From the NCBI GenBank assembly GCA_963771465.1, contig CAVYTU010000013.1:416001-480000 (forward strand): a DNA stretch of 64,000 bases, written 5' to 3'. Below the pieces are notes generated by a model that worked only from the letters and a program-made list of their open reading frames with translations, was not told where the DNA came from and searched no databases. Below are positions 1 through 64,000 of this stretch, in pieces. Source of the DNA: an uncultured delta proteobacterium. Its GTDB lineage: Bacteria; Desulfobacterota; Binatia; UBA9968. The position numbers were made by a program, and so were the translations under genes. Positions within the stretch are counted from its first letter, which is position 1. Each line of letters starts with the position of its first letter.

Positions 1-107
1 AAGCGCGACGGATTAGTTCAGATTTTTTCACTTTCGCGAATCGTGGCTCCCTTTACACCGACCACGCAGCGATCGAAAAAATTCGCCTGCCGCGCTGAAG
101 TTTCAAT

Positions 108-218
108 TTAGCTTTTGTTTTCGCCGCCATCTCGTCCCTTGGATACGAGTATAACATGCATGATCAGGGTCAACCCGATCAGCAGCACTAGGTAAAAGAG
201 TTCGGTTTCGTTTACCAT
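108..218 (-). CDS. Small single-pass membrane protein (36 aa, MVNETELFYLVLLIGLTLIMHVILVSKGRDGGENKS)
   Basis: Read manually (below ORF-track cutoff): GGAGG RBS, ATG at 218, TAA at 110-108, hydrophobic core, sigma54 motif upstream. Confidence 0.6.
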   Translation of the reverse strand: MVNETELFYLVLLIGLTLIMHVILVSKGRDGGENKS

Positions 219-272
219 AAGTCACCTCCGGTCAGGTCCGTACGGTGGGTTTGTTCCTCATTGAATTTAAAC

Positions 273-287
273 GCAACGAACGTGCCA
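273..287 (-). promoter_or_regulatory. sigma54 -24/-12 promoter
   Basis: Minus strand TGGCACGTTCGTTGC = GG-N10-GC, close to consensus TGGCACG-N4-TTGC. Confidence 0.75.
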
Positions 288-397
288 CAGAAACGCGACG
301 GCGAGTGGCGGAGGTCGAATCAACACCCGACGAGAACAGCGGGGGCCGCATGGTGCACGCGTTTGTATTCGTTTTTCAACAGTGAGAAAAAGGCTGC

Positions 398-2761
398 GTG
401 ACGGATTCGACGGTAGCTAATGACAGCGTTACGGCGAAATTCTTCGCCGGCCCGCGTCACAAGGCTTTCGCTGCTGCCTTGATCAGTCTTTTCCTGCTCA
501 CAGGGATCTGGTGGGCCGCGCACCTCTGGTACCGCAATGCGATGCTCGCTGAAGCGCGCGGCGACGTGTTGGCTGAACTCGACCCCTTTGGCAACGCGCT
601 AACGATCGATTTACGCCGCCGTTTCGATTTAATTTATGGACTTAGGGCGTGGGTAGGTACCCACCCGCTGATAACCGATCTTAGCGAGAACTTCGAAGCT
701 TTCGCACGCCAGCTAACCGAAGACGTCACCGGCATTCGCAACCTAAACGTCGCGCCAGGTGGCACGGTCCGTTTTGTTTATCCGCGGGCGGGCAATGAAG
801 CGAGTGTCAGCCGCGAGCTTTTCAACGACTCCCGGGTTGAGGTTCGCGAAGACATCGCACGGGCCGTAAAGTCGCGCAAAATGGTGATCAGCGGACCTTT
901 TGAGGTTGGCGGCTTTGGCACCGTGGCTCGCCTGGCGATCTTTCGTGATGAGAGTTTCTGGGGTTTGATCAACGTCGCAATCGACATTCCGCCGGTGATG
1001 GCAGAGGCAAGAATCGCCTCGCAAAAAAACTTGCAAATGGCTCTGAGAGATTCGCGCGGCCGGGTCTTTTTCGGAGCGCCGACCGTTTTTAATTCTGCCC
1101 CGGTGATCCATCGTGTGGAATTGCCGGATGGCCATTGGGAGCTTGCCGCGATTCCGGTCATGGGATGGAACGGCGCTATTCGCCGTGATTTGTGGATATT
1201 CGATATTGGCGCCCTTGCGATCACACTGTTGTTGAGCGCGGTCGCTTATCTGATAGCCTTTCGCGACGCGCGCTTGTACGCCCGAGTCGGGGAGCGCACG
1301 GGCTCGCTCAATGCAGAACTATCGCATCGAAACATAATTGAAACTCAACTCAGGGCGGCTGAGGATCGTTACCGCTCTTTGGTTGAGCTCAATCCTGACG
1401 CCGTGCTGGTCAATTTTAACCGGAAGATTGTTTTCGCCAACGATGCGGCGCTGCGATTGTTCGGCGGGAAGTTGCACGATCTCCTAGGCCGTTCGCCGTT
1501 GGATTTTGTCCTGCCAGACGAGCGAGCAGCAGTAGAGCAACAGTACCAGCGGGCTTTGGAATCCGGCGCACCTACCCAACCGGATATTCAGCGCAGAGTG
1601 CGTTTGGATGGTTCCTTTGTTGATGTGGAGACGGTCGGCGCGCCGTTGGCTTGGGAAGGCGGCGCCGCGGTGCAGATCATCATGCGCGATGTCACCGAGC
1701 AGCGAAAGGCAGAGCGCTCGCTGCATATCCTGATCGAAACTACCCAGGATGCCGTTATATCCATCGATCGCCGGGCGCAGATCGTCATGTTCAATGCCGC
1801 GGCGGAGCGAGTCTTCGGCTACAACAGGGCGGAAGTCGCCGGCGAGAAAGTTAACATGCTCATGGCCCAACCGTTCGCGACCGAGCATGACGGCTACATC
1901 GCGCGCTATGAAGCGACCGGCGAACCGCGCGCCATCGGCCGCATCCGCACGGTCAGCGCGCGGCGTAAAAACGGCGAAATTTTTCCCATCGAGCTGTCGG
2001 TGACGCAGATCGCAACGGGGGAAGAGATAAATTACGCGGCGTTCATCCGTGACATTTCGGAAAAAGTGAAGCTGCAACAACAAGCCGTCGAGAGCGAAAG
2101 GCTTGCCACCATCGGTACCATGGCGGCGAAGTTCGGCCACGAGCTCGGTAACCCGTTGAACGGCATGTCATTGACGATCCAACTTTTGGAACAGCGCTTG
2201 AGAAAACAGGCGGCGACGTCGGATGAGCAAGTTGCGTCGACATTGTCGCGACTGAAGAGCGAGATCTCTCGTTTGAATACTCTGCTGCAAGATTTTCGTT
2301 CTTTATCGCGGAAAGAAAATTACAATTTTCAGCCCATCAGCGTAGCCGCGTTGGTCGGCGAGGCGATCGAGATCGAGCTGCCGCGTTATGTCGAGCAAGG
2401 CGTAAACGTCGAGTCTAGCTTCACGACCGATCTGCCGCCGATCACCGTGGACATCGACAAAATGAAGCAGGTGATTTTGAATCTCGCTAAGAATGCAATC
2501 GAGGCCATGCCACATGGGGGCAAACTGTGGTTCAAAGGAGTGGCCACCAATGGCGCGGTGACCCTAGACATCTCAGACACGGGCGCGGGTATTCCACCAG
2601 GGGTCGATATCTTCGAGCCGTTCTTTACGACCAAGTCGTTCGGCACGGGCATCGGCATGACCATCGTGCGTCAGATTATCGCGGCTCATGGCGGCAGCGT
2701 AAGTTACCGCAGTGAACCGGGGCAAGGCACGACTTTTTCTATCAAATTACCGATAGGCTGA
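398..2761 (+). CDS. Membrane sensor histidine kinase: TM-CHASE-TM-PAS-PAS(FixL-like)-HisKA-HATPase
   Basis: H-box FGHELGNPL, N-box NLAKNA, G1 DTGAGI, F/G2 FEPFFTTK..GTGIG; second PAS has FixL-like EHDGYIARY...GRIRTV...FPIELSV. Confidence 0.92.
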   Translation: MTDSTVANDSVTAKFFAGPRHKAFAAALISLFLLTGIWWAAHLWYRNAMLAEARGDVLAELDPFGNALTIDLRRRFDLIYGLRAWVGTHPLITDLSENFEAFARQLTEDVTGIRNLNVAPGGTVRFVYPRAGNEASVSRELFNDSRVEVREDIARAVKSRKMVISGPFEVGGFGTVARLAIFRDESFWGLINVAIDIPPVMAEARIASQKNLQMALRDSRGRVFFGAPTVFNSAPVIHRVELPDGHWELAAIPVMGWNGAIRRDLWIFDIGALAITLLLSAVAYLIAFRDARLYARVGERTGSLNAELSHRNIIETQLRAAEDRYRSLVELNPDAVLVNFNRKIVFANDAALRLFGGKLHDLLGRSPLDFVLPDERAAVEQQYQRALESGAPTQPDIQRRVRLDGSFVDVETVGAPLAWEGGAAVQIIMRDVTEQRKAERSLHILIETTQDAVISIDRRAQIVMFNAAAERVFGYNRAEVAGEKVNMLMAQPFATEHDGYIARYEATGEPRAIGRIRTVSARRKNGEIFPIELSVTQIATGEEINYAAFIRDISEKVKLQQQAVESERLATIGTMAAKFGHELGNPLNGMSLTIQLLEQRLRKQAATSDEQVASTLSRLKSEISRLNTLLQDFRSLSRKENYNFQPISVAALVGEAIEIELPRYVEQGVNVESSFTTDLPPITVDIDKMKQVILNLAKNAIEAMPHGGKLWFKGVATNGAVTLDISDTGAGIPPGVDIFEPFFTTKSFGTGIGMTIVRQIIAAHGGSVSYRSEPGQGTTFSIKLPIG

Positions 2762-2783
2762 TCGTCGTTCTGGCGAACTGCCA

Positions 2784-2798
2784 TGGCCTATGAATTGC
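2784..2798 (+). promoter_or_regulatory. sigma54 -24/-12 promoter upstream of response regulator
   Basis: TGGCCTATGAATTGC = GG-N10-GC in the HK-RR intergenic gap. Confidence 0.6.
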
Positions 2799-2899
2799 TG
2801 ATTCAAGTAAACATGAAAGGATCGTGCGAATTCACGCCAGTCGATTTGCATCGATGAGAAAAACCCATATCGATTTCGCACTTGTGGGAAAATAATTCA

Positions 2900-4258
2900 A
2901 TGGGTCCAAGTGGCAATATACTAGTCGTCGAGGACCAAGAGAGCGCCCGGGATAGTCTCGTCGATCTGCTGCGCGGTGAAGGCTACGATGTCCACGAGGC
3001 GGCGGATGGCAATCAAGGGATAGCCAAGATCAATCAACTCGATCTCGATGTCGTGTTGACCGATCTGATGATGCCGGGAGCGGACGGCCTCGCAGTGCTC
3101 AAACATGTCAGCGAGTTCTCGCCGCAGACTTTAGTCATCCTCATGACCGCTCATGCATCGGTGGAGACCGCTATCGAGGCGATTCGCGCGGGCGCTCAAG
3201 ACTATCTCTTAAAGCCGCTGGTGTTCGAAGAGGTGTTGCGCAAGATTCAAACTCTCATGAGCCATCGACAGATGGCTTGGGAAAACCAGCTGCTTAGGCG
3301 CGAAGTCAGCGGCCATTTCGCGCCGGACCGCCCGCTGGGGCGAAGTCCTTCGATGCAGGACATCGTCAAGATGATCATGAAAGTAGCGCCGACGCCGACG
3401 ACGGTTCTCATCAGCGGCGAGAGCGGTGTCGGCAAGGAAGTGGTCGCGCGGACGATTCACGCAAACAGCTCGGGCAAGGACAATGTGTTCCTGCCGGTAA
3501 ATTGCAGCGCGATCCCGGAGAATCTTTTGGAGAGCCAGTTGTTTGGCCACATGAAAGGTTCGTTCACTGGCGCGGTGAACTCGCAAGAAGGCTTGTTCCA
3601 ACGCGCCCGCGGCGGCACGATCTTTCTCGACGAGATCGGCGAGATGCCGCTGAGCTTGCAGCCCAAGCTGCTGCGCGTCCTTGAGGAAAAAACCGTGTTG
3701 CCGGTCGGTTCGACGACACCGGTAAAAGTAAATGTGCGCATTCTCGCCGCTTCCAATCGTGACCTCAAAGCGGAAGTCGAAGCGGGACGCTTCAGCGAAG
3801 ATCTCTACTATCGGCTCTGTGTTTTCGAGATCGACATCCCGCCGCTGCGCAAGCGGCTCGAAGACTTGCCGGCGCTGGTGGAGCATCTGATCCACCGGCA
3901 TAATCTCGAGATGAAAACGAGCTACAAAGGCGTCGATAGCGCGACCATGCGGATTCTCATGTCGCTTCCGTGGAAGGGCAATATCCGGGAGCTCGACAAT
4001 GTGCTCGAGCGCGCCATGATTCTCGGTAACGGTGAATGGATCGCGCCGCCCGATCTGCCGGGCCATGGCTCGGCGGCTGCCGATGGCGAATATGTTGCCG
4101 AGGACAATCTGACTAAGGCCATCGAGCTCTACGAGAAAACTCACATCGAACGGACCCTCGGGAAAACCGCCGGCGACAAGATCCGCGCCGCCGAACTGCT
4201 GGGGCTCAGTCTATCGACGCTCTATCGGAAGATCGAGAAACTGGAGATCGAGGGATAG
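2900..4258 (+). CDS. NtrC/AtoC-family sigma54-dependent response regulator (REC-AAA-Fis HTH)
   Basis: REC (VVEDQ, TDLMMP, KP), Walker A GESGVGKE, GSFTGA loop, FLDEIGE, WKGNIRELDN, C-terminal STLYRKI; ATG at 2900 chosen over upstream TTG. Confidence 0.95.
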   Translation: MGPSGNILVVEDQESARDSLVDLLRGEGYDVHEAADGNQGIAKINQLDLDVVLTDLMMPGADGLAVLKHVSEFSPQTLVILMTAHASVETAIEAIRAGAQDYLLKPLVFEEVLRKIQTLMSHRQMAWENQLLRREVSGHFAPDRPLGRSPSMQDIVKMIMKVAPTPTTVLISGESGVGKEVVARTIHANSSGKDNVFLPVNCSAIPENLLESQLFGHMKGSFTGAVNSQEGLFQRARGGTIFLDEIGEMPLSLQPKLLRVLEEKTVLPVGSTTPVKVNVRILAASNRDLKAEVEAGRFSEDLYYRLCVFEIDIPPLRKRLEDLPALVEHLIHRHNLEMKTSYKGVDSATMRILMSLPWKGNIRELDNVLERAMILGNGEWIAPPDLPGHGSAAADGEYVAEDNLTKAIELYEKTHIERTLGKTAGDKIRAAELLGLSLSTLYRKIEKLEIEG

Positions 4259-4328
4259 CCTGCCGCTTAATGTCGGTCGCGCCGGATTGCCGAGGCGTTA
4301 TCGACTCAGGGAGTGAAACGCGATCCTG

Positions 4329-5114
4329 CTACTTCGTCGGACCGGTCGCTTTCGCGTTGGCGAACATTTGGGTGACGACGTCGACGGGTACAGGCAACAC
4401 AACGGTGTGATTATTTTCCGCCGCCACCTGGACTAAACTCTGCAAAAAGCGCAAATGCATAGCCATAGGTTGCTGGGCGATAACGCCGGCCGCGTCGGCT
4501 AACTTCTGCGATGCCTCAAACTCGCCCTCAGCATGAATGATCTTGGCGCGCCGTTCGCGCTCCGCCTCCGCTTGCTTGGCCATGGCGCGCTGCATTTCTT
4601 GGGGCAAATCGATATGCTTGAGCTCGACCAAGACGACTTTCACGCCCCAGGGTTCCGTTTGGGCGTCTAGGATGGTTTGGATTCTGGCGTTGATCTTTTC
4701 TCTTTCGGCGAGCAACTCATCGAGTTCTCCCTGGCCGCAGACGCTGCGTAAGGTCACTTGAGCGAGCTGCGACGTGGCAAACAGATAGTTCTCGACTTCA
4801 CGAATCGCGCGGGTCGGATCCAGGACTCGGAAATAGAGCACCGCGCTTACTTTGACCGAGACATTGTCTCGAGTGATGACATCCTGGGGCGGCACGTCCA
4901 GGGTCACCGTGCGCAGCTCGACGCGCACCATCTTCTCAATCCAGGGAATCACGTAAGTAATCCCCGGGCCGCGCGACGCGACCAGCCGTCCCAAGCGAAA
5001 GATGACCGCGCGCTGATATTCCTTGAGGATCTTGACGCCGCTGAACAGTACAATGGCGGCGATGGCGAATACGATTCCGGCCGGACCGAGAATTTGTCGA
5101 ATGATCTCTAGCAT
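4329..5114 (-). CDS. SPFH/stomatin (slipin) family protein
   Basis: [40 protein letters not shown] motifs. Confidence 0.93.
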
Positions 5115-5259
5115 GATCTTGCCTTCAATCTTGGTTCAACTCGCTTAATCTTTGAATAGATCGATCCCGCTGTTTTGCGCTTCGGCATCGTGAAAATCGT
5201 CCCCGGCCTTGATCCCCACACTACTATTTACCCCTGCTCCTGGCCAGCGCGTTGCCTGA

Positions 5260-5688
5260 CTATTCTTGAATATGTTGCAGGTAGAAAACCAGGCCCAAGA
5301 TGCGGCCCGCCGCTTGGGATTTTGCCCCAGGATCGTTGCCGCCGGATTCAACGCGAAAGCGCGGACCCCACACTGGCATTTGGCTCATGCTATGACCGCG
5401 CACTTCTTCGCGTCCGTCGATGGTGCGGTAAACCTGCCAGAAAGGAAATTTGTCGCGTACTTCTTTAGACAATTGCGTCAGGTTGGCCGGCGGTAAGGTG
5501 AGATATTTGCTCATGATGCCGGTGCCGCTGGCCTCAACACCGTGGCACACGGCGCCATGGCTTTGATACCCGAGCTCGCCGCCGGCGATCACTTCTAGTT
5601 CTTGGGCCGTGGCCCTCGGCGACGGCGCCGACAATACGAAGATTAGCGCCAGCAGAATTCCACTCGCCATGAGGATCGCTAATTTCAT
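5260..5688 (-). pseudogene. c-type cytochrome paralog with disrupted heme motif (GAVCH instead of CxxCH)
   Basis: Similar to 11057-11464 (IDGR..VRGH...MPVWG) and has a signal peptide, but first Cys is Gly; may be a single-base error. Confidence 0.65.
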
Positions 5689-5793
5689 TTTAATTCTCCA
5701 CTGACCGCGAATGGAAACTGAGCCATTGAGAGACCAGAGGATTTGACCAGTCAGAGTCGTATGCTGTAAGCGGTTTGCTCTCGTGTATTTGAC

Positions 5794-5807
5794 TCGCATG
5801 ATTGCGA
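5794..5807. promoter_or_regulatory. Putative enhancer (UAS) palindrome TCGCA-N4-TGCGA
   Basis: Perfect palindrome about 70 bp upstream of sigma54 motif; variants recur at 2876, 9707, 11579, 15870, 30229. Confidence 0.5.
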
Positions 5808-5878
5808 GAAAACGCCAGCGGGTTTTTCAATTCTACGAATTCAGCGCGCTTGAATGTTGAAAATTCACGCCTCATGGA

Positions 5879-5893
5879 TGGCACAGCCATTGC
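5879..5893 (+). promoter_or_regulatory. sigma54 -24/-12 promoter of USP operon
   Basis: TGGCACAGCCATTGC. Confidence 0.8.
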
Positions 5894-5949
5894 GGAATGA
5901 ACTTATCAGTGGGTGAAGATAGCGACCGCAGTGGAGTCGAGGAGGAGAT

Positions 5950-6855
5950 ATGTATAGCAAAGTGCTGATACCGTTGGACGGTTCTAAGACGGCAGAAAAG
6001 GTCCTGCCTTACGCTCGGTACCTGGCGCACAAATTCAAAATCCCCGTCGAACTATTGGCGGTGATCGATATCGCCGAAATGGCTACCCATGTCTCAGCGG
6101 AAAAGATTCGTCACCTCGACACTTTGGTCGAAGACGGCGTGCGCGCCAGCACGACCTATTTACGCGGCATCGCGACGACGTTTCGCTACGCCAATGTGAC
6201 ATGCACGGTGGAGAAGGACCGCGCCGAAAACGCGATCATCGGTAAAGGTGAAACCGACAGCGCGATGTTGATCGCCATGGCGACCCACGGCCGCTCCGGC
6301 TTGAATCGCTTCTTGCTCGGTAGCGTGGCGGAGAAAGTTTTGCGCGGCACCGTCAATCCGTTGCTCTTGGTGCGCGCGACCGAGGCAGCGAAGGCCGAGG
6401 GCGAAGTGGTGTTTAGATCGGTCGTGGTGCCGCTGGATGGTTCCGAACTCGCCGAAAGCGTCATTCCCATGATGGCAGATGTCGCCAAAGCGTTGGATCT
6501 CGAAGTCGTGCTGTTTCGCGCCTATCAAACCCCGTATAACGCCTACGCGGGCGCCGATCGCTACTTCGCCGTCAATTACGATGAACTGATTGCCGGCGCG
6601 CGCGATGAGGCCAACGAGTATCTCGAAAAGAAAGTCGCAGACGTCAAGAAGCTCGGCGTCGCGAAAGTCTCGGCAATGATCAAAGAAGGGTTCGCCGGCG
6701 ATGAGATCATCGCCGCGGGGCGCAAGATACCGAACAGCGTGATCGCCATGTGCTCCCACGGCTATTCCGGTGTTAAGCGCTGGATGCTCGGCAGCGTCAC
6801 CGAAACCGTGGTACGCCACGCGGGAGAACCAGTGCTGATCAGTCGCCCCGGTTGA
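5950..6855 (+). CDS. Tandem-domain universal stress protein
   Basis: Two USP domains (IPLDGS / VPLDGS; ATHGRSG..GSVAEKV; GSVTETVVR). Confidence 0.95.
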   Translation: MYSKVLIPLDGSKTAEKVLPYARYLAHKFKIPVELLAVIDIAEMATHVSAEKIRHLDTLVEDGVRASTTYLRGIATTFRYANVTCTVEKDRAENAIIGKGETDSAMLIAMATHGRSGLNRFLLGSVAEKVLRGTVNPLLLVRATEAAKAEGEVVFRSVVVPLDGSELAESVIPMMADVAKALDLEVVLFRAYQTPYNAYAGADRYFAVNYDELIAGARDEANEYLEKKVADVKKLGVAKVSAMIKEGFAGDEIIAAGRKIPNSVIAMCSHGYSGVKRWMLGSVTETVVRHAGEPVLISRPG

Positions 6856-6884
6856 TATACAACCAGGAATGAAGGAGCAGAGCT

Positions 6885-7856
6885 ATGTATTCGAAGATCC
6901 TTGTGCCGCTGGACGGTTCCAAGACGGCAGAAAACGTGCTGCCCTATGCTCGTTGTTTTGCCCGGAGTCTACAGGTGCCGGTCGAGTTGATGGCCGTAGT
7001 GGATTCAGTTGAGATGGCGCGTAACGTCTCGGCGGCCGAGAGTCTGTGTTCAGACACGCTGATCGACGACGAGATTCGAAGGTGTGGCAATTACTTGCAA
7101 CAGGTGACCAATAACTTTCCCGTCAATGGGGCGCGATGCACGGTGGAAAAGGGAAAGGCAGCTGACGTCATCATCGAATCGGCTGCAGCGCAGAGAAAAA
7201 CGCTAATCGCCATGGCAACTCATGGACGCTCCGGTCTCAATCGCTGGCTGTTGGGCAGCGTGGCGGAAAAAGTTCTACGAGGCACCTCAAATCCATTGCT
7301 CCTGGTGAGAGCGAAGCAGCAAACCCCGCCGTGGGAAATGGCGGCATTGAAGCGAGTCATTGTTCCGCTCGATGGGTCGGAGTTGTCGGAACGAGTTTTG
7401 CCCTACGTTGAAGCATTGGCAAACCATCTTGATTTGGAAGTGACCCTGTTCGGTGTCTACGGCATTCCCTTGGTCGCCGGTGGAACCGGCGAAGGTTTTT
7501 ATAATTCCGATCAGATGGACGCACTCATTGCCGGGGTCCGTGCCGAAACCGTGACGTATCTCGCAGTTAAGACCGAAGAGTTGAAACAGAAAGGCTTCAA
7601 CAAAGTCTCGTTCAAAGCTAAAGAGGGTCTCGTAGCGGACGGTATTATTGCAATGGCGCGAGAGACTCCCGACACTCTAATCGCGATGTGTTCCCACGGC
7701 CGTACCGGCGTGAAGCGTTGGGTGCTGGGGAGTGTAACCGAAACGGTGGTGCGTCATTCGGACAACGCCGTTTTGGTTATACCGCCGGGAGCGGACTTTC
7801 CTCACCGTAAGACAAATCACCTAGCACAGAAAGGAATCTCGTATGGCGCTGCTTAA
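6885..7856 (+). CDS. Tandem-domain universal stress protein (paralog of upstream gene)
   Basis: Same two-USP architecture and motifs. Confidence 0.95.
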   Translation: MYSKILVPLDGSKTAENVLPYARCFARSLQVPVELMAVVDSVEMARNVSAAESLCSDTLIDDEIRRCGNYLQQVTNNFPVNGARCTVEKGKAADVIIESAAAQRKTLIAMATHGRSGLNRWLLGSVAEKVLRGTSNPLLLVRAKQQTPPWEMAALKRVIVPLDGSELSERVLPYVEALANHLDLEVTLFGVYGIPLVAGGTGEGFYNSDQMDALIAGVRAETVTYLAVKTEELKQKGFNKVSFKAKEGLVADGIIAMARETPDTLIAMCSHGRTGVKRWVLGSVTETVVRHSDNAVLVIPPGADFPHRKTNHLAQKGISYGAA

Positions 7857-8268
7857 AAAAATTCTCGCGCCGACCGATTTTTCTGAGTTATCGGCCGAAG
7901 GCGTGCGTTACGCGTGTCATCTGGCCAGGGATGTCGGCGCGCACGTGATCGTCTTGAACGTCATCGTACTGGATGAATCCAATACGACCGGGAAGGGCGA
8001 GATGGAGCGGCACAAACAGCGGCTCGAAGAGTTCGTTGGCAAAACCGTTAGCCATCGGGCTGATTTGAAAATCCGCGAAGTCGTCGTCGCTGGCCAGCCC
8101 TACGGCGCCATTGTCAATTGCGCTGAACACGAGAAAGTTGACCTGATCGTCATGTCTACCCACGGTCGCGGCGGCTTATCGCGCATGTTGATCGGAAGCG
8201 TTACCGACAAACTTTTACGCAGCGCGACTTGTCCGGTTTTGGTCGTGCCGGCGGAGAGCAAGCGCTAG
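7843..8268 (+). CDS. Universal stress protein
   Basis: ILAPTDFS, MSTHGRGG..GSVTDKLLRSATCPVLVV. Confidence 0.95.
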   Translation: MALLKKILAPTDFSELSAEGVRYACHLARDVGAHVIVLNVIVLDESNTTGKGEMERHKQRLEEFVGKTVSHRADLKIREVVVAGQPYGAIVNCAEHEKVDLIVMSTHGRGGLSRMLIGSVTDKLLRSATCPVLVVPAESKR

Positions 8269-8349
8269 CGTTGGGATGTGGCGAGTGAGTGGCGGCCGCC
8301 AAGAGATTCGCGTGGCATCGGTAATCCCGAAGCATCGAGTGACGCCACG

Positions 8350-8616
8350 TCATTTGATATCGGCGATCTTCTTGATGCCGTCGCCCCAATCTTCGACTCT
8401 AAAATCTTCGAACGGTACGACGATGGGATCTTTTTCCTCGATCACAATCATGCGCGTCTTATGTTCGACCAGGAACGAAATTTTCAACAGCAACGAGTCG
8501 TCTCTTACTTCCAGAAGACTAACCTTTTCTTCGAAGTAGGAATATTCCTTGTTGCGCAGAATCTCCTTGATCCTTTCTCGGGTGAGAACTTGTTTGTCGC
8601 CCAAAAAACCGCCCAT
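8350..8616 (-). CDS. Hypothetical protein (88 aa)
   Basis: GGAGG RBS, natural-looking composition, co-oriented with CBS genes. Confidence 0.55.
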   Translation of the reverse strand: MGGFLGDKQVLTRERIKEILRNKEYSYFEEKVSLLEVRDDSLLLKISFLVEHKTRMIVIEEKDPIVVPFEDFRVEDWGDGIKKIADIK

Positions 8617-8695
8617 AACACCTCCCGAGTCCTCGCTGCGCGAGGACTCAATTACAAATTAAGAATTCCAGAGTGCAAATGCCGAGTTTCAGATT

Positions 8696-9118
8696 TCACG
8701 CCAAGCTTTCGACGTAGCGTAAAATGTCGGTCGTCGTGACCAATCCCACGACCATGCCGGCGCTGACCACGGGAACGCCGCCGATCTTTTTCTCTGCCAT
8801 GAGATGGGCGACGTCCTTGATCGGCGTGTCGGGTGTGGCAGTCACGACGCGCTTCTTCATCACTTCCTTGATCAAGACGCTTTTTAGCAGCGCGGATTTA
8901 TTCTTCTGTTTGAGGCCGAAGATTTTACCAGCGGCCGCACCGATGAGATCCCTTTCGGTGATGATTCCAACGAGGCGTCCGTCATCGACGATTGGGATAT
9001 GACGGATGCGCCCCAATGAGATGACGTCATTGGCTAAATCCAATGTGTCATTCGGTTGGAGCGTCACCGGACTGCCCATCATGATTTCGCGCGCAACTCC
9101 TTCTTTCCCGTTTTTCAT
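8696..9118 (-). CDS. CBS-domain protein (AcuB-like pair)
   Basis: IRHIPIVDDGRLVGIITERDL and second CBS repeat. Confidence 0.92.
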   Translation of the reverse strand: MKNGKEGVAREIMMGSPVTLQPNDTLDLANDVISLGRIRHIPIVDDGRLVGIITERDLIGAAAGKIFGLKQKNKSALLKSVLIKEVMKKRVVTATPDTPIKDVAHLMAEKKIGGVPVVSAGMVVGLVTTTDILRYVESLA

Positions 9119-9120
9119 GG

Positions 9121-9531
9121 TTACTCCTCCTGTAGCCGATTGAGAAAACAGCGCAGCACGTCGATGTAAGAGACAATTCCCACCAACCCCTCCGCTTCGT
9201 CGACTACCGGTATCGCGCCAAACTTTTGCTCGATCAGCATCTCGACAGCTTCCTGCAAATCATCGCCCGGCGCGACATAAAGCGGCTCCGTGGTCATAAT
9301 GTCGCGCACGGGCGTCTTCAATGCTTTTTCTCTTTCGGGCGAGTTGATCGGTATCGCATCACTCAGGAATCCGTGAATGTCTCGGTCGGTAATGATGCCG
9401 ACCAGTTCATGGTCGTCAACCACTGGAATCTGGCGAATGTTGTTCTCCGACATCAGCTCGTCGGCGACGCCAACGGATTCAATGCTGCTGACCGTCAGCG
9501 GATTAGGAGTCATTACGTCTATAACTTTCAT
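9121..9531 (-). CDS. CBS-domain protein
   Basis: MKVIDVMTPNP, IRQIPVVD..LVGIITDRD; GGGAGG RBS before ATG 9531. Confidence 0.92.
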   Translation of the reverse strand: MKVIDVMTPNPLTVSSIESVGVADELMSENNIRQIPVVDDHELVGIITDRDIHGFLSDAIPINSPEREKALKTPVRDIMTTEPLYVAPGDDLQEAVEMLIEQKFGAIPVVDEAEGLVGIVSYIDVLRCFLNRLQEE

Positions 9532-9600
9532 CCAATTATACCTCCCGATAGGCGCCGTGAGTGTCATCATCGAACTCTCCTCATGCCACTCCCTTGTGCT

Positions 9601-9615
9601 GCACTGTCCGTGCCA
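9601..9615 (-). promoter_or_regulatory. sigma54 promoter for CBS genes
   Basis: Minus strand TGGCACGGACAGTGC (GG-N10-GC). Confidence 0.7.
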
Positions 9616-9770
9616 ACGAACCAGCGAGATTTATGTTCGGTCATTCGCTGCTTGCGAGCGATGTTGCCGGGCTTTTTTTCACCGATGAAAATCGAGCGGT
9701 AAATTTCCGCAATGATGCGAAAATCACTAATAGCTCAGACTAAAATGGCGCTAAAACTAGGTCTATTCGG

Positions 9771-9785
9771 GGGCATGTTTCTTGC
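9771..9785 (+). promoter_or_regulatory. sigma54 promoter for USP gene (divergent partner)
   Basis: GGGCATGTTTCTTGC (GG-N10-GC); UAS-like CCGCA-N4-TGCGA at 9707-9720 lies between the two promoters. Confidence 0.65.
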
Positions 9786-9835
9786 GCGTGCATTTCTCGT
9801 GGTTGCTCATATTGCGACCGGATTAGGAGGCTAAC

Positions 9836-10291
9836 GTGTATAAGCTAAATAAAATCATCGCGCCGACCGATCTTTCCAACCTATCCAGATCGGCGGTGCG
9901 CCAGGCGCTGGAAATCGCCATGGAGCAAGATGCGGCCGTGATCGTCTATTATGTGATCAGCGAAGACGGCGATTGGTTCGGCAAAGATGACGGGCTCAAT
10001 CCCGCCAGCGCCACTGTGCCGCAGCAGAAAGAGCGGTTGCATGCGTTCATCAAAGAAAACTTCGCCGATCTAATCGGTAAGGTAACGATCACGGAAGTTG
10101 TCGAGGCGGGAGTTCCTTACAATAAAATTGTCAAAAAAGCCGAGGAGGAAAAAGCTGACTTGATCGTGATGTCCACCCGCGGCCGCACCGGTATCGAGCA
10201 GATCATGCTCGGTAGTGTGACGGCGAGAGTCGTCGCTCGCGCGGGTTGCCCGGTGCTGTCGATTCGCCCGGCGAAGTCGTCGGCGCATTGA
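9836..10291 (+). CDS. Universal stress protein
   Basis: IIAPTDLS, MSTRGRTG..GSVTARVV..CPVL; AGGAGG RBS. Confidence 0.93.
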   Translation: MYKLNKIIAPTDLSNLSRSAVRQALEIAMEQDAAVIVYYVISEDGDWFGKDDGLNPASATVPQQKERLHAFIKENFADLIGKVTITEVVEAGVPYNKIVKKAEEEKADLIVMSTRGRTGIEQIMLGSVTARVVARAGCPVLSIRPAKSSAH

Positions 10292-10364
10292 GCCAGCACT
10301 TCCGAATAAAGAATCAACCGCAAAGGTCGCAAAATTAAGAAAGCGATTCTGAATTTGGCACGGG

Positions 10365-11031
10365 TCAATCGGATTGGGCGGCGACATTACCGCGTTGGTA
10401 GATGAAAAAAGATACCCTAATGCGACAACACGGCGCCGCCGACCGCGACTTGGTCTTTGAGTAAAATTCCCAGTGGGATGAAGTACATGTTGGCGACGCT
10501 GTGCTCAAAGCCGGCGGCGACGAAGGCTGAGATCGGAAAGACGATGGCGCAGATTTTGTCGACGACGCTGCGGCTCGGCGAGCGCAAGCCAGACGGCCAA
10601 GCAGACCAAAATGTTGCACAGAATGCCTTTGAGAAATGCGTCCCAGAACGGCATCGCCCCTTTTGCGGTGGCGATTTTCACTACGTGAATTCCGACCGCA
10701 TTGCCATTCATCTGCCAGTGGTTCGAGAAATAAACCAGCAGCACCAATCCGAGAGCGCCGGCGAGATTGGCCAGATAGATGACCATCCAGTTCTGCAGCA
10801 GTTCCGCCGTTGTAATACGCCGGTTTGCTCAAGCGGCTGGAAGCGAAGCTTAATGCGGCATCGCTGGTGACCAGGGTAAAATAGAGCGCCCAAGCCGATG
10901 AAGCCGCCGGCGAGGAGCCCGAGCGCGAACTGTGAGACGAGCGGCAGGCGCGTTTTGGCGACGCCAACCGCTTCGACTTTATCGGCGATCTCTTTCGGTG
11001 CGTAGGCGTCGAAGCCAAAGATTTCCGCCAT
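10365..11031 (-). pseudogene. Formate/nitrite transporter (FNT) pseudogene
   Basis: DAYAPKEIA..VGVAK..LAGGFIGLG, YLANLAG, GILCNILVCLAVW pieces spread over three frames, with an apparent internal deletion. Confidence 0.85.
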
Positions 11032-11056
11032 CAAAGTCTCTCGATTGGCGCGGTGG

Positions 11057-11464
11057 TTACTTTTGCAGCGTCGCGACGTATTCGGCGATGATTTTGCCTT
11101 TGAGCAGGGTCGTCAGCTCGGGATACTTCTTGCCTTCGCTTTCGCTGCGAAAACTTTCACCCCACACCGGCATGTTGCGATCGCCGTGGCCCCGCACCGA
11201 GCGCCGGCCGTCGATGGTCGCCATGACATCGTCGAGCGGATAGACGCCTTTGTTTTTCTTCGCTAGCCCGGTCAGGTCGGGAACCCGCACTTTGAGATCG
11301 CGACTGACGCTGCCATCTCCTTTGCCGTCCTTGCCGTGGCAGGAGCTACAATATTGGAGATACATCTGATTGCCGCTGCTGCTGCTTTCGGCAGCGAGCG
11401 TTACAGTAAAATAACTGAAGCCCAGTGTCGATGCGATTACCCATACAAACAATTTTCTGACCAT
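11057..11464 (-). CDS. Periplasmic monoheme cytochrome c
   Basis: Signal peptide, CSSCH, distal MPVWG. Confidence 0.9.
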   Translation of the reverse strand: MVRKLFVWVIASTLGFSYFTVTLAAESSSSGNQMYLQYCSSCHGKDGKGDGSVSRDLKVRVPDLTGLAKKNKGVYPLDDVMATIDGRRSVRGHGDRNMPVWGESFRSESEGKKYPELTTLLKGKIIAEYVATLQK

Positions 11465-11514
11465 CGATGTTTTCCCTTCTTATGTAAACCGATGCGCAGC
11501 CCAAGCTTTATTTC

Positions 11515-11529
11515 GCAATTTAAGGGCCT
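11515..11529 (-). promoter_or_regulatory. sigma54 promoter for cytochrome c/FNT
   Basis: Minus strand AGGCCCTTAAATTGC (GG-N10-GC). Confidence 0.6.
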
Positions 11530-11708
11530 GCGACAAAGCATTGTTTCGCCTAAGGCACGACCCGAAGTGCCGACTTTTTCGCATTGCTGGGAAGTTTTCA
11601 AGTGCTACTTGGCGGATTTGCAAAGTTTCGTCAAGTTGCCCCTAACGCTGCTTTTGCGAACTACGGATTAACTGGGAGAAGTTAAAACCAAATGTCCAAT
11701 GGCTCAGT

Positions 11709-11723
11709 TGGCACTGAAGCTGC
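11709..11723 (+). promoter_or_regulatory. sigma54 promoter for hemerythrin gene
   Basis: TGGCACTGAAGCTGC (GG-N10-GC); UAS-like TCGCA-N4-TGGGA at 11579-11592. Confidence 0.65.
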
Positions 11724-11841
11724 GTCTTATGCGGATTGAAGTCTCACGGGGGATAAAAAGTCCATGACTGACGAGGACGAGTTTTGCGAGACCATGAAAC
11801 TGGTCGAGCGCGCCATTTTTACATTTTTGGAGGACGGTTGG

Positions 11842-12339
11842 ATGCCCGGAAAAATTTACCGCTATCTTGCCGACGATCACCGGCGCCTCGACGCCTTGCT
11901 CGAGCGCGCTATGTCCGACCCGGAGAATGTCGACGCCGCGGCTTATGCCCAATTCCGCTCGGGTTTGCTCAAGCACATTGGAATGGAGGAGAAGGTTCTT
12001 CTTCCTGCAGCGCAAAAGCTCCGCGGCGGCGAACCACTTCCCGTCGCGCCCAGAGTGCGCCTCGATCACGGCGCTTTGGTTTCGCTGCTGGTCCCATCGC
12101 CGACGGTGCCGGTAGTTGCGGCGATTCGCGCGATTCTCAAGGTGCATAACCCGATCGAAGAAGATCGCGGCGGGATGTACGATCAATGCGAGGAACTGGC
12201 TGGAGCTCAAGTGGATCAGATATTGCGTCGGCTCCGGAATTTTCCTGAGGTGAAAGTCTTGCCGCATGTCGACAGCGCGTTCGTTATGGAAGCCACGCGC
12301 CGAGCGTTGGCGCGAGCTGGCTACGATTTGGAAGTGTGA
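11842..12339 (+). CDS. Hemerythrin/HHE cation-binding domain protein
   Basis: DHRRLD, HIGMEEKVL, DHG, HNPIEE motifs; GGAGG RBS favours ATG 11842. Confidence 0.85.
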   Translation: MPGKIYRYLADDHRRLDALLERAMSDPENVDAAAYAQFRSGLLKHIGMEEKVLLPAAQKLRGGEPLPVAPRVRLDHGALVSLLVPSPTVPVVAAIRAILKVHNPIEEDRGGMYDQCEELAGAQVDQILRRLRNFPEVKVLPHVDSAFVMEATRRALARAGYDLEV

Positions 12340-12446
12340 TTTAATTCATGAAAATCAATTGGCCATGCCGCGCTCTTTTTTCTGGATGTTGCGTGTCTCG
12401 CTTGGGTCTTCCTCAACGCCGCTGAATTACTTTGTTAGATATTTAG

Positions 12447-12770
12447 CTATTTTCCCGCCTCAGAATCATAGGTGTAAAGCATGCGCGGCAGCTCGGCTTC
12501 CGCTTCAGTACGGCGCGGGTTCGGATGGCGCAACGCCTGCCAACAGAGCCAGAGCAGAGGTAGAGCTCCGCCTACTATGAATAGAGCGTCGCCCGGCAGG
12601 CGGGACCATTCGAGAACTTTGACCCACGGTAAACCGATAAAGGCCAAACTCCGCGCATACCAGTAGCCTATATCGACGGCATAATAGAGCTGGACAATGC
12701 CGAGCGGAAAAAGATTGGCAAAAGCCATCCACGCTAAACCCATATTCAGAGACCAGAAAGATATTTTTGC
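12447..12770 (-). pseudogene. C-terminal fragment of quinol-dependent nitric oxide reductase (qNOR)
   Basis: ISFWSLNMGL..LFPLGIVQ..GYWYARS..EWSRLPGDALFIVG matches the qNOR C-terminus; the rest of the gene is absent. Confidence 0.8.
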
Positions 12771-12886
12771 GGCGCGATACCTAAGGCATTGACAGTAACC
12801 GTTCGTGTGCAAGATTCACCGATTCTTACCACGATCGGGTTCCCTTTGTCTTCTTCCGGATTGGTTGTGAAAATTGAGAATGAGTT

Positions 12887-15460
<2,574 letters not shown>

Positions 15461-15463
15461 GGA

Positions 15464-15757
15464 TCAGTGGCGTGGCAGCTTGTTTGCGTGGCCACTTAGA
15501 AATTCGCCAACCAGCGTCGCGAGATCGGGCTGACTCATCTCTTCGATGTCATAGCGCACGCATTCAGCGCCGCTCAGTTCGGCGGGATAGCAGCGCCCGG
15601 CGATGGCGGGAATCTGCGCGGCGGTGAACGCCACGACTTCATAGGCCGGATCGTCGCGGAAGCAGACGTTGAAATTGTGAAAGTCTCGCCCCGACGCGCC
15701 CATGATGAGCACGCGCTCGCGGTTCTTTGCCGTGTCTTGTTGATCTTGCTTTACCAC
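15464..15757 (-). pseudogene. Internally deleted COG2403-like GTPase / cyclic 2,3-DPG synthetase-family remnant
   Basis: N-terminal IMGASGRDFHNFN..VVAFTAAQIP..YPAEL fused directly to a C-terminal-like VRYDIEE..PDL; only 97 aa. Confidence 0.7.
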
Positions 15758-15805
15758 GGTCGGAGGTTTTTCTTGCGCAGATGGTCCATCACGCTGCTTA
15801 ATTCA

Positions 15806-15820
15806 GCAAGATATGTGCCT
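15806..15820 (-). promoter_or_regulatory. sigma54 promoter for GTPase remnant/P-type ATPase
   Basis: Minus strand AGGCACATATCTTGC (GG-N10-GC); UAS-like TCGCA-N4-TGCTA at 15870. Confidence 0.7.
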
Positions 15821-16002
15821 GCTACGACGTGCCAATGCGGAGGAAATTGACTGGCTTGCGAGTGGTTTTTCGCAAATCTGCTATGGGCCGGTTTTCCCCT
15901 TCGCAACACTAGGAATGAACCGCACATGCGCGATTGAGATGATTAGGTCAGTCGGTTGCTCTGTCGGTTGATTTGCGCCGTGTCGATGACTATTCAATTT
16001 GT

Positions 16003-17691
16003 ATGGATCATCGAACCGTTGCTTATTTCTCCATGGAAATCGGCCTGGTGACCGACATGCCCACTTATAGCGGCGGGCTCGGTGTGCTGGCCGGTGATAC
16101 GATTCGCGCCGCCGCCGATCTCAAGCTGCCCGTGGTGGCGGTGACGCTGCTGCATCGCAAGGGCTATTTCTACCAACGGCTCGATGCTAGCGGGAGACAG
16201 ATCGAGGAGCCGGTGGATTGGGCGGTGAACGATTTTCTCACGGAGCTGCCACAGCGAGCGTCGGTAACGATCGAAGGGCGCACGGTATTTCTCCGCGCCT
16301 GGAAATACGAGGTTGCCGGCCCGGGAGATTTTTTAGTACCGGTTTATTTTCTCGACGCCGATCTGTCGGAAAACAGTGAGTGGGACCGCACCCTGACAGA
16401 CTATCTATACGGCGGCGATCAGCATTATCGGCTGTGCCAGGAAGTCGTTCTCGGCATCGGTGGGGTGAGGATGCTGCGGGCCATCGGTCTTAACGAGATC
16501 GGACGGTTCCACATGAATGAGGGACACTCAAGTCTACTCGCGCTTGAGCTCTTGGATGAGGAGGTGGCGCGCACCGGCAAGCCAGCCTTAACTCGTGATG
16601 ATATCGAGTCAGTGCGACAGAAATGTGTCTTCACAACGCACACGCCGGTGCCGGCCGGACAGGATCAGTTTCCTCTCGACCTGGTTCATCGTGTTCTTGG
16701 CAAAAAAGAAGTCGAAGAAATGACAGACGTGTTCTGCTTCGAGGGCGTGCTGAACATGACTTATCTCGCGCTCAATCTGAGTCATTACGTTAACGGTGTG
16801 GCCAAAAAACACGGCGAGGTGTCGAGGCTCATGTTTGCCGGTTACAACATCGATGCGATTACCAATGGTGTGCACGCCGCGACCTGGGCCACGGAATCTT
16901 TCTCGCAACTCTATGACCGGTATGTTCCCGGCTGGAGACAGGACAACTGGAGCTTGCGCTATGCGTTGAGCATTCCCAAGCAGGAAATTTGGCAGGCGCA
17001 TTTAGTGTCAAAAAAAGCGTTGCTCCACTATGTCAATCTGGAAACCGACGCGGGCATGGACGGAGAAGTCTTCACCATCGGTTTTGGCCGACGCGCCGCA
17101 TCTTACAAGCGTACCGACCTTTTGTTTTCGGATGTAGAAAGACTCAGAACGATCGCTAGCCGGGCGGGCGGTTTACAAATCGTCTACGCCGGCAAGGCGC
17201 ACCCGCAGGACCAAGCGGGCAAAGAGCAGATTCGTAAAGTCTTCAATGCCCGCGATGCTCTGCGCGATAAAATCAAAATTGCCTACTTGGATAACTACAG
17301 CATGGAGATTGGCAAGCTGATGACCTCCGGCGTCGATCTCTGGCTCAACACGCCGCTGCCGCCCATGGAAGCGTCGGGCACCAGCGGCATGAAGGCGGCG
17401 GTCAACGGCGTGCCGAGCTTGAGCGTGCTCGACGGTTGGTGGATCGAAGGATGTATCGAGGGCGTTACCGGCTGGTCGATCGGTCCGCCCGACGGTGCCC
17501 GAACGCCACCCGCCGACCATAGCAACGACGCAGCCTCGCTCTACGACAAGCTCGAACATATCGTCATGCCGCTCTACGCTTACAATCGCGATGATTTTAT
17601 CGAAGTGATGCGCCATGCAATCGCGCTCAATGGCTCGTTCTTCAACACCCATCGCATGCTGCAGCAGTATGTGTTGAAGGCATATTTCTGA
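16003..17691 (+). CDS. glgP: Alpha-glucan (glycogen) phosphorylase
   Basis: [35 protein letters not shown] site [14 protein letters not shown]. Confidence 0.95.
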
Positions 17692-17699
17692 TGATGCAG

Positions 17700-17726
17700 G
17701 TTCAAGTCGTTCAAAACGTTCAAATC
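17700..17726. repeat. Short 9-bp-period tandem repeat (GTTCAAnnn x3)
   Basis: gttcaagtc gttcaaaac gttcaaatc just after the glgP stop. Confidence 0.5.
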
Positions 17727-17974
17727 GTCAGATGCGTGGAGACAATATACTCGACGCTCCAGTTTCAGCTATTGAGACGGCCGCATTACGCCACGACCAC
17801 TACGTCGGACCACTAGACGTCAATCTTTAGCGCACCGCGCTTTTGTTCCGAGCTCTGCGGTTTCTTTCAGCGGCTAAAATTCTCTCCGTTATTGTGACGT
17901 CGATATCTTTAGTTTAGGCTTGAAGGGCAAATTCCTATCGGTGCCCGGGCTATAACCGGAACGGAGGGTGCGCG

Positions 17975-18637
17975 ATGAAAACTCGATGGGTTTGGATTAT
18001 TATAACAGTATTCGCGACGTTTTTTGCTACCGCAGCGGCGCAGGCCGCGCTGCAAGACGATGTCGACCGAGCCGTGTCGATCATCGAGCGCTTCGAGGAG
18101 ATACCCGAAACGGCGATTCCGCCGGCAGTCATGCGCGACGCCAAGGGATTGGCGATCATGACCATCACTAAAGGCGGCTTCGTACTCAGCGGCAGAGGCG
18201 GGACGGGCGTCGTCATCGCGCGCACTGAAAAGGGTTGGAGCGGTCCGTCGGCGATCGGTACCGGTGGTATCGGTGTCGGCTTTCAAGCGGGCGTGCAAGT
18301 CTCCGAGTACGTGATCATTCTTAACACCCAGGAGGCGGTCAACGCTTTCATCCAGGGCAGTAACTTCACGCTCGGGGCCAATCTCAGCGCCGCGGTCGGT
18401 CCGGTCGGCCGCTCCGCCGAGGCGAGCGTCACGCCGCAAGCGGCGGTATACACTTACAGCCGCAGCCAAGGCATCTTCGCCGGCGTGTCATTGGAGGGCA
18501 CGATGATCGCAACCCGTTATACGGCGAACGAGGAATATTACGAAAAGCCCGTCTACCCGAGCGATATCCTCGCCGGCACTGTCAGGCCGCCGGCAGGTGC
18601 GCAGAAGTTGCTCGACGTTTTGGCGAAATACAACTGA
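17975..18637 (+). CDS. Ysc84/SYLF lipid-binding domain protein, secreted
   Basis: Signal peptide; KGGF..GRGGTG, WSGPSA, GFQAG, AAVGPVGR, YSRSQGIFAGVSLEG. Confidence 0.92.
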   Translation: MKTRWVWIIITVFATFFATAAAQAALQDDVDRAVSIIERFEEIPETAIPPAVMRDAKGLAIMTITKGGFVLSGRGGTGVVIARTEKGWSGPSAIGTGGIGVGFQAGVQVSEYVIILNTQEAVNAFIQGSNFTLGANLSAAVGPVGRSAEASVTPQAAVYTYSRSQGIFAGVSLEGTMIATRYTANEEYYEKPVYPSDILAGTVRPPAGAQKLLDVLAKYN

Positions 18638-18926
18638 GCGAGCTCTGCGCTCAAGACTGTGTTCGAAATATGGCGCCGATGAATGCGGATTCCGCAGCTG
18701 CAGAATCGCATGCGCCGATTGAGGCGCAATCTTTCGGTGGTGAAGATGATGGGCCTGTGCCTCTGAGAAGGCAACCTACGCCCAGCGGATAATTTTAGTT
18801 GGCCGCTGGAACCGCTTGCCAGCCAGGTAGATAGCTTCGACCATGCGACAGAAGAGTCGCCAGGCATAATGGTCATGGAACTAGGCATCGGCGGCCCAAT
18901 ATCAATTCAAAGTCGAGGACAACCCT

Positions 18927-19334
18927 ATGGCCAGTCTGCACAAAGAAATTACCATCGAGAGAAGCAAGCAATCGGTTTGGGATGCGATCCGCGATGTCGG
19001 CGCGATTCAGAAACGTTTGGTGCCGGGGTTCGTAGTCAACTGTCGGCTCGAAGGCGACTGGCGCACTGTTACCTTTGCCAACGGCATGGTGGTGCGCGAA
19101 CTCATCGTCGCCGTCGACGATCAGACGTGCCGGCACGCTTGGTCGGCTCGCGGCGAGCCGCTGACGCACCATAACGCGTCGATCCAGGTTTTCTCAGACG
19201 GCCACGACAAGTGCCGGGTGGTTTGGATAGCGGACTTGATGCCCAATGAAGCTGCCGAAGTTGTCGGTGAAATGATCGACCTTGGTTTAGCCACAATGAA
19301 AGAAACGCTGGAGAGTAACCCGGCCGGTGCGTAG
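18927..19334 (+). CDS. SRPBCC (polyketide cyclase-like) family protein
   Basis: VWDAIRDVGA..RLVPGFV..RTVTFANG..HHNAS. Confidence 0.85.
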   Translation: MASLHKEITIERSKQSVWDAIRDVGAIQKRLVPGFVVNCRLEGDWRTVTFANGMVVRELIVAVDDQTCRHAWSARGEPLTHHNASIQVFSDGHDKCRVVWIADLMPNEAAEVVGEMIDLGLATMKETLESNPAGA

Positions 19335-19464
19335 CATCACACCGTGTCAAGGTGCTGGAGCGCCGTCGCGAGTAATCGAAATTTAGTACGTAGCCATGCT
19401 CGAGGTCGACTCAGTGCGCGCGAGCATCGATTACTTTCAATAATTTTTTGGAGGTGAAAAAATC

Positions 19465-19839
19465 ATGAGCAAAGTTAATGTTCGATACATCGTTAGCGAT
19501 GTCGATGCCGCGATTCCCTTCTACACCGACATGCTCGGCTTCAAGCTGGAAATGCATCCGGCGCCGGGCTTTGCGAGCTTATCGCGGGGGGATTTACAGT
19601 TGCTGCTCAACCGGCCGGGTGCCGGCGGCGCGGGACAAGCGATGCCAGCCGGTCAGCATCCTGCTCCAGGTGGCTGGAACCGAATCCAGATCGAAAGCGA
19701 GAATCTGGAAGCGACTGTCGCGAGCCTTAAGAGTGCAGGAGTGCGGTTCCGCAATGAAATCGTGACGGGCAACGGCGGCAAGCAAATTCTAATCGAAGAT
19801 CCGTCCGGCAATCCGATTGAGTTGTTTCAACCCTTCTGA
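19465..19839 (+). CDS. VOC/glyoxalase family protein
   Basis: VRYIVSDVDAAIPFY..EDPSGNPIELF. Confidence 0.92.
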   Translation: MSKVNVRYIVSDVDAAIPFYTDMLGFKLEMHPAPGFASLSRGDLQLLLNRPGAGGAGQAMPAGQHPAPGGWNRIQIESENLEATVASLKSAGVRFRNEIVTGNGGKQILIEDPSGNPIELFQPF

Positions 19840-19973
19840 GCAGGACGAAGAAGTGGACCGAAACGCGAGGCAGTGGCTCTACTCCTACAATTGCGTCTGG
19901 TCGTGACAACGCAATCTACCGAGCGCTAGTGCGGACACAGCGGTCGCCAGTGACCGAAATATATTCTTTGGAA

Positions 19974-20417
19974 ATGCTTGAGGTCACAAAGCTACTAGCG
20001 ACCTTTTGTTGCGGTGTGTTCTTCGGCGCGGCGCTCTACATCTCGCTCGTGCAGCACCCGGCGGCGCTGGAGATCGGTGACGAGTTCGCGGCGCGTTTCT
20101 TTCGCCCGATGTATCGGCGCGCTGCTAGGCTGCAGGCGAGCCTTGCTCTAGTTGGGTGCGCAAGTGCGAGTGTGGCCTGGCTCAGCGGGGCCGGCGCGCT
20201 ATGGTTGGCCGCTGCCGTTCTCATCGGCAGCGTGGTTCCGTTCACGCTCATTGTGATTAAACCCGTCAACGATGCTTTGCTTCAGAATCGTGACGCTGCG
20301 TCGGAAGTCGCTGTCCTGTTCACACGCTGGGGTTATCTTCACTGGGCTCGCACCGTCGCCAGTGGACTGGCGTTCCTATTGTGCCTCATCGGTTATGACG
20401 TGCGAGCACAATTCTAA
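19974..20417 (+). CDS. DUF1772 / anthrone oxygenase-like membrane protein
   Basis: FFGAALYISLVQHPA, PFTLIVIKPVN, WGYLHWART. Confidence 0.8.
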   Translation: MLEVTKLLATFCCGVFFGAALYISLVQHPAALEIGDEFAARFFRPMYRRAARLQASLALVGCASASVAWLSGAGALWLAAAVLIGSVVPFTLIVIKPVNDALLQNRDAASEVAVLFTRWGYLHWARTVASGLAFLLCLIGYDVRAQF

Positions 20418-20505
20418 CGGCCGTCGCGGGTGTTAGACTAAACTCAGCCAACTTTTAATCCGCAGTGTAGTCCGGGAAGACCAGACGTCACCGAGATGAA
20501 TTTGC

Positions 20506-20649
20506 TCATGCGTTTTTCTGCTTCTTGATGACGATGCCACGCGGTTCTCTTAGCTTCTGGTTACACTTTGTACACCGGTAGCGGTAGGGTGGTTCGTTGA
20601 TTTCTTCCAATAGGTGATAGCAAATCTTTTTCCTCGTCTTGCGATTCAT
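20506..20649 (-). CDS. Small basic Cys-containing hypothetical protein
   Basis: CYH..YRCTKC zinc-ribbon-like pattern; short and uncertain. Confidence 0.35.
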   Translation of the reverse strand: MNRKTRKKICYHLLEEINEPPYRYRCTKCNQKLREPRGIVIKKQKNA

Positions 20650-20847
20650 CACTACTTCCAACGCCGACATCGGATGACGATTTCCCATCCGATGTCGCAA
20701 CCTAAAAATATTTCAGTTGGCCCGATGTATTGATAGACGAAACTGCGATGCGTTCGTTACAGATCGAGTATCAAGAGAAAGTTCTACGAGGCAGAAATGG
20801 AGATTGGCGAGATTTGAACCGGCGCTCTCGAAGGTAATGCCAGGCAA

Positions 20848-21048
20848 CTATGAGTTGATCGGAGTGGAGTGATTCTGTGGTGCTCTCTTTATTCTCCAGA
20901 ACCGATATTTGCATTCCGTACAACGGAAAGGCTGAAGGTACGCAAGACGCAAGAGCGCCGGAATCAGTGGAAAGCGACGAGATGCCCTCACTGCGGCGCT
21001 GTCGCAGCGTGGACAAATTGGGGGATTTTGATAGGTTTCTGATGGCAT
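20848..21048 (-). CDS. Small zinc-ribbon protein (CPRC..PFRCxxCxxRFW), paralog 1
   Basis: Aligns by eye with 24825-25022; start uncertain. Confidence 0.6.
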   Translation of the reverse strand: MPSETYQNPPICPRCDSAAVRASRRFPLIPALLRLAYLQPFRCTECKYRFWRIKRAPQNHSTPINS

Positions 21049-21558
21049 CTTTACCGGAAACGCCATAACCAATAATATCTGAAGTCCCTTGCAATAATGG
21101 CTTTGGATAAAGTTAGAGCAAGCAGTAGGCCACTTCCACCAATCCCTTTCCATCGCAGCGACTGATAAGGGAAATTACTCAGAGTAAGAGGGTCTGTGGG
21201 GTAAAATGTGTCTCAATTTTGGATGATGTTTTTCCGCCGTATTCCCAAATGTCCGACCACTGTAACCCAATAATATTTTTTTATAGTTGATCCTTTCTTG
21301 CTAACGACCGACGCCGCGGTTCGTCAAACCGAACAAAGCAGAGTGGACTGCCAAAATGTATCCTCTACGAGGCGGGCGAGGGAAGTAAGCCGCGCGCAGG
21401 AGTGCAGAATGGGTTTGGGGCTTGATCGTCAGCGGGGCGATACTGGTGTCCCTTTTTTTCGTATTTAACTCACTATCGTTTTGCATCGTTAGCGAGTGAA
21501 ATTCAGCTAAAATTTAATATGGGGCTTGAACATTGGAAATCTCAACTTAATTTCCGCC

Positions 21559-21812
21559 GTGAAAATCCTGATTGAAATGTCTACCGAGCAATTCGACGAC
21601 TTCTTGAACAAGTGTCGGGATACATGGTTGCTCGAAGCCTCGATTTTAAAAAGAGGCGTACCGATCCTTCGGAAGATCGAAGGTGTCCACAACAGCGGAT
21701 CGCAATACTCTGTGAAGGACACCAGGCGCATAACCTCTTCGTCATAGCGCGATCGTTGAGCCTACCGGTAGCTGACGATATTAGGAAGGTGCTCAGCTCC
21801 TGCGACAGGTAG
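21559..21812 (+). pseudogene. Leaderless ~85-aa family member A1 (one frameshift)
   Basis: VKILIEMSTEQFDDFL..SILKRG then, in another frame, IAILCE..AHNLFVIARSLSLPVADDIRKVL; TTGAAC-16-TAATTT-5-GTG. Confidence 0.6.
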
Positions 21813-22288
21813 GGCGGTCATTTTTTCTCTTGTTTTTTCTGGAAGCACCGGACTTCGACCTGCAAAGTCAGGTGTTGATTCAATCTGAAGTAAGAATAAT
21901 GAGCGTCAGCACGCTAGAAAATTATCCGTTTGAGTGCCTCGCGTTTCACCTGCTGCTGCCGTAGGGACTATTCTCTACATATCAACTCATCTGGCCTGGG
22001 AAACCCGCAATAAAAAAATCGTATCCCAGCCGGATACAACTGATGACCGGGTGCGGGTCATGGTTAACATCTTTTCCGCGGTCGTCCTCGGATACTTAGA
22101 AATCGACGATTGGACGCTGGCTGTTATTGTCAGCGATGGCGAGTCATGCCGTCATCCTTGTCTAATAGCGACCAACAATAGAAGCCTACCACCTGCGGCG
22201 GTAAAACTTCGGGTAACTCCCACGCAGTTGCCCCCCTTCATGGCGGATTTTATATAGCGGCTCGTCGCTTGCTCTACCTGATAGCTAA

Positions 22289-23479
22289 ATGAAAAATCCA
22301 CTAGAGTTAAGCGATGTCCAGGGCAGTAGCGGTCATAGCACCGGAACACTAAAACCTCTGATCTCCTTCGCGACCTTCGTTCTGATCATTGCATCCCTCT
22401 ATTGGGGGCAAGCTGTTCTGATTCCGGTCGCTCTGGCGATTTTGCTGACATTCTTGTTAAGTCCGGTTGCTGATACTCTGGAACGGATAGCCCTTAAACG
22501 ACTTCCTTCGGTCATCGTTGTCGTGATTCTTACATTTGCCATCCTGGGAGGAATCGGCTGGATCGTCACACTTCAATTTGTCAGCCTGGCTAACGAGCTG
22601 CCCAAATACAAAGGTAACATTAAGCAAAAAATAGCCGACGTGCGCGGTGCCGGTAAGGGGGGTGCCCTAGAAAAAGTCCAAAATACCGTTGAGGAAGTGA
22701 AGACCGAAATTCAGAAAAGTGACGAGCCCACAAAGGCCAAAGATCAGCGACGTCCAGTCATCGTGCAGCCTGTGGAATCTACTGCGTTTTGGCTCGATGA
22801 ATCGGCCGTCGGGCCGATGGTGGAGCCGCTCGCCCGCGCCGGCCTCGTGATTTTGTTGGTGATCCTAATGCTCATTCAGCGCGAAGACCTGCGCAACCGT
22901 TTGATCCGTCTCGTCGGCTATGGGAGTTTTACAGTTACGAATCAGGCGCTCGAAGAAGCGGGTCAGCGCATAAGCCGCTACTTGCTCATGCAGACCATCA
23001 TTAATTCCTCGTTCGGGTTAGCGGTGGGTTTCGCGCTTTATCTCATCGGTCTACCTTATGCCATTCTCTGGGGTTTTCTTGCTATGGTATTGCGTTTCGT
23101 TCCCTATATCGGACCTTTTGCTGCGGCGATCATGCCCAGTGCCCTCAGCCTGGCGGTTTTTGATGGTTGGTACTGGCCGATGGTCGTTGGTGGACTCTTT
23201 TTGGCGTTGGAACTTCTTATTAATATGGTTTTGGAGCCGCTGCTCTATAGCGAGAGTGCGGGCGTCTCGGGAGTCGGACTCGTAATTGCCGTTGCGTTCT
23301 GGACATGGCTTTGGGGGCCGGTTGGACTCGTCCTCGCCACCCCACTGACGGTCTGTGTTGTCGTGCTAGGCAAGTACGTACCCGGGATGGATTTCATAGG
23401 AGTGCTGATAGGCGATCGGTCGGCGAGGGATTCAACTGTAGTTGTTTTGGAAGAAATAGATCGGCCCCTGTTAGTTTAG
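22289..23479 (+). CDS. AI-2E family transporter (C-terminus possibly truncated)
   Basis: LIPVALAILLTFLLSP, EDLRNRLIRL, RFVPYIG, WLWGPVGLVLATPLTVC. Confidence 0.9.
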   Translation: MKNPLELSDVQGSSGHSTGTLKPLISFATFVLIIASLYWGQAVLIPVALAILLTFLLSPVADTLERIALKRLPSVIVVVILTFAILGGIGWIVTLQFVSLANELPKYKGNIKQKIADVRGAGKGGALEKVQNTVEEVKTEIQKSDEPTKAKDQRRPVIVQPVESTAFWLDESAVGPMVEPLARAGLVILLVILMLIQREDLRNRLIRLVGYGSFTVTNQALEEAGQRISRYLLMQTIINSSFGLAVGFALYLIGLPYAILWGFLAMVLRFVPYIGPFAAAIMPSALSLAVFDGWYWPMVVGGLFLALELLINMVLEPLLYSESAGVSGVGLVIAVAFWTWLWGPVGLVLATPLTVCVVVLGKYVPGMDFIGVLIGDRSARDSTVVVLEEIDRPLLV

Positions 23480-23889
23480 GCGTGATTCCGCCGGCCCAGG
23501 CTGGAAAACAAATGAACACAAGTTGGAGGTGATCCTGGGCGTCTTGCGGGTCGAAGCGAAGACAGTTTTGGCGGCATACAAGTGGCCCCAGGCTAGTCGC
23601 TCATCGGCTTAGGCAAGAACGAACCTACCTCCGCTCCTCACCTGCTATGGTAGAAGAGCGCAAGCGCGAAACGAAATCGTTATCAATCAAGTGCTGTACG
23701 GCTGAATTCAAAACTCATATTTCCGCCGAACCTGCCGTGGCACTTTATCATCCTGGAGGTTACGACGCGTGATTGTGTTGATGGGATTTGGAAATTTGAT
23801 TTCGCCGACTGGGTTCAGCCATCAATTCCTCAATTATCGGTTGATAAACTGATTAAAGCTAGGAATGCGGAAGCTGATTGTCAAGCCGG

Positions 23890-23918
23890 TTGACAGTCGG
23901 GAAATCCGTACTTAGTTT
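23890..23918 (+). promoter_or_regulatory. sigma70-type promoter for hsp20
   Basis: TTGACA-17-TAGTTT. Confidence 0.55.
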
Positions 23919-23960
23919 TCCCTCATCTTAATAAACACCCTTAAAAAAGGAGGGGCAATT

Positions 23961-24407
23961 ATGGAACTAGTAAGATGGGAACCGTTTGACGGCATGAGCC
24001 GGCTGCACAGCAGAATTAACGATCTATTCGATGAGAGCGTCGGGCGGGCACGCACGCTGCCGTCAGCGACCGCGGGTGCATGGCTACCGCCGGTGGACAT
24101 TCTCGAAAGCAAAGAGGCGTATCTGATTCGCGCTGAGTTACCGGGGATGAAAAAGGAAGATTTCAACTTGGAAGTCAACGACGGTACTTTGACGCTGAGC
24201 GGCGAGCGCAAATCCGAAGGCTTGAACAACGATGTCGAGTATCACCGAACCGAGCGGGTGCATGGCAGGTTTTCGCGATCCTTCTATCTGCCGCAGACCG
24301 TCAAGCAGGACGGTATCAAGGCCACCTATCGCGAGGGGATTTTGGAGATCCACGTGCCCAAAGTCGAGGAAGCGAAGCCTCGCCAAATCTCCATCAGCGT
24401 GAACTAA
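23961..24407 (+). CDS. Hsp20/alpha-crystallin small heat-shock protein
   Basis: PPVDILE, AELPGM, LSGERK, ERVHGRFSRSFYLP, ATYREGILEI. Confidence 0.96.
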   Translation: MELVRWEPFDGMSRLHSRINDLFDESVGRARTLPSATAGAWLPPVDILESKEAYLIRAELPGMKKEDFNLEVNDGTLTLSGERKSEGLNNDVEYHRTERVHGRFSRSFYLPQTVKQDGIKATYREGILEIHVPKVEEAKPRQISISVN

Positions 24408-24431
24408 TCCGTCTGCACTAGAATTGGCGTC

Positions 24432-24461
24432 AAAAGGGGAAGCAAACCGCTTCCCCTTTTT
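24432..24461 (+). terminator. Rho-independent (bidirectional-looking) terminator
   Basis: AAAAGGGGAAGC-aaacc-GCTTCCCCTTTTT. Confidence 0.85.
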
Positions 24462-24824
24462 CATTTGCGTTCAACCGCGCCTCCTACGTACCTGATGGCG
24501 GCGCGTTGCGAAGTTATTGCGATTTTTCATTTGATCCCAATTGGGCGACACATTGCCGAAATGTTGTCGCATCAATCGGACGTATCCCGTATAGTTCGTT
24601 GCTTTCGAGGGCAGATTTCGCGCTGGCACGTCCTTTGTATCTTGTAGGTTCAAAAATAGTCAATAACTCCATTCAAAAACATCGTTGCGTTTCTCGGACA
24701 GATTATAGCGAAGCCGCAACCGTGGCGAAAATTCATCGGACCAAGGGCCGATATTTCGGCGCCTAAACATTCAATGACATCATTTCAAAGATTTCGGCGC
24801 GTTGGCCACCACAACAATTCGGAA

Positions 24825-25022
24825 ATGCCTAATAGCCAAAGGCTGCCAATCTGCCCCCGTTGTGACGGCGTCGCGGTGAGGCCGTCTCGTAGCTCGCCAG
24901 TAATTCGAGCGGTCTTCAGTTTGGTTTACCTTCAGCCCTTCCGTTGTCGGCAATGCGCCTATCGATTCTGGAGGATAAAAAGAACACTGCTGCCACAAAA
25001 TCCCTTCACACCGGTTAACTGA
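24825..25022 (+). CDS. Small zinc-ribbon protein, paralog 2
   Basis: PICPRCD..AVR.SR..P.I..YLQPFRC..C.YRFWRIKR shared with 20848-21048. Confidence 0.6.
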   Translation: MPNSQRLPICPRCDGVAVRPSRSSPVIRAVFSLVYLQPFRCRQCAYRFWRIKRTLLPQNPFTPVN

Positions 25023-25218
25023 ATGTTGGCTGGCGCTACTTTGTGCGAAAGAGGAAGCCCGTAAAGTGGACTGGGATCATAGTACGTGTTGCTGCCATAA
25101 GACCTTTAATGGCAATTTAAGATTAGGATTCTCTGAGTTTTTGGAATGGCAAGACCGGGTAATAGAATTCAAGCCGCAGCATCGGATTTCCTATCGCGGC
25201 AAAAATCAAACTTAGGAC

Positions 25219-25458
25219 TTACCAAGTAGGCACAAGAAAAAGTTGATCATCATTTTCTAACTTAAATTTCTTGCCCGTTTTTAGGCATAGCGCATCATGT
25301 CCTCGAATCGCCAGAATCTGGGGTGGCACGGAACCGTCGGGGAAATACTCCCCAACAGTTTGCTTACGATCGGGACCAGCGTCGAGGTGGACCTTCATAA
25401 GAAGGGGATGTTCGCCCCGACAAAACACGCAATGAATGTAGACTTCGTATGTTGGCAT
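25219..25458 (-). CDS. Hypothetical CxxC..H..C protein (79 aa)
   Basis: HCVFCRGEHP..LCLKTG; natural composition. Confidence 0.55.
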   Translation of the reverse strand: MPTYEVYIHCVFCRGEHPLLMKVHLDAGPDRKQTVGEYFPDGSVPPQILAIRGHDALCLKTGKKFKLENDDQLFLVPTW

Positions 25459-25636
25459 GGACTTTTTCAGCGTTTGACCACGGACAGGATCGCTGCTGCC
25501 TTGATAGTGCTGTGGCGATCAACGCTCATTTCAGCTTACCAAAAGAATTTCGACCTAACCATCCGGTCAGTCAATTTAAGCCCACTACTTGAATGACCAA
25601 ATTCTTGGACGATAATAGAAATTAGTCGGAATCGTA

Positions 25637-25942
25637 TTGGATATGGACAGAGCGTTCGAATCGATCCATACCTTGTCTGAAGCGGACTTTCTCGCCGTTT
25701 ATGAAACTCGCCCAACTCTGCCTGAGAAGAGACTCATGTTTGCGATATTGCTGGATGCCGTCGAGTGCTTTCAACAATACGCAGGACACGAGGACAATCG
25801 TCTCTTCCTGGAAACAGAGGACTGGGTTTCTGAAGACGATCGTGGGTGGATTTTTTCATTTATCAACGTTTGCGAAGCTCTAGAAATCGACCCGCAGTAC
25901 TTGCGACAAGGTCTCTTGCATGGAAGGAAAAAAAGATCTTAG
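25637..25942 (+). CDS. Hypothetical protein (PEKRLMFAILLDAVECF..FSFINVCEALEIDP)
   Basis: Plausible helical protein; a decayed second copy lies at 30023-30140. Confidence 0.65.
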   Translation: MDMDRAFESIHTLSEADFLAVYETRPTLPEKRLMFAILLDAVECFQQYAGHEDNRLFLETEDWVSEDDRGWIFSFINVCEALEIDPQYLRQGLLHGRKKRS

Positions 25943-26110
25943 AATCGGAATACCGCTAGTCAAAGATGGTCTACGCAAAATCGAACGAGGCCGGCAAAAA
26001 TTCGCCGATGCGTAATCTATTCGCACGCAGCTAAATAACTCGGCTCGCCAATGGTGGGAACTTGTTGATGGCGACGCTAATCACCAAGGCCCATACAAGG
26101 AGGTAAACCT

Positions 26111-26332
26111 ATGGAGTCGCTATTTGAAACGAAGGCTTCCGGCAACCTAGAGAAAGAACCAAATTTTCCCGATGAGTGGGTTGCTATTGCGGCGTACTAC
26201 AGCTGGAAGAATGATGGTCAACCGGAGGGAAAGGATGCTGATTACTGGGATAGGGCCCGAGCTGAGCTAATTCAGCTCTGGAGCGAAGGAAATCTCCCGA
26301 CAGGATGGCAGACCTCTGACGAAGAGCGCTAG
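26111..26332 (+). CDS. DUF2934-like small protein
   Basis: VAIAAYYSWKNDGQPEGKDADYWDRARAEL; AGGAGG RBS. Confidence 0.75.
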   Translation: MESLFETKASGNLEKEPNFPDEWVAIAAYYSWKNDGQPEGKDADYWDRARAELIQLWSEGNLPTGWQTSDEER

Positions 26333-26380
26333 AAGTCACCGCATTTTCAAGAAAAAACATACCGATGCAGAAAGCGGAGA

Positions 26381-26417
26381 CGCGAAGGGACCGCCGTTTA
26401 ATGACAGTCCCTTCGCG
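26381..26417. terminator. Hairpin between convergent genes
   Basis: CGCGAAGGGAC...GTCCCTTCGCG. Confidence 0.65.
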
Positions 26418-26443
26418 CCGCGCGAAACCGTCAGGTTAAAAAC

Positions 26444-26770
26444 TTAGTCAGATTCATGAAGGCGATACCGTCGTTCAGAATGCCATCCGCCATCATTATC
26501 TCTATATAACTCTCTCCAGTCTCTGCGAACTTCTCTCCTCTGGTCGCGGATCTTCTGATCGTATTCACGGGCTTCGCGGAAATCGCCTTGGCGTAGCTCG
26601 CGATTACGTTGCATGGTTAATCGATCGAGCTGCTGCATGTCTTCGCGAAGTTCCTGACGCTCCCTCTTATTGCCGGGCGGGTCGAGGTCGGCGTGAGCAT
26701 GTCCCATTGGGATCGCCAGAGAAGCCGCCAACAGACCGATAGATAATGGAGCTAGTGATTTTTTTTTCAT
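26444..26770 (-). CDS. Secreted Arg/Glu/Asp-rich hypothetical protein
   Basis: Signal peptide ending AHA, charged coiled-coil; GGAGG RBS; sigma54 motif upstream. Confidence 0.75.
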   Translation of the reverse strand: MKKKSLAPLSIGLLAASLAIPMGHAHADLDPPGNKRERQELREDMQQLDRLTMQRNRELRQGDFREAREYDQKIRDQRREVRRDWRELYRDNDGGWHSERRYRLHESD

Positions 26771-26803
26771 TGTCGTCCCCTCCTTTTCCTATAAGGAAGA
26801 AAC

Positions 26804-26818
26804 GCAATCACCGTACCA
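26804..26818 (-). promoter_or_regulatory. sigma54 promoter
   Basis: Minus strand TGGTACGGTGATTGC. Confidence 0.7.
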
Positions 26819-27138
26819 AAATGTAAATGGCAGATAACTCTAAACTTCTCACATGCAAAAACTGAATTACGGAAGAGAAACTCTTGCAGATTTTTTGAGA
26901 ATTTCATTCGTCCCAATTGGGCGACAGCAGCGTGACGGGATTTAATGCTCTTGCCTTCGCCATGTTTCGCGTCAGTCGCCACGTTTTGTCGATCTGATCG
27001 CTCACGATGTTTGCCGTTGCCTGCTGTGCCTCCTCCTCAGTCGAGAGGCCGCCGAACTGTCGCGTGATTCGGACGCCCCTGTAAGTCCAAACTGGCAATT
27101 AGCCCTCTAGTGACTCCGCATTCTCTTAATGTCGATAT

Positions 27139-27399
27139 TCAAACCTCGCCAATCTCTTCGACGCCGCTTACGACGGATAACGCGTCCTCTATGTAGGGAG
27201 CAGCGCCGGGATAGAATTGGTATGCACGATCAAGGATAAGTTTCGCGTCCTCAATCTGGCAGAGTATTTCGACGATGGAAGAATCTCGCGTTCGCTCGAT
27301 TACGGAATTTTTCAGGATGGCATAGCCACGGCTGGGTAAGGGTAACCTACCGAGAAAACATCGATAGGTGTCTAACGGCATCTTTACGAGAACCGCCAT
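27139..27399 (-). CDS. Leaderless ~85-aa family member A2
   Basis: MAVLVKMPLDTY..GYAILKNSVI..VEILC..AKLILDRA..YPGAAPYIEDAL; TTGATT-16-TACAAT-6-ATG. Confidence 0.75.
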   Translation of the reverse strand: MAVLVKMPLDTYRCFLGRLPLPSRGYAILKNSVIERTRDSSIVEILCQIEDAKLILDRAYQFYPGAAPYIEDALSVVSGVEEIGEV

Positions 27400-27529
27400 A
27401 GCTAAATTGTATTACGAGGAAATGGGCAATCAACGGGTAGGCGAAAATAAACATGTATTTCGTGCCATCATCTGATGGCCCTGAGTATACGCTCGACCCC
27501 GCCAATTTGCTTTTGCCGACCCTCAAGCC

Positions 27530-27685
27530 TAAGGCAACTATCAAGTAAAAAGTCTTCGGCTGGACGCGCGAGCTGGAGGCGCTTTTCAACGTTCCGATTT
27601 CGCCGGTTACATCGATGTCGCCGTCACGTTCAATCCTGGTCCCGGTTGGCGGCCATTTAACAAATGGGCAATTACGGAGCTGCAT
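27530..27685 (-). pseudogene. Probable truncated WPP-motif small protein
   Basis: MQLRNCPFVKWPP..GEIGTLK resembles the start of 30702-30962; 3' boundary approximate. Confidence 0.35.
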
Positions 27686-28030
27686 TACTGGGGGTTCGAG
27701 CTCCTAGTCCTGTGGCCCCGGTAAGGACAAGAACCGGACGGTCAGTAGATGGGCGGACGTTGGGGCGAGCTCTTACATGGGCCGGTTTGTGTGTGACCTC
27801 GCCGAGACTAAGGGAAATCGTATCAAGGATCAGTAAAGCCCCGGTGTTCAGCAAAGAGTGAGTCCGTTAAACTTGCAACCCTGAGTTATAGTGATAGATC
27901 AGAAAAAAAGGTTGTTTAAATTTCCCAGCGACCATGCTGGATGGTCGGATCAGATCGGGCCACGGCAGGAACTCCTTTCTGTGCTAGGTTCGCACTGAGA
28001 GAACTCTCAAGATGTAGTTGGCGTTGGCTA

Positions 28031-28366
28031 ATGAAGTTCACGTACACAAACTGTGATGCTGAAATCAAAGCCATCTTTGCTGCACGGCCTCGCAAAGACT
28101 TTACACCCGTCGTTACAATAACTGGCTCCCAAGGTTTGAGAACGTTGATTCTCACCTCGCTGTATTTCTCAACCCGCGAGCAAGCCGAGCTTTACGGTAT
28201 GGTACTAACTCGGAAGTGGATTAAAGAGAACTCCGCCGAGATGCGGCGTAAAAGGACATTGGTCGAGGCAGCCGACCCGGCAGCAAACGTAAGAGCCAAA
28301 GCGCGCCGCAAGGATCGAGCCCCATCGCAAAACGCCATGATAGCCGCGCGCCCACCTTCCATCTAA
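28031..28366 (+). CDS. Hypothetical protein (FSTREQAELYG..KWI motif)
   Basis: Natural-looking N-terminal ~70 aa; start inferred. Confidence 0.5.
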   Translation: MKFTYTNCDAEIKAIFAARPRKDFTPVVTITGSQGLRTLILTSLYFSTREQAELYGMVLTRKWIKENSAEMRRKRTLVEAADPAANVRAKARRKDRAPSQNAMIAARPPSI

Positions 28367-28418
28367 CTACTACCCAGGCCAGACCTGAGCATCAGGCGAT
28401 AGGGAAATGAAATGAGGC

Positions 28419-28817
28419 TTAGATTTCCCCAAGCTGTTTTTTGACGATGCATTCATTACAGATCGTGGAATTATCCGGCGCGTCTTGGGTCGACACGTAA
28501 TCGTCCATCGGCCACTGAGAGCAATCCGAACAGAGGTGCCAAGTATCGCCAGTTCTGGTTTTTCGATATTCGCCGCTGATTACCGAGCTTAGCGCTTTCT
28601 CTAAGTAAGGAGCAGCGAGGGGATAGAATCGGTTTGCGCGTTCAAGGATGAGGTTCACATCGTCGATTCGGCAGAACACCTCTACGATGGAGTAATTATC
28701 AGTGAGCCTTCGCTCGATTATAGAATTTTTCAGGACGGCGTATCCACGGCTGGATAAAGGGAACCTACCCAGAAAACCTAGATAGGTATCTAACGGCATC
28801 TTTACCAGAACCGCCAT
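28419..28817 (-). CDS. Leaderless family member A3 with C-terminal Cys-rich (HxCxxC..CxxC) domain
   Basis: 132 aa, differs from 31712-32110 at 12 residues by manual alignment; TATGGT-8-ATG. Confidence 0.8.
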   Translation of the reverse strand: MAVLVKMPLDTYLGFLGRFPLSSRGYAVLKNSIIERRLTDNYSIVEVFCRIDDVNLILERANRFYPLAAPYLEKALSSVISGEYRKTRTGDTWHLCSDCSQWPMDDYVSTQDAPDNSTICNECIVKKQLGEI

Positions 28818-28993
28818 AACCAAAAACCATATTTAGGTCACGTTTGGAGAGCTTTTAATTTCCAGCTCGCCCGCGGACGCATTTGCCGAGCTGCTCATAA
28901 AAAAAAGTGTTCATTACGCAGGAGAAGTGCTTGTAGAACTCGCCGAAGAGAGCGAGTTGCATACAAGCCCTTCTCAAGCATCAACACACTAGG

Positions 28994-29548
28994 CTAGGGT
29001 TTAGGTTGGCTCGGTGCTCCGCCCCATGTAAAACCGATGCCTAAATTGATCACATGATTGCCACTGCTGGAGTTGTTGTCGATGGCTTCAATACGATTGA
29101 AAAACCATTCATAACGATAACCGATATTCAAAAACGTGCGGTCGTGCACGAAGAACTTGGCGCCCACTTGCGGTCCTAGGGTGCCGGTAGCGTCGCGGTC
29201 GTTCCACACCAAACCCATGAACCCACCCACGTATGGAACAATGATGTCGGTTACGTGAAAATGATAATTGAAGAAAGGCGTGGTGCTAGCAAGCCAGAAA
29301 TCGCGACTATCGTCGATAAAATTGTAGTTCAACCCTTGTCGTATTCCGATCTGCCAACCCGGCGTTAAGTAGTAACCATAGCCCAAATCGAGGTTCAGAC
29401 TTCCACTGTCGGAACCCTGCGCATGAAACAAACCCCCCGAAAGCTGCCACTCGCTCGCGCCGTCAGTGGGCGCGGCAATCGCTGGTGCGTCACTTAACAA
29501 CCACCCGGTCAATATTGCCGTCGCAAATAATCTCACCACGTTTCGCAT
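28994..29548 (-). CDS. Outer-membrane beta-barrel protein (small, 8-stranded type)
   Basis: Signal peptide, alternating aromatic strands (LGYGYY, PYVGG, GAKFF, IGYRYEW, LGIGFTW); GGAGG RBS. Confidence 0.8.
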   Translation of the reverse strand: MRNVVRLFATAILTGWLLSDAPAIAAPTDGASEWQLSGGLFHAQGSDSGSLNLDLGYGYYLTPGWQIGIRQGLNYNFIDDSRDFWLASTTPFFNYHFHVTDIIVPYVGGFMGLVWNDRDATGTLGPQVGAKFFVHDRTFLNIGYRYEWFFNRIEAIDNNSSSGNHVINLGIGFTWGGAPSQPKP

Positions 29549-29631
29549 ATGGAAAAACCTCCTACTAACAATTTTTTGTTCCAGTTCGTTCACGGACTCC
29601 ACAGTTAGTTTCGTCCTAGCCGAGAACATGA

Positions 29632-29646
29632 GCAATTTAATGGCCA
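29632..29646 (-). promoter_or_regulatory. sigma54 promoter for beta-barrel gene
   Basis: Minus strand TGGCCATTAAATTGC. Confidence 0.65.
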
Positions 29647-29681
29647 GTCGCCATAAAAAACGTTTTGCCCGCCGCTAAATT

Positions 29682-29819
29682 CTACTCTTCAGACTCGTCC
29701 CCGCAGAACTCGACCGCTACCCAGGTGGCGACAATTACGATCACTAGAGTCCAAAGTGAAATGTTCCATTTCAATTGCCTCCAGTACAACTCATCATCGT
29801 AAGATTCATCCCAGTGCAT
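29682..29819 (-). CDS. Possible small membrane protein
   Basis: Single hydrophobic helix; weak support. Confidence 0.3.
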   Translation of the reverse strand: MHWDESYDDELYWRQLKWNISLWTLVIVIVATWVAVEFCGDESEE

Positions 29820-30022
29820 TGCGGGCACATTACTAACTACCCTAAGTCGTACTACGCCTGCTCTTCCCACCACCGCCAGACAAAGAAGCCGCTATGGACG
29901 ATCAATGGTAGCGCTCGCTGACCTTCGAAAGTTGCCGCGTTAATTGATAGGCAATGTCGTTTACGGATGACGCAAAACTAGCGCCATTAATTAGGCATTA
30001 GAAAAAATTATCTAATAAGATG

Positions 30023-30140
30023 ACGCAGGACACGAGGACAATCGTCTCTTTAAAGAACGGAGGAATGGATTTTTTCAAGACGCCGTAGATATAGATGCGC
30101 AGTATTTGCGAAAAGATTTTCTTGCACTGGAGGGAAAAGA
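30023..30140 (+). pseudogene. Decayed partial copy of the 3' half of 25637-25942
   Basis: 28-bp identity ACGCAGGACACGAGGACAATCGTCTCTT (25779-25806), then GGATTTTTTCA and GCAGTA.TTGCGA matches with deletions. Confidence 0.75.
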
Positions 30141-30701
30141 AAATTTCAGGAAGCCGTTACTGCGAGCCAATGTGAACCCCATCCAATGCGGTTTTCGTCC
30201 TAACGGCGGGACACCCAAGATGTTGTTATGTTGCAAAATTGCGACACATCGAAGAGCCAAACCCGATAAAAGATTCAGACGTTGTCCTGATTTTCTCTGC
30301 TGTTGGCTCGATTCTCATACTTGCAACATCATGCTGATTTCATGGATTCAGATTTGCTCCTACTTTTTTGCCCAGTCACATAGCGCTAATGCCCAGAGGA
30401 GTTGCAACAATGATATTCTCCCTCCGAAATTATCCTCGGTTCGGCCCAGCCTGGTTGTCGATTCTCGGCTTAGTTACCATTCTTCACAGCACCCCATCGC
30501 AGGCTTATCCGGTCCTCGTCGAGCATTAAGGCTATTACCATGGCGGCCCTTCAGTTTGAGATTTTGCCTTCCGACTGGCCAAATAAATCTTCTAAGCCAA
30601 TGACCGCGATATGGCCGGAGAGGTAGTTGACCGCGGCGGACGGATCTTTTTACGGTGCAGCTCACAATCGAACATAGGACAGACGCAAATAGGATATCTC
30701 T

Positions 30702-30962
30702 ATGACAATCAGAGAACACGCCAGAGAATGGCCGCCCCAAGTAACTGGCGGAGGCGGAGACGCGGCAATTGCTGATCCAACCGATAAGCTTCTGAACGCG
30801 CAGCGACACGCGGGAGTGATTACTCTCAAACTCCGTAAAAAAGACGGGATCGAATACACAATGGTTTTGGTTCTCCCGTCACATCTATACGGAATGGCGA
30901 TTGTCGCGATCGTGCTTGCGAAAGAGCTAACCCTCGGAGAACTCGGCGAGCTGGGCTTTTAG
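30702..30962 (+). CDS. Hypothetical WPP-motif protein (86 aa)
   Basis: MTIREHAREWPP...TLGELGEL; TAGGAT-6-ATG. Confidence 0.55.
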   Translation: MTIREHAREWPPQVTGGGGDAAIADPTDKLLNAQRHAGVITLKLRKKDGIEYTMVLVLPSHLYGMAIVAIVLAKELTLGELGELGF

Positions 30963-31296
30963 CGAACTCCCTCAGGCGGCATGTCTCTGAAAATGACTCC
31001 AATGGCTAGCTCGTAGTATAAAAATGTCTCATCTTCGCCTCTGGAATTGAGCCAAGCTAATAAACATTGGAAACCCATGGGCTCCCGCCGATCACGGTTG
31101 ATATCAGTCATCTACAAAATTAGGTGTTAAGCGGAAGTGAGTCAGGTGTGGGCCAAAGGGTACTGCGCCGCTGTGGTTATAGTCGCGCTTGGATTGATCT
31201 CGCCTCGATCAATCGTTCTGATTAAAAAAATCACTCGACGCCAGGGAAAGAAAAGTACTACACGGACGATCAGCAAAACAGTGAGGGTCAAGGCAA

Positions 31297-31524
31297 ATGC
31301 GGACAAGGAACACAAAACCTCCTGCGGAGAGAAAAGAGCCACCGTCACCGAGAAAATCTCCCGTGAGGGAGCCCAAGACGCCGAAGAAGCCCATCGGCGA
31401 TCCGCCATCAAAGAAACCGCCAAAACGAGTTACGCCCACCAAGGAAAATACCAGCTTCCAGGAAAGGCCATTCGACGAGTTCCGTACTCCTGAAAAGAAA
31501 CTTCTGTCTAATAGCACAAGTTGA
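31297..31524 (+). CDS. Lys/Pro-rich low-complexity small protein
   Basis: PVREP..PIGDPP..KKPP repeats. Confidence 0.4.
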   Translation: MRTRNTKPPAERKEPPSPRKSPVREPKTPKKPIGDPPSKKPPKRVTPTKENTSFQERPFDEFRTPEKKLLSNSTS

Positions 31525-31711
31525 CTCGCCGGTGTCCGTGAGACGCGTTCGTCGGCACTTATTCAAACGCTACATCTCGCGCATCAGACTACGCAGGCTT
31601 CACCGCTTTTGGCAAAACCTTGGGGTCCGGTAGATGTGGAAATAGTACGCGGGAAAGAAAGATGGTTGCGCCGCCTGACATGTGTCTCGCCGAATTGGGA
31701 ATGAATTACGC

Positions 31712-32110
31712 TTAGAACTCCCCAAGCTGTTTTTTGACGATGCATTCATTACAGATCGTGGAATTATCCGGCGCGTCTTGGGTCGACACGTAATCATCCA
31801 TCGGCCACTGAGAGCAATCTGAGCAGATGTGCCAAGTATCGCCAGTCTTGGTTTTTCGATATTCGCCGCCGATTACCGAGCTTAGCGCTTTCTCTAAGTA
31901 GGGAGCAGCGAGGGGATAGAATCGGTTTGCGCGTTCAAGGATGAGTTTCAGGTCGTCAATTTCGCAGAACATTTCTACGATGGAGTAATTGTCTGTGAGC
32001 GTTCGCTCGATTATGGAATTTTTCAGGACGGCATATCCACGGCTGGATAAAGGGAACCTACCCAGAAAACCTAGGTAGGTATCTAACGGCATCTTTACCA
32101 CAATACCCAT
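31712..32110 (-). CDS. Leaderless family member A4 with C-terminal Cys-rich domain
   Basis: Near-duplicate of A3; TTGATT-16-TATAGT-7-ATG. Confidence 0.8.
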   Translation of the reverse strand: MGIVVKMPLDTYLGFLGRFPLSSRGYAVLKNSIIERTLTDNYSIVEMFCEIDDLKLILERANRFYPLAAPYLEKALSSVIGGEYRKTKTGDTWHICSDCSQWPMDDYVSTQDAPDNSTICNECIVKKQLGEF

Positions 32111-32292
32111 AACCAAAACTATATTACGAAGCACTGGGCAATCAATGGGTTTCTGAAAATGGCAACAAACCAGTCTTACCTAATCAAATATTGAAAAAAG
32201 TGCCATCACGCAGTAGGAGTTCTTGCAGAACATCGCGGAGAGTTGGCAACGTATCGGCGGTGCTCAAATCCAACCTCCATCGGGTCAGGTAA

Positions 32293-32571
32293 ATGCCAAA
32301 AGTTGGAAGCATTGTCATGTACAGTTGGGGTTTAATTTCGGGCCTTGTTAGTCTCGTGTATTCGGTTCGTTCTAACACTCCCGATGATAGTTGCTTAATC
32401 GCTATGGGGCTGGTTATCACGACGTTTGCTTTCGGTTTCGGCTTCATTCTTCAGGCAATGACCCAAAGCGATCAATTGCCCGCCGCTGGTCGCAATCAGG
32501 GTCGCCAGCCTAAAGACGGACCAGACCTCATTATGCAAAGCGCGCAATCACCAAAGTTCTTTGATGACTGA
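32293..32571 (+). CDS. Small two-TM hypothetical protein
   Basis: Two hydrophobic segments. Confidence 0.4.
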   Translation: MPKVGSIVMYSWGLISGLVSLVYSVRSNTPDDSCLIAMGLVITTFAFGFGFILQAMTQSDQLPAAGRNQGRQPKDGPDLIMQSAQSPKFFDD

Positions 32572-32647
32572 GAGAGTGTCAAGATTCGAAACGTTCTGCC
32601 AACCACAAATTTCAGTTAGATACGGATGGAGCAAGGACTTTCTCGCC

Positions 32648-32776
32648 TTAACAACTGCGCAGATCGTTGAACCGCCGGCTGCTGGAGAGCAACTCCCGTA
32701 ACACCAGCAACGTCCAGCGCTCGGTGAGAATCTCTGCCGCCTTAGCGACGGGACAGAACTGACCGTAACCTTTCAT
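32648..32776 (-). pseudogene. Truncated HxlR-type winged-helix regulator (42 aa)
   Basis: Read manually: MKGYGQFCPVAKAAEILTERWTLLVLRELLSSSRRFNDLR then stop. Confidence 0.85.
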
Positions 32777-32811
32777 GGCAAAAATACTAACGTTAAAGCC
32801 GTGCGAGAACT

Positions 32812-32828
32812 AGTCCATTTATTGTACT
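32812..32828. promoter_or_regulatory. Putative operator palindrome of the HxlR-type regulator
   Basis: AGTCCA-N5-TGTACT between divergent genes. Confidence 0.45.
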
Positions 32829-32889
32829 TGATTGAAAGGATGACGAGGAGTAACTCCTAATCAAGAAAATTTTAAACACGAGGTGCAAG

Positions 32890-34278
32890 ATGCTCGAGCG
32901 AAATATTATCGATAGCTTCAAAACGCGCTTGCGGGGTCCGCTCCTGCTCCCCGGCGAGCCCGGCTACGACGAGGGGCGCGCGATCTGGAACGCCATGATC
33001 GACCGTCGGCCTGCACTGATTGTGCGCTGCCTCGGCGTTGCCGACGTCATATCGGCCGTGAACTTCGCGCGCGAACACGGCCTTTCCTTGTCCATCAAAG
33101 GTGGCGGTCATAACATCGCGGGCCTTGCCGTGTGTGACGGCGGAGTGATGCTCGACATGTCGCTCATGCGCGGCGTTTGGGTAGACCCGAACGCGGGCAC
33201 GGCCCGCGCCCAACTCGGCTGCCTCTTGGGTGACGTGGACCGCGAGACGCAGATTCACGGTCTTGCCGCAGTACTCGGTTTCGTTTCGATGACGGGCATA
33301 GCCGGCCTCACCCTCGGCGGCGGTTTCGGTTATCTTACGCGCCGATTTGGTTGGAGCTCCGATAACGTCTTGTCGATGGATGTGGTCACCGCGGACGGGC
33401 GCGTGGTGCGGGCAAGCGAAAAAGAGAACAGCGATCTTTTCTGGGGCCTTCGCGGCGGCGGCGGCAATTTTGGCGTCGTGACGAGCTTCGAGTATAAGCT
33501 CTATCCCGTCGGGCCCGAGGTCATGGCAGGCGCCATCGCGTGGTCTGCTGAGCACGCTCGTGATGTGATCGAGATGTACCGCGCTCTCACCGAGCAAGCG
33601 CCGCCCGAGCTCGCTTGCGTCTTGGGACTTCGCATGGCTCCGCCGGCACCGTGGCTTGCGAAAAATATTCATGGCAGACCCATCGTCGCGATGTTCGTTT
33701 GCCATACCGGCGCAATCAAGGAAGGAGAAAAACTAGTCGCCCCGATTAAAGCTTTCGGCTCGCCGGTGGGCGACATTATCCAGCCAAGATCCTATGTGTC
33801 GCAGCAGAGCCTGTTGGATGGGACCCAGCCGAAGGGCCGGCGCTACTACTGGAAATCCGAATATCTGCCCGGGCTCGAGCCGGAAATGTTCGCCACGGCA
33901 ATCGAGCACGCCCAACGGATCGTGTCGCCGCACTCGGCGATCCTGCTCTTTCCTGTCGACGGAGCACTCAACCGGCTCCCGGAAGATCATTCCGCCGTGG
34001 GAAACCGGGACGCTGGGTTTGTGCTCAACATCGCGGCTTCGTGGGAGAAGGCCGAGGACGATCAGGCGAACATCGACTGGTCGCGTGCGGCTTGGCGCGA
34101 TATGCGCCGTTTCTCGACGGGCGGAACCTATGTCAATTTCCTCACCGAGGAGGAGGGTGACGAGCGCATCCACGCCGCCTACGGTAAGAACTACGACCGG
34201 CTCGTTGACGTCAAGACGAAGTGGGACCGGGAGAACTTGTTCCGGACAAACAAGAACATTGCGCCGGCGAAACCTTGA
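32890..34278 (+). CDS. FAD-linked oxidoreductase (VAO/PCMH, berberine bridge enzyme-like)
   Basis: KGGGHN covalent-FAD motif, LFWGLRGGGGNFGVVT, YVNF, KTKWDRENLF. Confidence 0.95.
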   Translation: MLERNIIDSFKTRLRGPLLLPGEPGYDEGRAIWNAMIDRRPALIVRCLGVADVISAVNFAREHGLSLSIKGGGHNIAGLAVCDGGVMLDMSLMRGVWVDPNAGTARAQLGCLLGDVDRETQIHGLAAVLGFVSMTGIAGLTLGGGFGYLTRRFGWSSDNVLSMDVVTADGRVVRASEKENSDLFWGLRGGGGNFGVVTSFEYKLYPVGPEVMAGAIAWSAEHARDVIEMYRALTEQAPPELACVLGLRMAPPAPWLAKNIHGRPIVAMFVCHTGAIKEGEKLVAPIKAFGSPVGDIIQPRSYVSQQSLLDGTQPKGRRYYWKSEYLPGLEPEMFATAIEHAQRIVSPHSAILLFPVDGALNRLPEDHSAVGNRDAGFVLNIAASWEKAEDDQANIDWSRAAWRDMRRFSTGGTYVNFLTEEEGDERIHAAYGKNYDRLVDVKTKWDRENLFRTNKNIAPAKP

Positions 34279-34293
34279 GAAGGAGTATGACGA

Positions 34294-34487
34294 CGCAGTC
34301 ATGACCCACGCTTCGATTCCCAAACAAGAACGCAAGAAGGCGGGACTGGATGATGGACTGATCCGTTTGTCGTGGGAATCGAGCACGTTCAGGATCTTCT
34401 TGAAGACCTGAAGCGAGGCCTGGGCCGGTAAGGCGGGCTGGCCGCGATCGTCCAAAGCGAAAGTGAACGGACTCCCGACTCCTTTTC
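34294..34487 (+). repeat. 194-bp direct repeat, copy 1: orphan 3' end of the cystathionine gamma-lyase gene plus downstream sequence
   Basis: Matches 37613-37806 with a few substitutions and two 1-nt indels. Confidence 0.95.
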
Positions 34488-34705
34488 TCCGCGCGCGTCG
34501 TTTGCGAACCGAGACGAAGGAGCGGACCGAAACGCGTGGCTCTGCTTCTACAATCCCATCACGGTTAGGTTAGTTAAATCGTGTCAGCGAACACCTCCTA
34601 TGAGGGCTTTCTTGTCAGAGTCTTCAAGATCGTCTGTTCACCCGGTGCTACCGTCGATCAGGATGACTACTTGTACTTCCACTGAAAACTGCCTAGCTTC
34701 AATAG

Positions 34706-34960
34706 GTGACAACCCTCATGATCCAACTACCGCCCGAGCACTACGACCTGTTCGTAGCCGCGTGCGAAATTACGTCTCCCGAATATACGATCCTCAAAAA
34801 CAATATAGTCGCCAGGCATCAAAGTAGTGAGGAGCCGCCGATGATCGAGATCATGTGTGACATGGAAGAGGCGAAGCTGCTCCTTGAAACTGCGAGGCGG
34901 CTCTATCCTGAGTCGGTGCCTTTCCTCGAAGACGCGATGAGTGTCGCACCCGAAATTTAG
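34706..34960 (+). CDS. Leaderless ~85-aa family member A5
   Basis: LMIQLPPEHYDLF..EYTILKNNIV..IEIMCDMEEAKLLLETARRLYPESVPFLEDAM; TTGTAC-17-TAGCTT-6-GTG. Confidence 0.75.
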   Translation: MTTLMIQLPPEHYDLFVAACEITSPEYTILKNNIVARHQSSEEPPMIEIMCDMEEAKLLLETARRLYPESVPFLEDAMSVAPEI

Positions 34961-35206
34961 AGTCGCGGTTTTCTGAATCGCCATTTCTCCTATCCGCAGA
35001 AACTCACGACTCCGGCGCGAGATCTATCTGGCAACCATGAGCCTGCGCATCGTACCGCGTTGAATTGCCGAACCGTCAACAAATCAACTCCGTAAAATAT
35101 GCAGCCTGGGAAAGAAATTCGGAAAACCGCGGTGTATACTCATGGTGGCTGGATTGGAAGGTAAAAAAATTCCCAATTCAATTTTGAAATTCGGGAGAGA
35201 ATCAAA

Positions 35207-36584
35207 ATGAAGATCTCCGCCAACGTGCTCGAAGCCGTCGGTAACACTCCGCTCGTCCGTCTCAACCATATTACCGCGGGAATTTCCGCGACGGTCTGTG
35301 CGAAACTCGAGGCGTCCAATCCGGGACAGGAGCGTTAAGGACAGAATCGCGCTCGCGGTGGTCGAGGATGCGGAGAAGAAGGGATTGCTCAAGCCGGGAG
35401 GCACCATCGTCGAGCCCACTTCGGGGAACATGGGAGTGGCGCTGGCGATTGTCGCCGCGGTCAAGGGTTACAAGTGTATCTTTACGATCCCCGACAAAAT
35501 GAGCATCGAAAAGATTCGCCGCCTGCGCGCTTTTGGCGCGGAGGTCGTCGTGACTCCCACGGCGGTGCCGCCGGAATCGCCCCAGTCCTACTATTCGGTT
35601 GCCAGACGTCTTGCCGACGAGATCCCGGGCGCCTATATGCCCATGCAGTACGATAACCTCGCCAACCGGGAAGCTCATTACGCGTCCACGGGTCCTGAGA
35701 TCTGGAAGCAGACCGACGGCAAGATCACTCACTTTGTCGCTGGGATCGGAACCGCAGGGACCATCTCGGGAATTGCCAAATACCTGAAAGAAAAAAATCC
35801 CCAGTGCACGGTTGTCGGAGTCGATCCTGAGGGATCGATCCTCGCCAAGGCTTTCAAGCGCGAGAAATGGTCATGGAGCGACTCACACCCGTACAAGGTC
35901 GAAGGGATCGGCGAGGACTTTGTGCCGAAGAACCTGCTCGTCCAATACATCGACGACGTCGTAACCGTTTCCGACCGCGACTCGTTTCTGATGGGCCGAC
36001 GGCTTACACGGGAAGAGGGTCTCTTCTGTGGAGGATCTTCCGGTTCAGCCGTTGCCGGCGCGCTTGAATACGCTCGCCAGCGGCAGCTCGGCAAGGACAG
36101 CCTTGTCGTCGTCATACTTCCCGACGCGGGAGAAATTTATCTTTCGAAGATGTACTCCGATGAATGGATGCGGCAAAACCAGTTTCTCGGCAAAAGCGCC
36201 CGCGTCGGCGATATTCTCCAATCGAAGCGGCGAAAGCTTCCCGAGCTGCTGTCGGTCGAGATGACATCCAGCGTGCGCGATGCGATCACCACCATGAACC
36301 GATTCGGCGTCTCGCAACTGCCCGTATTCGATAAGGGGAATCTCGTCGGGTCGCTGTGCGAGAGCGTGCTCTTTCAGAGGTCTATGGAGACTCCCGAGGT
36401 GATGGAGCTTACGGTTGGATCTCTGCTCGAGCCGCCGTTTCCCACCATCGGCCCGGACGAAGATATTTATGAGGTCGTGCAGCTCCTCAAGTCTGCCCCG
36501 GCTGTTCTCGTCCGCGACGCGGAGAAGTACCAGGGAATTGTCACACGATTCGACGTCGTGGGTCACATAGGCGGACAGCCCTGA
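35207..36584 (+). CDS. Cystathionine beta-synthase with C-terminal CBS pair (frameshift near 35326)
   Basis: VGNTPLVRL, NPG/SVKDR (PLP Lys), EPTSGN, GTAGT, C-terminal CBS domains. Confidence 0.9.
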
Positions 36585-37751
36585 TGGCACGAAAGAAGGG
36601 CGGCGAGCTTCAGGCAATTTGCCACGCGCGCCATCCACGCCGGACAAGAACCCGAATCCGCGACCGGAGCGATCACTGTTCCGATCTATCAGACCAGCAC
36701 TTTCGCTCAGAGCGCGCCTGGCATCCACAAAGGTTACGACTACTCGAGGACCGACAATCCGACGCGCAGCGCGCTCCAGACCGCGCTCGCGAGCTTGGAG
36801 TCGGCCGAATACTGCCTCGCGTTCTCCTCCGGTATGGGCGCGGCGACCACGGCGATGCTCCTGTTCAAAAAGGGCGATCACGTGGTCTCCTCGCGCGACG
36901 TTTACGGCGGCACCTATCGGCTCTTCAGGGCGGTGCTGGAAAACTTCGGGCTGACATTTTCCTTCGTCGAAACTTCCAGCGTCAGAGAAATCGAGCGCGC
37001 CGTGACACGGCACACCCGGCTTGTCTGGATCGAGTCGCCGACCAACCCGCTGCTCCGCATCACCGACATCAGAGCGGCGGCGAAAATCGCCCATCGCCAC
37101 GGCGCTCTCTGTCTGGTCGACAACACCTTCGCGTCGCCGGTTTTCCAACGGCCCCTCGATCTCGGCGCCGATCTCGTGCTGCACTCGACGACAAAATATC
37201 TGGCGGGACACGCGGACGTCGTCGGCGGAGCGATCTGTCTCAATGAATCCGCGCTCTACAAGCGGCTCAAGTTCCTGCAAAATGCCGCCGGCGCGACGCC
37301 TTCTCCCTTCGACTGCTTCCTCACGCTGCGAGGGATAAAGACTCTCGCGCTGCGCATGCGGGAGCATGAAAAGAACGCGATGCAGATCGCGCGGTTTCTG
37401 CAGGAGCATGCGCGTGTGCGGCGGGTCTATTATCCCGGGCTGGACAATCACCCGGGCCATGATGTCGCGGCTGCGCAAATGGACGGCTTCAGCGGCATCG
37501 TCTCGTTCGAGGTGAAGGGAGGACTCGCGGAAGCGCGCCGCGTTCTAGCGCGCTTGCGCCTCTTCAAAATCGCCGAGAGTCTCGGCGGCGTCGAGTCGCT
37601 CGTCGAGTTGCCCGCAGTCATGACCCACGCCTCGATTCCCAAACAGGAGCGCAAGAAGGCGGGACTGGATGATGGACTGATCCGTTTGTCAGTGGGAATC
37701 GAGCACGTTCAGGATCTTCTTGAGGACCTGAAGCGAGGACTGGGCCGGTAA
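36584..37751 (+). CDS. Cystathionine gamma-lyase/synthase (frameshift near 5' end)
   Basis: ATRAIHAGQ..YDYSR, DNTF, HSTTKYLAGH, AESLGGVESL, IRLSVGIE. Confidence 0.92.
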
Positions 37752-37806
37752 GGCGGGCTGGCCGCGATCGTCCGAAGCGAAAGTGAAAGACTCCCGACTC
37801 CTTTTC
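37613..37806 (+). repeat. 194-bp direct repeat, copy 2 (within and after the intact gene end)
   Basis: See 34294-34487. Confidence 0.95.
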
Positions 37807-37865
37807 GATCGCTTGCTTTGATAATGATCGTGATTCATCCATCAGCTGGCGCCGGCGTGTCGAAC

Positions 37866-38712
37866 TCAACGTCGACGACCGGTGAATACACGTCCAGATT
37901 TGCAGACAGGCTGCTTACGGCGACCGGATCGTTCTAGTGCAAGGCGGGAAAAGAAAAGGGAAGTTGGAAAGGTGAACGGAACTAATAGACCGATGTGTAT
38001 TCTCGAACAGCCTAATCTCGATGTTTGAGTTGTCCCCAATTTAGTCGCTTGCGCCACACGTCCGGACGCCGGTGCGTTTTTGTGTTCCCTATAGAATTCA
38101 TAATCTTTTATGTATCGATCAAGCTCCTGCGTTAGGAAGTTATTCTTCTCCGCAAATGCCCTGATTTCGCCCGGTGTAGCGGGTCGCTCAAGTCCTCCTT
38201 GGTTCAGTGCGTGCCATCCTTTGTAGACCTCTTGGCTCGCGTCGTCAGGGGCATAATGCCCACCGAGAATTAAATAGGAATAGTCAAACTCTGTGACCTT
38301 GTGCCAGTCGCGCTGGATATGTGGAAACTCGGACTCGGATACGCCAATTTTTGTCAAAACCCCAAGCACAGAGTCCTTAAATGCGGTCTCCTCGTCATCC
38401 GTATAACCGCCCATCCTTCCGCTGCGTTTTAGGAGAGACAGCGTCAACTCGGCGATCTGAACAGCCAGTAATCGAAGCTCGGCTATGGCTGTTTCCGCTC
38501 TCGCGCGACAACGTCACGAGTACGAGCTTCTATTCCCTTACTCGAAGCTTTGAATTCTGGGTTCGGTCAAGATTTGCCGCGACAAGCATTGCCAAAAATC
38601 CAGCGCTGCCGGTCCACGTCACTGCTAAGTGCCCTAGAAATCCCGCTGCCAAACCGCCGCACAAAATTACAATACCCACAATCGTGAGAACCCAGCTCAT
38701 CCAGCTATGCAT
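37866..38712 (-). pseudogene. Frameshifted hypothetical membrane-anchored protein (foreign, lower GC)
   Basis: Two-TM N-terminus (38530-38712) appears to continue into the helical ORF 37866-38447 through frameshifts. Confidence 0.5.
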
Positions 38713-38869
38713 TTGCGTACCTCAATTCGGTGTTTCCTACTTATCACCTGATGTATTCGAAGCTTTGGTTTCGACGATTGATCATGTCGCTTTCAGCGGC
38801 CTCAGTCAGAGGCACTCCGGTGAAAACCCTCTCACTTGCGCGAGGGCTTTCCGGTATCCGGACAAGGTG

Positions 38870-39145
38870 TCAATTGGCTGAATGCTGCAAGCCTAGTGCA
38901 CGCCGCGATGTGTGCCAAATGCGTGGATGTGTGATCGGGCGCGGGCTTGCGTGATTACGTCTGCTTGGCTCGTTTACGCGGGAATTAGAATTATGTGTAC
39001 CATCGTCCAAGAGTCCTGTTGTGGTGGTAGTTGCTTGACTGGTTACGCGTCGACCCTTAGCGTCAAGGCCCGTACTAAAGACTTGTACGCCGTCCGTAGT
39101 TACACCGATCACTGTGGTCGGTTGGGTAGTCGTAGAGCTTGCCAT
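38870..39145 (-). CDS. Thr-rich hypothetical protein / probable 5' gene fragment
   Basis: AGGAGG RBS then MASSTTTQPTT; C-terminal half looks non-coding. Confidence 0.3.
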   Translation of the reverse strand: MASSTTTQPTTVIGVTTDGVQVFSTGLDAKGRRVTSQATTTTTGLLDDGTHNSNSRVNEPSRRNHASPRPITHPRIWHTSRRALGLQHSAN

Positions 39146-39533
39146 GAAATCCTCCTGAACTTTGACATTTTTAGAGGTCACGCCGACGGCTCTTTCACAG
39201 ATTGCAGTACGTCTAGCTCTCCGAGCTTCATGGAGAGCCGGATCGTAGGTTCGACAGCCTATATGTCAATCGAATTACCGTGCCGGGGGCGCGGATCGGT
39301 AAATTCTTCCTCTCGGTTCCGTCCCGGTTAATCAGAGGTGCACTTTCCCGCCGTTTGCACGTTGTATGCAAAGACGTGAACAAAAGGAACAAATCAGAGC
39401 CGTGAGAATAAAATCAGCTTTCTGAGGGAATCGATAATCGCAAAAAAAATCGGGAGTGCAGACTGAATCAGAAGAGGAAACGGCCGGCTCGACGGATCTG
39501 CAATTCGCCGCCGGGTTCGAGCCGCCAACATAA

Positions 39534-41107
39534 TCAATACATCGGGCTTTTCACTCGCCACTGAAACGCCGCCATGCGCGTCAGCAGCGCACCAATCAAG
39601 ACGATTACGATTGCCAGAGAGATTTCGGTCGGATCGTAGTCCAGGCGATTCGCGTACCACATCAGAAACACCGATAAGATCAATCCCCAGACCAAGGCGA
39701 TTTCCGCGTAGAACGTTCCTTTGAGAAATGGGTTGTTGGCGTCGCCGCGAATGGCGTCGCGGACGATGCCGCCGCCGGCACCTGTAAGCGCGGCGAGCAC
39801 CGGGCCCCAGAGCCACAAGGGATTTGACTTGGTCTCCACCGCAACGACCACGCCGATCACCGTGAAAGCTGCCAGGCCGAGCGCATCGAAAAAAGCAATC
39901 GCCGCATTCAAACTGATGGTGCGCGCGATCCAATCGTCGTCACCGCCGCCGTGATTTTTCGGCCCCCCAGGCCGGTCCAAGCCGGCGAGTTGAAAGCCGA
40001 GATAGCCGGTCAAAACCGTTACGATCACAGCCACCAGATAGGCCGGGTTGGCCAGCACGCCGACGGTGTCGCGGTTGACCACCAGGTCGCGCATGATGCC
40101 GCCGCCCATCGCCGGCAGCGAAGCGAGAACAAAAGCGCCGAAGAGGCTGTAGTGTCCCTGACGCGCCAAAAGAATCCCCGAGATCGCAAACGCAATCGTG
40201 CCGATGATATCGATCACCAAAAACCAGCGCTGCGCGACCGTCACCTCCAACAGGACGGGAAAAAGATATTCCCGGATGATGCGCGCGTACTGTCCGTTGG
40301 CCTTGAGCTGCTCCAAGCTGCGGTTGAATTCCTCGACCAGAGCGGGACTGGTGGTTTTCTTGCTGAACAGGACGTAAACGTCTTCCGCATAAACCGGCGG
40401 CGACAGCTCCTCGACCGCATGTTGCCAGCCGTGGCGCCACGCCAGAGTCGCTCCGACAAGCCGGTCGACGATGAACGCATCGATCCGATGACTCAACAGG
40501 TTTTCGAAGTTGGCGACGTCGTCGGCGACGGCGATCACACGCGCCTTGTGCGCCGGATCGTTGACGAAGCGCATAATGTCGGGGCCGTAGTAGAATCCGT
40601 TGACTACGCCCAAACGAAGCGACCGCTCCTCGAGTCGGCGCGCCAGCTGGCGCGCGTCTCTCAACGACCAACGCGATGCTTCACCCTTGCGCATGTACAG
40701 GACATCGGTCTCCTTGCGATAGGGCGCCGAGAAATACGCGTACACGGCGCGCTCGGGATTTTTAAACGCTCCGGCGGCAATGTCGCGCACGCCGTTGCTG
40801 ACGTCCAACTGGTGCTGCTTCCAACTTACCTCTTCATAGGAAACCTCGTAGCCCATCTGCGCGAAAACAGTTCGGATCAGTTGCACGTCCAAACCCGTCA
40901 GCCGTTTGACGTCGTGTTGGACGACCACGTGCTGGTACGGGTCCCAGGGATACCAGCCGGACTTGAGCCGTCGATCTTGCGCGACGGTGTCGGGCGGTAA
41001 CAACAGAGCTACGGTGAGATGCGCCGCGGCGAGCAGAAACACAAGCAGCCTGAGTGGAACGACAGGTATCGCAGGACCGGTCGGCGCGCCAATGGCTGTG
41101 CCATCAT
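39534..41107 (-). CDS. Fusion: family-3 periplasmic solute-binding domain + TRIC/UPF0126 membrane domains
   Basis: GWYPWDPY..TGLDV..FSAPY..RIDAFIVD then DIIGTIAFAISG..GGGIMRD and DALGLAAFTVIG..GGGIVRD; true start uncertain (possible 5' frameshift). Confidence 0.85.
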
Positions 41108-41581
41108 GGCTGCAGCCACGGTTCGCGCACGTGGTGCGAACTCCACATCCAGTTTGCTCAAGCGCTTTGTGGGCAGGCATACCAATGAAAAGTGCGGCCT
41201 GTTTTTTCGCACAGGCGCGGGCTGGATACAAGGACACCGTATGTACTTTCGCCAGTTGGCGGGGTGCGAAGAATTGCCACCGCGGTTTGATAAATCTGAT
41301 GGCTGCCCGTATTCAGCGGTTGCGGCCGCGGGAATTTGCTATCGTCGGACTCTAGCTGCAAAGGAGCGCATTCGTCATGCTGCTCGCCTTATGGCTTGTC
41401 ATGCCGCTTTGTTTCGTTCAGCCCGCACGGCCTGTCTTGAATTCAACTCCACAACTTCTTGCTTGCGATCTCTACCGTTTTGAACCGCTATTCCAAAACG
41501 ATCACGCAGTTGAATCCGGTGCGGCGGGCGTTAAGGTAAAAATAAGTCCAGCTAATGGGTTTACTTGGAAGGGAGCGGATA

Positions 41582-42136
41582 ATGGCCAAATGGATTTTCG
41601 AACCGGGACATACGGCGGCGGAGTTTTGTGTGCGTCACATGATGGTGACTTTTGTCCGCGGCCATTTCAAAGATATTCACGGCACGCTTGTCTTCGATCA
41701 GGCGGACCCGGGCGCGACTTCCGTCGAGGCCACGATCGAAGCTTCGGGAATCTGGACAGGTGAAGCGGCGCGCGATGCCCACCTCAAGAGCGAGGACTTT
41801 CTCGACGTGGAGAAACATCCGACGATTACTTTCGCGGGGAAGCACGTCGAACTGGCGGGCGCGAACGAAGCGGTTCTCAGGGGCGAGTTGACGATTCGAG
41901 GTATAACCCGGACGGTGCCGCTCCGCGTCCACTATCTGGGAGAATGGCAGACTCCATGGTGGGAAGATGGCGTGGATAAGGGACCGAAAACTAGGGCGGG
42001 CTTTGCCGCCACCACCACAATCAATCGCCACGACTTCGGCGTGAGCTGGAATAGCACTTTAGACAGGGGTGGCGTCGTCGTCGGCAACATGGTTGAGATC
42101 ACCATCGACGCGGAAGCGATCCTGCAAGACGGATGA
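41582..42136 (+). CDS. YceI family protein
   Basis: HTAAEFCVRHMM..VRGHF, RDAHLKSEDFLDVEKHPTITF, GELTIRG, INRHDFG. Confidence 0.93.
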   Translation: MAKWIFEPGHTAAEFCVRHMMVTFVRGHFKDIHGTLVFDQADPGATSVEATIEASGIWTGEAARDAHLKSEDFLDVEKHPTITFAGKHVELAGANEAVLRGELTIRGITRTVPLRVHYLGEWQTPWWEDGVDKGPKTRAGFAATTTINRHDFGVSWNSTLDRGGVVVGNMVEITIDAEAILQDG

Positions 42137-42201
42137 TCTGCACAGCTTCTTCGAATCGAAATCGGCCTGCTGTAATTGAATCTTCTTCTCACGGCTTCTT
42201 T

Positions 42202-42256
42202 CTCCGGCGCATACACCACGATGCATCCACGGCAGGCCAACTCCTTCGCTGTGGTG
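42202..42256 (-). repeat. Orphan copy (55 bp) of the 3' end of the YncE-like gene
   Basis: Encodes TAKELACRGCIVVYAPE; 3 mismatches versus the gene by manual count. Confidence 0.92.
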
Positions 42257-42409
42257 TTCGGCTTCACCTCGGCGGCGCTCTATGTGATCTGTACCTCTTG
42301 ACGTTTACAGCCCAACGGAAGTAGAAGGAGGCCATGAGCGATCAGAAACACGGCCGCATTTATGGCCGTGCCAGCGTACGACCTCAGTGCCGGAAACTGG
42401 GGAAAGACC

Positions 42410-42589
42410 ATGGCGGAACCAAGGACGTGCGAAGAAATTGGCCTACGCCTGAACGATCTCGCGAATGAATACACCCAAACACTGAACGAAGATCCGCGCC
42501 ACGTTGAGATCGAAAACGAGATATCAGTCCTGTACCTGCAGCGTTACATCTTGCAAAGACTGATAGAGCGCGATCGCCGGGAACACTGA
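42410..42589 (+). CDS. Small helical hypothetical protein
   Basis: MAEPRTCEEIGLRLNDLANEY..EIENEISVL. Confidence 0.4.
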   Translation: MAEPRTCEEIGLRLNDLANEYTQTLNEDPRHVEIENEISVLYLQRYILQRLIERDRREH

Positions 42590-42693
42590 ACCTCGACGCA
42601 GGTTTGTTCGTCTCGCGCGCCAAATGTGCAGTCAGCTTCTGACCCGCGATCCTACACGGGCTTCACGCTCCACGGGCGCCCGCTGATACGAAC

Positions 42694-42951
42694 CTAACAA
42701 TATTGCTTGAGCACTCGTGCCATTTGTTCCAATGCCCGGTCGAGAGCCTTTTGATTCATCAAACAACGGCGACATAGACAAGCAGCGCAGTGGCTTTGCA
42801 TTGGAAAGGCGTGCTGTGGTTGCCATACCACGGCGTGGGAGAAGCACCAACAATCTTGAGCTCCTATTGCGAGGCCGCACTCGTTCCTGGCGCCACAGAG
42901 CGGACAGCGAGTTTGATCGATAGGGGATTTCTTGATCAAGCTTAGTGTCAT
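42694..42951 (-). CDS. Cysteine-rich CWC family protein
   Basis: CPLCGARNECG..DCWCF..CLCRRCL; GAGAGG RBS. Confidence 0.8.
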   Translation of the reverse strand: MTLSLIKKSPIDQTRCPLCGARNECGLAIGAQDCWCFSHAVVWQPQHAFPMQSHCAACLCRRCLMNQKALDRALEQMARVLKQYC

Positions 42952-43132
42952 CGATTTTTCCTCTCATTTTTATGCAGATCGATGAACGAAGGGGACAATG
43001 GCACAAGGCGAACTTCGCCCCTTCAAGCAGGACTCGAATTTCCCGAAGGAATAGACTCTGTCAGAATGTCGGGCTTACTTCCCGCGTCTCCCCTTCGGAG
43101 GTCCGGGTCATGTTCCGTGCGGTTGCACGGCC

Positions 43133-43319
43133 CGTCGGCAGGTCTTCGGACTTGTAGGCGGCAGCCCTTGCCGGGCTAATTTCTACTCGCCGTCGCTTCC
43201 CAGCCCCTAAGAGAGCCAGTGCTTATGACGGCTTTCGTTCCTACTTACCGCTGCGGGGCAGTCCCGGATTTCCACCGGGTTCCCTCTTTCAACGCTTTTA
43301 AACAAAGCGTACCGACAGC
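43133..43319 (-). ncRNA. Cobalamin (B12) riboswitch
   Basis: Minus strand AGGGAA-CCCGGTG-GAAA-TCCGGGACTG-CCCCGCAGCGGTA...CACTG...GGGAAG...AGTCCGAAGACCTGCC (B12 box). Confidence 0.93.
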
Positions 43320-43650
43320 AACTTCTACATATAGAACGAAGCGTGATGTTGTCAACCCGGAAAAATTCGCCTTTGGGCAACGGGCGAGGATCGGCGCCGC
43401 AAGTGTGCTAGGTTTTCGGCAACGTGTGAGTGCATCCTGGGTGGCAAGTCTTGAATCTTGACATTTCTAACTTCAGAATTTTGTTTCGTTCACACCGCAC
43501 AGGCACTTTGAATTGACAATTACGTCCACGCCGCCCTCCGTTGCTCACTCGCACGATTTGGGCGCGCTGACCCTCGTGCTGCTGGAGTGATGCTGCGCTC
43601 CGAAGCAAGGTCACAAGTTTGAATCTTGTCGGGTGCGCGAGACTCAAAGC

Positions 43651-43741
43651 CTTACTCGGGCGCATACACCACGATGTATCCACGGCAGGCCAACTGCTTC
43701 GCTGTCGTGGCCACATCGACGCGATTGTTGGCGAGACTCAC
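43651..43741 (-). repeat. Orphan copy (91 bp) of the 3' end of the YncE-like gene, including the stop codon
   Basis: 85/91 identical to 45659-45749 by manual count. Confidence 0.95.
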
Positions 43742-43783
43742 GATCGAGCACGCAATAAAAGACTAGATTCCTTGCGGGACGTA

Positions 43784-44350
43784 CTACTTAATTCGCTTCG
43801 GGATACGGCCCGCGTCAACCTCCGCCTTGAGTAGCGGCAGCATGCCACCGGCTGCCAATTTCTTGATGATAAAGGGCGGCATGGGCTCGAACTTGAGTTC
43901 GACGCCCGAGGAAATGTTGCTGAGGCGTCCGTTTTCGAGATCGACTTCGAGCTCATCGCCTTGTTTAACCGCATCGAGAATCCCGACAAGCTCAACTACC
44001 GGAAGCCCGCGTTCTATCGAATTTCTGAAAAAATAGGGAGACGACGTGTCGCAAAGCACGGCGGCTACGCCCGCCCCGAGGATGGACAGACAGGCATGAT
44101 CGTGATCATGTCCGAACCCCATGAATTCGCCGACGATGAAATCTCCCTTGCGAACCTTCTTGGGAAAATCGGGATCCAAATTGACCATACAGTACTTACC
44201 GATCTCCTCCGCCGTATACATGCCTTTTTCCTGCAGCCCCTGATAAGTCCGATAACCGCATATCTCCCAGTCGACGTCCAAAACACCGCGAAACACCCAG
44301 GCGTTTCCTCTCATCGGCTTCATCTGTCCCAGCTTCCCATCCTCCGTCAT
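43784..44350 (-). CDS. Divergent aconitase-family small (swivel) subunit, LeuD-like
   Basis: DPDFPKKVRKGDFIV, FFRNSIERGLPV, GDELEVDLENG; GSSRE replaced by GHDHDH. Confidence 0.85.
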   Translation of the reverse strand: MTEDGKLGQMKPMRGNAWVFRGVLDVDWEICGYRTYQGLQEKGMYTAEEIGKYCMVNLDPDFPKKVRKGDFIVGEFMGFGHDHDHACLSILGAGVAAVLCDTSSPYFFRNSIERGLPVVELVGILDAVKQGDELEVDLENGRLSNISSGVELKFEPMPPFIIKKLAAGGMLPLLKAEVDAGRIPKRIK

Positions 44351-45615
44351 AGATATTTTCTCGGATCGGTGATTTGCCCCTCCAAACACGAGGCGGCCAC
44401 GGTCATCGGGTTAGCCAAATAGATTTGCGCTTCTTCGCTGCCCATGCGCCCGGGATAGTTGGTTTGACCCGAGGCGATGCACACCTCGTCGGCCGAGAGC
44501 GGTGTATTGCCGCCCCATTCCATGCCCTCGTTGGGAATGGGCACGACACACTCGGCGTCGATGAAGGTGCCTATCAGGCCTTCATCCAGCGCCTGGCGCA
44601 GTATGTTGGTCGTGCCTGGAGTGATGTTGAGCACGACGCGCGGATGGATTTTTTTGCCCTTCAAGATCCGCGCGGCCATGCGCAAGTGTTCGATCCAGCT
44701 CCCGGCGTCGCTGCCGATGAATCCGCGGTCGATGGCGGTTCCTTCGAGTTCCTTGATCGATTTGACCAGATGGCGCTTCGGCGGCGGCACGACTTGCGGC
44801 TCCAAGCGGCTGACGTCGAGCTCAAAAACTTTGACATAATGCGCGTCCGGATCGCTTACTTGAGGCTCAAAATTCTCGTTTGTGCGCGCGCGCACGTAGT
44901 CAAGCGTCTTTTGATCCGGATTGATGATCGCCGTCCAGGCGCCGGTGAAAAGCGCCAGGGAGCAGAGCGAAAAACGCTCGCCCATACTCAAATCATTAAT
45001 AACCGGGCCCGTCCATTCGAGGGCGCCGCCACCTGCCCCCGTCGGCCCGATCCGGGATAAGAAATGTTCGAACACGTCGCGCGCGCAGGTGCCGGCAGGC
45101 AAATCTCCATTGACGACGATCTTGATGCTGCGGGGAACTCTCATCCAGGTTTTGCCGGTCATGAAATATTCGCCGCGGCCGTAAGAAAGCGTCGTGGCGA
45201 AGGCGCCCAACGCGCCGCTGCCGCTCGAATGCCCGTTGACGGCTTGTAAGTAAACCTCCCCGGGCAACGCCCAAGCCCTTTCGGCGGAAAACATGTTTTC
45301 AATGCCGGATCTACCAAGAGAATAAATATTCTCTTGGGGAATGCCGACCGCTTTGGCCCATTTTCTCGCGCGCATGCGTGAGCGCGCCGCACTGTGCGAA
45401 GCGGTGGCGCCGAGATGACCGTCGATGATTCGGATGAGCTTGGGGTCGAAAACGCCGACTTTCCATTCGGCGCAAAATTCTACGCCGCCGCGCAAGCTGC
45501 CGGCGTTTCCCATGGGCGTCGGACATCTGCTGCCAACTTCGATGTAGTCACCAGGCGAAACCTCTCCGCGGCCGGCGGCTTTGGCGAGAATTTTTTCGGT
45601 GATGGTTTTTCCCAT
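44347..45615 (-). CDS. Divergent aconitase-family large subunit, LeuC-like, lacking Fe-S cysteines
   Basis: MGKTITEKILAKA, GALGAFA, W.RVP.SI, SDPDA.Y, NYPGRMGS..YLANP.TVAAS..G.ITDPR; 4-nt overlap with small subunit. Confidence 0.88.
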   Translation of the reverse strand: MGKTITEKILAKAAGRGEVSPGDYIEVGSRCPTPMGNAGSLRGGVEFCAEWKVGVFDPKLIRIIDGHLGATASHSAARSRMRARKWAKAVGIPQENIYSLGRSGIENMFSAERAWALPGEVYLQAVNGHSSGSGALGAFATTLSYGRGEYFMTGKTWMRVPRSIKIVVNGDLPAGTCARDVFEHFLSRIGPTGAGGGALEWTGPVINDLSMGERFSLCSLALFTGAWTAIINPDQKTLDYVRARTNENFEPQVSDPDAHYVKVFELDVSRLEPQVVPPPKRHLVKSIKELEGTAIDRGFIGSDAGSWIEHLRMAARILKGKKIHPRVVLNITPGTTNILRQALDEGLIGTFIDAECVVPIPNEGMEWGGNTPLSADEVCIASGQTNYPGRMGSEEAQIYLANPMTVAASCLEGQITDPRKYL

Positions 45616-45658
45616 GCACGTCGTCCGATGCGCCCCGAGCGTATGTCGACGAGAGGAT

Positions 45659-45749
45659 CTTACTCCGGCGCATAAACCACGATGCATCCACGGCAGGCCA
45701 ACTCCTTCGCGGTCGTGGCCACATAGACGCGATTGTTGGCGAGACTCAC
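45659..45749 (-). repeat. 3' end of the YncE-like gene (source of the copies at 43651 and 42202)
   Basis: Direct sequence comparison. Confidence 0.95.
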
Positions 45750-46730
45750 CGCGAGCGAGCGCGCGCCATTGGACGTCGGGATTTGTTGCAGGCCCTTTTT
45801 CGTCTTGGTGTCGACCACCATCAAAGTTCCACCGGAGGTGGAATGGTAGTACTGGCCGAGCTTGCGATTCATCGTCGAGCCGCCGTTGCCGCCGTATCCC
45901 GCGAGAACGGTTTCCACCTTGCCGGCCGCGATATCGAAGATCGCCATGTTGCCGCCGGGCTTGGAAGACGGGCCGTGGGCGCTGCTGCAACCGAGGAAAA
46001 TGGTCGAGTCCGAGACGATGGAGAGACTATGCGGATAACAGTCGAGTTCGTGCAGCTTCACGAGCTTGCCGGTTTTGGGATCGGTCTGCGCCAGCAATCC
46101 CTTGGCGGTGTCCGCGCGCGATACCGGAATGGCTGTGTAGAACATGCGGCTTGGCGCGTGATAGGCGGAGCGCTCCAGGTTCTCGCCGGATTCCGGAATA
46201 GGGATCTTTGCGAGGATTTTGTGATCGGGCGCCGTCGAGATGAAGCTGAGGTACGGCGGATCCTCGTTCGAATTGGCGACGATGACGACGCCGATGTCTT
46301 CGCCCAAGGCCATGCCGTTGGCGCGCTTCTTTCCGCCGGTGGCGATCGTCGCCGTGATTTGGTTCGTCTTGGTGTCGACCACCTTGATCGTGCTGTCGCC
46401 GTCGCTCACCCATAGTTCGGCGCCGCCCTTGACGATCAGGACGCCATTGGGCCCCGAAGCATCGCCATCCTTCACCCGTCCGATGAAGCCCGGTATGCGC
46501 GCGACGAATTTGTCGGTCTTGGTGTCGAAGACGATGACGGATTTGTTGGTCTTGTCGGCGAGATAGCCGAGGCCCGTCGTCTGGTCGATGTCCATGATGC
46601 CGATGTCGGTGACCGGATCACCGGGAACTGAAATTTCTGCGACCTGTTTCAGGCCTGCGGCCTGCGCGGGACTAGCGGCGATCATGGCGGCGAGTGCGGC
46701 AACGATCACGGATTTGGAACGCAACATCAT
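45660..46730 (-). CDS. Secreted YncE/YVTN-like beta-propeller protein
   Basis: Signal peptide ending AQA, repeated VxDTKT blades, C-terminal CRGC; GAGGGAG RBS. Confidence 0.8.
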   Translation of the reverse strand: MMLRSKSVIVAALAAMIAASPAQAAGLKQVAEISVPGDPVTDIGIMDIDQTTGLGYLADKTNKSVIVFDTKTDKFVARIPGFIGRVKDGDASGPNGVLIVKGGAELWVSDGDSTIKVVDTKTNQITATIATGGKKRANGMALGEDIGVVIVANSNEDPPYLSFISTAPDHKILAKIPIPESGENLERSAYHAPSRMFYTAIPVSRADTAKGLLAQTDPKTGKLVKLHELDCYPHSLSIVSDSTIFLGCSSAHGPSSKPGGNMAIFDIAAGKVETVLAGYGGNGGSTMNRKLGQYYHSTSGGTLMVVDTKTKKGLQQIPTSNGARSLAVSLANNRVYVATTAKELACRGCIVVYAPE

Positions 46731-46984
46731 CGGCTCCCTCCCTGTAGCTTTTCTTGGCAAGCATTGGCGTCATATTATTACGATCGGACCCATGGACGCA
46801 TCACTACAACAGAGAGAGCCATAATGAAAGCTCTTTGAGCTACAAGCGAAAGCTGAAGTACGGCTCGTCGTAGTCGAGCCGTCGCCTCTTCTAACTGCAC
46901 ACTTCTCCGAGCTTAAGCCTCATCTCTTCCTATTCCGCCTCGGACGGGCGCGCATTGAAATCGACCCAAATATGTTTGATGTTA

Positions 46985-47018
46985 TGCCGACGATTCGGCA
47001 AATGCTGAAATCTCGGCA
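46985..47018. promoter_or_regulatory. Tandem UAS palindromes TGCYGA-N4-TCRGCA, copy 1
   Basis: TGCCGA-cgat-TCGGCA and TGCTGA-aatc-TCGGCA. Confidence 0.6.
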
Positions 47019-47060
47019 GTCTCTTTGGTGCTCATTGTAAACATTTCAGAAAGTTACACG

Positions 47061-47075
47061 TGGTCTTTTCATTGC
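47061..47075 (+). promoter_or_regulatory. sigma54 promoter, copy 1
   Basis: TGGTCTTTTCATTGC; conserved in the duplicate at 53963. Confidence 0.65.
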
Positions 47076-47112
47076 ATTTATCTTCTGTCGTTCACGACGC
47101 AGAAATTACAGA

Positions 47113-47190
47113 TGGGCGAAGACGGCCATTCGTCTGAACATCGGTTGCGAGCGGAGCATCCGATGAATTCAAGACGCAAATAATGAGGTG
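47113..47190 (+). pseudogene. Decayed remnant of the STAS-like gene (compare 54014-54277)
   Basis: CGGAGCATC..GATGAATTCAAGAC.CAAATA matches about 54083-54115. Confidence 0.65.
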
Positions 47191-47271
47191 TTCCAGCTCA
47201 CTCAAAGGAAACAGGACGATGTACAAAGGAATTGGTCGACAAGCGCTTGATCAATGGGACGGGATATCCAT

Positions 47272-47943
47272 ATGAAAACTGACACGAAGCTCATCTCGGT
47301 CAATGTTGGCCTGCCGCGTACCGTCATGAGCAATGGCGATCCGGTATCGACAGGAATTTTTAAAGAGCCGGTGGCGGGCCGTGTCATGCTTAGAACCCTC
47401 AACCTTGACGGTGACCGGCAGGCTGATCTTTCCGTACATGGCGGACCCAGCAAGGCAGTCTACGCTTATCCCTCCGAACACTACGACTACTGGACGCACG
47501 AATTTCCTGAGATGAAACTACCTTGGGGCATGTTCGGCGAGAACTTCACGACCGCGGGACTGCTTGAAACGGAGTTAAACGTCGGTGACAAATTTCGCGT
47601 CGGCTCTGCCATCGTGATGGCGACCGAGCCGCGCATGCCTTGTTACAAGCTCGGCATCAGATTCGGCCGCTCCGACATCATCAAAAGATTCCTGGCGAGC
47701 GAGCGCACGGGAATCTATTTTGCGGTGCTGCAAGAGGGCGAAGTCGGAGCAGGCGACCCGATGGAACTCATCGAAAAAAGCCAAGACAGTGTAAGACTCA
47801 GCGATATCACCGCACTTTATACCCGCGAGAAGCATAACGTCGGATTGCTTCGTCGCGCGATCGAAGTGGCGACGCTTCCCGAAAGTTGGAAGGACTATTT
47901 CCGCCAGCGGCTTGCGAAATTGACCGGTTCTTCACGGGAATGA
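47272..47943 (+). CDS. MOSC domain protein, YiiM-like (copy 1)
   Basis: TGIFKEPV, GDRQADLSVHGG, FGENFTT, PRMPCYKL, 3-alpha tail. Confidence 0.93.
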   Translation: MKTDTKLISVNVGLPRTVMSNGDPVSTGIFKEPVAGRVMLRTLNLDGDRQADLSVHGGPSKAVYAYPSEHYDYWTHEFPEMKLPWGMFGENFTTAGLLETELNVGDKFRVGSAIVMATEPRMPCYKLGIRFGRSDIIKRFLASERTGIYFAVLQEGEVGAGDPMELIEKSQDSVRLSDITALYTREKHNVGLLRRAIEVATLPESWKDYFRQRLAKLTGSSRE

Positions 47944-48091
47944 CGCGCCACTCGCGATAGTGGCATTAAGGCCGATAGGAGAGGTGCTGGCCGACGATTT
48001 CACCAGGGAAGTTAACGAAGCCTGGGCAATGAGCAGCCGAGGTATTTGAATCCGCCGGAAATCGGCTGAACGCCTTTTGGAAGCATCCATC

Positions 48092-49181
48092 ATGAAAGCA
48101 TACCAGCTCTTGCTCGCCGCAATACTCGCCAGCGCAATCGGCGTCGCCGATCGAGACCTTAGCCGCGGACAAAAGCGTGGCGCAGCAGATGCCGCCCGCG
48201 GCGGTTCGATTACCCATTGAAGGCGAGTTGCCTTCTCTCGGCGGCGCGACCGGATGGCTCAACTCGCCGCCATTGACGGCCGCCGGCCTGCGCGGAAAAG
48301 TCGTCCTCATCGACGTCTGGACCTACACCTGCATCAATTGGCTACGCCAGCTTCCCTATGTCCGCGCGTGGGCCGCGAAATACAAGAATCAAGGATTGGT
48401 GGTGATCGGCGTGCACGCGCCGGAGTTCGCATTCGAGAAAAACCTCGACAACGTGCGCCGAGCCGCGAAGGACATGAGGGTCGATTATCCGATCGCGATC
48501 GATAATGACTTTGCGATATGGCGTGCTCTCAAGAACCAATATTGGCCGGCGCTCTATTTCGTCGATGCGCAGGGTAAGATTCGCCATCATCATTTCGGCG
48601 AGGGCGAATACGAACAGTCGGAGAGGATCATTCAACAATTGCTCGCCGAGGGCGGCAAGCGCCGGCATCGGTACGGAACTGGTTTCGGTCGATGGCCGTG
48701 GCGTGGAAGCTGCCGCCGATTGGGGCAGTTTAAAATCGCCGGAAAACTATCTCGGCTATGAGCGCACCGAGAACTTTGCCTCTCCCGGCGGCGCAGTGTT
48801 GGACAAGCGTCGCGTCTATGCTGTCCCCGCGCGGTTGAGACTCAATCAATGGGCCCTTTCGGGTGATTGGACGGTGCAGAAACAGGCCACTGTGTTGAAC
48901 CAGGCCAACGGGCGGATCGCCTACCGCTTTCACGCCCGCGATCTTCATCTCGTCATGGGACCGGCAGCGCGAGGAACTTCCGTGCGCTTTCGCGTGCTCA
49001 TCGATGGACAAGCCGCCGGGCGCTGCGCACGGCATTGACGTTGACGACCAAGGCAACGGCACGGTTAGCGAACAGCGGATTGTATCAGCTGATCCGACAA
49101 CCGAAGCCCATCGCCGATCGACAGTTCGAGATCGAGTTTCTCGATGCGGGCGTGGAGGCTTTTGCGTTCACGTTCGGCTGA
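48092..49181 (+). CDS. DipZ-like redoxin (thioredoxin fold + C-terminal domain), several frameshifts
   Basis: WLNSPPL..GKVVLIDVWTYTCINW, HAPEFAFEK, SPENYLG, FHARDLHLVMG, ends EAFAFTFG. Confidence 0.85.
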
Positions 49182-49441
49182 TCCACGGCAGAGGCTATGC
49201 ACTCGATCACGGCGCCCCGGCGGTGGCCTCGATCTGGTGATTAACGGGGAATGCTCAACGGACAGTTCTTGCTCGGCGAACTCAACACCCATCTCCTTTA
49301 CGAAAGGAACCCAACCATGCTCCTCGAGAACCTGCAGCACCTGGCGAAAGTCGGCAGTCTCGTGCCTTCATGTGAGCGCTAGACGGCGTTCGGCAGAATC
49401 AATACTCCTGACCAAGCGATCTTTCGGAAAGGGGACCAGCC

Positions 49442-50395
49442 ATGACTGAACCAGCACAGATGACAAGTTTTCGCGCAACCTTGGCTGCGGCCGCAGTAGG
49501 CCTGTGCCTGCTCACGCCCGCCAGTGACGCGCAGACCATTATCACCAACGAAACGAAGAGAACACAAAGTGAGATGGCTTTTGAGACGCTCACCGTGCGC
49601 AAGGAAGGCGCCGTTTTGTTCGCGGAAATTGCCGCCCCGCCGATGAATCTTTTGGGCCCAGAACTGGTCCGCGATCTGGTCTCCCTAATCAAGCAAGCCG
49701 AGGCCGACGACGCATTCAAGGTGCTCGTGTTCAAGAGCGCCGACCCCGACTATTTCATTCCCCACGTCGACGTGACCCGGATCAAAGAGTACCGGGAGGA
49801 GGCGGCGAAGCTGACCGGCGAAGCGTCGATCGCCCTCCTGTTTCGCCATCTGAGCGCAAGCCGCCTCGTCACGATCGCGCAGATCGAGGGTCGCGTACGC
49901 GGCGCCGGCAGCGAGTTCGTGCTGGCGTGCGACATGCGCTTTGCCGCGCGGGAGTCAGCGATCTTCAGTCAGCCGGAGCCGGCGTTCGGTCTGATCCCCG
50001 GCGGAGGCGGCGCCCAACACCTCGCGCGCCTCATGGGCCGAGCCAGGGCGCTCGAAGTCATGTTGAGCGCGGACGATTACGACGCGGAGCTGGCTGAACG
50101 GTACGGTTGGATTAACCGAGCGTTGCCCGCCAAGGCGCTCGGCGATTTCGTCAGATCGCTTGCTCATCGGATCGCCGGATTTCCGGCCGCCGGCCAAGTC
50201 GCGGTCAAGGAGCGGGTCAATGCGATCGCTCTCGCGCCGGCCGAGGACTTCCGTCGCGATTCCGATCTCTTCGGCGAGGGCTCGCGCAACCCCGAGGTCC
50301 AGAGCCGGTTCCAAGCCGCGCTAAAGCGCGGCTTCCAGACTCGAGATGCGGAAATGTCCCTGGGCCGGTTGCTGGGCGACCTGGTTGACCGTTGA
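49442..50395 (+). CDS. Enoyl-CoA hydratase/isomerase (crotonase) family protein with signal-peptide-like extension
   Basis: IAQIEGRVRGAGSEFVLACD.R, QPE..FGLIPGGGG, A.LAERYGWIN. Confidence 0.9.
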   Translation: MTEPAQMTSFRATLAAAAVGLCLLTPASDAQTIITNETKRTQSEMAFETLTVRKEGAVLFAEIAAPPMNLLGPELVRDLVSLIKQAEADDAFKVLVFKSADPDYFIPHVDVTRIKEYREEAAKLTGEASIALLFRHLSASRLVTIAQIEGRVRGAGSEFVLACDMRFAARESAIFSQPEPAFGLIPGGGGAQHLARLMGRARALEVMLSADDYDAELAERYGWINRALPAKALGDFVRSLAHRIAGFPAAGQVAVKERVNAIALAPAEDFRRDSDLFGEGSRNPEVQSRFQAALKRGFQTRDAEMSLGRLLGDLVDR

Positions 50396-50468
50396 TCGAA
50401 TGGAATACATCGCTGGCGATCACTTCGTGCGCATTCGTGGAGTCGCGAATGCTTAGGAGGAAAAAAAC

Positions 50469-51386
50469 ATGGCAAATCCCATTCTGGTCACCGGCGCGGC
50501 GGGCCGCGTCGGCGCGGTAGGGCGCACGGTCACCGAGCTGCTGTTGAAGCAAGGCAAAGCGGTGCGCGCGATGGTGCGAAATGAAGACGAACGCGCGCAG
50601 GCGTTGCGCGACATGGGTGCGGAGGTCGTGGTCGGCGATCTGCTCGATCTCGATTCGATGCATAGGGTGATTGCCGGCTGCGAGACGATGTACTTCGGCA
50701 TGTCGGTTTCGGATACCTATCTGGCCGCGACGGTCAATGCGGCGGCGGTGGCGAAGCATCACGGCGTGAAGGCGTTCATCAATATGTCGCAGATGACGCT
50801 CGCACAGATGAGCATTACCGAAACCACCCCGAGCCCGCAGCACAAGCTGCACTGGCTCGCCGAGCAGGCGCTGAACTGGTCCGGTCTGCCGGTCGTGCAC
50901 GTGCGGCCGACAGTGCTTCTCGAAGGCTTCTTCCTGATTTTCACTGCGGATTCGGTCAGGGAATCAAATCAGATCAGACTACCGTTCGGCGAGGGCAAGA
51001 CTTCGCCGGTCGCAGTGGAAGACGTTGCACGTGTGCTCGCCACGCTGCTCGCCAATCCGCAGCCGCACATCGGCAAGATCTATCACCTGACCGGTCCGCA
51101 GTCGGAGAACATGCATTTCTATGCACAGGAGTATTCGAAGGCGCTTGGCCGCACGATCACCTTTCAGGACATTCCGGTCGAGCCGTGGCGGGACGGGCTG
51201 CTCGAGCGCGGCTTGCCGGTTCACCTGGTGAACCACCTCGCGACGATGGCCGATCTGCACCGCGCGGGACGCTACGACCGGATGTCGGACGACGTGCGCA
51301 CGCTAACGGGGCAAGGGCCGCTGAGCGTGCAGGAGTTCGTCAGGAAGAATGCGGCGACATTCACCGCGTCGGCAAAAGCGGCCTGA
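50469..51386 (+). CDS. NmrA-like NAD(P)H-binding protein
   Basis: ILVTGAAGRVGAVG, HWLAEQAL, VAVEDVA, YHLTGP. Confidence 0.9.
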   Translation: MANPILVTGAAGRVGAVGRTVTELLLKQGKAVRAMVRNEDERAQALRDMGAEVVVGDLLDLDSMHRVIAGCETMYFGMSVSDTYLAATVNAAAVAKHHGVKAFINMSQMTLAQMSITETTPSPQHKLHWLAEQALNWSGLPVVHVRPTVLLEGFFLIFTADSVRESNQIRLPFGEGKTSPVAVEDVARVLATLLANPQPHIGKIYHLTGPQSENMHFYAQEYSKALGRTITFQDIPVEPWRDGLLERGLPVHLVNHLATMADLHRAGRYDRMSDDVRTLTGQGPLSVQEFVRKNAATFTASAKAA

Positions 51387-51461
51387 GTGTCTGCGGATGC
51401 CATGCGCCCACATGGTTGCGCGCGCATCTGCATCGCACGCCGGCGAATAGGAGGAAAAAAC

Positions 51462-52247
51462 ATGGCAAAAGTGACGTATGACAAAGAGCTCACCGCACTT
51501 CTGGTGATCGATCCGTACAACGATTTCATTTCCGAGGGAGGCAAGGTATGGGATCGCTTGAAGGCGGTTGCAGAACAAAACGGTTGTGTTCCTCATATGT
51601 TGCAGGTCCTGAATGCGGCGCGGAAGGCGGAGCTTCGCGTCTTTTATGCGCTGCATCGTCGATACCGTCCAGGCGACTACGAGAGTTGGAAGTACATTGC
51701 GCCTGTCCAGAAGGCAGCGTGGTCGCGGAAGACCTTCGAATACGGCACGTGGGGCGGCGAGATCCGCAGCGAATTCGTACCGCAAGCCGGCGACATCGTG
51801 GCGCTCGAGCATTGGTGCTCCAGTGGTTTTGCCAATACTGATTTGGATTTGCAGCTCAAGAAACACGGCATCCATCAGCTCATCGTCATGGGACTCATCG
51901 CACACACCTGTGTGGAGGCAACTGTTCGTTATGCCGCTGAGCTTGGCTACGAGGTCACGATGGTAAAAGACGCGACCGCGAGTTACTCGGATGAGGAGAT
52001 GCATGCCGCTCTCGACATCAATATCCCGAACTACGCCAGTGCCATTGTGACTACAGATGAAATCATTGACTCGATCTGCTTCTCTCTCAACAATCGGCTG
52101 GAAATTTATAGGAGGATTTATGGAAACTACCAAAATCGCAAAAGTCGAGTCGGTCGACATGAAGCTCGAAGTCGTGGTACTCGGCGTTTCCGACGTCGAC
52201 CGCGCCAAGGCGTTCTATCAAAATCTCGGCTGGCGGCTCGACGCTGA
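51462..52247 (+). CDS. Isochorismatase-family cysteine hydrolase (true stop probably near 52100)
   Basis: ALLVIDPYNDF, SSGFANTDL, GLIAHTCVEATVR; ORF tail overlaps the next gene. Confidence 0.88.
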   Translation: MAKVTYDKELTALLVIDPYNDFISEGGKVWDRLKAVAEQNGCVPHMLQVLNAARKAELRVFYALHRRYRPGDYESWKYIAPVQKAAWSRKTFEYGTWGGEIRSEFVPQAGDIVALEHWCSSGFANTDLDLQLKKHGIHQLIVMGLIAHTCVEATVRYAAELGYEVTMVKDATASYSDEEMHAALDINIPNYASAIVTTDEIIDSICFSLNNRLEIYRRIYGNYQNRKSRVGRHEARSRGTRRFRRRPRQGVLSKSRLAARR

Positions 52248-52818
52248 CTTCACGGCGGGCGACGACTTTCGCGTCGTGCAGCTGACGCCGCACAACTCGC
52301 CAGCCTCGATCATCTTCGGCAAAGGAGTCACGGCGGCGAAGCCCGGCTCGGCGGAGAGCCTGACCCTCGCCGTGAACGACATCGACGCCGCTCGCGACGA
52401 GTTGATCGCCCGCGGGGTCGACGTGAGCGAGGTCTTCCACTATGCCGGCGGCCCCTTCAACAACGCCGTGGAGAACCCGCGCGTCGGCGGGCCCGACCCG
52501 CAAGGTCGTTCCTACTACTCATTTGCCTCGTTCGAGGACCCGGACGGGAACGGCTGGCTGCTCCAGGAGATCCAGACGCGGCTCCCCGGCCGCGAGTGGA
52601 AGTCGCCGGCACAAGCCGTGGACGTTGCAACCCTTGCAGAGCTCCTCCACGAGACGGCGGAGCACCACGGCAACTTCGAGAAAACGCACGCCGAGCATCA
52701 CTGGTGGGACTGGTACGCGCCCTATCTGAGCGCGCGTCAGAACGGCAGCAGTCCGGAGATGGCAGAAGCCTCCGCCGATCGCTACATGGAGGAGATCCTT
52801 CATGTGCTTAGCCGATGA
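52120..52818 (+). CDS. VOC/glyoxalase protein with C-terminal extra domain
   Basis: MKLEVVVLGVSDVDRAKAFY, FEDPDGNGWLLQE; AGGAGG RBS. Confidence 0.88.
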   Translation: METTKIAKVESVDMKLEVVVLGVSDVDRAKAFYQNLGWRLDADFTAGDDFRVVQLTPHNSPASIIFGKGVTAAKPGSAESLTLAVNDIDAARDELIARGVDVSEVFHYAGGPFNNAVENPRVGGPDPQGRSYYSFASFEDPDGNGWLLQEIQTRLPGREWKSPAQAVDVATLAELLHETAEHHGNFEKTHAEHHWWDWYAPYLSARQNGSSPEMAEASADRYMEEILHVLSR

Positions 52819-52819
52819 T

Positions 52820-53001
52820 GTGTCCACCATTACCCTCGAAGATGATGCCAATGGTGCACCACACTCTGACGGCAGTTAATATGCCAAGAAATTCACGGGC
52901 AAGCGGACGCACCGTATCTCATCAAGGGCGTAGGGCACAATCTGCCTCAAGAAGCGCCGCAGGCCATTGCCTAAGCTGTCGTCGGAGTCGATGGTTACTG
53001 A
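52820..53001 (+). pseudogene. Decayed C-terminal fragment of an alpha/beta hydrolase
   Basis: Read manually: VSTITLEDDANGAPH..YAKKFTGK..GVGHNLPQEAPQA with in-frame stops and a frameshift. Confidence 0.7.
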
Positions 53002-53138
53002 TCGGCGTTAATTTTCATAGGGCAGCCTATTTTCCAATTGGAAAGAGATAAGTGTCTGAAGAAATCTCTTCGTGTAAAGACATAACGGTTATCCCATGAT
53101 CCCATGCCGGAACTCGATTACCGGAACAAGAGGTCCGT

Positions 53139-53810
53139 ATGAATTCTGCCACGAAAATTATCTCCGTTAATGTCGGTCTTCCGCGGGTCGTCATGAGCAA
53201 CGGCGATCCGGTATCGACGGGAATTTTCAAAGAGCCGGTAGCCGGCCGTGTCGTGCTGAGAACGCTCAATCTCGACGGCGACCGTCAGGCCGATCTCTCA
53301 GTTCACGGCGGACCGAGCAAGGCAGTCTATGCTTATCCCTCCGAACACTACGAATACTGGAAGCGCGAATTGCCCGAGATCAAACTCCCCTGGGGCATGT
53401 TCGGTGAGAACTTCACGACCAAGGGAGTGTTGGAAGCCGAACTAAACATCGGCGACAAGTTTCGCGTCGGCTCTGCCACCGTGATGATAACCGAACCGCG
53501 CATGCCTTGTTATAAGCTCGGCATCAAGTTCGGCCGCTCTGACATGGTTAAGAAGTTCATGGCGAGCGCGCGCACGGGGTTTTATTTTGCGGTGCTGCAA
53601 GAGGGTGAAGTCGGAGCGGGTGACGCAATCGAACTGATCGAAACAAGCAAAGACAGGTTCAAGCTCAGCGACATCACCGCCCTCTATACTCACGAGAAGC
53701 ACAACATCGGATTGCTTCGCCGGGCAATTGAAGTCGAGGCTCTTCCCGAAAGTTGGAAGAACTATTTTCAGCAGCGACTTGAGAAATTAACTGGCCCTTC
53801 ACAACATTGA
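53139..53810 (+). CDS. MOSC domain protein, YiiM-like (copy 2)
   Basis: Highly similar to 47272-47943. Confidence 0.93.
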   Translation: MNSATKIISVNVGLPRVVMSNGDPVSTGIFKEPVAGRVVLRTLNLDGDRQADLSVHGGPSKAVYAYPSEHYEYWKRELPEIKLPWGMFGENFTTKGVLEAELNIGDKFRVGSATVMITEPRMPCYKLGIKFGRSDMVKKFMASARTGFYFAVLQEGEVGAGDAIELIETSKDRFKLSDITALYTHEKHNIGLLRRAIEVEALPESWKNYFQQRLEKLTGPSQH

Positions 53811-53885
53811 CCATGTAGGGCGGCTCGACGCCTATCACTTCAGCGCTCGGCTGATTTAGCGATGCGTCGAACGGCCATGGCCATC

Positions 53886-53919
53886 TGCCGATATTTCAGC
53901 AAATGCTGAATATTCGGCA
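53886..53919. promoter_or_regulatory. Tandem UAS palindromes, copy 2
   Basis: TGCCGA-tatt-TCAGCA and TGCTGA-atat-TCGGCA. Confidence 0.6.
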
Positions 53920-53962
53920 GTCTCTTTCATCCCTGAGTGTAAATATTTCAGAAGGTTACACG

Positions 53963-53977
53963 CGGTCTCTTCATTGC
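53963..53977 (+). promoter_or_regulatory. sigma54 promoter, copy 2
   Basis: CGGTCTCTTCATTGC (GG-N10-GC). Confidence 0.6.
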
Positions 53978-54013
53978 ATTTCTGTTTTGTCGTTACCGTC
54001 ACAGAAATCGCAG

Positions 54014-54277
54014 ATGACTTTGAAAATTGAAAAAGTTTCCGCCGGGCCAAAGACGATCATCCGCCTGAGCGGTCGGCTGCGCTCGGAGCATCTCGATGAA
54101 TTCAAGACCCAAATAGAAGGCGATCAGTCGATTGCGTTGGATCTGGACGGCGTGACTCTCGTCGACGTGGAGGTCGTTCGCTTTCTCAATGGCTGCAAAG
54201 AGAACAACGTCGAACTGCTCCACTGCTCGCCCTTCATACGAGAATGGATGCTCCGTGAGCAAGACAGAAAAGAATAA
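54014..54277 (+). CDS. Small STAS-like protein
   Basis: IRLSGRL..ALDLDGVTLVD..VRFL..CSPFIREW. Confidence 0.75.
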   Translation: MTLKIEKVSAGPKTIIRLSGRLRSEHLDEFKTQIEGDQSIALDLDGVTLVDVEVVRFLNGCKENNVELLHCSPFIREWMLREQDRKE

Positions 54278-54332
54278 GCCGAATAGCAATTTTTGCTAAT
54301 AAAATTAGGACACAGGTAAAGGAGATTTTCCA

Positions 54333-55167
54333 ATGCCATTTATATCTGTCGGGAAGGAAAATTCCCAAGACATCGAAATTTACTACAAGGACTGGGGCAG
54401 CGGGCAGCCCGTGGTGTTTAGCCATGGCTGGCCGCTGAGCGCGGACGCCTGGGAAGACCAGATGTTCTATCTGACATCGCGCGGCTATCGCTGCATCGCC
54501 CATGATCGTCGCGGCCATGGCCGGTCGAGCCAACCGTGGAATGGCAATGAAATGGATACTTACGCTGACGACCTGGCGAAGTTGGTCGATGCGCTCGACT
54601 TGAAGAATGCGATCCACGTCGGCCACTCGACAGGCGGCGGTGAAGTCGCTCGCTACATCGGCCGCCACGGCACCAAGCGCGTGGCCAAGGCTGTGCTGAT
54701 TGGCGCGGTGCCGCCGCTGATGTTGAAGACCACCGCCAACCCTGGCGGACTGCCGATGGAAGTCTTCGATCAGCATCCGCGCCGGCGTCGTCGCCGACCG
54801 CTCGCAATTCTTCAAAGAGCTGACGTTGCCATTCTACGGCTACAACCGGCCGGCGGCGAAAGTTTCCGAAGGGGTTCGAAACTCGTTCTGGTTGCAGGGG
54901 ATGATGGCCGGATTTCCCGCGGCCTACTTTTGCATCAAGGCATTCTCCGAGACCGACTTCACCGAAGATTTGCAGAAGATCGACGTGCCGACGCTGATCA
55001 TGCACGGCGACGACGACCAGATCGTGCCGATCGGCGCGTCGGCCATGCTCTCGTCCAAGCTCGTCAAAGGCGCCGCGTTGAAAGTCTATCCCGGCCTGCC
55101 GCACGGCATGTGCTCGACGCACAAGGATCAGGTCAATGAGGACCTGCTCGCATTCATCAAGTCGTAG
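54333..55167 (+). CDS. Non-heme chloroperoxidase/perhydrolase (alpha/beta hydrolase), frameshift near 54775
   Basis: [39 protein letters not shown]. Confidence 0.92.
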
Positions 55168-55251
55168 ACGAGCGCGCCTCGCCGATTTCCGAGGGCAGAT
55201 TGACCACAACTAGCAGAAAACCTCCGCGCATGACCAACGAAGGAGATGCAC

Positions 55252-56286
55252 ATGCGATATCGACTTTTGGGCAACAGCGGACTTAGAGTTTCGGAGGCAG
55301 CGCTCGGCACCATGACCTTCGGCGATGACTGGGGTTGGGGCAGCGCGAAGGACGAGGCGCGAAAGGTGTACGACGCTTTCCGCGAAGCCGGAGGCAATTT
55401 CATCGACACTGCTAACATGTATACGAACGGGACGAGCGAATCGTTCCTCGGCGAGTTTATGCAAGGCCACCGCCAGAGCGTGGTGTTGGCGACGAAGTAC
55501 ACCAATGCCGCGCCAGGAACAGACCCGAACGCAGCCGGCAACCAGCGCAAGAATATGGTGCAGTCAGTAGAAGCGAGCCTCAAGCGGCTGCGAACCGATT
55601 ATATCGATCTCTACTGGGTCCACGCCTGGGATCAGTTGACGCCAGTAGAAGAGGTCATGCGTGGTCTGGATGACCTGGTTCGCCAAGGCAAGGTGCTCTA
55701 CGTCGGCATCTCTGACGCCCCGGCCTGGTGGATCGCGCAGGCGAACACGCTGTCGCAGCTGCGGGGATGGTCGCCGTTCATCGGGTTGCAGATCGAATAC
55801 AGCCTGATCGAGCGAACCGTCGAGCGGGAACTGATCCCGATGGCCAAGGCGCTGAACCTCGGCGTGACCGCGTGGTCGCCGCTAGCCTATGGCGTGCTGA
55901 CGGGCAAGTACCACGGCCACGGATCATCCGAGTCGGGCCGTATGAGCAGCGACATGATGAAGGGGTTGATGCCGGAGCAACAGCGGACCGAGCGCATCGT
56001 CGCTGGCCGTTAAGACTGTGTCCGATGAGACCGGTCGCAGCATGGCGCAGGTCGCGTTGGCGTGGCTTCGCTACCGCCCCGTGCCGGTCATCCCCATATC
56101 GGCGCGCGAAAACTTTCTCAATTGCAGGACAACCTCGCGAGCTTCGACCTGACCCTGTCAGCGGACCAATTAAAGACCCTTGATGAAGCAAGCCGGATTG
56201 AACTCGGATTCCCGCAGGACTTTTATGCCAAAGAGTTGCCCCGTGCATTTATCTACGGCGGTTTGCGAGATCAGATCTTGGCATAG
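55252..56286 (+). CDS. Aldo/keto reductase (frameshifts near 56005 and 56095)
   Basis: LGTMTFG, GGNFIDTANMY, SLKRLRTDYIDLY, WSPL. Confidence 0.9.
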
Positions 56287-56304
56287 GACGTCATAAGAGG
56301 GCGT

Positions 56305-57099
56305 ATGCAAATTGAAACGCAGACACGAGAAGCAGATTTTGACGGCAGACGAATTCTGGTTACGGGTGGAACCAGGGGCATTGGCGAAGCTCTTGTCGAG
56401 CGCCTCATTCGCGGCGGCGGAAAAGTTATCTGCACCGCACGATCCCTGCCTGCCGGCGGCGTGAACGATCGGTTCGTCCAAGCAGACGTCAGCACGCGCG
56501 AAGGGATCGATCAGGTCGTCAAGGCCACGGTGGATCGTCTCGGCGGCCTCGACATCTTGATCCACAACGTGGGCGGTTCTGCGGCGCCGGGCGGGGGCGC
56601 ATTAGCGCTGTCCGATGACGATTGGCAACATGCGTTCGACACGAATTTGTTCGCCGCCGTCCGACTGGATCGCGCCTTCCTTCCAGCGATGTTGAAGCAA
56701 GGCTCGGGGGTGATCATCCATATCTCTTCCATCCAGCGAACGCTGCCGCTCTATGAAGCCACCTTGGCCTACGCCGCCGCAAAGGCCGCCCTGACGAACT
56801 ACAGCAAGGGTCTCTCCAAGGAGGTCGGTTCCAAGGGCATTCGCGTGAACTCGGTTGCGCCCGGTTACACGGAAACCGAGGCCGCGCAGGGAATGGTCAA
56901 TGAAATCGCGCAACGAACGGGTATCAGCAAGGATGCCGCAAGGCAACGCATCATGGACTCTCTCGGCGGCATCCCGCTAGGCAGGCCGAACCGACCTGAG
57001 GAAGTCGCCGAACTGGTCGCATTCCTGGCATCGGACCGAGCTTCTTCCATCACCGGAAGCGAGTACGTCATCGACGGCGGGACAATCCCGACGATTTAA
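56305..57099 (+). CDS. Short-chain dehydrogenase/reductase
   Basis: TGGTRGIG, YAAAK, RVNSVAPG, IDGG. Confidence 0.95.
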   Translation: MQIETQTREADFDGRRILVTGGTRGIGEALVERLIRGGGKVICTARSLPAGGVNDRFVQADVSTREGIDQVVKATVDRLGGLDILIHNVGGSAAPGGGALALSDDDWQHAFDTNLFAAVRLDRAFLPAMLKQGSGVIIHISSIQRTLPLYEATLAYAAAKAALTNYSKGLSKEVGSKGIRVNSVAPGYTETEAAQGMVNEIAQRTGISKDAARQRIMDSLGGIPLGRPNRPEEVAELVAFLASDRASSITGSEYVIDGGTIPTI

Positions 57100-57120
57100 G
57101 CCATGGGAAGGAAAAATATT

Positions 57121-57333
57121 ATGCCGATCAAACAGCACAGAGTCATCAAGACTACTTTGGGAGAGCTCGTCGTTGCGGTGACGGACGAAGTCATGACTTT
57201 TGTCCGCGAACCATCAGCCCTGTACCCGGTGGCGTCGAGTATCATTAATGATCTCTTAGCACGCCATCGTCTGCGCGTTCACAAGTGGTCACGAGGAAAA
57301 TACTCAAGTTGTTTGTCTAGAGCGCTGCATTGA
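57121..57333 (+). CDS. Small hypothetical protein (TTLGELVVAVTDEV)
   Basis: Co-oriented in operon; natural composition. Confidence 0.5.
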   Translation: MPIKQHRVIKTTLGELVVAVTDEVMTFVREPSALYPVASSIINDLLARHRLRVHKWSRGKYSSCLSRALH

Positions 57334-57403
57334 TTGCTACTCGGCCGAAGCGATATGCCCTCAGAACCGAGAGGCCGTTGAGATTTGGTCAAGGAGAAAT
57401 CTC

Positions 57404-58462
57404 ATGCGATACAAGATTTTCGGACGGCGAACCGGATTGCGCGTATCTGAACTCGCTTTGGGCGCCGGCAACTTCGGCACGCGCTGGGGGCATGGGGCGG
57501 AGCGCGCGGAAGCGAAAAAAGTCTTCGATGGCTACGTCGAAATCGGTGGCAACTTTATCGATACCGCCGATAGCTACCAGTTCGGCGAGTCCGAGGAATT
57601 GGTCGGCGACTTTATCGCGTCGGATCGCGATTATTTCGTCGTCGCGACCAAATATACGCTGGGAACGACCGCGACCGATGGTATCCCGCGCACGGGCAAC
57701 AGCCGGAAGAACATGATTCGCTCCGTCGAAGGAAGTCTTAAACGGCTCAAGACGGATCGCATCGATCTTTACTGGGCTCACTTCGCCGACGGCATGACGC
57801 CGATGGAGGAAATCCTCCGTGGCTTCGACGATCTGGTGCGCGCCGGCAAGATTCTCTACGCCGGCCTTTCCAACTTTCCCGCCTGGCGTGTTGCCCGCGG
57901 CGATCTCTTGGCGGAATTGCGCGGCTGGTCGCCCATCGCCGGCATTCAGATCGAGTATAGCCTCGCCGAGCGCACGGCGGATCGCGAGTTATTGCCGATG
58001 GCCGAAGCGCTCGGCTTGGGAGCCGCGCTATGGTCGCCGCTCGGCGGCGGATTTCTCACCGGAAAATATCGCCAGAGCGACGCGGGGCGCATCAACTCGG
58101 TTCTTGCCAGGTTGGTCCACACCGAGAAGACGGCGCGCGAGAGCGCGATCCTCGATGCGGTGATGGCGGTGGCAAAGGATGCCGGAGCGTCGCCGACAGA
58201 GGTCGCCATCGCCTGGCTGCTGCACAAAGCGCGAGAATCCACGACGGCGCTGATTCCAATCCTCGGTCCGCGCACGCCGGAACAACTGGCGGGGACGCTA
58301 AGCGCCCTTAACCTACATCTCGCGGAAAATCAGATCGCGCGACTCGATGAGACCAGTCAGATTGCGCTCGGCACACCGCACGAGCAGATCCAGGGTTCTA
58401 AGGCCGCCATCGCGGGCGGCAAGCCCGAGTTGCTCGACGTGGCAAACATTCCGGCGGCGTAG
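57404..58462 (+). CDS. Aldo/keto reductase
   Basis: GGNFIDTADSY, SLKRLKTDRIDLY, WSPLGGG. Confidence 0.95.
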   Translation: MRYKIFGRRTGLRVSELALGAGNFGTRWGHGAERAEAKKVFDGYVEIGGNFIDTADSYQFGESEELVGDFIASDRDYFVVATKYTLGTTATDGIPRTGNSRKNMIRSVEGSLKRLKTDRIDLYWAHFADGMTPMEEILRGFDDLVRAGKILYAGLSNFPAWRVARGDLLAELRGWSPIAGIQIEYSLAERTADRELLPMAEALGLGAALWSPLGGGFLTGKYRQSDAGRINSVLARLVHTEKTARESAILDAVMAVAKDAGASPTEVAIAWLLHKARESTTALIPILGPRTPEQLAGTLSALNLHLAENQIARLDETSQIALGTPHEQIQGSKAAIAGGKPELLDVANIPAA

Positions 58463-58501
58463 ACGTGAAAGAGAATAAGCAGACATAGCATAGGAGGACA
58501 G

Positions 58502-59524
58502 ATGGCAAAGATGCGTGTAGCGCAAGTCACTCGTCCCAAGGGACCTCTGGAAATTGTTGAACGCGAAATCCCCGAACCCGGCGTCGGTTCGGTGCGTCTC
58601 AAAGTCGAAGCGTGCGGCATCTGTCACAGCGATGCGATGACCAAGGAAGGAACCTGGCCGGGCATCGAATATCCGCGCGTTCCGGGGCATGAGGTCGCCG
58701 GACTAATCGACGCGGTTGGCGCGGGCGTCGTCGGCTGGGTCGAGGGGCAGCGGGTGGGAGTCGGCTGGCACGGCGGCCATTGCGGCTACTGCGACTCCTG
58801 CCGCCGCGGTGACTTCGTCACCTGCCAGGTCGCGCCCAAAGTTCCCGGCATCGCCTATGACGGTGGCTACGCCGAATACATGATCGCGCCGGCCAGCGCG
58901 CTGGCGTCCATCCCCGAAGGACTTTCCGCGGTGGACGCGGGGCCGTTGATGTGCGCGGGCATCACTACGTTCAATTCCCTGCGCAACAGCGGCGCCCGGC
59001 CCGGCGATCTAGTCGCTGTACTCGGTATCGGCGGCCTCGGCCACCTGGGCGTGCAGTACGCGGCGAAGATGGGTTTCAAAACCGTTGCGATTGCCCGCGG
59101 CTTAGACAAGGAACCACTGGCGAAAAAACTCGGTGCTTGTGCCTACATCGATAGCAAAACCCAGGATCCCGCAGCGGAGTTGCTGAAGCTGGGCGGCGCC
59201 AAGGTCGTGCTAGCGACGGCAACGAGCGGCGAGGCGATGAGCGCGACCCTGGGCGGTCTGGCAGTGAACGGAAATTTGATCATCCTCGGCGCCACCGACG
59301 AACCACTGACGATTCCCGCGATACCGCTGATATTAGGGCGGCGGTCGATCATGGGCTGGCCGTCCGGCAGCTCCATCGATTCGCAGGATACGCTCTCCTT
59401 CAGCGTGCTCACCGGCGTGCGGGCCATGAATGAAATTTTTCCGCTGGAGCGCGCCGCCGAAGCCTATGAACACATGATGAGCGGCAAGGCGCGTTTTCGC
59501 GCCGTGCTCACCACCGGCCATTAA
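58502..59524 (+). CDS. Zinc-dependent alcohol dehydrogenase
   Basis: CGICHSD, GHE, CGYCDSC..C, GIGGLGH. Confidence 0.96.
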   Translation: MAKMRVAQVTRPKGPLEIVEREIPEPGVGSVRLKVEACGICHSDAMTKEGTWPGIEYPRVPGHEVAGLIDAVGAGVVGWVEGQRVGVGWHGGHCGYCDSCRRGDFVTCQVAPKVPGIAYDGGYAEYMIAPASALASIPEGLSAVDAGPLMCAGITTFNSLRNSGARPGDLVAVLGIGGLGHLGVQYAAKMGFKTVAIARGLDKEPLAKKLGACAYIDSKTQDPAAELLKLGGAKVVLATATSGEAMSATLGGLAVNGNLIILGATDEPLTIPAIPLILGRRSIMGWPSGSSIDSQDTLSFSVLTGVRAMNEIFPLERAAEAYEHMMSGKARFRAVLTTGH

Positions 59525-59562
59525 TTGAGGGACAGGATCAAGTTGAGAATGGTGCATCGTCT

Positions 59563-61242
59563 ATGATTGATACAGATATTCCGAGTCCGCTGACGCTTTC
59601 CTCGGGCGCCGAGCGCATGTTTCCAACCTTGACGCCGGCGCAGATTAAACGCATCGCCGGGCATGGACGGGCGCGTTCGATCCAATCTGGAGAGGTGCTC
59701 ATCGAGGCGGGAGCGCAAGGTGTGCCGTTTTTCGTCGTGACCGCAGGTCGGCTCGAGGTTGTCCGGCCATCCGGCAGCACCGAGACGCTCGTCGCGGTCC
59801 ATGGACCGGGTCAGTTCACCGGCGAGGTCAATATGCTTTCCGGCCGCCCCGCACTGGTCCGATCGCGCGCCAGCGAGCCGGGCGAAGTGATCGAGCTGGA
59901 TCACGAACATTTTTTAACCCTGGTTCAGACCGACAGCGAACTCAGTGAGCTGATCATGCGGGCCTTCATCATTCGCCGAGTGGAGTTGATCGCGCATGGG
60001 CTCGGCGATGTCGTGCTGGTCGGATCGAATCATTGCTCTGGAACGCTGCGCGTCAAAGAGTTCCTGACGCGCAACGGCCATCCCTACTCCTACATCGATC
60101 TCGACCGCGACGCCGACGTTCAGGAATTGCTGGACCGATTTCATCTCACCGCCGCAGATGTGCCGGTGCTGATCTGCCGCGGCGAAGCGGTGCTGCGCAA
60201 CCCAACCAACCAGCAGATCGCGGCATGCCTCGGCTTCAACGAGGCCATCGACCAGACCCAGATACGCGATGTGATCATCGTCGGCGCGGGACCCGCGGGA
60301 CTGGCGGCGGCCGTGTATGCCGCATCGGAAGGACTCGATGTACTGGTGCTGGAAACCAACTCGCCAGGAGGACAGGCCGGTTCGAGCTCGAAGATCGAGA
60401 ACTATCTTGGCTTTCCAACCGGGATCTCGGGTCAAGCCCTCGCCGGACGGGCTTATACCCAGGCGCAGAAGTTCGGCGCCCAGGTGATGATCGCGAAGGA
60501 CGCTAAACGCCTGGTGTGCGAGCGCAAGCCCTACGCCATTGAGATCGACGATGAGGTGCGCGTATTAGCGCGCTCCGTCATTATCGCGACTGGAGCCGCG
60601 TATCGGACACCTAACCTCGATAACCTGTCGCGCTTCGAGGGTGCGGGTGTTTACTACGGCGCGACATTTATGGAAGCGCAGTTGTGCCGAAATGAAGAAG
60701 TCGTTGTCGTCGGCGGCGGTAACTCGGCCGGCCAAGCCGCGGTGTTTCTGGCGCAGACCGCAAAACGGGTGCACATGCTCGTGCGCGCCAGCGGGCTGGC
60801 GGAGAGCATGTCGCGCTATCTGATCCGCCGCATCGAACAGAATCCGGCCATTGTCCTCAGAGCCGACAGCGAAATCGTCGCCATCGACGGGAGCGATCAC
60901 CTCGAACGGGTGCGCTGGCGAGAAGGTCAGACCGGCAAGATCGAAACCCATGATATCCGGCACCTATTCGTCATGACCGGCGCCATTCCCAGCACTCAGT
61001 GGCTTGCCGGATGCGTCGCCCTCGATGCCAAAGGCTTTATCAAGACCGGACCGGAACTGTCGCAGGACGATTTAACGGCCGCGCATTGGCCGCGCGCCAG
61101 GCCGCCCCATCTTCTCGAAACCAGTCTGCCCGGCGTGTTCGCGGTCGGTGACGTTCGCGGCGGCAATATCAAGCGCGTCGCATCGGCCGTGGGCGAGGGC
61201 TCCATCGCGATCTCTTTTGTCCATCAGGTGCTATCCGAATAG
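59563..61242 (+). CDS. cNMP-binding-domain thioredoxin reductase-like FAD oxidoreductase
   Basis: N-terminal cNMP domain (GQFTGE), GAGPAG, SSKIENYLGFP, GGGNSAGQ, AVGDVR..RVASAVGEG; YYGA in place of CxxC. Confidence 0.92.
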   Translation: MIDTDIPSPLTLSSGAERMFPTLTPAQIKRIAGHGRARSIQSGEVLIEAGAQGVPFFVVTAGRLEVVRPSGSTETLVAVHGPGQFTGEVNMLSGRPALVRSRASEPGEVIELDHEHFLTLVQTDSELSELIMRAFIIRRVELIAHGLGDVVLVGSNHCSGTLRVKEFLTRNGHPYSYIDLDRDADVQELLDRFHLTAADVPVLICRGEAVLRNPTNQQIAACLGFNEAIDQTQIRDVIIVGAGPAGLAAAVYAASEGLDVLVLETNSPGGQAGSSSKIENYLGFPTGISGQALAGRAYTQAQKFGAQVMIAKDAKRLVCERKPYAIEIDDEVRVLARSVIIATGAAYRTPNLDNLSRFEGAGVYYGATFMEAQLCRNEEVVVVGGGNSAGQAAVFLAQTAKRVHMLVRASGLAESMSRYLIRRIEQNPAIVLRADSEIVAIDGSDHLERVRWREGQTGKIETHDIRHLFVMTGAIPSTQWLAGCVALDAKGFIKTGPELSQDDLTAAHWPRARPPHLLETSLPGVFAVGDVRGGNIKRVASAVGEGSIAISFVHQVLSE

Positions 61243-61249
61243 GAGAACG

Positions 61250-61525
61250 ATGACAATGGCACAAGCAACCTGCTCGCATATCGACGCTATTACCACCGTC
61301 AACGACGCCAAGCACCGGAGATGCGATGAGTGCGTGAAAATGAGCGGCCGGTGGGTCCATCTGCGGGTCTGTCAGGAATGCGGCGCGACCGGCTGTTGCG
61401 ATGACTCGCCGAACCGCCACGCGACCGCGCACGCGCGCGCAAGCAAACACCCCGTGATCGCATCGGCAGAGCCGGGGGAACGTTGGCTGTACTGCTATCC
61501 GGACGATGCCTTTGCGGAATATTGA
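61250..61525 (+). CDS. UBP-type zinc finger protein
   Basis: CSH..CDEC..WVHLRVCQECG..GCCDDSP.RHA..H. Confidence 0.9.
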   Translation: MTMAQATCSHIDAITTVNDAKHRRCDECVKMSGRWVHLRVCQECGATGCCDDSPNRHATAHARASKHPVIASAEPGERWLYCYPDDAFAEY

Positions 61526-61554
61526 ATCACCAGCCGTCCGCATGAAGTAAACAC

Positions 61555-61969
61555 ATGGAGGAAAAGCATATGATCGAGGACAACGAGAAGCGCGTTCGCG
61601 CTTTCTACGAAGCTACCGTGCCGGGCCATCGAGAGTCCTTGCGCGGTCTCCAATCGCCGCAGGTCGTCTACGATATGCCAAAAGGGATGCCCATCGGCTG
61701 CGGCCATTTCGAAGGGCCTTCAGGACGTGCTCGAGCGCTTTCTCACCAGCTTCTATGCAGCTCTCGACGTGCACTTCGTCGCCGAAGAATTCATCGCCCA
61801 AGGCGATGAGGTCGTCGCGCTCGGTCGCATCCAGGGAAAAACGCGAAAAGGCGGCGTGCCCGTCGATGTGCCTTTTGCCCATGTCTGGACCGTTCGCGAG
61901 GGTTATCTGCAACGAATGCGTGCATTCACCGACACCGCGCTGTTAGCCGACGCCCTGGAGAAAGACTGA
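61555..61969 (+). CDS. SnoaL/NTF2-like protein (frameshift near 61720)
   Basis: EEFIAQGDEVVALG..FAHVWTV..FTDT. Confidence 0.8.
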
Positions 61970-62129
61970 ACCGCTGCAGATGAGTTCCCATACCGGCGGG
62001 TTTGATCGGGAGCGCGCGGCGATCGTGGTTTTTTGCCGGATCAGACAGGACTTTTGAAAATACCGAAGAAGAAGTATTTCACATGCCGCAGTTTTAATAG
62101 TGTTAACTAATTTTCTCTAGGAGGAATTT

Positions 62130-62831
62130 ATGGCTCAAAACAGTAGGCGCGCGAAGCGCAGCGAAAAAGGATTGCTCACGCCCGAGAACTGTGTGGTGGC
62201 GATTATCGATCTGCAACCGCAGATGCTTTTTGGCGTCGCCAATTTCGATCGTCAAACGATCATCAACAACAACGTCGCGCTTTTGAAAGCGGCGAAGGTT
62301 TTCGACGTGCCCGTCGTCCTCAGCACGGTGGAAACCAAGAGCTTCAGCGGCAATATGTGGCCGCAGATCCAGGCGATCTTTCCGAATCAGACGCCCATCG
62401 AGCGCTCGTCGATGAATTCCTGGGACGATAAGAATTTCGTCGCCGCCATCGAAAAAAGCGGCAAGAAAAAAATTGTCCTGTCCGGATTATGGACGGAAAC
62501 CTGCGTGGCGCTGCCGACGGTCCAGGCGATTCACGACAGTTATGAAGTATACGTCGTCGAGGACTGCTGCGGCGACGTGAGCCAGCTGTCCCACGACAAC
62601 GCCATGAAGCGGGTGATTCAGGCGGGCGCCAAGCCGGTCACCGCGCTCTCAGTGATGCTCGAATGGCAGCGCGATTGGGCGGAGCGCGACAGTTATGACG
62701 CGATCATGGACATCGTGAAGAGCCACTTCGGCGCATACGGCGTGGGCGTGGAGTACGCCTACACGATGGTGCATGGCGCGGCAGCGACGAAGTATCCCGA
62801 ATACGTCGTGCCGGCGGCTGCGCACAAGTAG
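62130..62831 (+). CDS. YcaC-like isochorismatase-family hydrolase
   Basis: IDLQPQM, ERSSMNSW, GLWTETCV, EWQRDWA. Confidence 0.92.
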   Translation: MAQNSRRAKRSEKGLLTPENCVVAIIDLQPQMLFGVANFDRQTIINNNVALLKAAKVFDVPVVLSTVETKSFSGNMWPQIQAIFPNQTPIERSSMNSWDDKNFVAAIEKSGKKKIVLSGLWTETCVALPTVQAIHDSYEVYVVEDCCGDVSQLSHDNAMKRVIQAGAKPVTALSVMLEWQRDWAERDSYDAIMDIVKSHFGAYGVGVEYAYTMVHGAAATKYPEYVVPAAAHK

Positions 62832-62866
62832 CATCCTGCGGAGAACATTCCCCGCCGGTTAACGCG

Positions 62867-64000
62867 ATGGAACAGACGCGAAGAGACATTCTGAAACTCG
62901 CCGCATTGATGGGAGTAGACCATCTGTTCGGAGGATGCAGTATGGCGACAAATGACATAACGCCGAATGTGATACTGATGAACGGGCGTATTGCGACTCA
63001 GGATGAGCGCCGTTCGTTCGCCCAGGCCGTCGTTATCCAGGACGGGCGGTTCGCCGCGGTTGGAGCCAATGAAGAGATCATGGCTCATCGCGCCGCTAGG
63101 ACCGAAATCATCGATCTTGGCGGCCGGACGGCGATTCCAGGTCTCAACGACTCGCACATGCATCCGATCCGCGGCGGGCTCAACTACAACATGGAGCTGC
63201 GTTGGGACGGCGTGCCGTCCCTCGCCGACGCGCTGCGCATGCTCAAGGAGCAAGCCGCGCGCACGCCGCCGCCGCAGTGGGTGCGTGTGGTCGGCGGCTG
63301 GACGGAGTTCCAATTCGCCGAGCGGCGCATGCCGACTCTCGACGAGATCAACCGAGCCGCGCCCGACACGCCCGCGTTCGTGCTGCATCTCTACGATCGT
63401 GCTCTTCTTAACGGCGCAGCCTTGCGCGCTGTCGGTTATACCAAGGACACGCCTGCGCCGATCGGCGGCGAGATTCAACGCGACAAGCAAGGCAATCCCA
63501 CAGGCCTGCTGATTGCCAGACCGAGTGCGAGCATTCTCTATTCCACGTTGGCTCAGGGACCGAAGCTATCGCGAGAAGATCAGCTGAACTCGACGCGCCA
63601 CTTCATGCGTGAGCTCAATCGCTTCGGCGTTACCAGTGCCATCGACGCCGGCGGCGGCTTTCAGAATTATCCGGACGACTACGCAGTCATCAATGAACTG
63701 CACAAACGCGGCGAGATGACGCTTGCGGTTGGCTTACAACCTGTTCACACAAAAACCGAAGGAGGAGTTGGCGGACTTTCGTCAATGGACGCAGCTGACG
63801 AAGCCGGGAGCGGGCGATGACTTTTACCGGGTCAACGGGGCGGGCGAAATGCTCGTCTATTCGGCGGCGGATTTCGAGGACTTTCTCGAACCGCGCCCCG
63901 ACATGCCGCCGGCAATGGAATCCGAGCTCAAGGCTGTCATCCGCCATCTGGTCGAGAATCGTTGGCCGTTTCGCCTGCATGCGACTTACGATGAAACCAT
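62867..64000 (+). CDS. YtcJ-like metal-dependent amidohydrolase (frameshift near 63725; runs off window)
   Basis: Tat-like TRRDILK, IPGLNDSHMH, LRWDGV, DAGGG, RLHATYDE at the window end. Confidence 0.9.

Follow-up and report, generated by a model that had tools for sequence, protein, structure and literature searches.

What characterises the known catalytic proteins of the aconitase superfamily is a [4Fe-4S] cluster; the substrate is bound by one of its irons, and hence these enzymes are sensitive to oxygen and iron. The window analysed here, a stretch of 64,000 nucleotides from an uncultured delta proteobacterium of the Binatia, carries a pair of genes for LeuC- and LeuD-like proteins in which an aspartate and two glutamates (D/E/E) stand at the positions of the three cluster cysteines. 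This raises the question whether a protein pair of this fold can dispense with its cluster and still be an enzyme, and, if so, what takes the place of the substrate-binding iron.

Table 1. Coordinates in the window of the gene pair, its altered residues and the adjoining features
Feature	Position	Strand	Remarks
Large subunit, LeuC-like aconitase-family protein, D/E/E type	44347..45615	-	422 aa; P0001
Small subunit, LeuD-like	43784..44350	-	P0002; 188 aa from ATG 44350 or ~179 aa from ATG 44323
D303, at first cluster-cysteine position	44707..44709	-	codon GAC; D in 73/73 D/E/E-type rows
E363-G-M-E366, at CxxC cluster-cysteine positions	44518..44529	-	GAG..GAA; E+E in 73/73 rows
N107-M108	45292..45297	-	clade-specific; H-V in Cys-bearing sisters, canonical GxxHQ
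W307	44695..44697	-	Arg in Cys-bearing sisters and canonical LeuC (CTNGR)
Q384-T385	44461..44466	-	T-C in sisters, canonical N-R; at predicted subunit interface
N127-G128-H129, for canonical D-S-H	45229..45237	-	common to Cys-bearing sisters; 127-128 in predicted interface
Small-subunit loop G80-H81-D82-H83-D84-H85, for G-S-S-R-E-H	44096..44113	-	residues 79-84 in predicted interface
Small-subunit S104-P105-Y106 (clade consensus A-P-Y)	44033..44041	-	N-A-N in Cys-type partners; in predicted interface
91-nt direct repeat, copy 1	45659..45749		3' end of upstream propeller gene, flanking the pair
91-nt direct repeat, copy 2	43651..43741		just downstream of small subunit
Upstream co-oriented beta-propeller-like protein	45660..46760	-	366 aa; Pfam DUF5074, E 4.9e-7; context only

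The large subunit passes the Pfam aconitase model PF00330 (162.1 bits, cutoff 28.7, E 2.9e-47), the small subunit gave no Pfam match, and the hallmarks of the superfamily, namely the three cysteine cluster ligands and the catalytic Ser and Arg of GSSRE, are absent. When the large subunit was aligned with the Methanocaldococcus jannaschii isopropylmalate isomerase (4nqy/4kp1, E 1.4e-63) and with the canonical LeuC of the same genome, FIGSDAGS paired with FIGSCTNG, PNEGMEWG with the CxxC motif, AVNGHS with GDSHT and SGQTNY with SSNRNF. Similarly, the small subunit aligned with 3vba (E 1.4e-34) and with the genome's own LeuD has GFGHDHDHA in place of GCGSSREHA and DVDWEI in place of DTDRII. The codons of D303 (GAC, 44709-44707), E363 (GAG, 44529-44527) and E366 (GAA, 44520-44518) were read directly. 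Codons and alignments thus bear out the first-pass annotation of this DNA, which had placed D303, E363 and E366 at the three cluster cysteines, had pointed out MGFGHDHDHA and DVDWEI in the small subunit and had described the canonical substrate and catalytic motifs as replaced throughout; its count of base changes is also right, as Cys (TGY) needs two to become Asp and three to become Glu. Both reading frames are open end to end, as it had said, with calculated masses of 46 and 20 kDa. It had further called the two genes translationally coupled. The start codon of the small subunit (ATG, 44350-44348) does overlap the stop codon of the large subunit (TGA, 44349-44347) as ATGA; however, homologues of the small subunit are mostly 179-181 aa long and cover 95% of it, so a start at M10, 24 nt downstream of the large-subunit stop, fits as well, and coupling is plausible but not certain.

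One could argue that the pair is a decaying pseudogene or a product of sequencing or assembly error. A frameshifted paralogue is present in a related metagenome-assembled genome (L011), and the pair is flanked by two 91-nt direct repeats, 93% identical, which suggest a recent rearrangement. Against this stand the open frames, the two or three base changes that each swap requires, a nearly identical gene (99.5-100%; 99.5% by BLASTP) on a metagenome contig (L012) and the recurrence of the same residues in many assemblies. In a family set comprising the large subunit and its 120 best relatives, 73 of the 121 proteins carry D/E/E at the cluster positions, 46 carry C/C/C and two have other residues, with no mixed forms. 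A second set of 77 distinct genes, taken from the loci of relatives, gave a similar division: 31 carry the nine-position signature N/S-M-N-D-W-E-E-Q-T, two are variants, and the other 44 read H-x-[ND]-C-[RCS]-C-C followed by T-[CTS], one row being gapped at these last two positions. A pattern that is unchanged in 73/121 proteins and in 31/77 genes is far beyond chance. In 32 distinct genes of the D type, synonymous variants occur at all three codons (D303, GAC in 24 and GAT in 8; E363, GAG in 24 and GAA in 8; E366, GAA in 22 and GAG in 10) and no residue change was found at any of them. In our view the recurrence of D/E/E and the synonymous codons refute decay and error, which have next to no chance of being the explanation, and the first-pass annotation was correct in setting both aside.

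We examined the origin of the D/E/E state in a FastTree phylogeny of 130 rows. The D/E/E rows group with the two variants in a single clade (SH-like support 99) that branches from within the Cys-bearing rows, and one change on the tree accounts for the trait; the D/E/E state thus has one origin within a Cys-bearing family. No variation was seen at D303, E363, E366, W307, Q384 and M108 across 69 sequences with identities down to 52%; on the other side of the balance, two members of the clade (P0111 and P0120) have lost ExxE. Judged from these residues and codons, the triad is a conserved trait of the whole clade, held by purifying selection. The pair in the window has the branch signature N-M..N..D..W..E..E..Q-T together with an A/S-P-Y small-subunit partner, the branch being as defined in this analysis. 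The D/E/E branch spans several phyla; as to source names, the 14 named Cys-type rows are all Chloroflexota and the two named D/E/E rows are Burkholderiales. A full-text literature search, covering few subscription journals, returned no description of a Cys-less LeuC-like enzyme or of this clade, and an ESM Atlas search gave nothing new.

The Cys-bearing sisters (for example P0035; mostly Chloroflexota metagenome-assembled genomes) are 52-63% identical and make it possible to separate what switches with the cysteines from what does not. Like the D/E/E branch, they have the NGH motif and the GHDHDH loop, have lost the Arg of NRNF, and many of them adjoin a lyase of the isocitrate lyase (ICL)/PrpB type. 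Unlike it, they retain C/C/C, H107, R307 and usually a fourth Cys, and their small subunits have N-A-N rather than A-P-Y at residues 104-106. The changes that accompany the loss of the three cysteines are H107N, V108M, R307W, T384Q and C385T in the large subunit; the small one goes from N-A-N to A-P-Y. The first-pass annotation had regarded the His/Asp loop as part of the cysteine swap and had proposed to look for D..ExxE and GHDHDH together in a conserved clade. Only the former proved to be a mark of the clade; since Cys-bearing sisters, with adjacent gene pairs, carry GHDHDH and NGH too, the loop is not tied to the loss of the cysteines, and both motifs predate the swap.

The fourth Cys of the sisters has a bearing on what the acidic residues are for. 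It lies at the position of the NRNF Arg (TCNY) in 43 of the 46 Cys-type rows and changes in step with the other three. If it ligates the cluster, then the cluster was already non-catalytic in the parent family and no catalytic replacement was needed when it was lost; D, E, E, N, Q, T, W and M could then be a hydrogen-bonded or salt-bridged plug, perhaps with a structural cation, while the small-subunit His/Asp loop, along with H67 and H129, would be left to do the catalysis. The loss of the cluster ligands coincides exactly with the arrival of the bulky W307 and M108, and as the GHxH loop and NGH are common to both types, the presumed catalytic apparatus was unchanged at cluster loss, which would suit such a filler. 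On the other hand, 21 of the 77 genes, a more distant Cys-type group, have T-T in place of T-C, which means that the fourth Cys is no family-wide feature, and three buried carboxylates gained while a His and an Arg are lost from the same pocket would be hard to tolerate without a cation. We consider a purely structural role unlikely, though it deserves to be kept in mind.

To place these residues in the fold we modelled both subunits. The AF2 model of the large subunit (pLDDT 88.2, pTM 0.90) has the three-domain fold, with TM-scores of 0.91 to 4kp1 and 0.79-0.84 to aconitases; the pocket loops are the parts modelled less confidently (pLDDT 46 for block 101-110, 73 for 361-370 and 80 for 301-310). 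D303, E363 and E366 would converge in three dimensions, as their homology to known cluster ligands leads us to expect. The heterodimer obtained an ipSAE of 0.94 (0.93, 0.94 and 0.94 in the three runs), against 0.00 for the best of three controls; at least 95% of contacts are the same from run to run, and the pLDDT of the partner is 93 or more. The mark for a pairing is reached by 58 of 80 solved complexes and by 2 of 110 mismatched pairs, a calibration which is only rough here because custom alignments were used and a ligand (Mn ions) rode along, and the likeness to solved LeuCD-type structures may be a source of the score. The two subunits are thus confidently predicted to pair, as expected for this family. 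The predicted interface comprises residues 127-128, 384-385 and 387-390 of the large subunit and 79-84 and 104-106 of the small subunit, so that the His/Asp loop and the positions that co-vary in the two subunits come together there.

Combining these observations, we propose that the pair forms a cluster-free heterodimeric hydro-lyase of the aconitase fold, with a hard metal in the D/E/E pocket and acting on an acid of the maleate or cis-aconitate type, a reading to which we give an even chance. The two proteins would be the large and small subunits of a hydratase, dehydratase or isomerase from an uncharacterised LeuCD-type family, which we refer to as NGH / GHxH. The whole family would first have rebuilt its substrate and base residues, D-S-H becoming N-G-H and the Arg of NRNF disappearing on the large-subunit side, Ser-Ser-Arg of GSSRE becoming His-Asp-His on the small-subunit side. 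In one branch the [4Fe-4S] pocket would then have been converted in one concerted step (C303D, C363E, C366E, C385T, H107N, R307W, T384Q and V108M) to an oxygen-only pocket. The new side chains D, E, E, N, Q and T are all oxygen donors, which, with the change in charge described above, suggests a divalent hard metal (Mn, Fe(II), Mg or Ca) that could serve as the Lewis acid in place of the substrate-binding iron, while H81 and H83 of the small subunit may act as base and substrate binder. The first-pass annotation had likewise proposed a hard metal; a lanthanide, which it also named, finds no support in these data. The enzyme would most likely hydrate or dehydrate a di- or tricarboxylate of the substituted maleate or cis-aconitate type, with the hydroxy-acid product passing to a PrpB-like or LeuA/HMGL-like C-C lyase. 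Metal binding, catalysis and substrate class are all read here from the residues and their relatives; as most of the canonical carboxylate-binding and catalytic residues are gone, the chemistry could also differ from hydration.

The substrate class is suggested by gene neighbourhoods of relatives (59-64% and 83-89% identity), because the window and the closest relatives are without conserved neighbours. An ICL/PEP-mutase-family gene occurs in 30 related loci (4 D-type, 21 C-type and 5 unclassified by the pattern used) and in 22 of them directly follows the small subunit; one such neighbour, at 376.4 bits, exceeds the PrpB methylisocitrate lyase cutoff of 354.4. A flavoprotein among the neighbours passes the model for TcuA tricarballylate dehydrogenase (558 bits, cutoff 369). 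Among eight D-type loci longer than 6 kb outside the Binatia-like subclade, a TcuA-like gene is present in five and a PrpB-like gene in four, while within that subclade four loci (L005, L010, L017 and L018) have a LeuA-like HMGL gene after the pair. A distant PrpD-family protein and carboxylate transporters are also found among the neighbours. Such company suggests a hydratase or isomerase whose substrate is a substituted maleate or an acid of the cis-aconitate type and whose product goes to a C-C lyase. PEP mutase and phosphonate biosynthesis, raised by neighbours matching PF13714, LeuA-like genes and Iso_dh, were rejected for the neighbours checked, since the lyase-type motif K[RK]CGH occurs in 9 of the 30 ICL-family proteins, the PEP mutase motif EDKxxxxxNS in none, and one neighbour lies above the PrpB cutoff.

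Beside the pair in the window there is no lyase, TcuA-like or LeuA-like gene; its neighbours (YceI, MOSC, redoxin, ECH, NmrA, an SBP3-channel fusion and a CWC protein), from which no pathway is apparent, are not conserved in close relatives, and the 10 ICL/PEP-mutase-family and 5 TcuA-like matches of the source genome do not adjoin the pair. The lack of a metabolic partner in the window would agree with a non-catalytic derivative of the fold, such as a ligand-binding or regulatory protein comparable to the RNA-binding, cluster-free IRP1, and so would the replacement in our alignments of nearly all residues that are catalytic in aconitase, namely the equivalents of Asp165, Ser166, His147, Glu262, Arg447, Ser642 and Arg644. 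Yet the polar pocket residues H67, H129, D180, R214, R281, N386 and R390 are the same in both types without exception, the division into two subunits persists with binding confidently predicted, and relatives lie within catabolic clusters with lyase, dehydrogenase and transporters. A non-catalytic role is in our opinion improbable, and an enzyme remains our preferred reading.

Family proteins are labelled in their sources as subunits of 3-isopropylmalate dehydratase, which is almost certainly wrong. With the large subunit, the best NCBIfam model reaches 319.8 bits where 385 are required, and TIGR02083 reaches 276.4 where 610.65 are required; the small subunit likewise falls below the cutoffs of the LeuD model TIGR02084 (98.2 against 245.85) and of TIGR02087 for LeuD/DmdB (97.9 against 108.95), and the homoaconitase HacAB equivalog cutoffs are missed (NF040615, 239.7 against 550; NF040625, 89.8 against 230). 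The leucine-pathway copy of this genome is a separate canonical leuC-leuD with all motifs, on another contig (C17). M. jannaschii LeuCD, an isopropylmalate/citramalate isomerase (MJ0499/MJ1277; 4kp1, 4nqy, 3vba), has the same two-subunit architecture and fold, but its three cluster cysteines, DSH, NRNF, GSSRE and the His of GxxHQ are all replaced in our pair.

Further parallels are offered by known hydratases. DmdAB, the LeuCD-type dimethylmaleate hydratase of nicotinate fermentation, is oxygen-sensitive and iron-dependent, and its product is cleaved by a 2,3-dimethylmalate lyase of the ICL/PEP-mutase family. A LeuCD-type pair together with an ICL-family lyase gene is also seen in the 30 loci above, though not in the window; our small subunit misses the LeuD/DmdB model. 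The PrpB-type lyase and the distant PrpD-family protein next to relatives recall the methylcitrate cycle of aconitase B/AcnD with PrpD and PrpB, and by analogy suggest a logic of dehydration, rehydration and cleavage; however, the match of our pair to AcnB is weak and local (E 5e-20, 71.1 bits, far under the cutoff of 782) and it lacks the arginines that bind tricarboxylates. Maleate hydratase, known as HbzIJ in Pseudomonas alcaligenes, acts on a cis-dicarboxylate and consists of two LeuCD-like subunits; the two-subunit enzyme of P. pseudoalcaligenes was reportedly independent of any cofactor. Such an enzyme would come closest to a precedent for a member without a cluster, but the subunit sizes of maleate hydratase, 57 and 24 kDa, differ from the 46 and 20 kDa calculated for our pair.

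A whole branch of uncharacterised enzymes from soil bacteria shares the D/E/E swap and may represent an iron-sulfur-free version of the aconitase type. It is possible, at somewhat less than an even chance, that this is the first catalytically active Fe-S-free enzyme of the aconitase fold, in which one hard metal on Asp303, Glu363 and Glu366, with Asn107, Gln384 and Thr385 near, replaces the substrate-binding iron and provides an oxygen-stable, iron-sparing hydratase of an alkylmaleate- or cis-aconitate-type acid, working in a catabolic route with a TcuA-type dehydrogenase and a PrpB-type lyase. The branch and its surviving Cys-bearing sisters form a natural before-and-after pair for the replacement of a catalytic Fe-S site within one fold; if the proposal is true, the sister clade preserves the state just before the switch, and the replacement is directly testable. 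An active enzyme would also be an oxygen-stable hydratase scaffold for biocatalysis and would illustrate how enzymes of soil bacteria can evolve to spare iron.

A promoter scan of the stretch returned no promoter-like sites, and terminator-like sites were uninformative. Fragments of both genes were found in contigs from four soil metatranscriptome runs of four studies, one contig match (X16 no. 10, 44232-44382) spanning the gene junction; contigs of RNA libraries can include DNA, and uncovered parts of the stretch carry no meaning. The beta-propeller-like gene neighbours the pair only in the closest relatives and lies on the opposite side of it in one locus (L009). Judged by eye, the N-terminus of its product resembles a signal peptide.

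The two genes are intact and co-oriented open reading frames whose coordinates are listed in the table. The large subunit, P0001, matched the Pfam Aconitase family (E 2.9e-47), and its nearest solved structures were the isopropylmalate isomerase large subunit of M. jannaschii (E 1.4e-63) and the homoaconitase large subunit (E 2.7e-53). The small subunit, P0002, gave no match in Pfam and aligned with the corresponding small subunits of those solved enzymes (3vba, E 1.4e-34). The NCBIfam LeuC/LeuD, homoaconitase and aconitase models all scored below their curated cutoffs for both proteins (top scores 319.8 against a cutoff of 385 for P0001 and 97.9 against 108.95 for P0002), and a canonical leuC-leuD is present separately on another contig of the same genome (6.9 Mb, 19 contigs). 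Alignments against the archaeal proteins of known structure and against the LeuC/LeuD encoded elsewhere in this genome showed every motif swap claimed for both subunits in the first-pass annotation, and the GAC, GAG and GAA codons lie exactly where it had placed them. The translational coupling that it states is plausible: the small-subunit ATG at 44350 overlaps the large-subunit TGA as ATGA, but since the homologues are 179-181 aa long the true start may be M10 at 44323. The genes are nearly contiguous under either choice.

Features of the LeuC/LeuD-like pair, its motif replacements and the associated repeat
Feature	Position	Strand	Description
Large subunit P0001	44347-45615	-	intact ORF, 422 aa
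Small subunit P0002	43784-44350	-	intact ORF, 188 aa
91-nt repeat, copy 1	43651-43741		3' end of upstream propeller gene
91-nt repeat, copy 2	45659-45749		as copy 1
91-nt repeat, copy 3	42198-42288		as copy 1
P0001 motif			canonical FIGSCTNG to FIGSDAGS
P0001 motif			canonical CxxC to NEGMEWG
P0001 motif			canonical GDSHT to VNGHS
P0001 motif			canonical SSNRNF to SGQTNY
P0001 motif			canonical GxxHQ-type His to N107
P0002 motif			canonical GCGSSREHA to GFGHDHDHA
P0002 motif			canonical DTDRII to DVDWEI

Among P0001 and its best 120 relatives in a 5.8-billion-protein collection, D303, E363 and E366 (D/E/E, or D-type) occupied the three [4Fe-4S] cysteine positions in 73 of the 121 proteins, cysteine was kept at all three (C/C/C) in 46 and 2 had other states, with no mixed D/E/E-C/C/C state. 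A further 77 distinct large-subunit genes, taken from fetched loci as an independent set, showed nine positions switching en bloc: 31 genes read N/S-M-N-D-W-E-E-Q-T, 44 read H-x-[ND]-C-[RCS]-C-C followed by T-[CTS] (one gapped there), and 2 were variants. A FastTree tree was built from 130 rows, after removal of 4 fragments below 400 aa and of outgroups whose length fell outside 400-440 aa. It placed every D/E/E row and the two variants in a single clade (SH-like support 99) nested within the Cys-bearing sequences, and a single change from Cys to D/E/E suffices on this tree. The three codons showed only synonymous variation across 32 distinct D-type genes. This recurrence in one clade with purely synonymous codon variation bears out the earlier statement that simple decay does not explain the replacement; judged from sequence, D/E/E is a clade trait, and we hold its clade-wide replacement of Cys with high confidence. 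A full HMMER scan of 1.84 billion representatives returned 5502 relatives at E <= 0.001, with only two representative clusters at least 49% identical; the other full-length representatives aligned were nearly all C/C/C, and apart from the D/E/E family with its two variants, each departure from C/C/C was confined to a single row. Two related proteins, P0111 and P0120, sit on a long branch within the D/E/E clade; their first ligand position is E and their ExxE motif is gone (GTESNG, PGTD..), possibly taking them still further from any metal site.

Besides C303D, C363E and C366E, the clade-specific positions of the large subunit were H107N, V108M, R307W, T384Q and C385T. Small subunits were compared only for pairs with both genes physically adjacent on one contig (24 distinct D-type, 10 C-type with T-C and 24 further pairs), and the sole clear switch was at residues 104-106, which read A/S/T, P/T, Y in the D-type versus N-A-N, the final Y being found in 23 of 24 D-type rows. 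The first-pass annotation had treated the cysteine swap and the His/Asp loop as one combined rebuild. D..ExxE and the loop do co-occur, in 24/24 D-type partners (22 GHDHDH, 2 GHDHHH), but the loop is not limited to them: at least 10 small-subunit partners of Cys-type large subunits already carry GHDHDH, which contradicts a single rebuild, and G-H-[DGS]-H is kept in more distant Cys-type members. The loop and the NGH motif are thus marks of the whole family, Cys-type members included, and predate cluster loss.

The AlphaFold2 model of P0001 (69-row alignment) had a mean pLDDT of 88.2 and a pTM of 0.90, with 4kp1 as its top Foldseek match (TM-score 0.91); three pocket loops were among its least confident blocks (101-110, pLDDT 46; 361-370, pLDDT 73; 301-310, pLDDT 80), and the putative convergence of D303, E363 and E366 is suggested by their alignment to known cluster ligands. 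Furthermore, the complex of the large subunit with small-subunit residues 10-188 and two Mn ions was predicted with an ipSAE of 0.94 (runs 0.93, 0.94 and 0.94; best of 3 controls 0.00), the runs sharing at least 95% of contacts with a partner pLDDT of at least 93. When the tool was calibrated, its mark was reached by 58 of the 80 solved complexes and by 2 of the 110 mismatched pairs; this applies only roughly here, since the alignments were our own and a ligand was included. Because similar complexes and single-chain aconitases are already solved, the score may reflect likeness to these and not new information. The predicted interface comprises large-subunit residues 127-128 (NG of NGH), 281, 384-385 and 387-390 and small-subunit residues 25, 27-28, 79-84 and 104-106, so that the model brings the co-varying positions of the two subunits opposite one another, next to the His/Asp loop.

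The ligand change would give the pocket three carboxylates and cost it one His and one Arg, its new polar side chains all being oxygen donors. About three negative charges would be buried uncompensated if no cation were bound; a divalent ion would bring the net charge close to that of a Cys-ligated cluster. The side chains of Asp and Glu are one and two atoms longer than that of Cys, so that by our estimate, with the backbone unchanged, they could reach an ion lying close to where the cluster was centred. On charge balance, oxygen donors and side-chain reach we favour a mononuclear hard-metal site which would assume the Lewis-acid role, with H81 and H83 probably placed as the catalytic Ser and the Arg are in the GSSRE motif of aconitase. 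The main rival to this holds that the parent family's cluster had lost its catalytic role before the switch and that D/E/E is a mere structural plug in its stead, which is favoured by a fourth Cys (TCNY) at the substrate-binding Arg position of NRNF in 43 of 46 Cys-type sister rows; if this Cys ligates the cluster, the sisters are aconitase-fold proteins with a fully ligated one. Full-text literature searches found no description of the D/E/E clade. The nearest possible precedent is a maleate hydratase, which is reportedly cofactor-independent but whose reported subunit sizes do not match those of the pair.

Neighbouring genes within the window gave no pathway hint and are unconserved in the closest relatives, only the subunit pair staying together. 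Across 88 loci the commonest neighbour was an ICL/PEP-mutase-family gene (30 loci), located immediately 3' of the small subunit in 22. The lyase-type motif K[RK]CGH was present in 9 of these 30 neighbours and the PEP-mutase motif in 0/30; one scored above the PrpB methylisocitrate-lyase cutoff (376.4 vs 354.4). D-type loci at 59-64% identity contain a flavoprotein above the TcuA tricarballylate-dehydrogenase cutoff (558 vs 369), ABC or TctC transporters, and PrpD-family and enoyl-CoA hydratase genes; among the eight longer than 6 kb, a TcuA-like gene was found in five and a PrpB-like gene in four. Four loci of the Binatia-like subclade (L005, L010, L017 and L018) have a LeuA-like (HMGL) gene after the pair. 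The common theme of the relatives' loci is a hydroxy-acid intermediate passed to a C-C lyase or synthase, and with this theme the pair would fit a hydratase or isomerase acting on an acid of the substituted maleate or cis-aconitate type. In L072-L088, loci of Cys-type relatives (47-48% identity), the pair is surrounded by a conserved cluster of nucleotidyl transferase, IMPDH-like, tetrapyrrole-methylase-like, flavodoxin, ICL-family, LeuA-like and Iso_dh genes, which looks biosynthetic, not catabolic.

The gene was found in 2 of 301 sampled same-phylum genomes, the source genome and a second one from its family, and MAG labels of close relatives were Candidatus Binatia, 'delta proteobacterium' and Syntrophobacter. 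Elsewhere, both D/E/E proteins with a source name came from Burkholderiales (2/2) and all such Cys-type proteins from Chloroflexota (14/14). Fragments of 151-533 nt in soil metatranscriptome contigs (four runs, four different studies) matched the region, at least 95% identical in 25 of 28 contigs. They covered both subunit genes as well as the upstream gene, and a single record crossed the junction of the two subunit genes. They are a weak sign of expression, because RNA libraries can contain DNA.

Repeat copies 1 and 2 (93% alike) directly flank the pair, and copy 3 (68%), 1.4 kb farther along, forms the start of a spurious ORF. In locus L009 the propeller gene comes after the pair, not before. 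An RNA-library contig links 43595 to 45659, omitting the pair, weakly, as its short side is 20 nt. Recombination between the repeats may have let the pair be acquired, lost or shuffled as a cassette. A second copy of the pair, in several frameshifted pieces that share 67-90% identity with the large subunit in the window, lies at 8001-10226 of L011, from the same MAG as L004, and is a decayed paralogue alongside an intact one. Elsewhere in the window, at 48177-49038 (+), a Redoxin/AhpC-type ORF (48177-48761) overlaps a Thioredoxin_10 C-terminal-domain ORF (48505-49038) in a different frame; these may be a single gene split by frameshift or sequencing error. A 567-aa ORF at 39534-41237 (-) is an unusual fusion of a family-3 solute-binding domain with two 'Gly_transporter' (UPF0126-type) membrane repeats.
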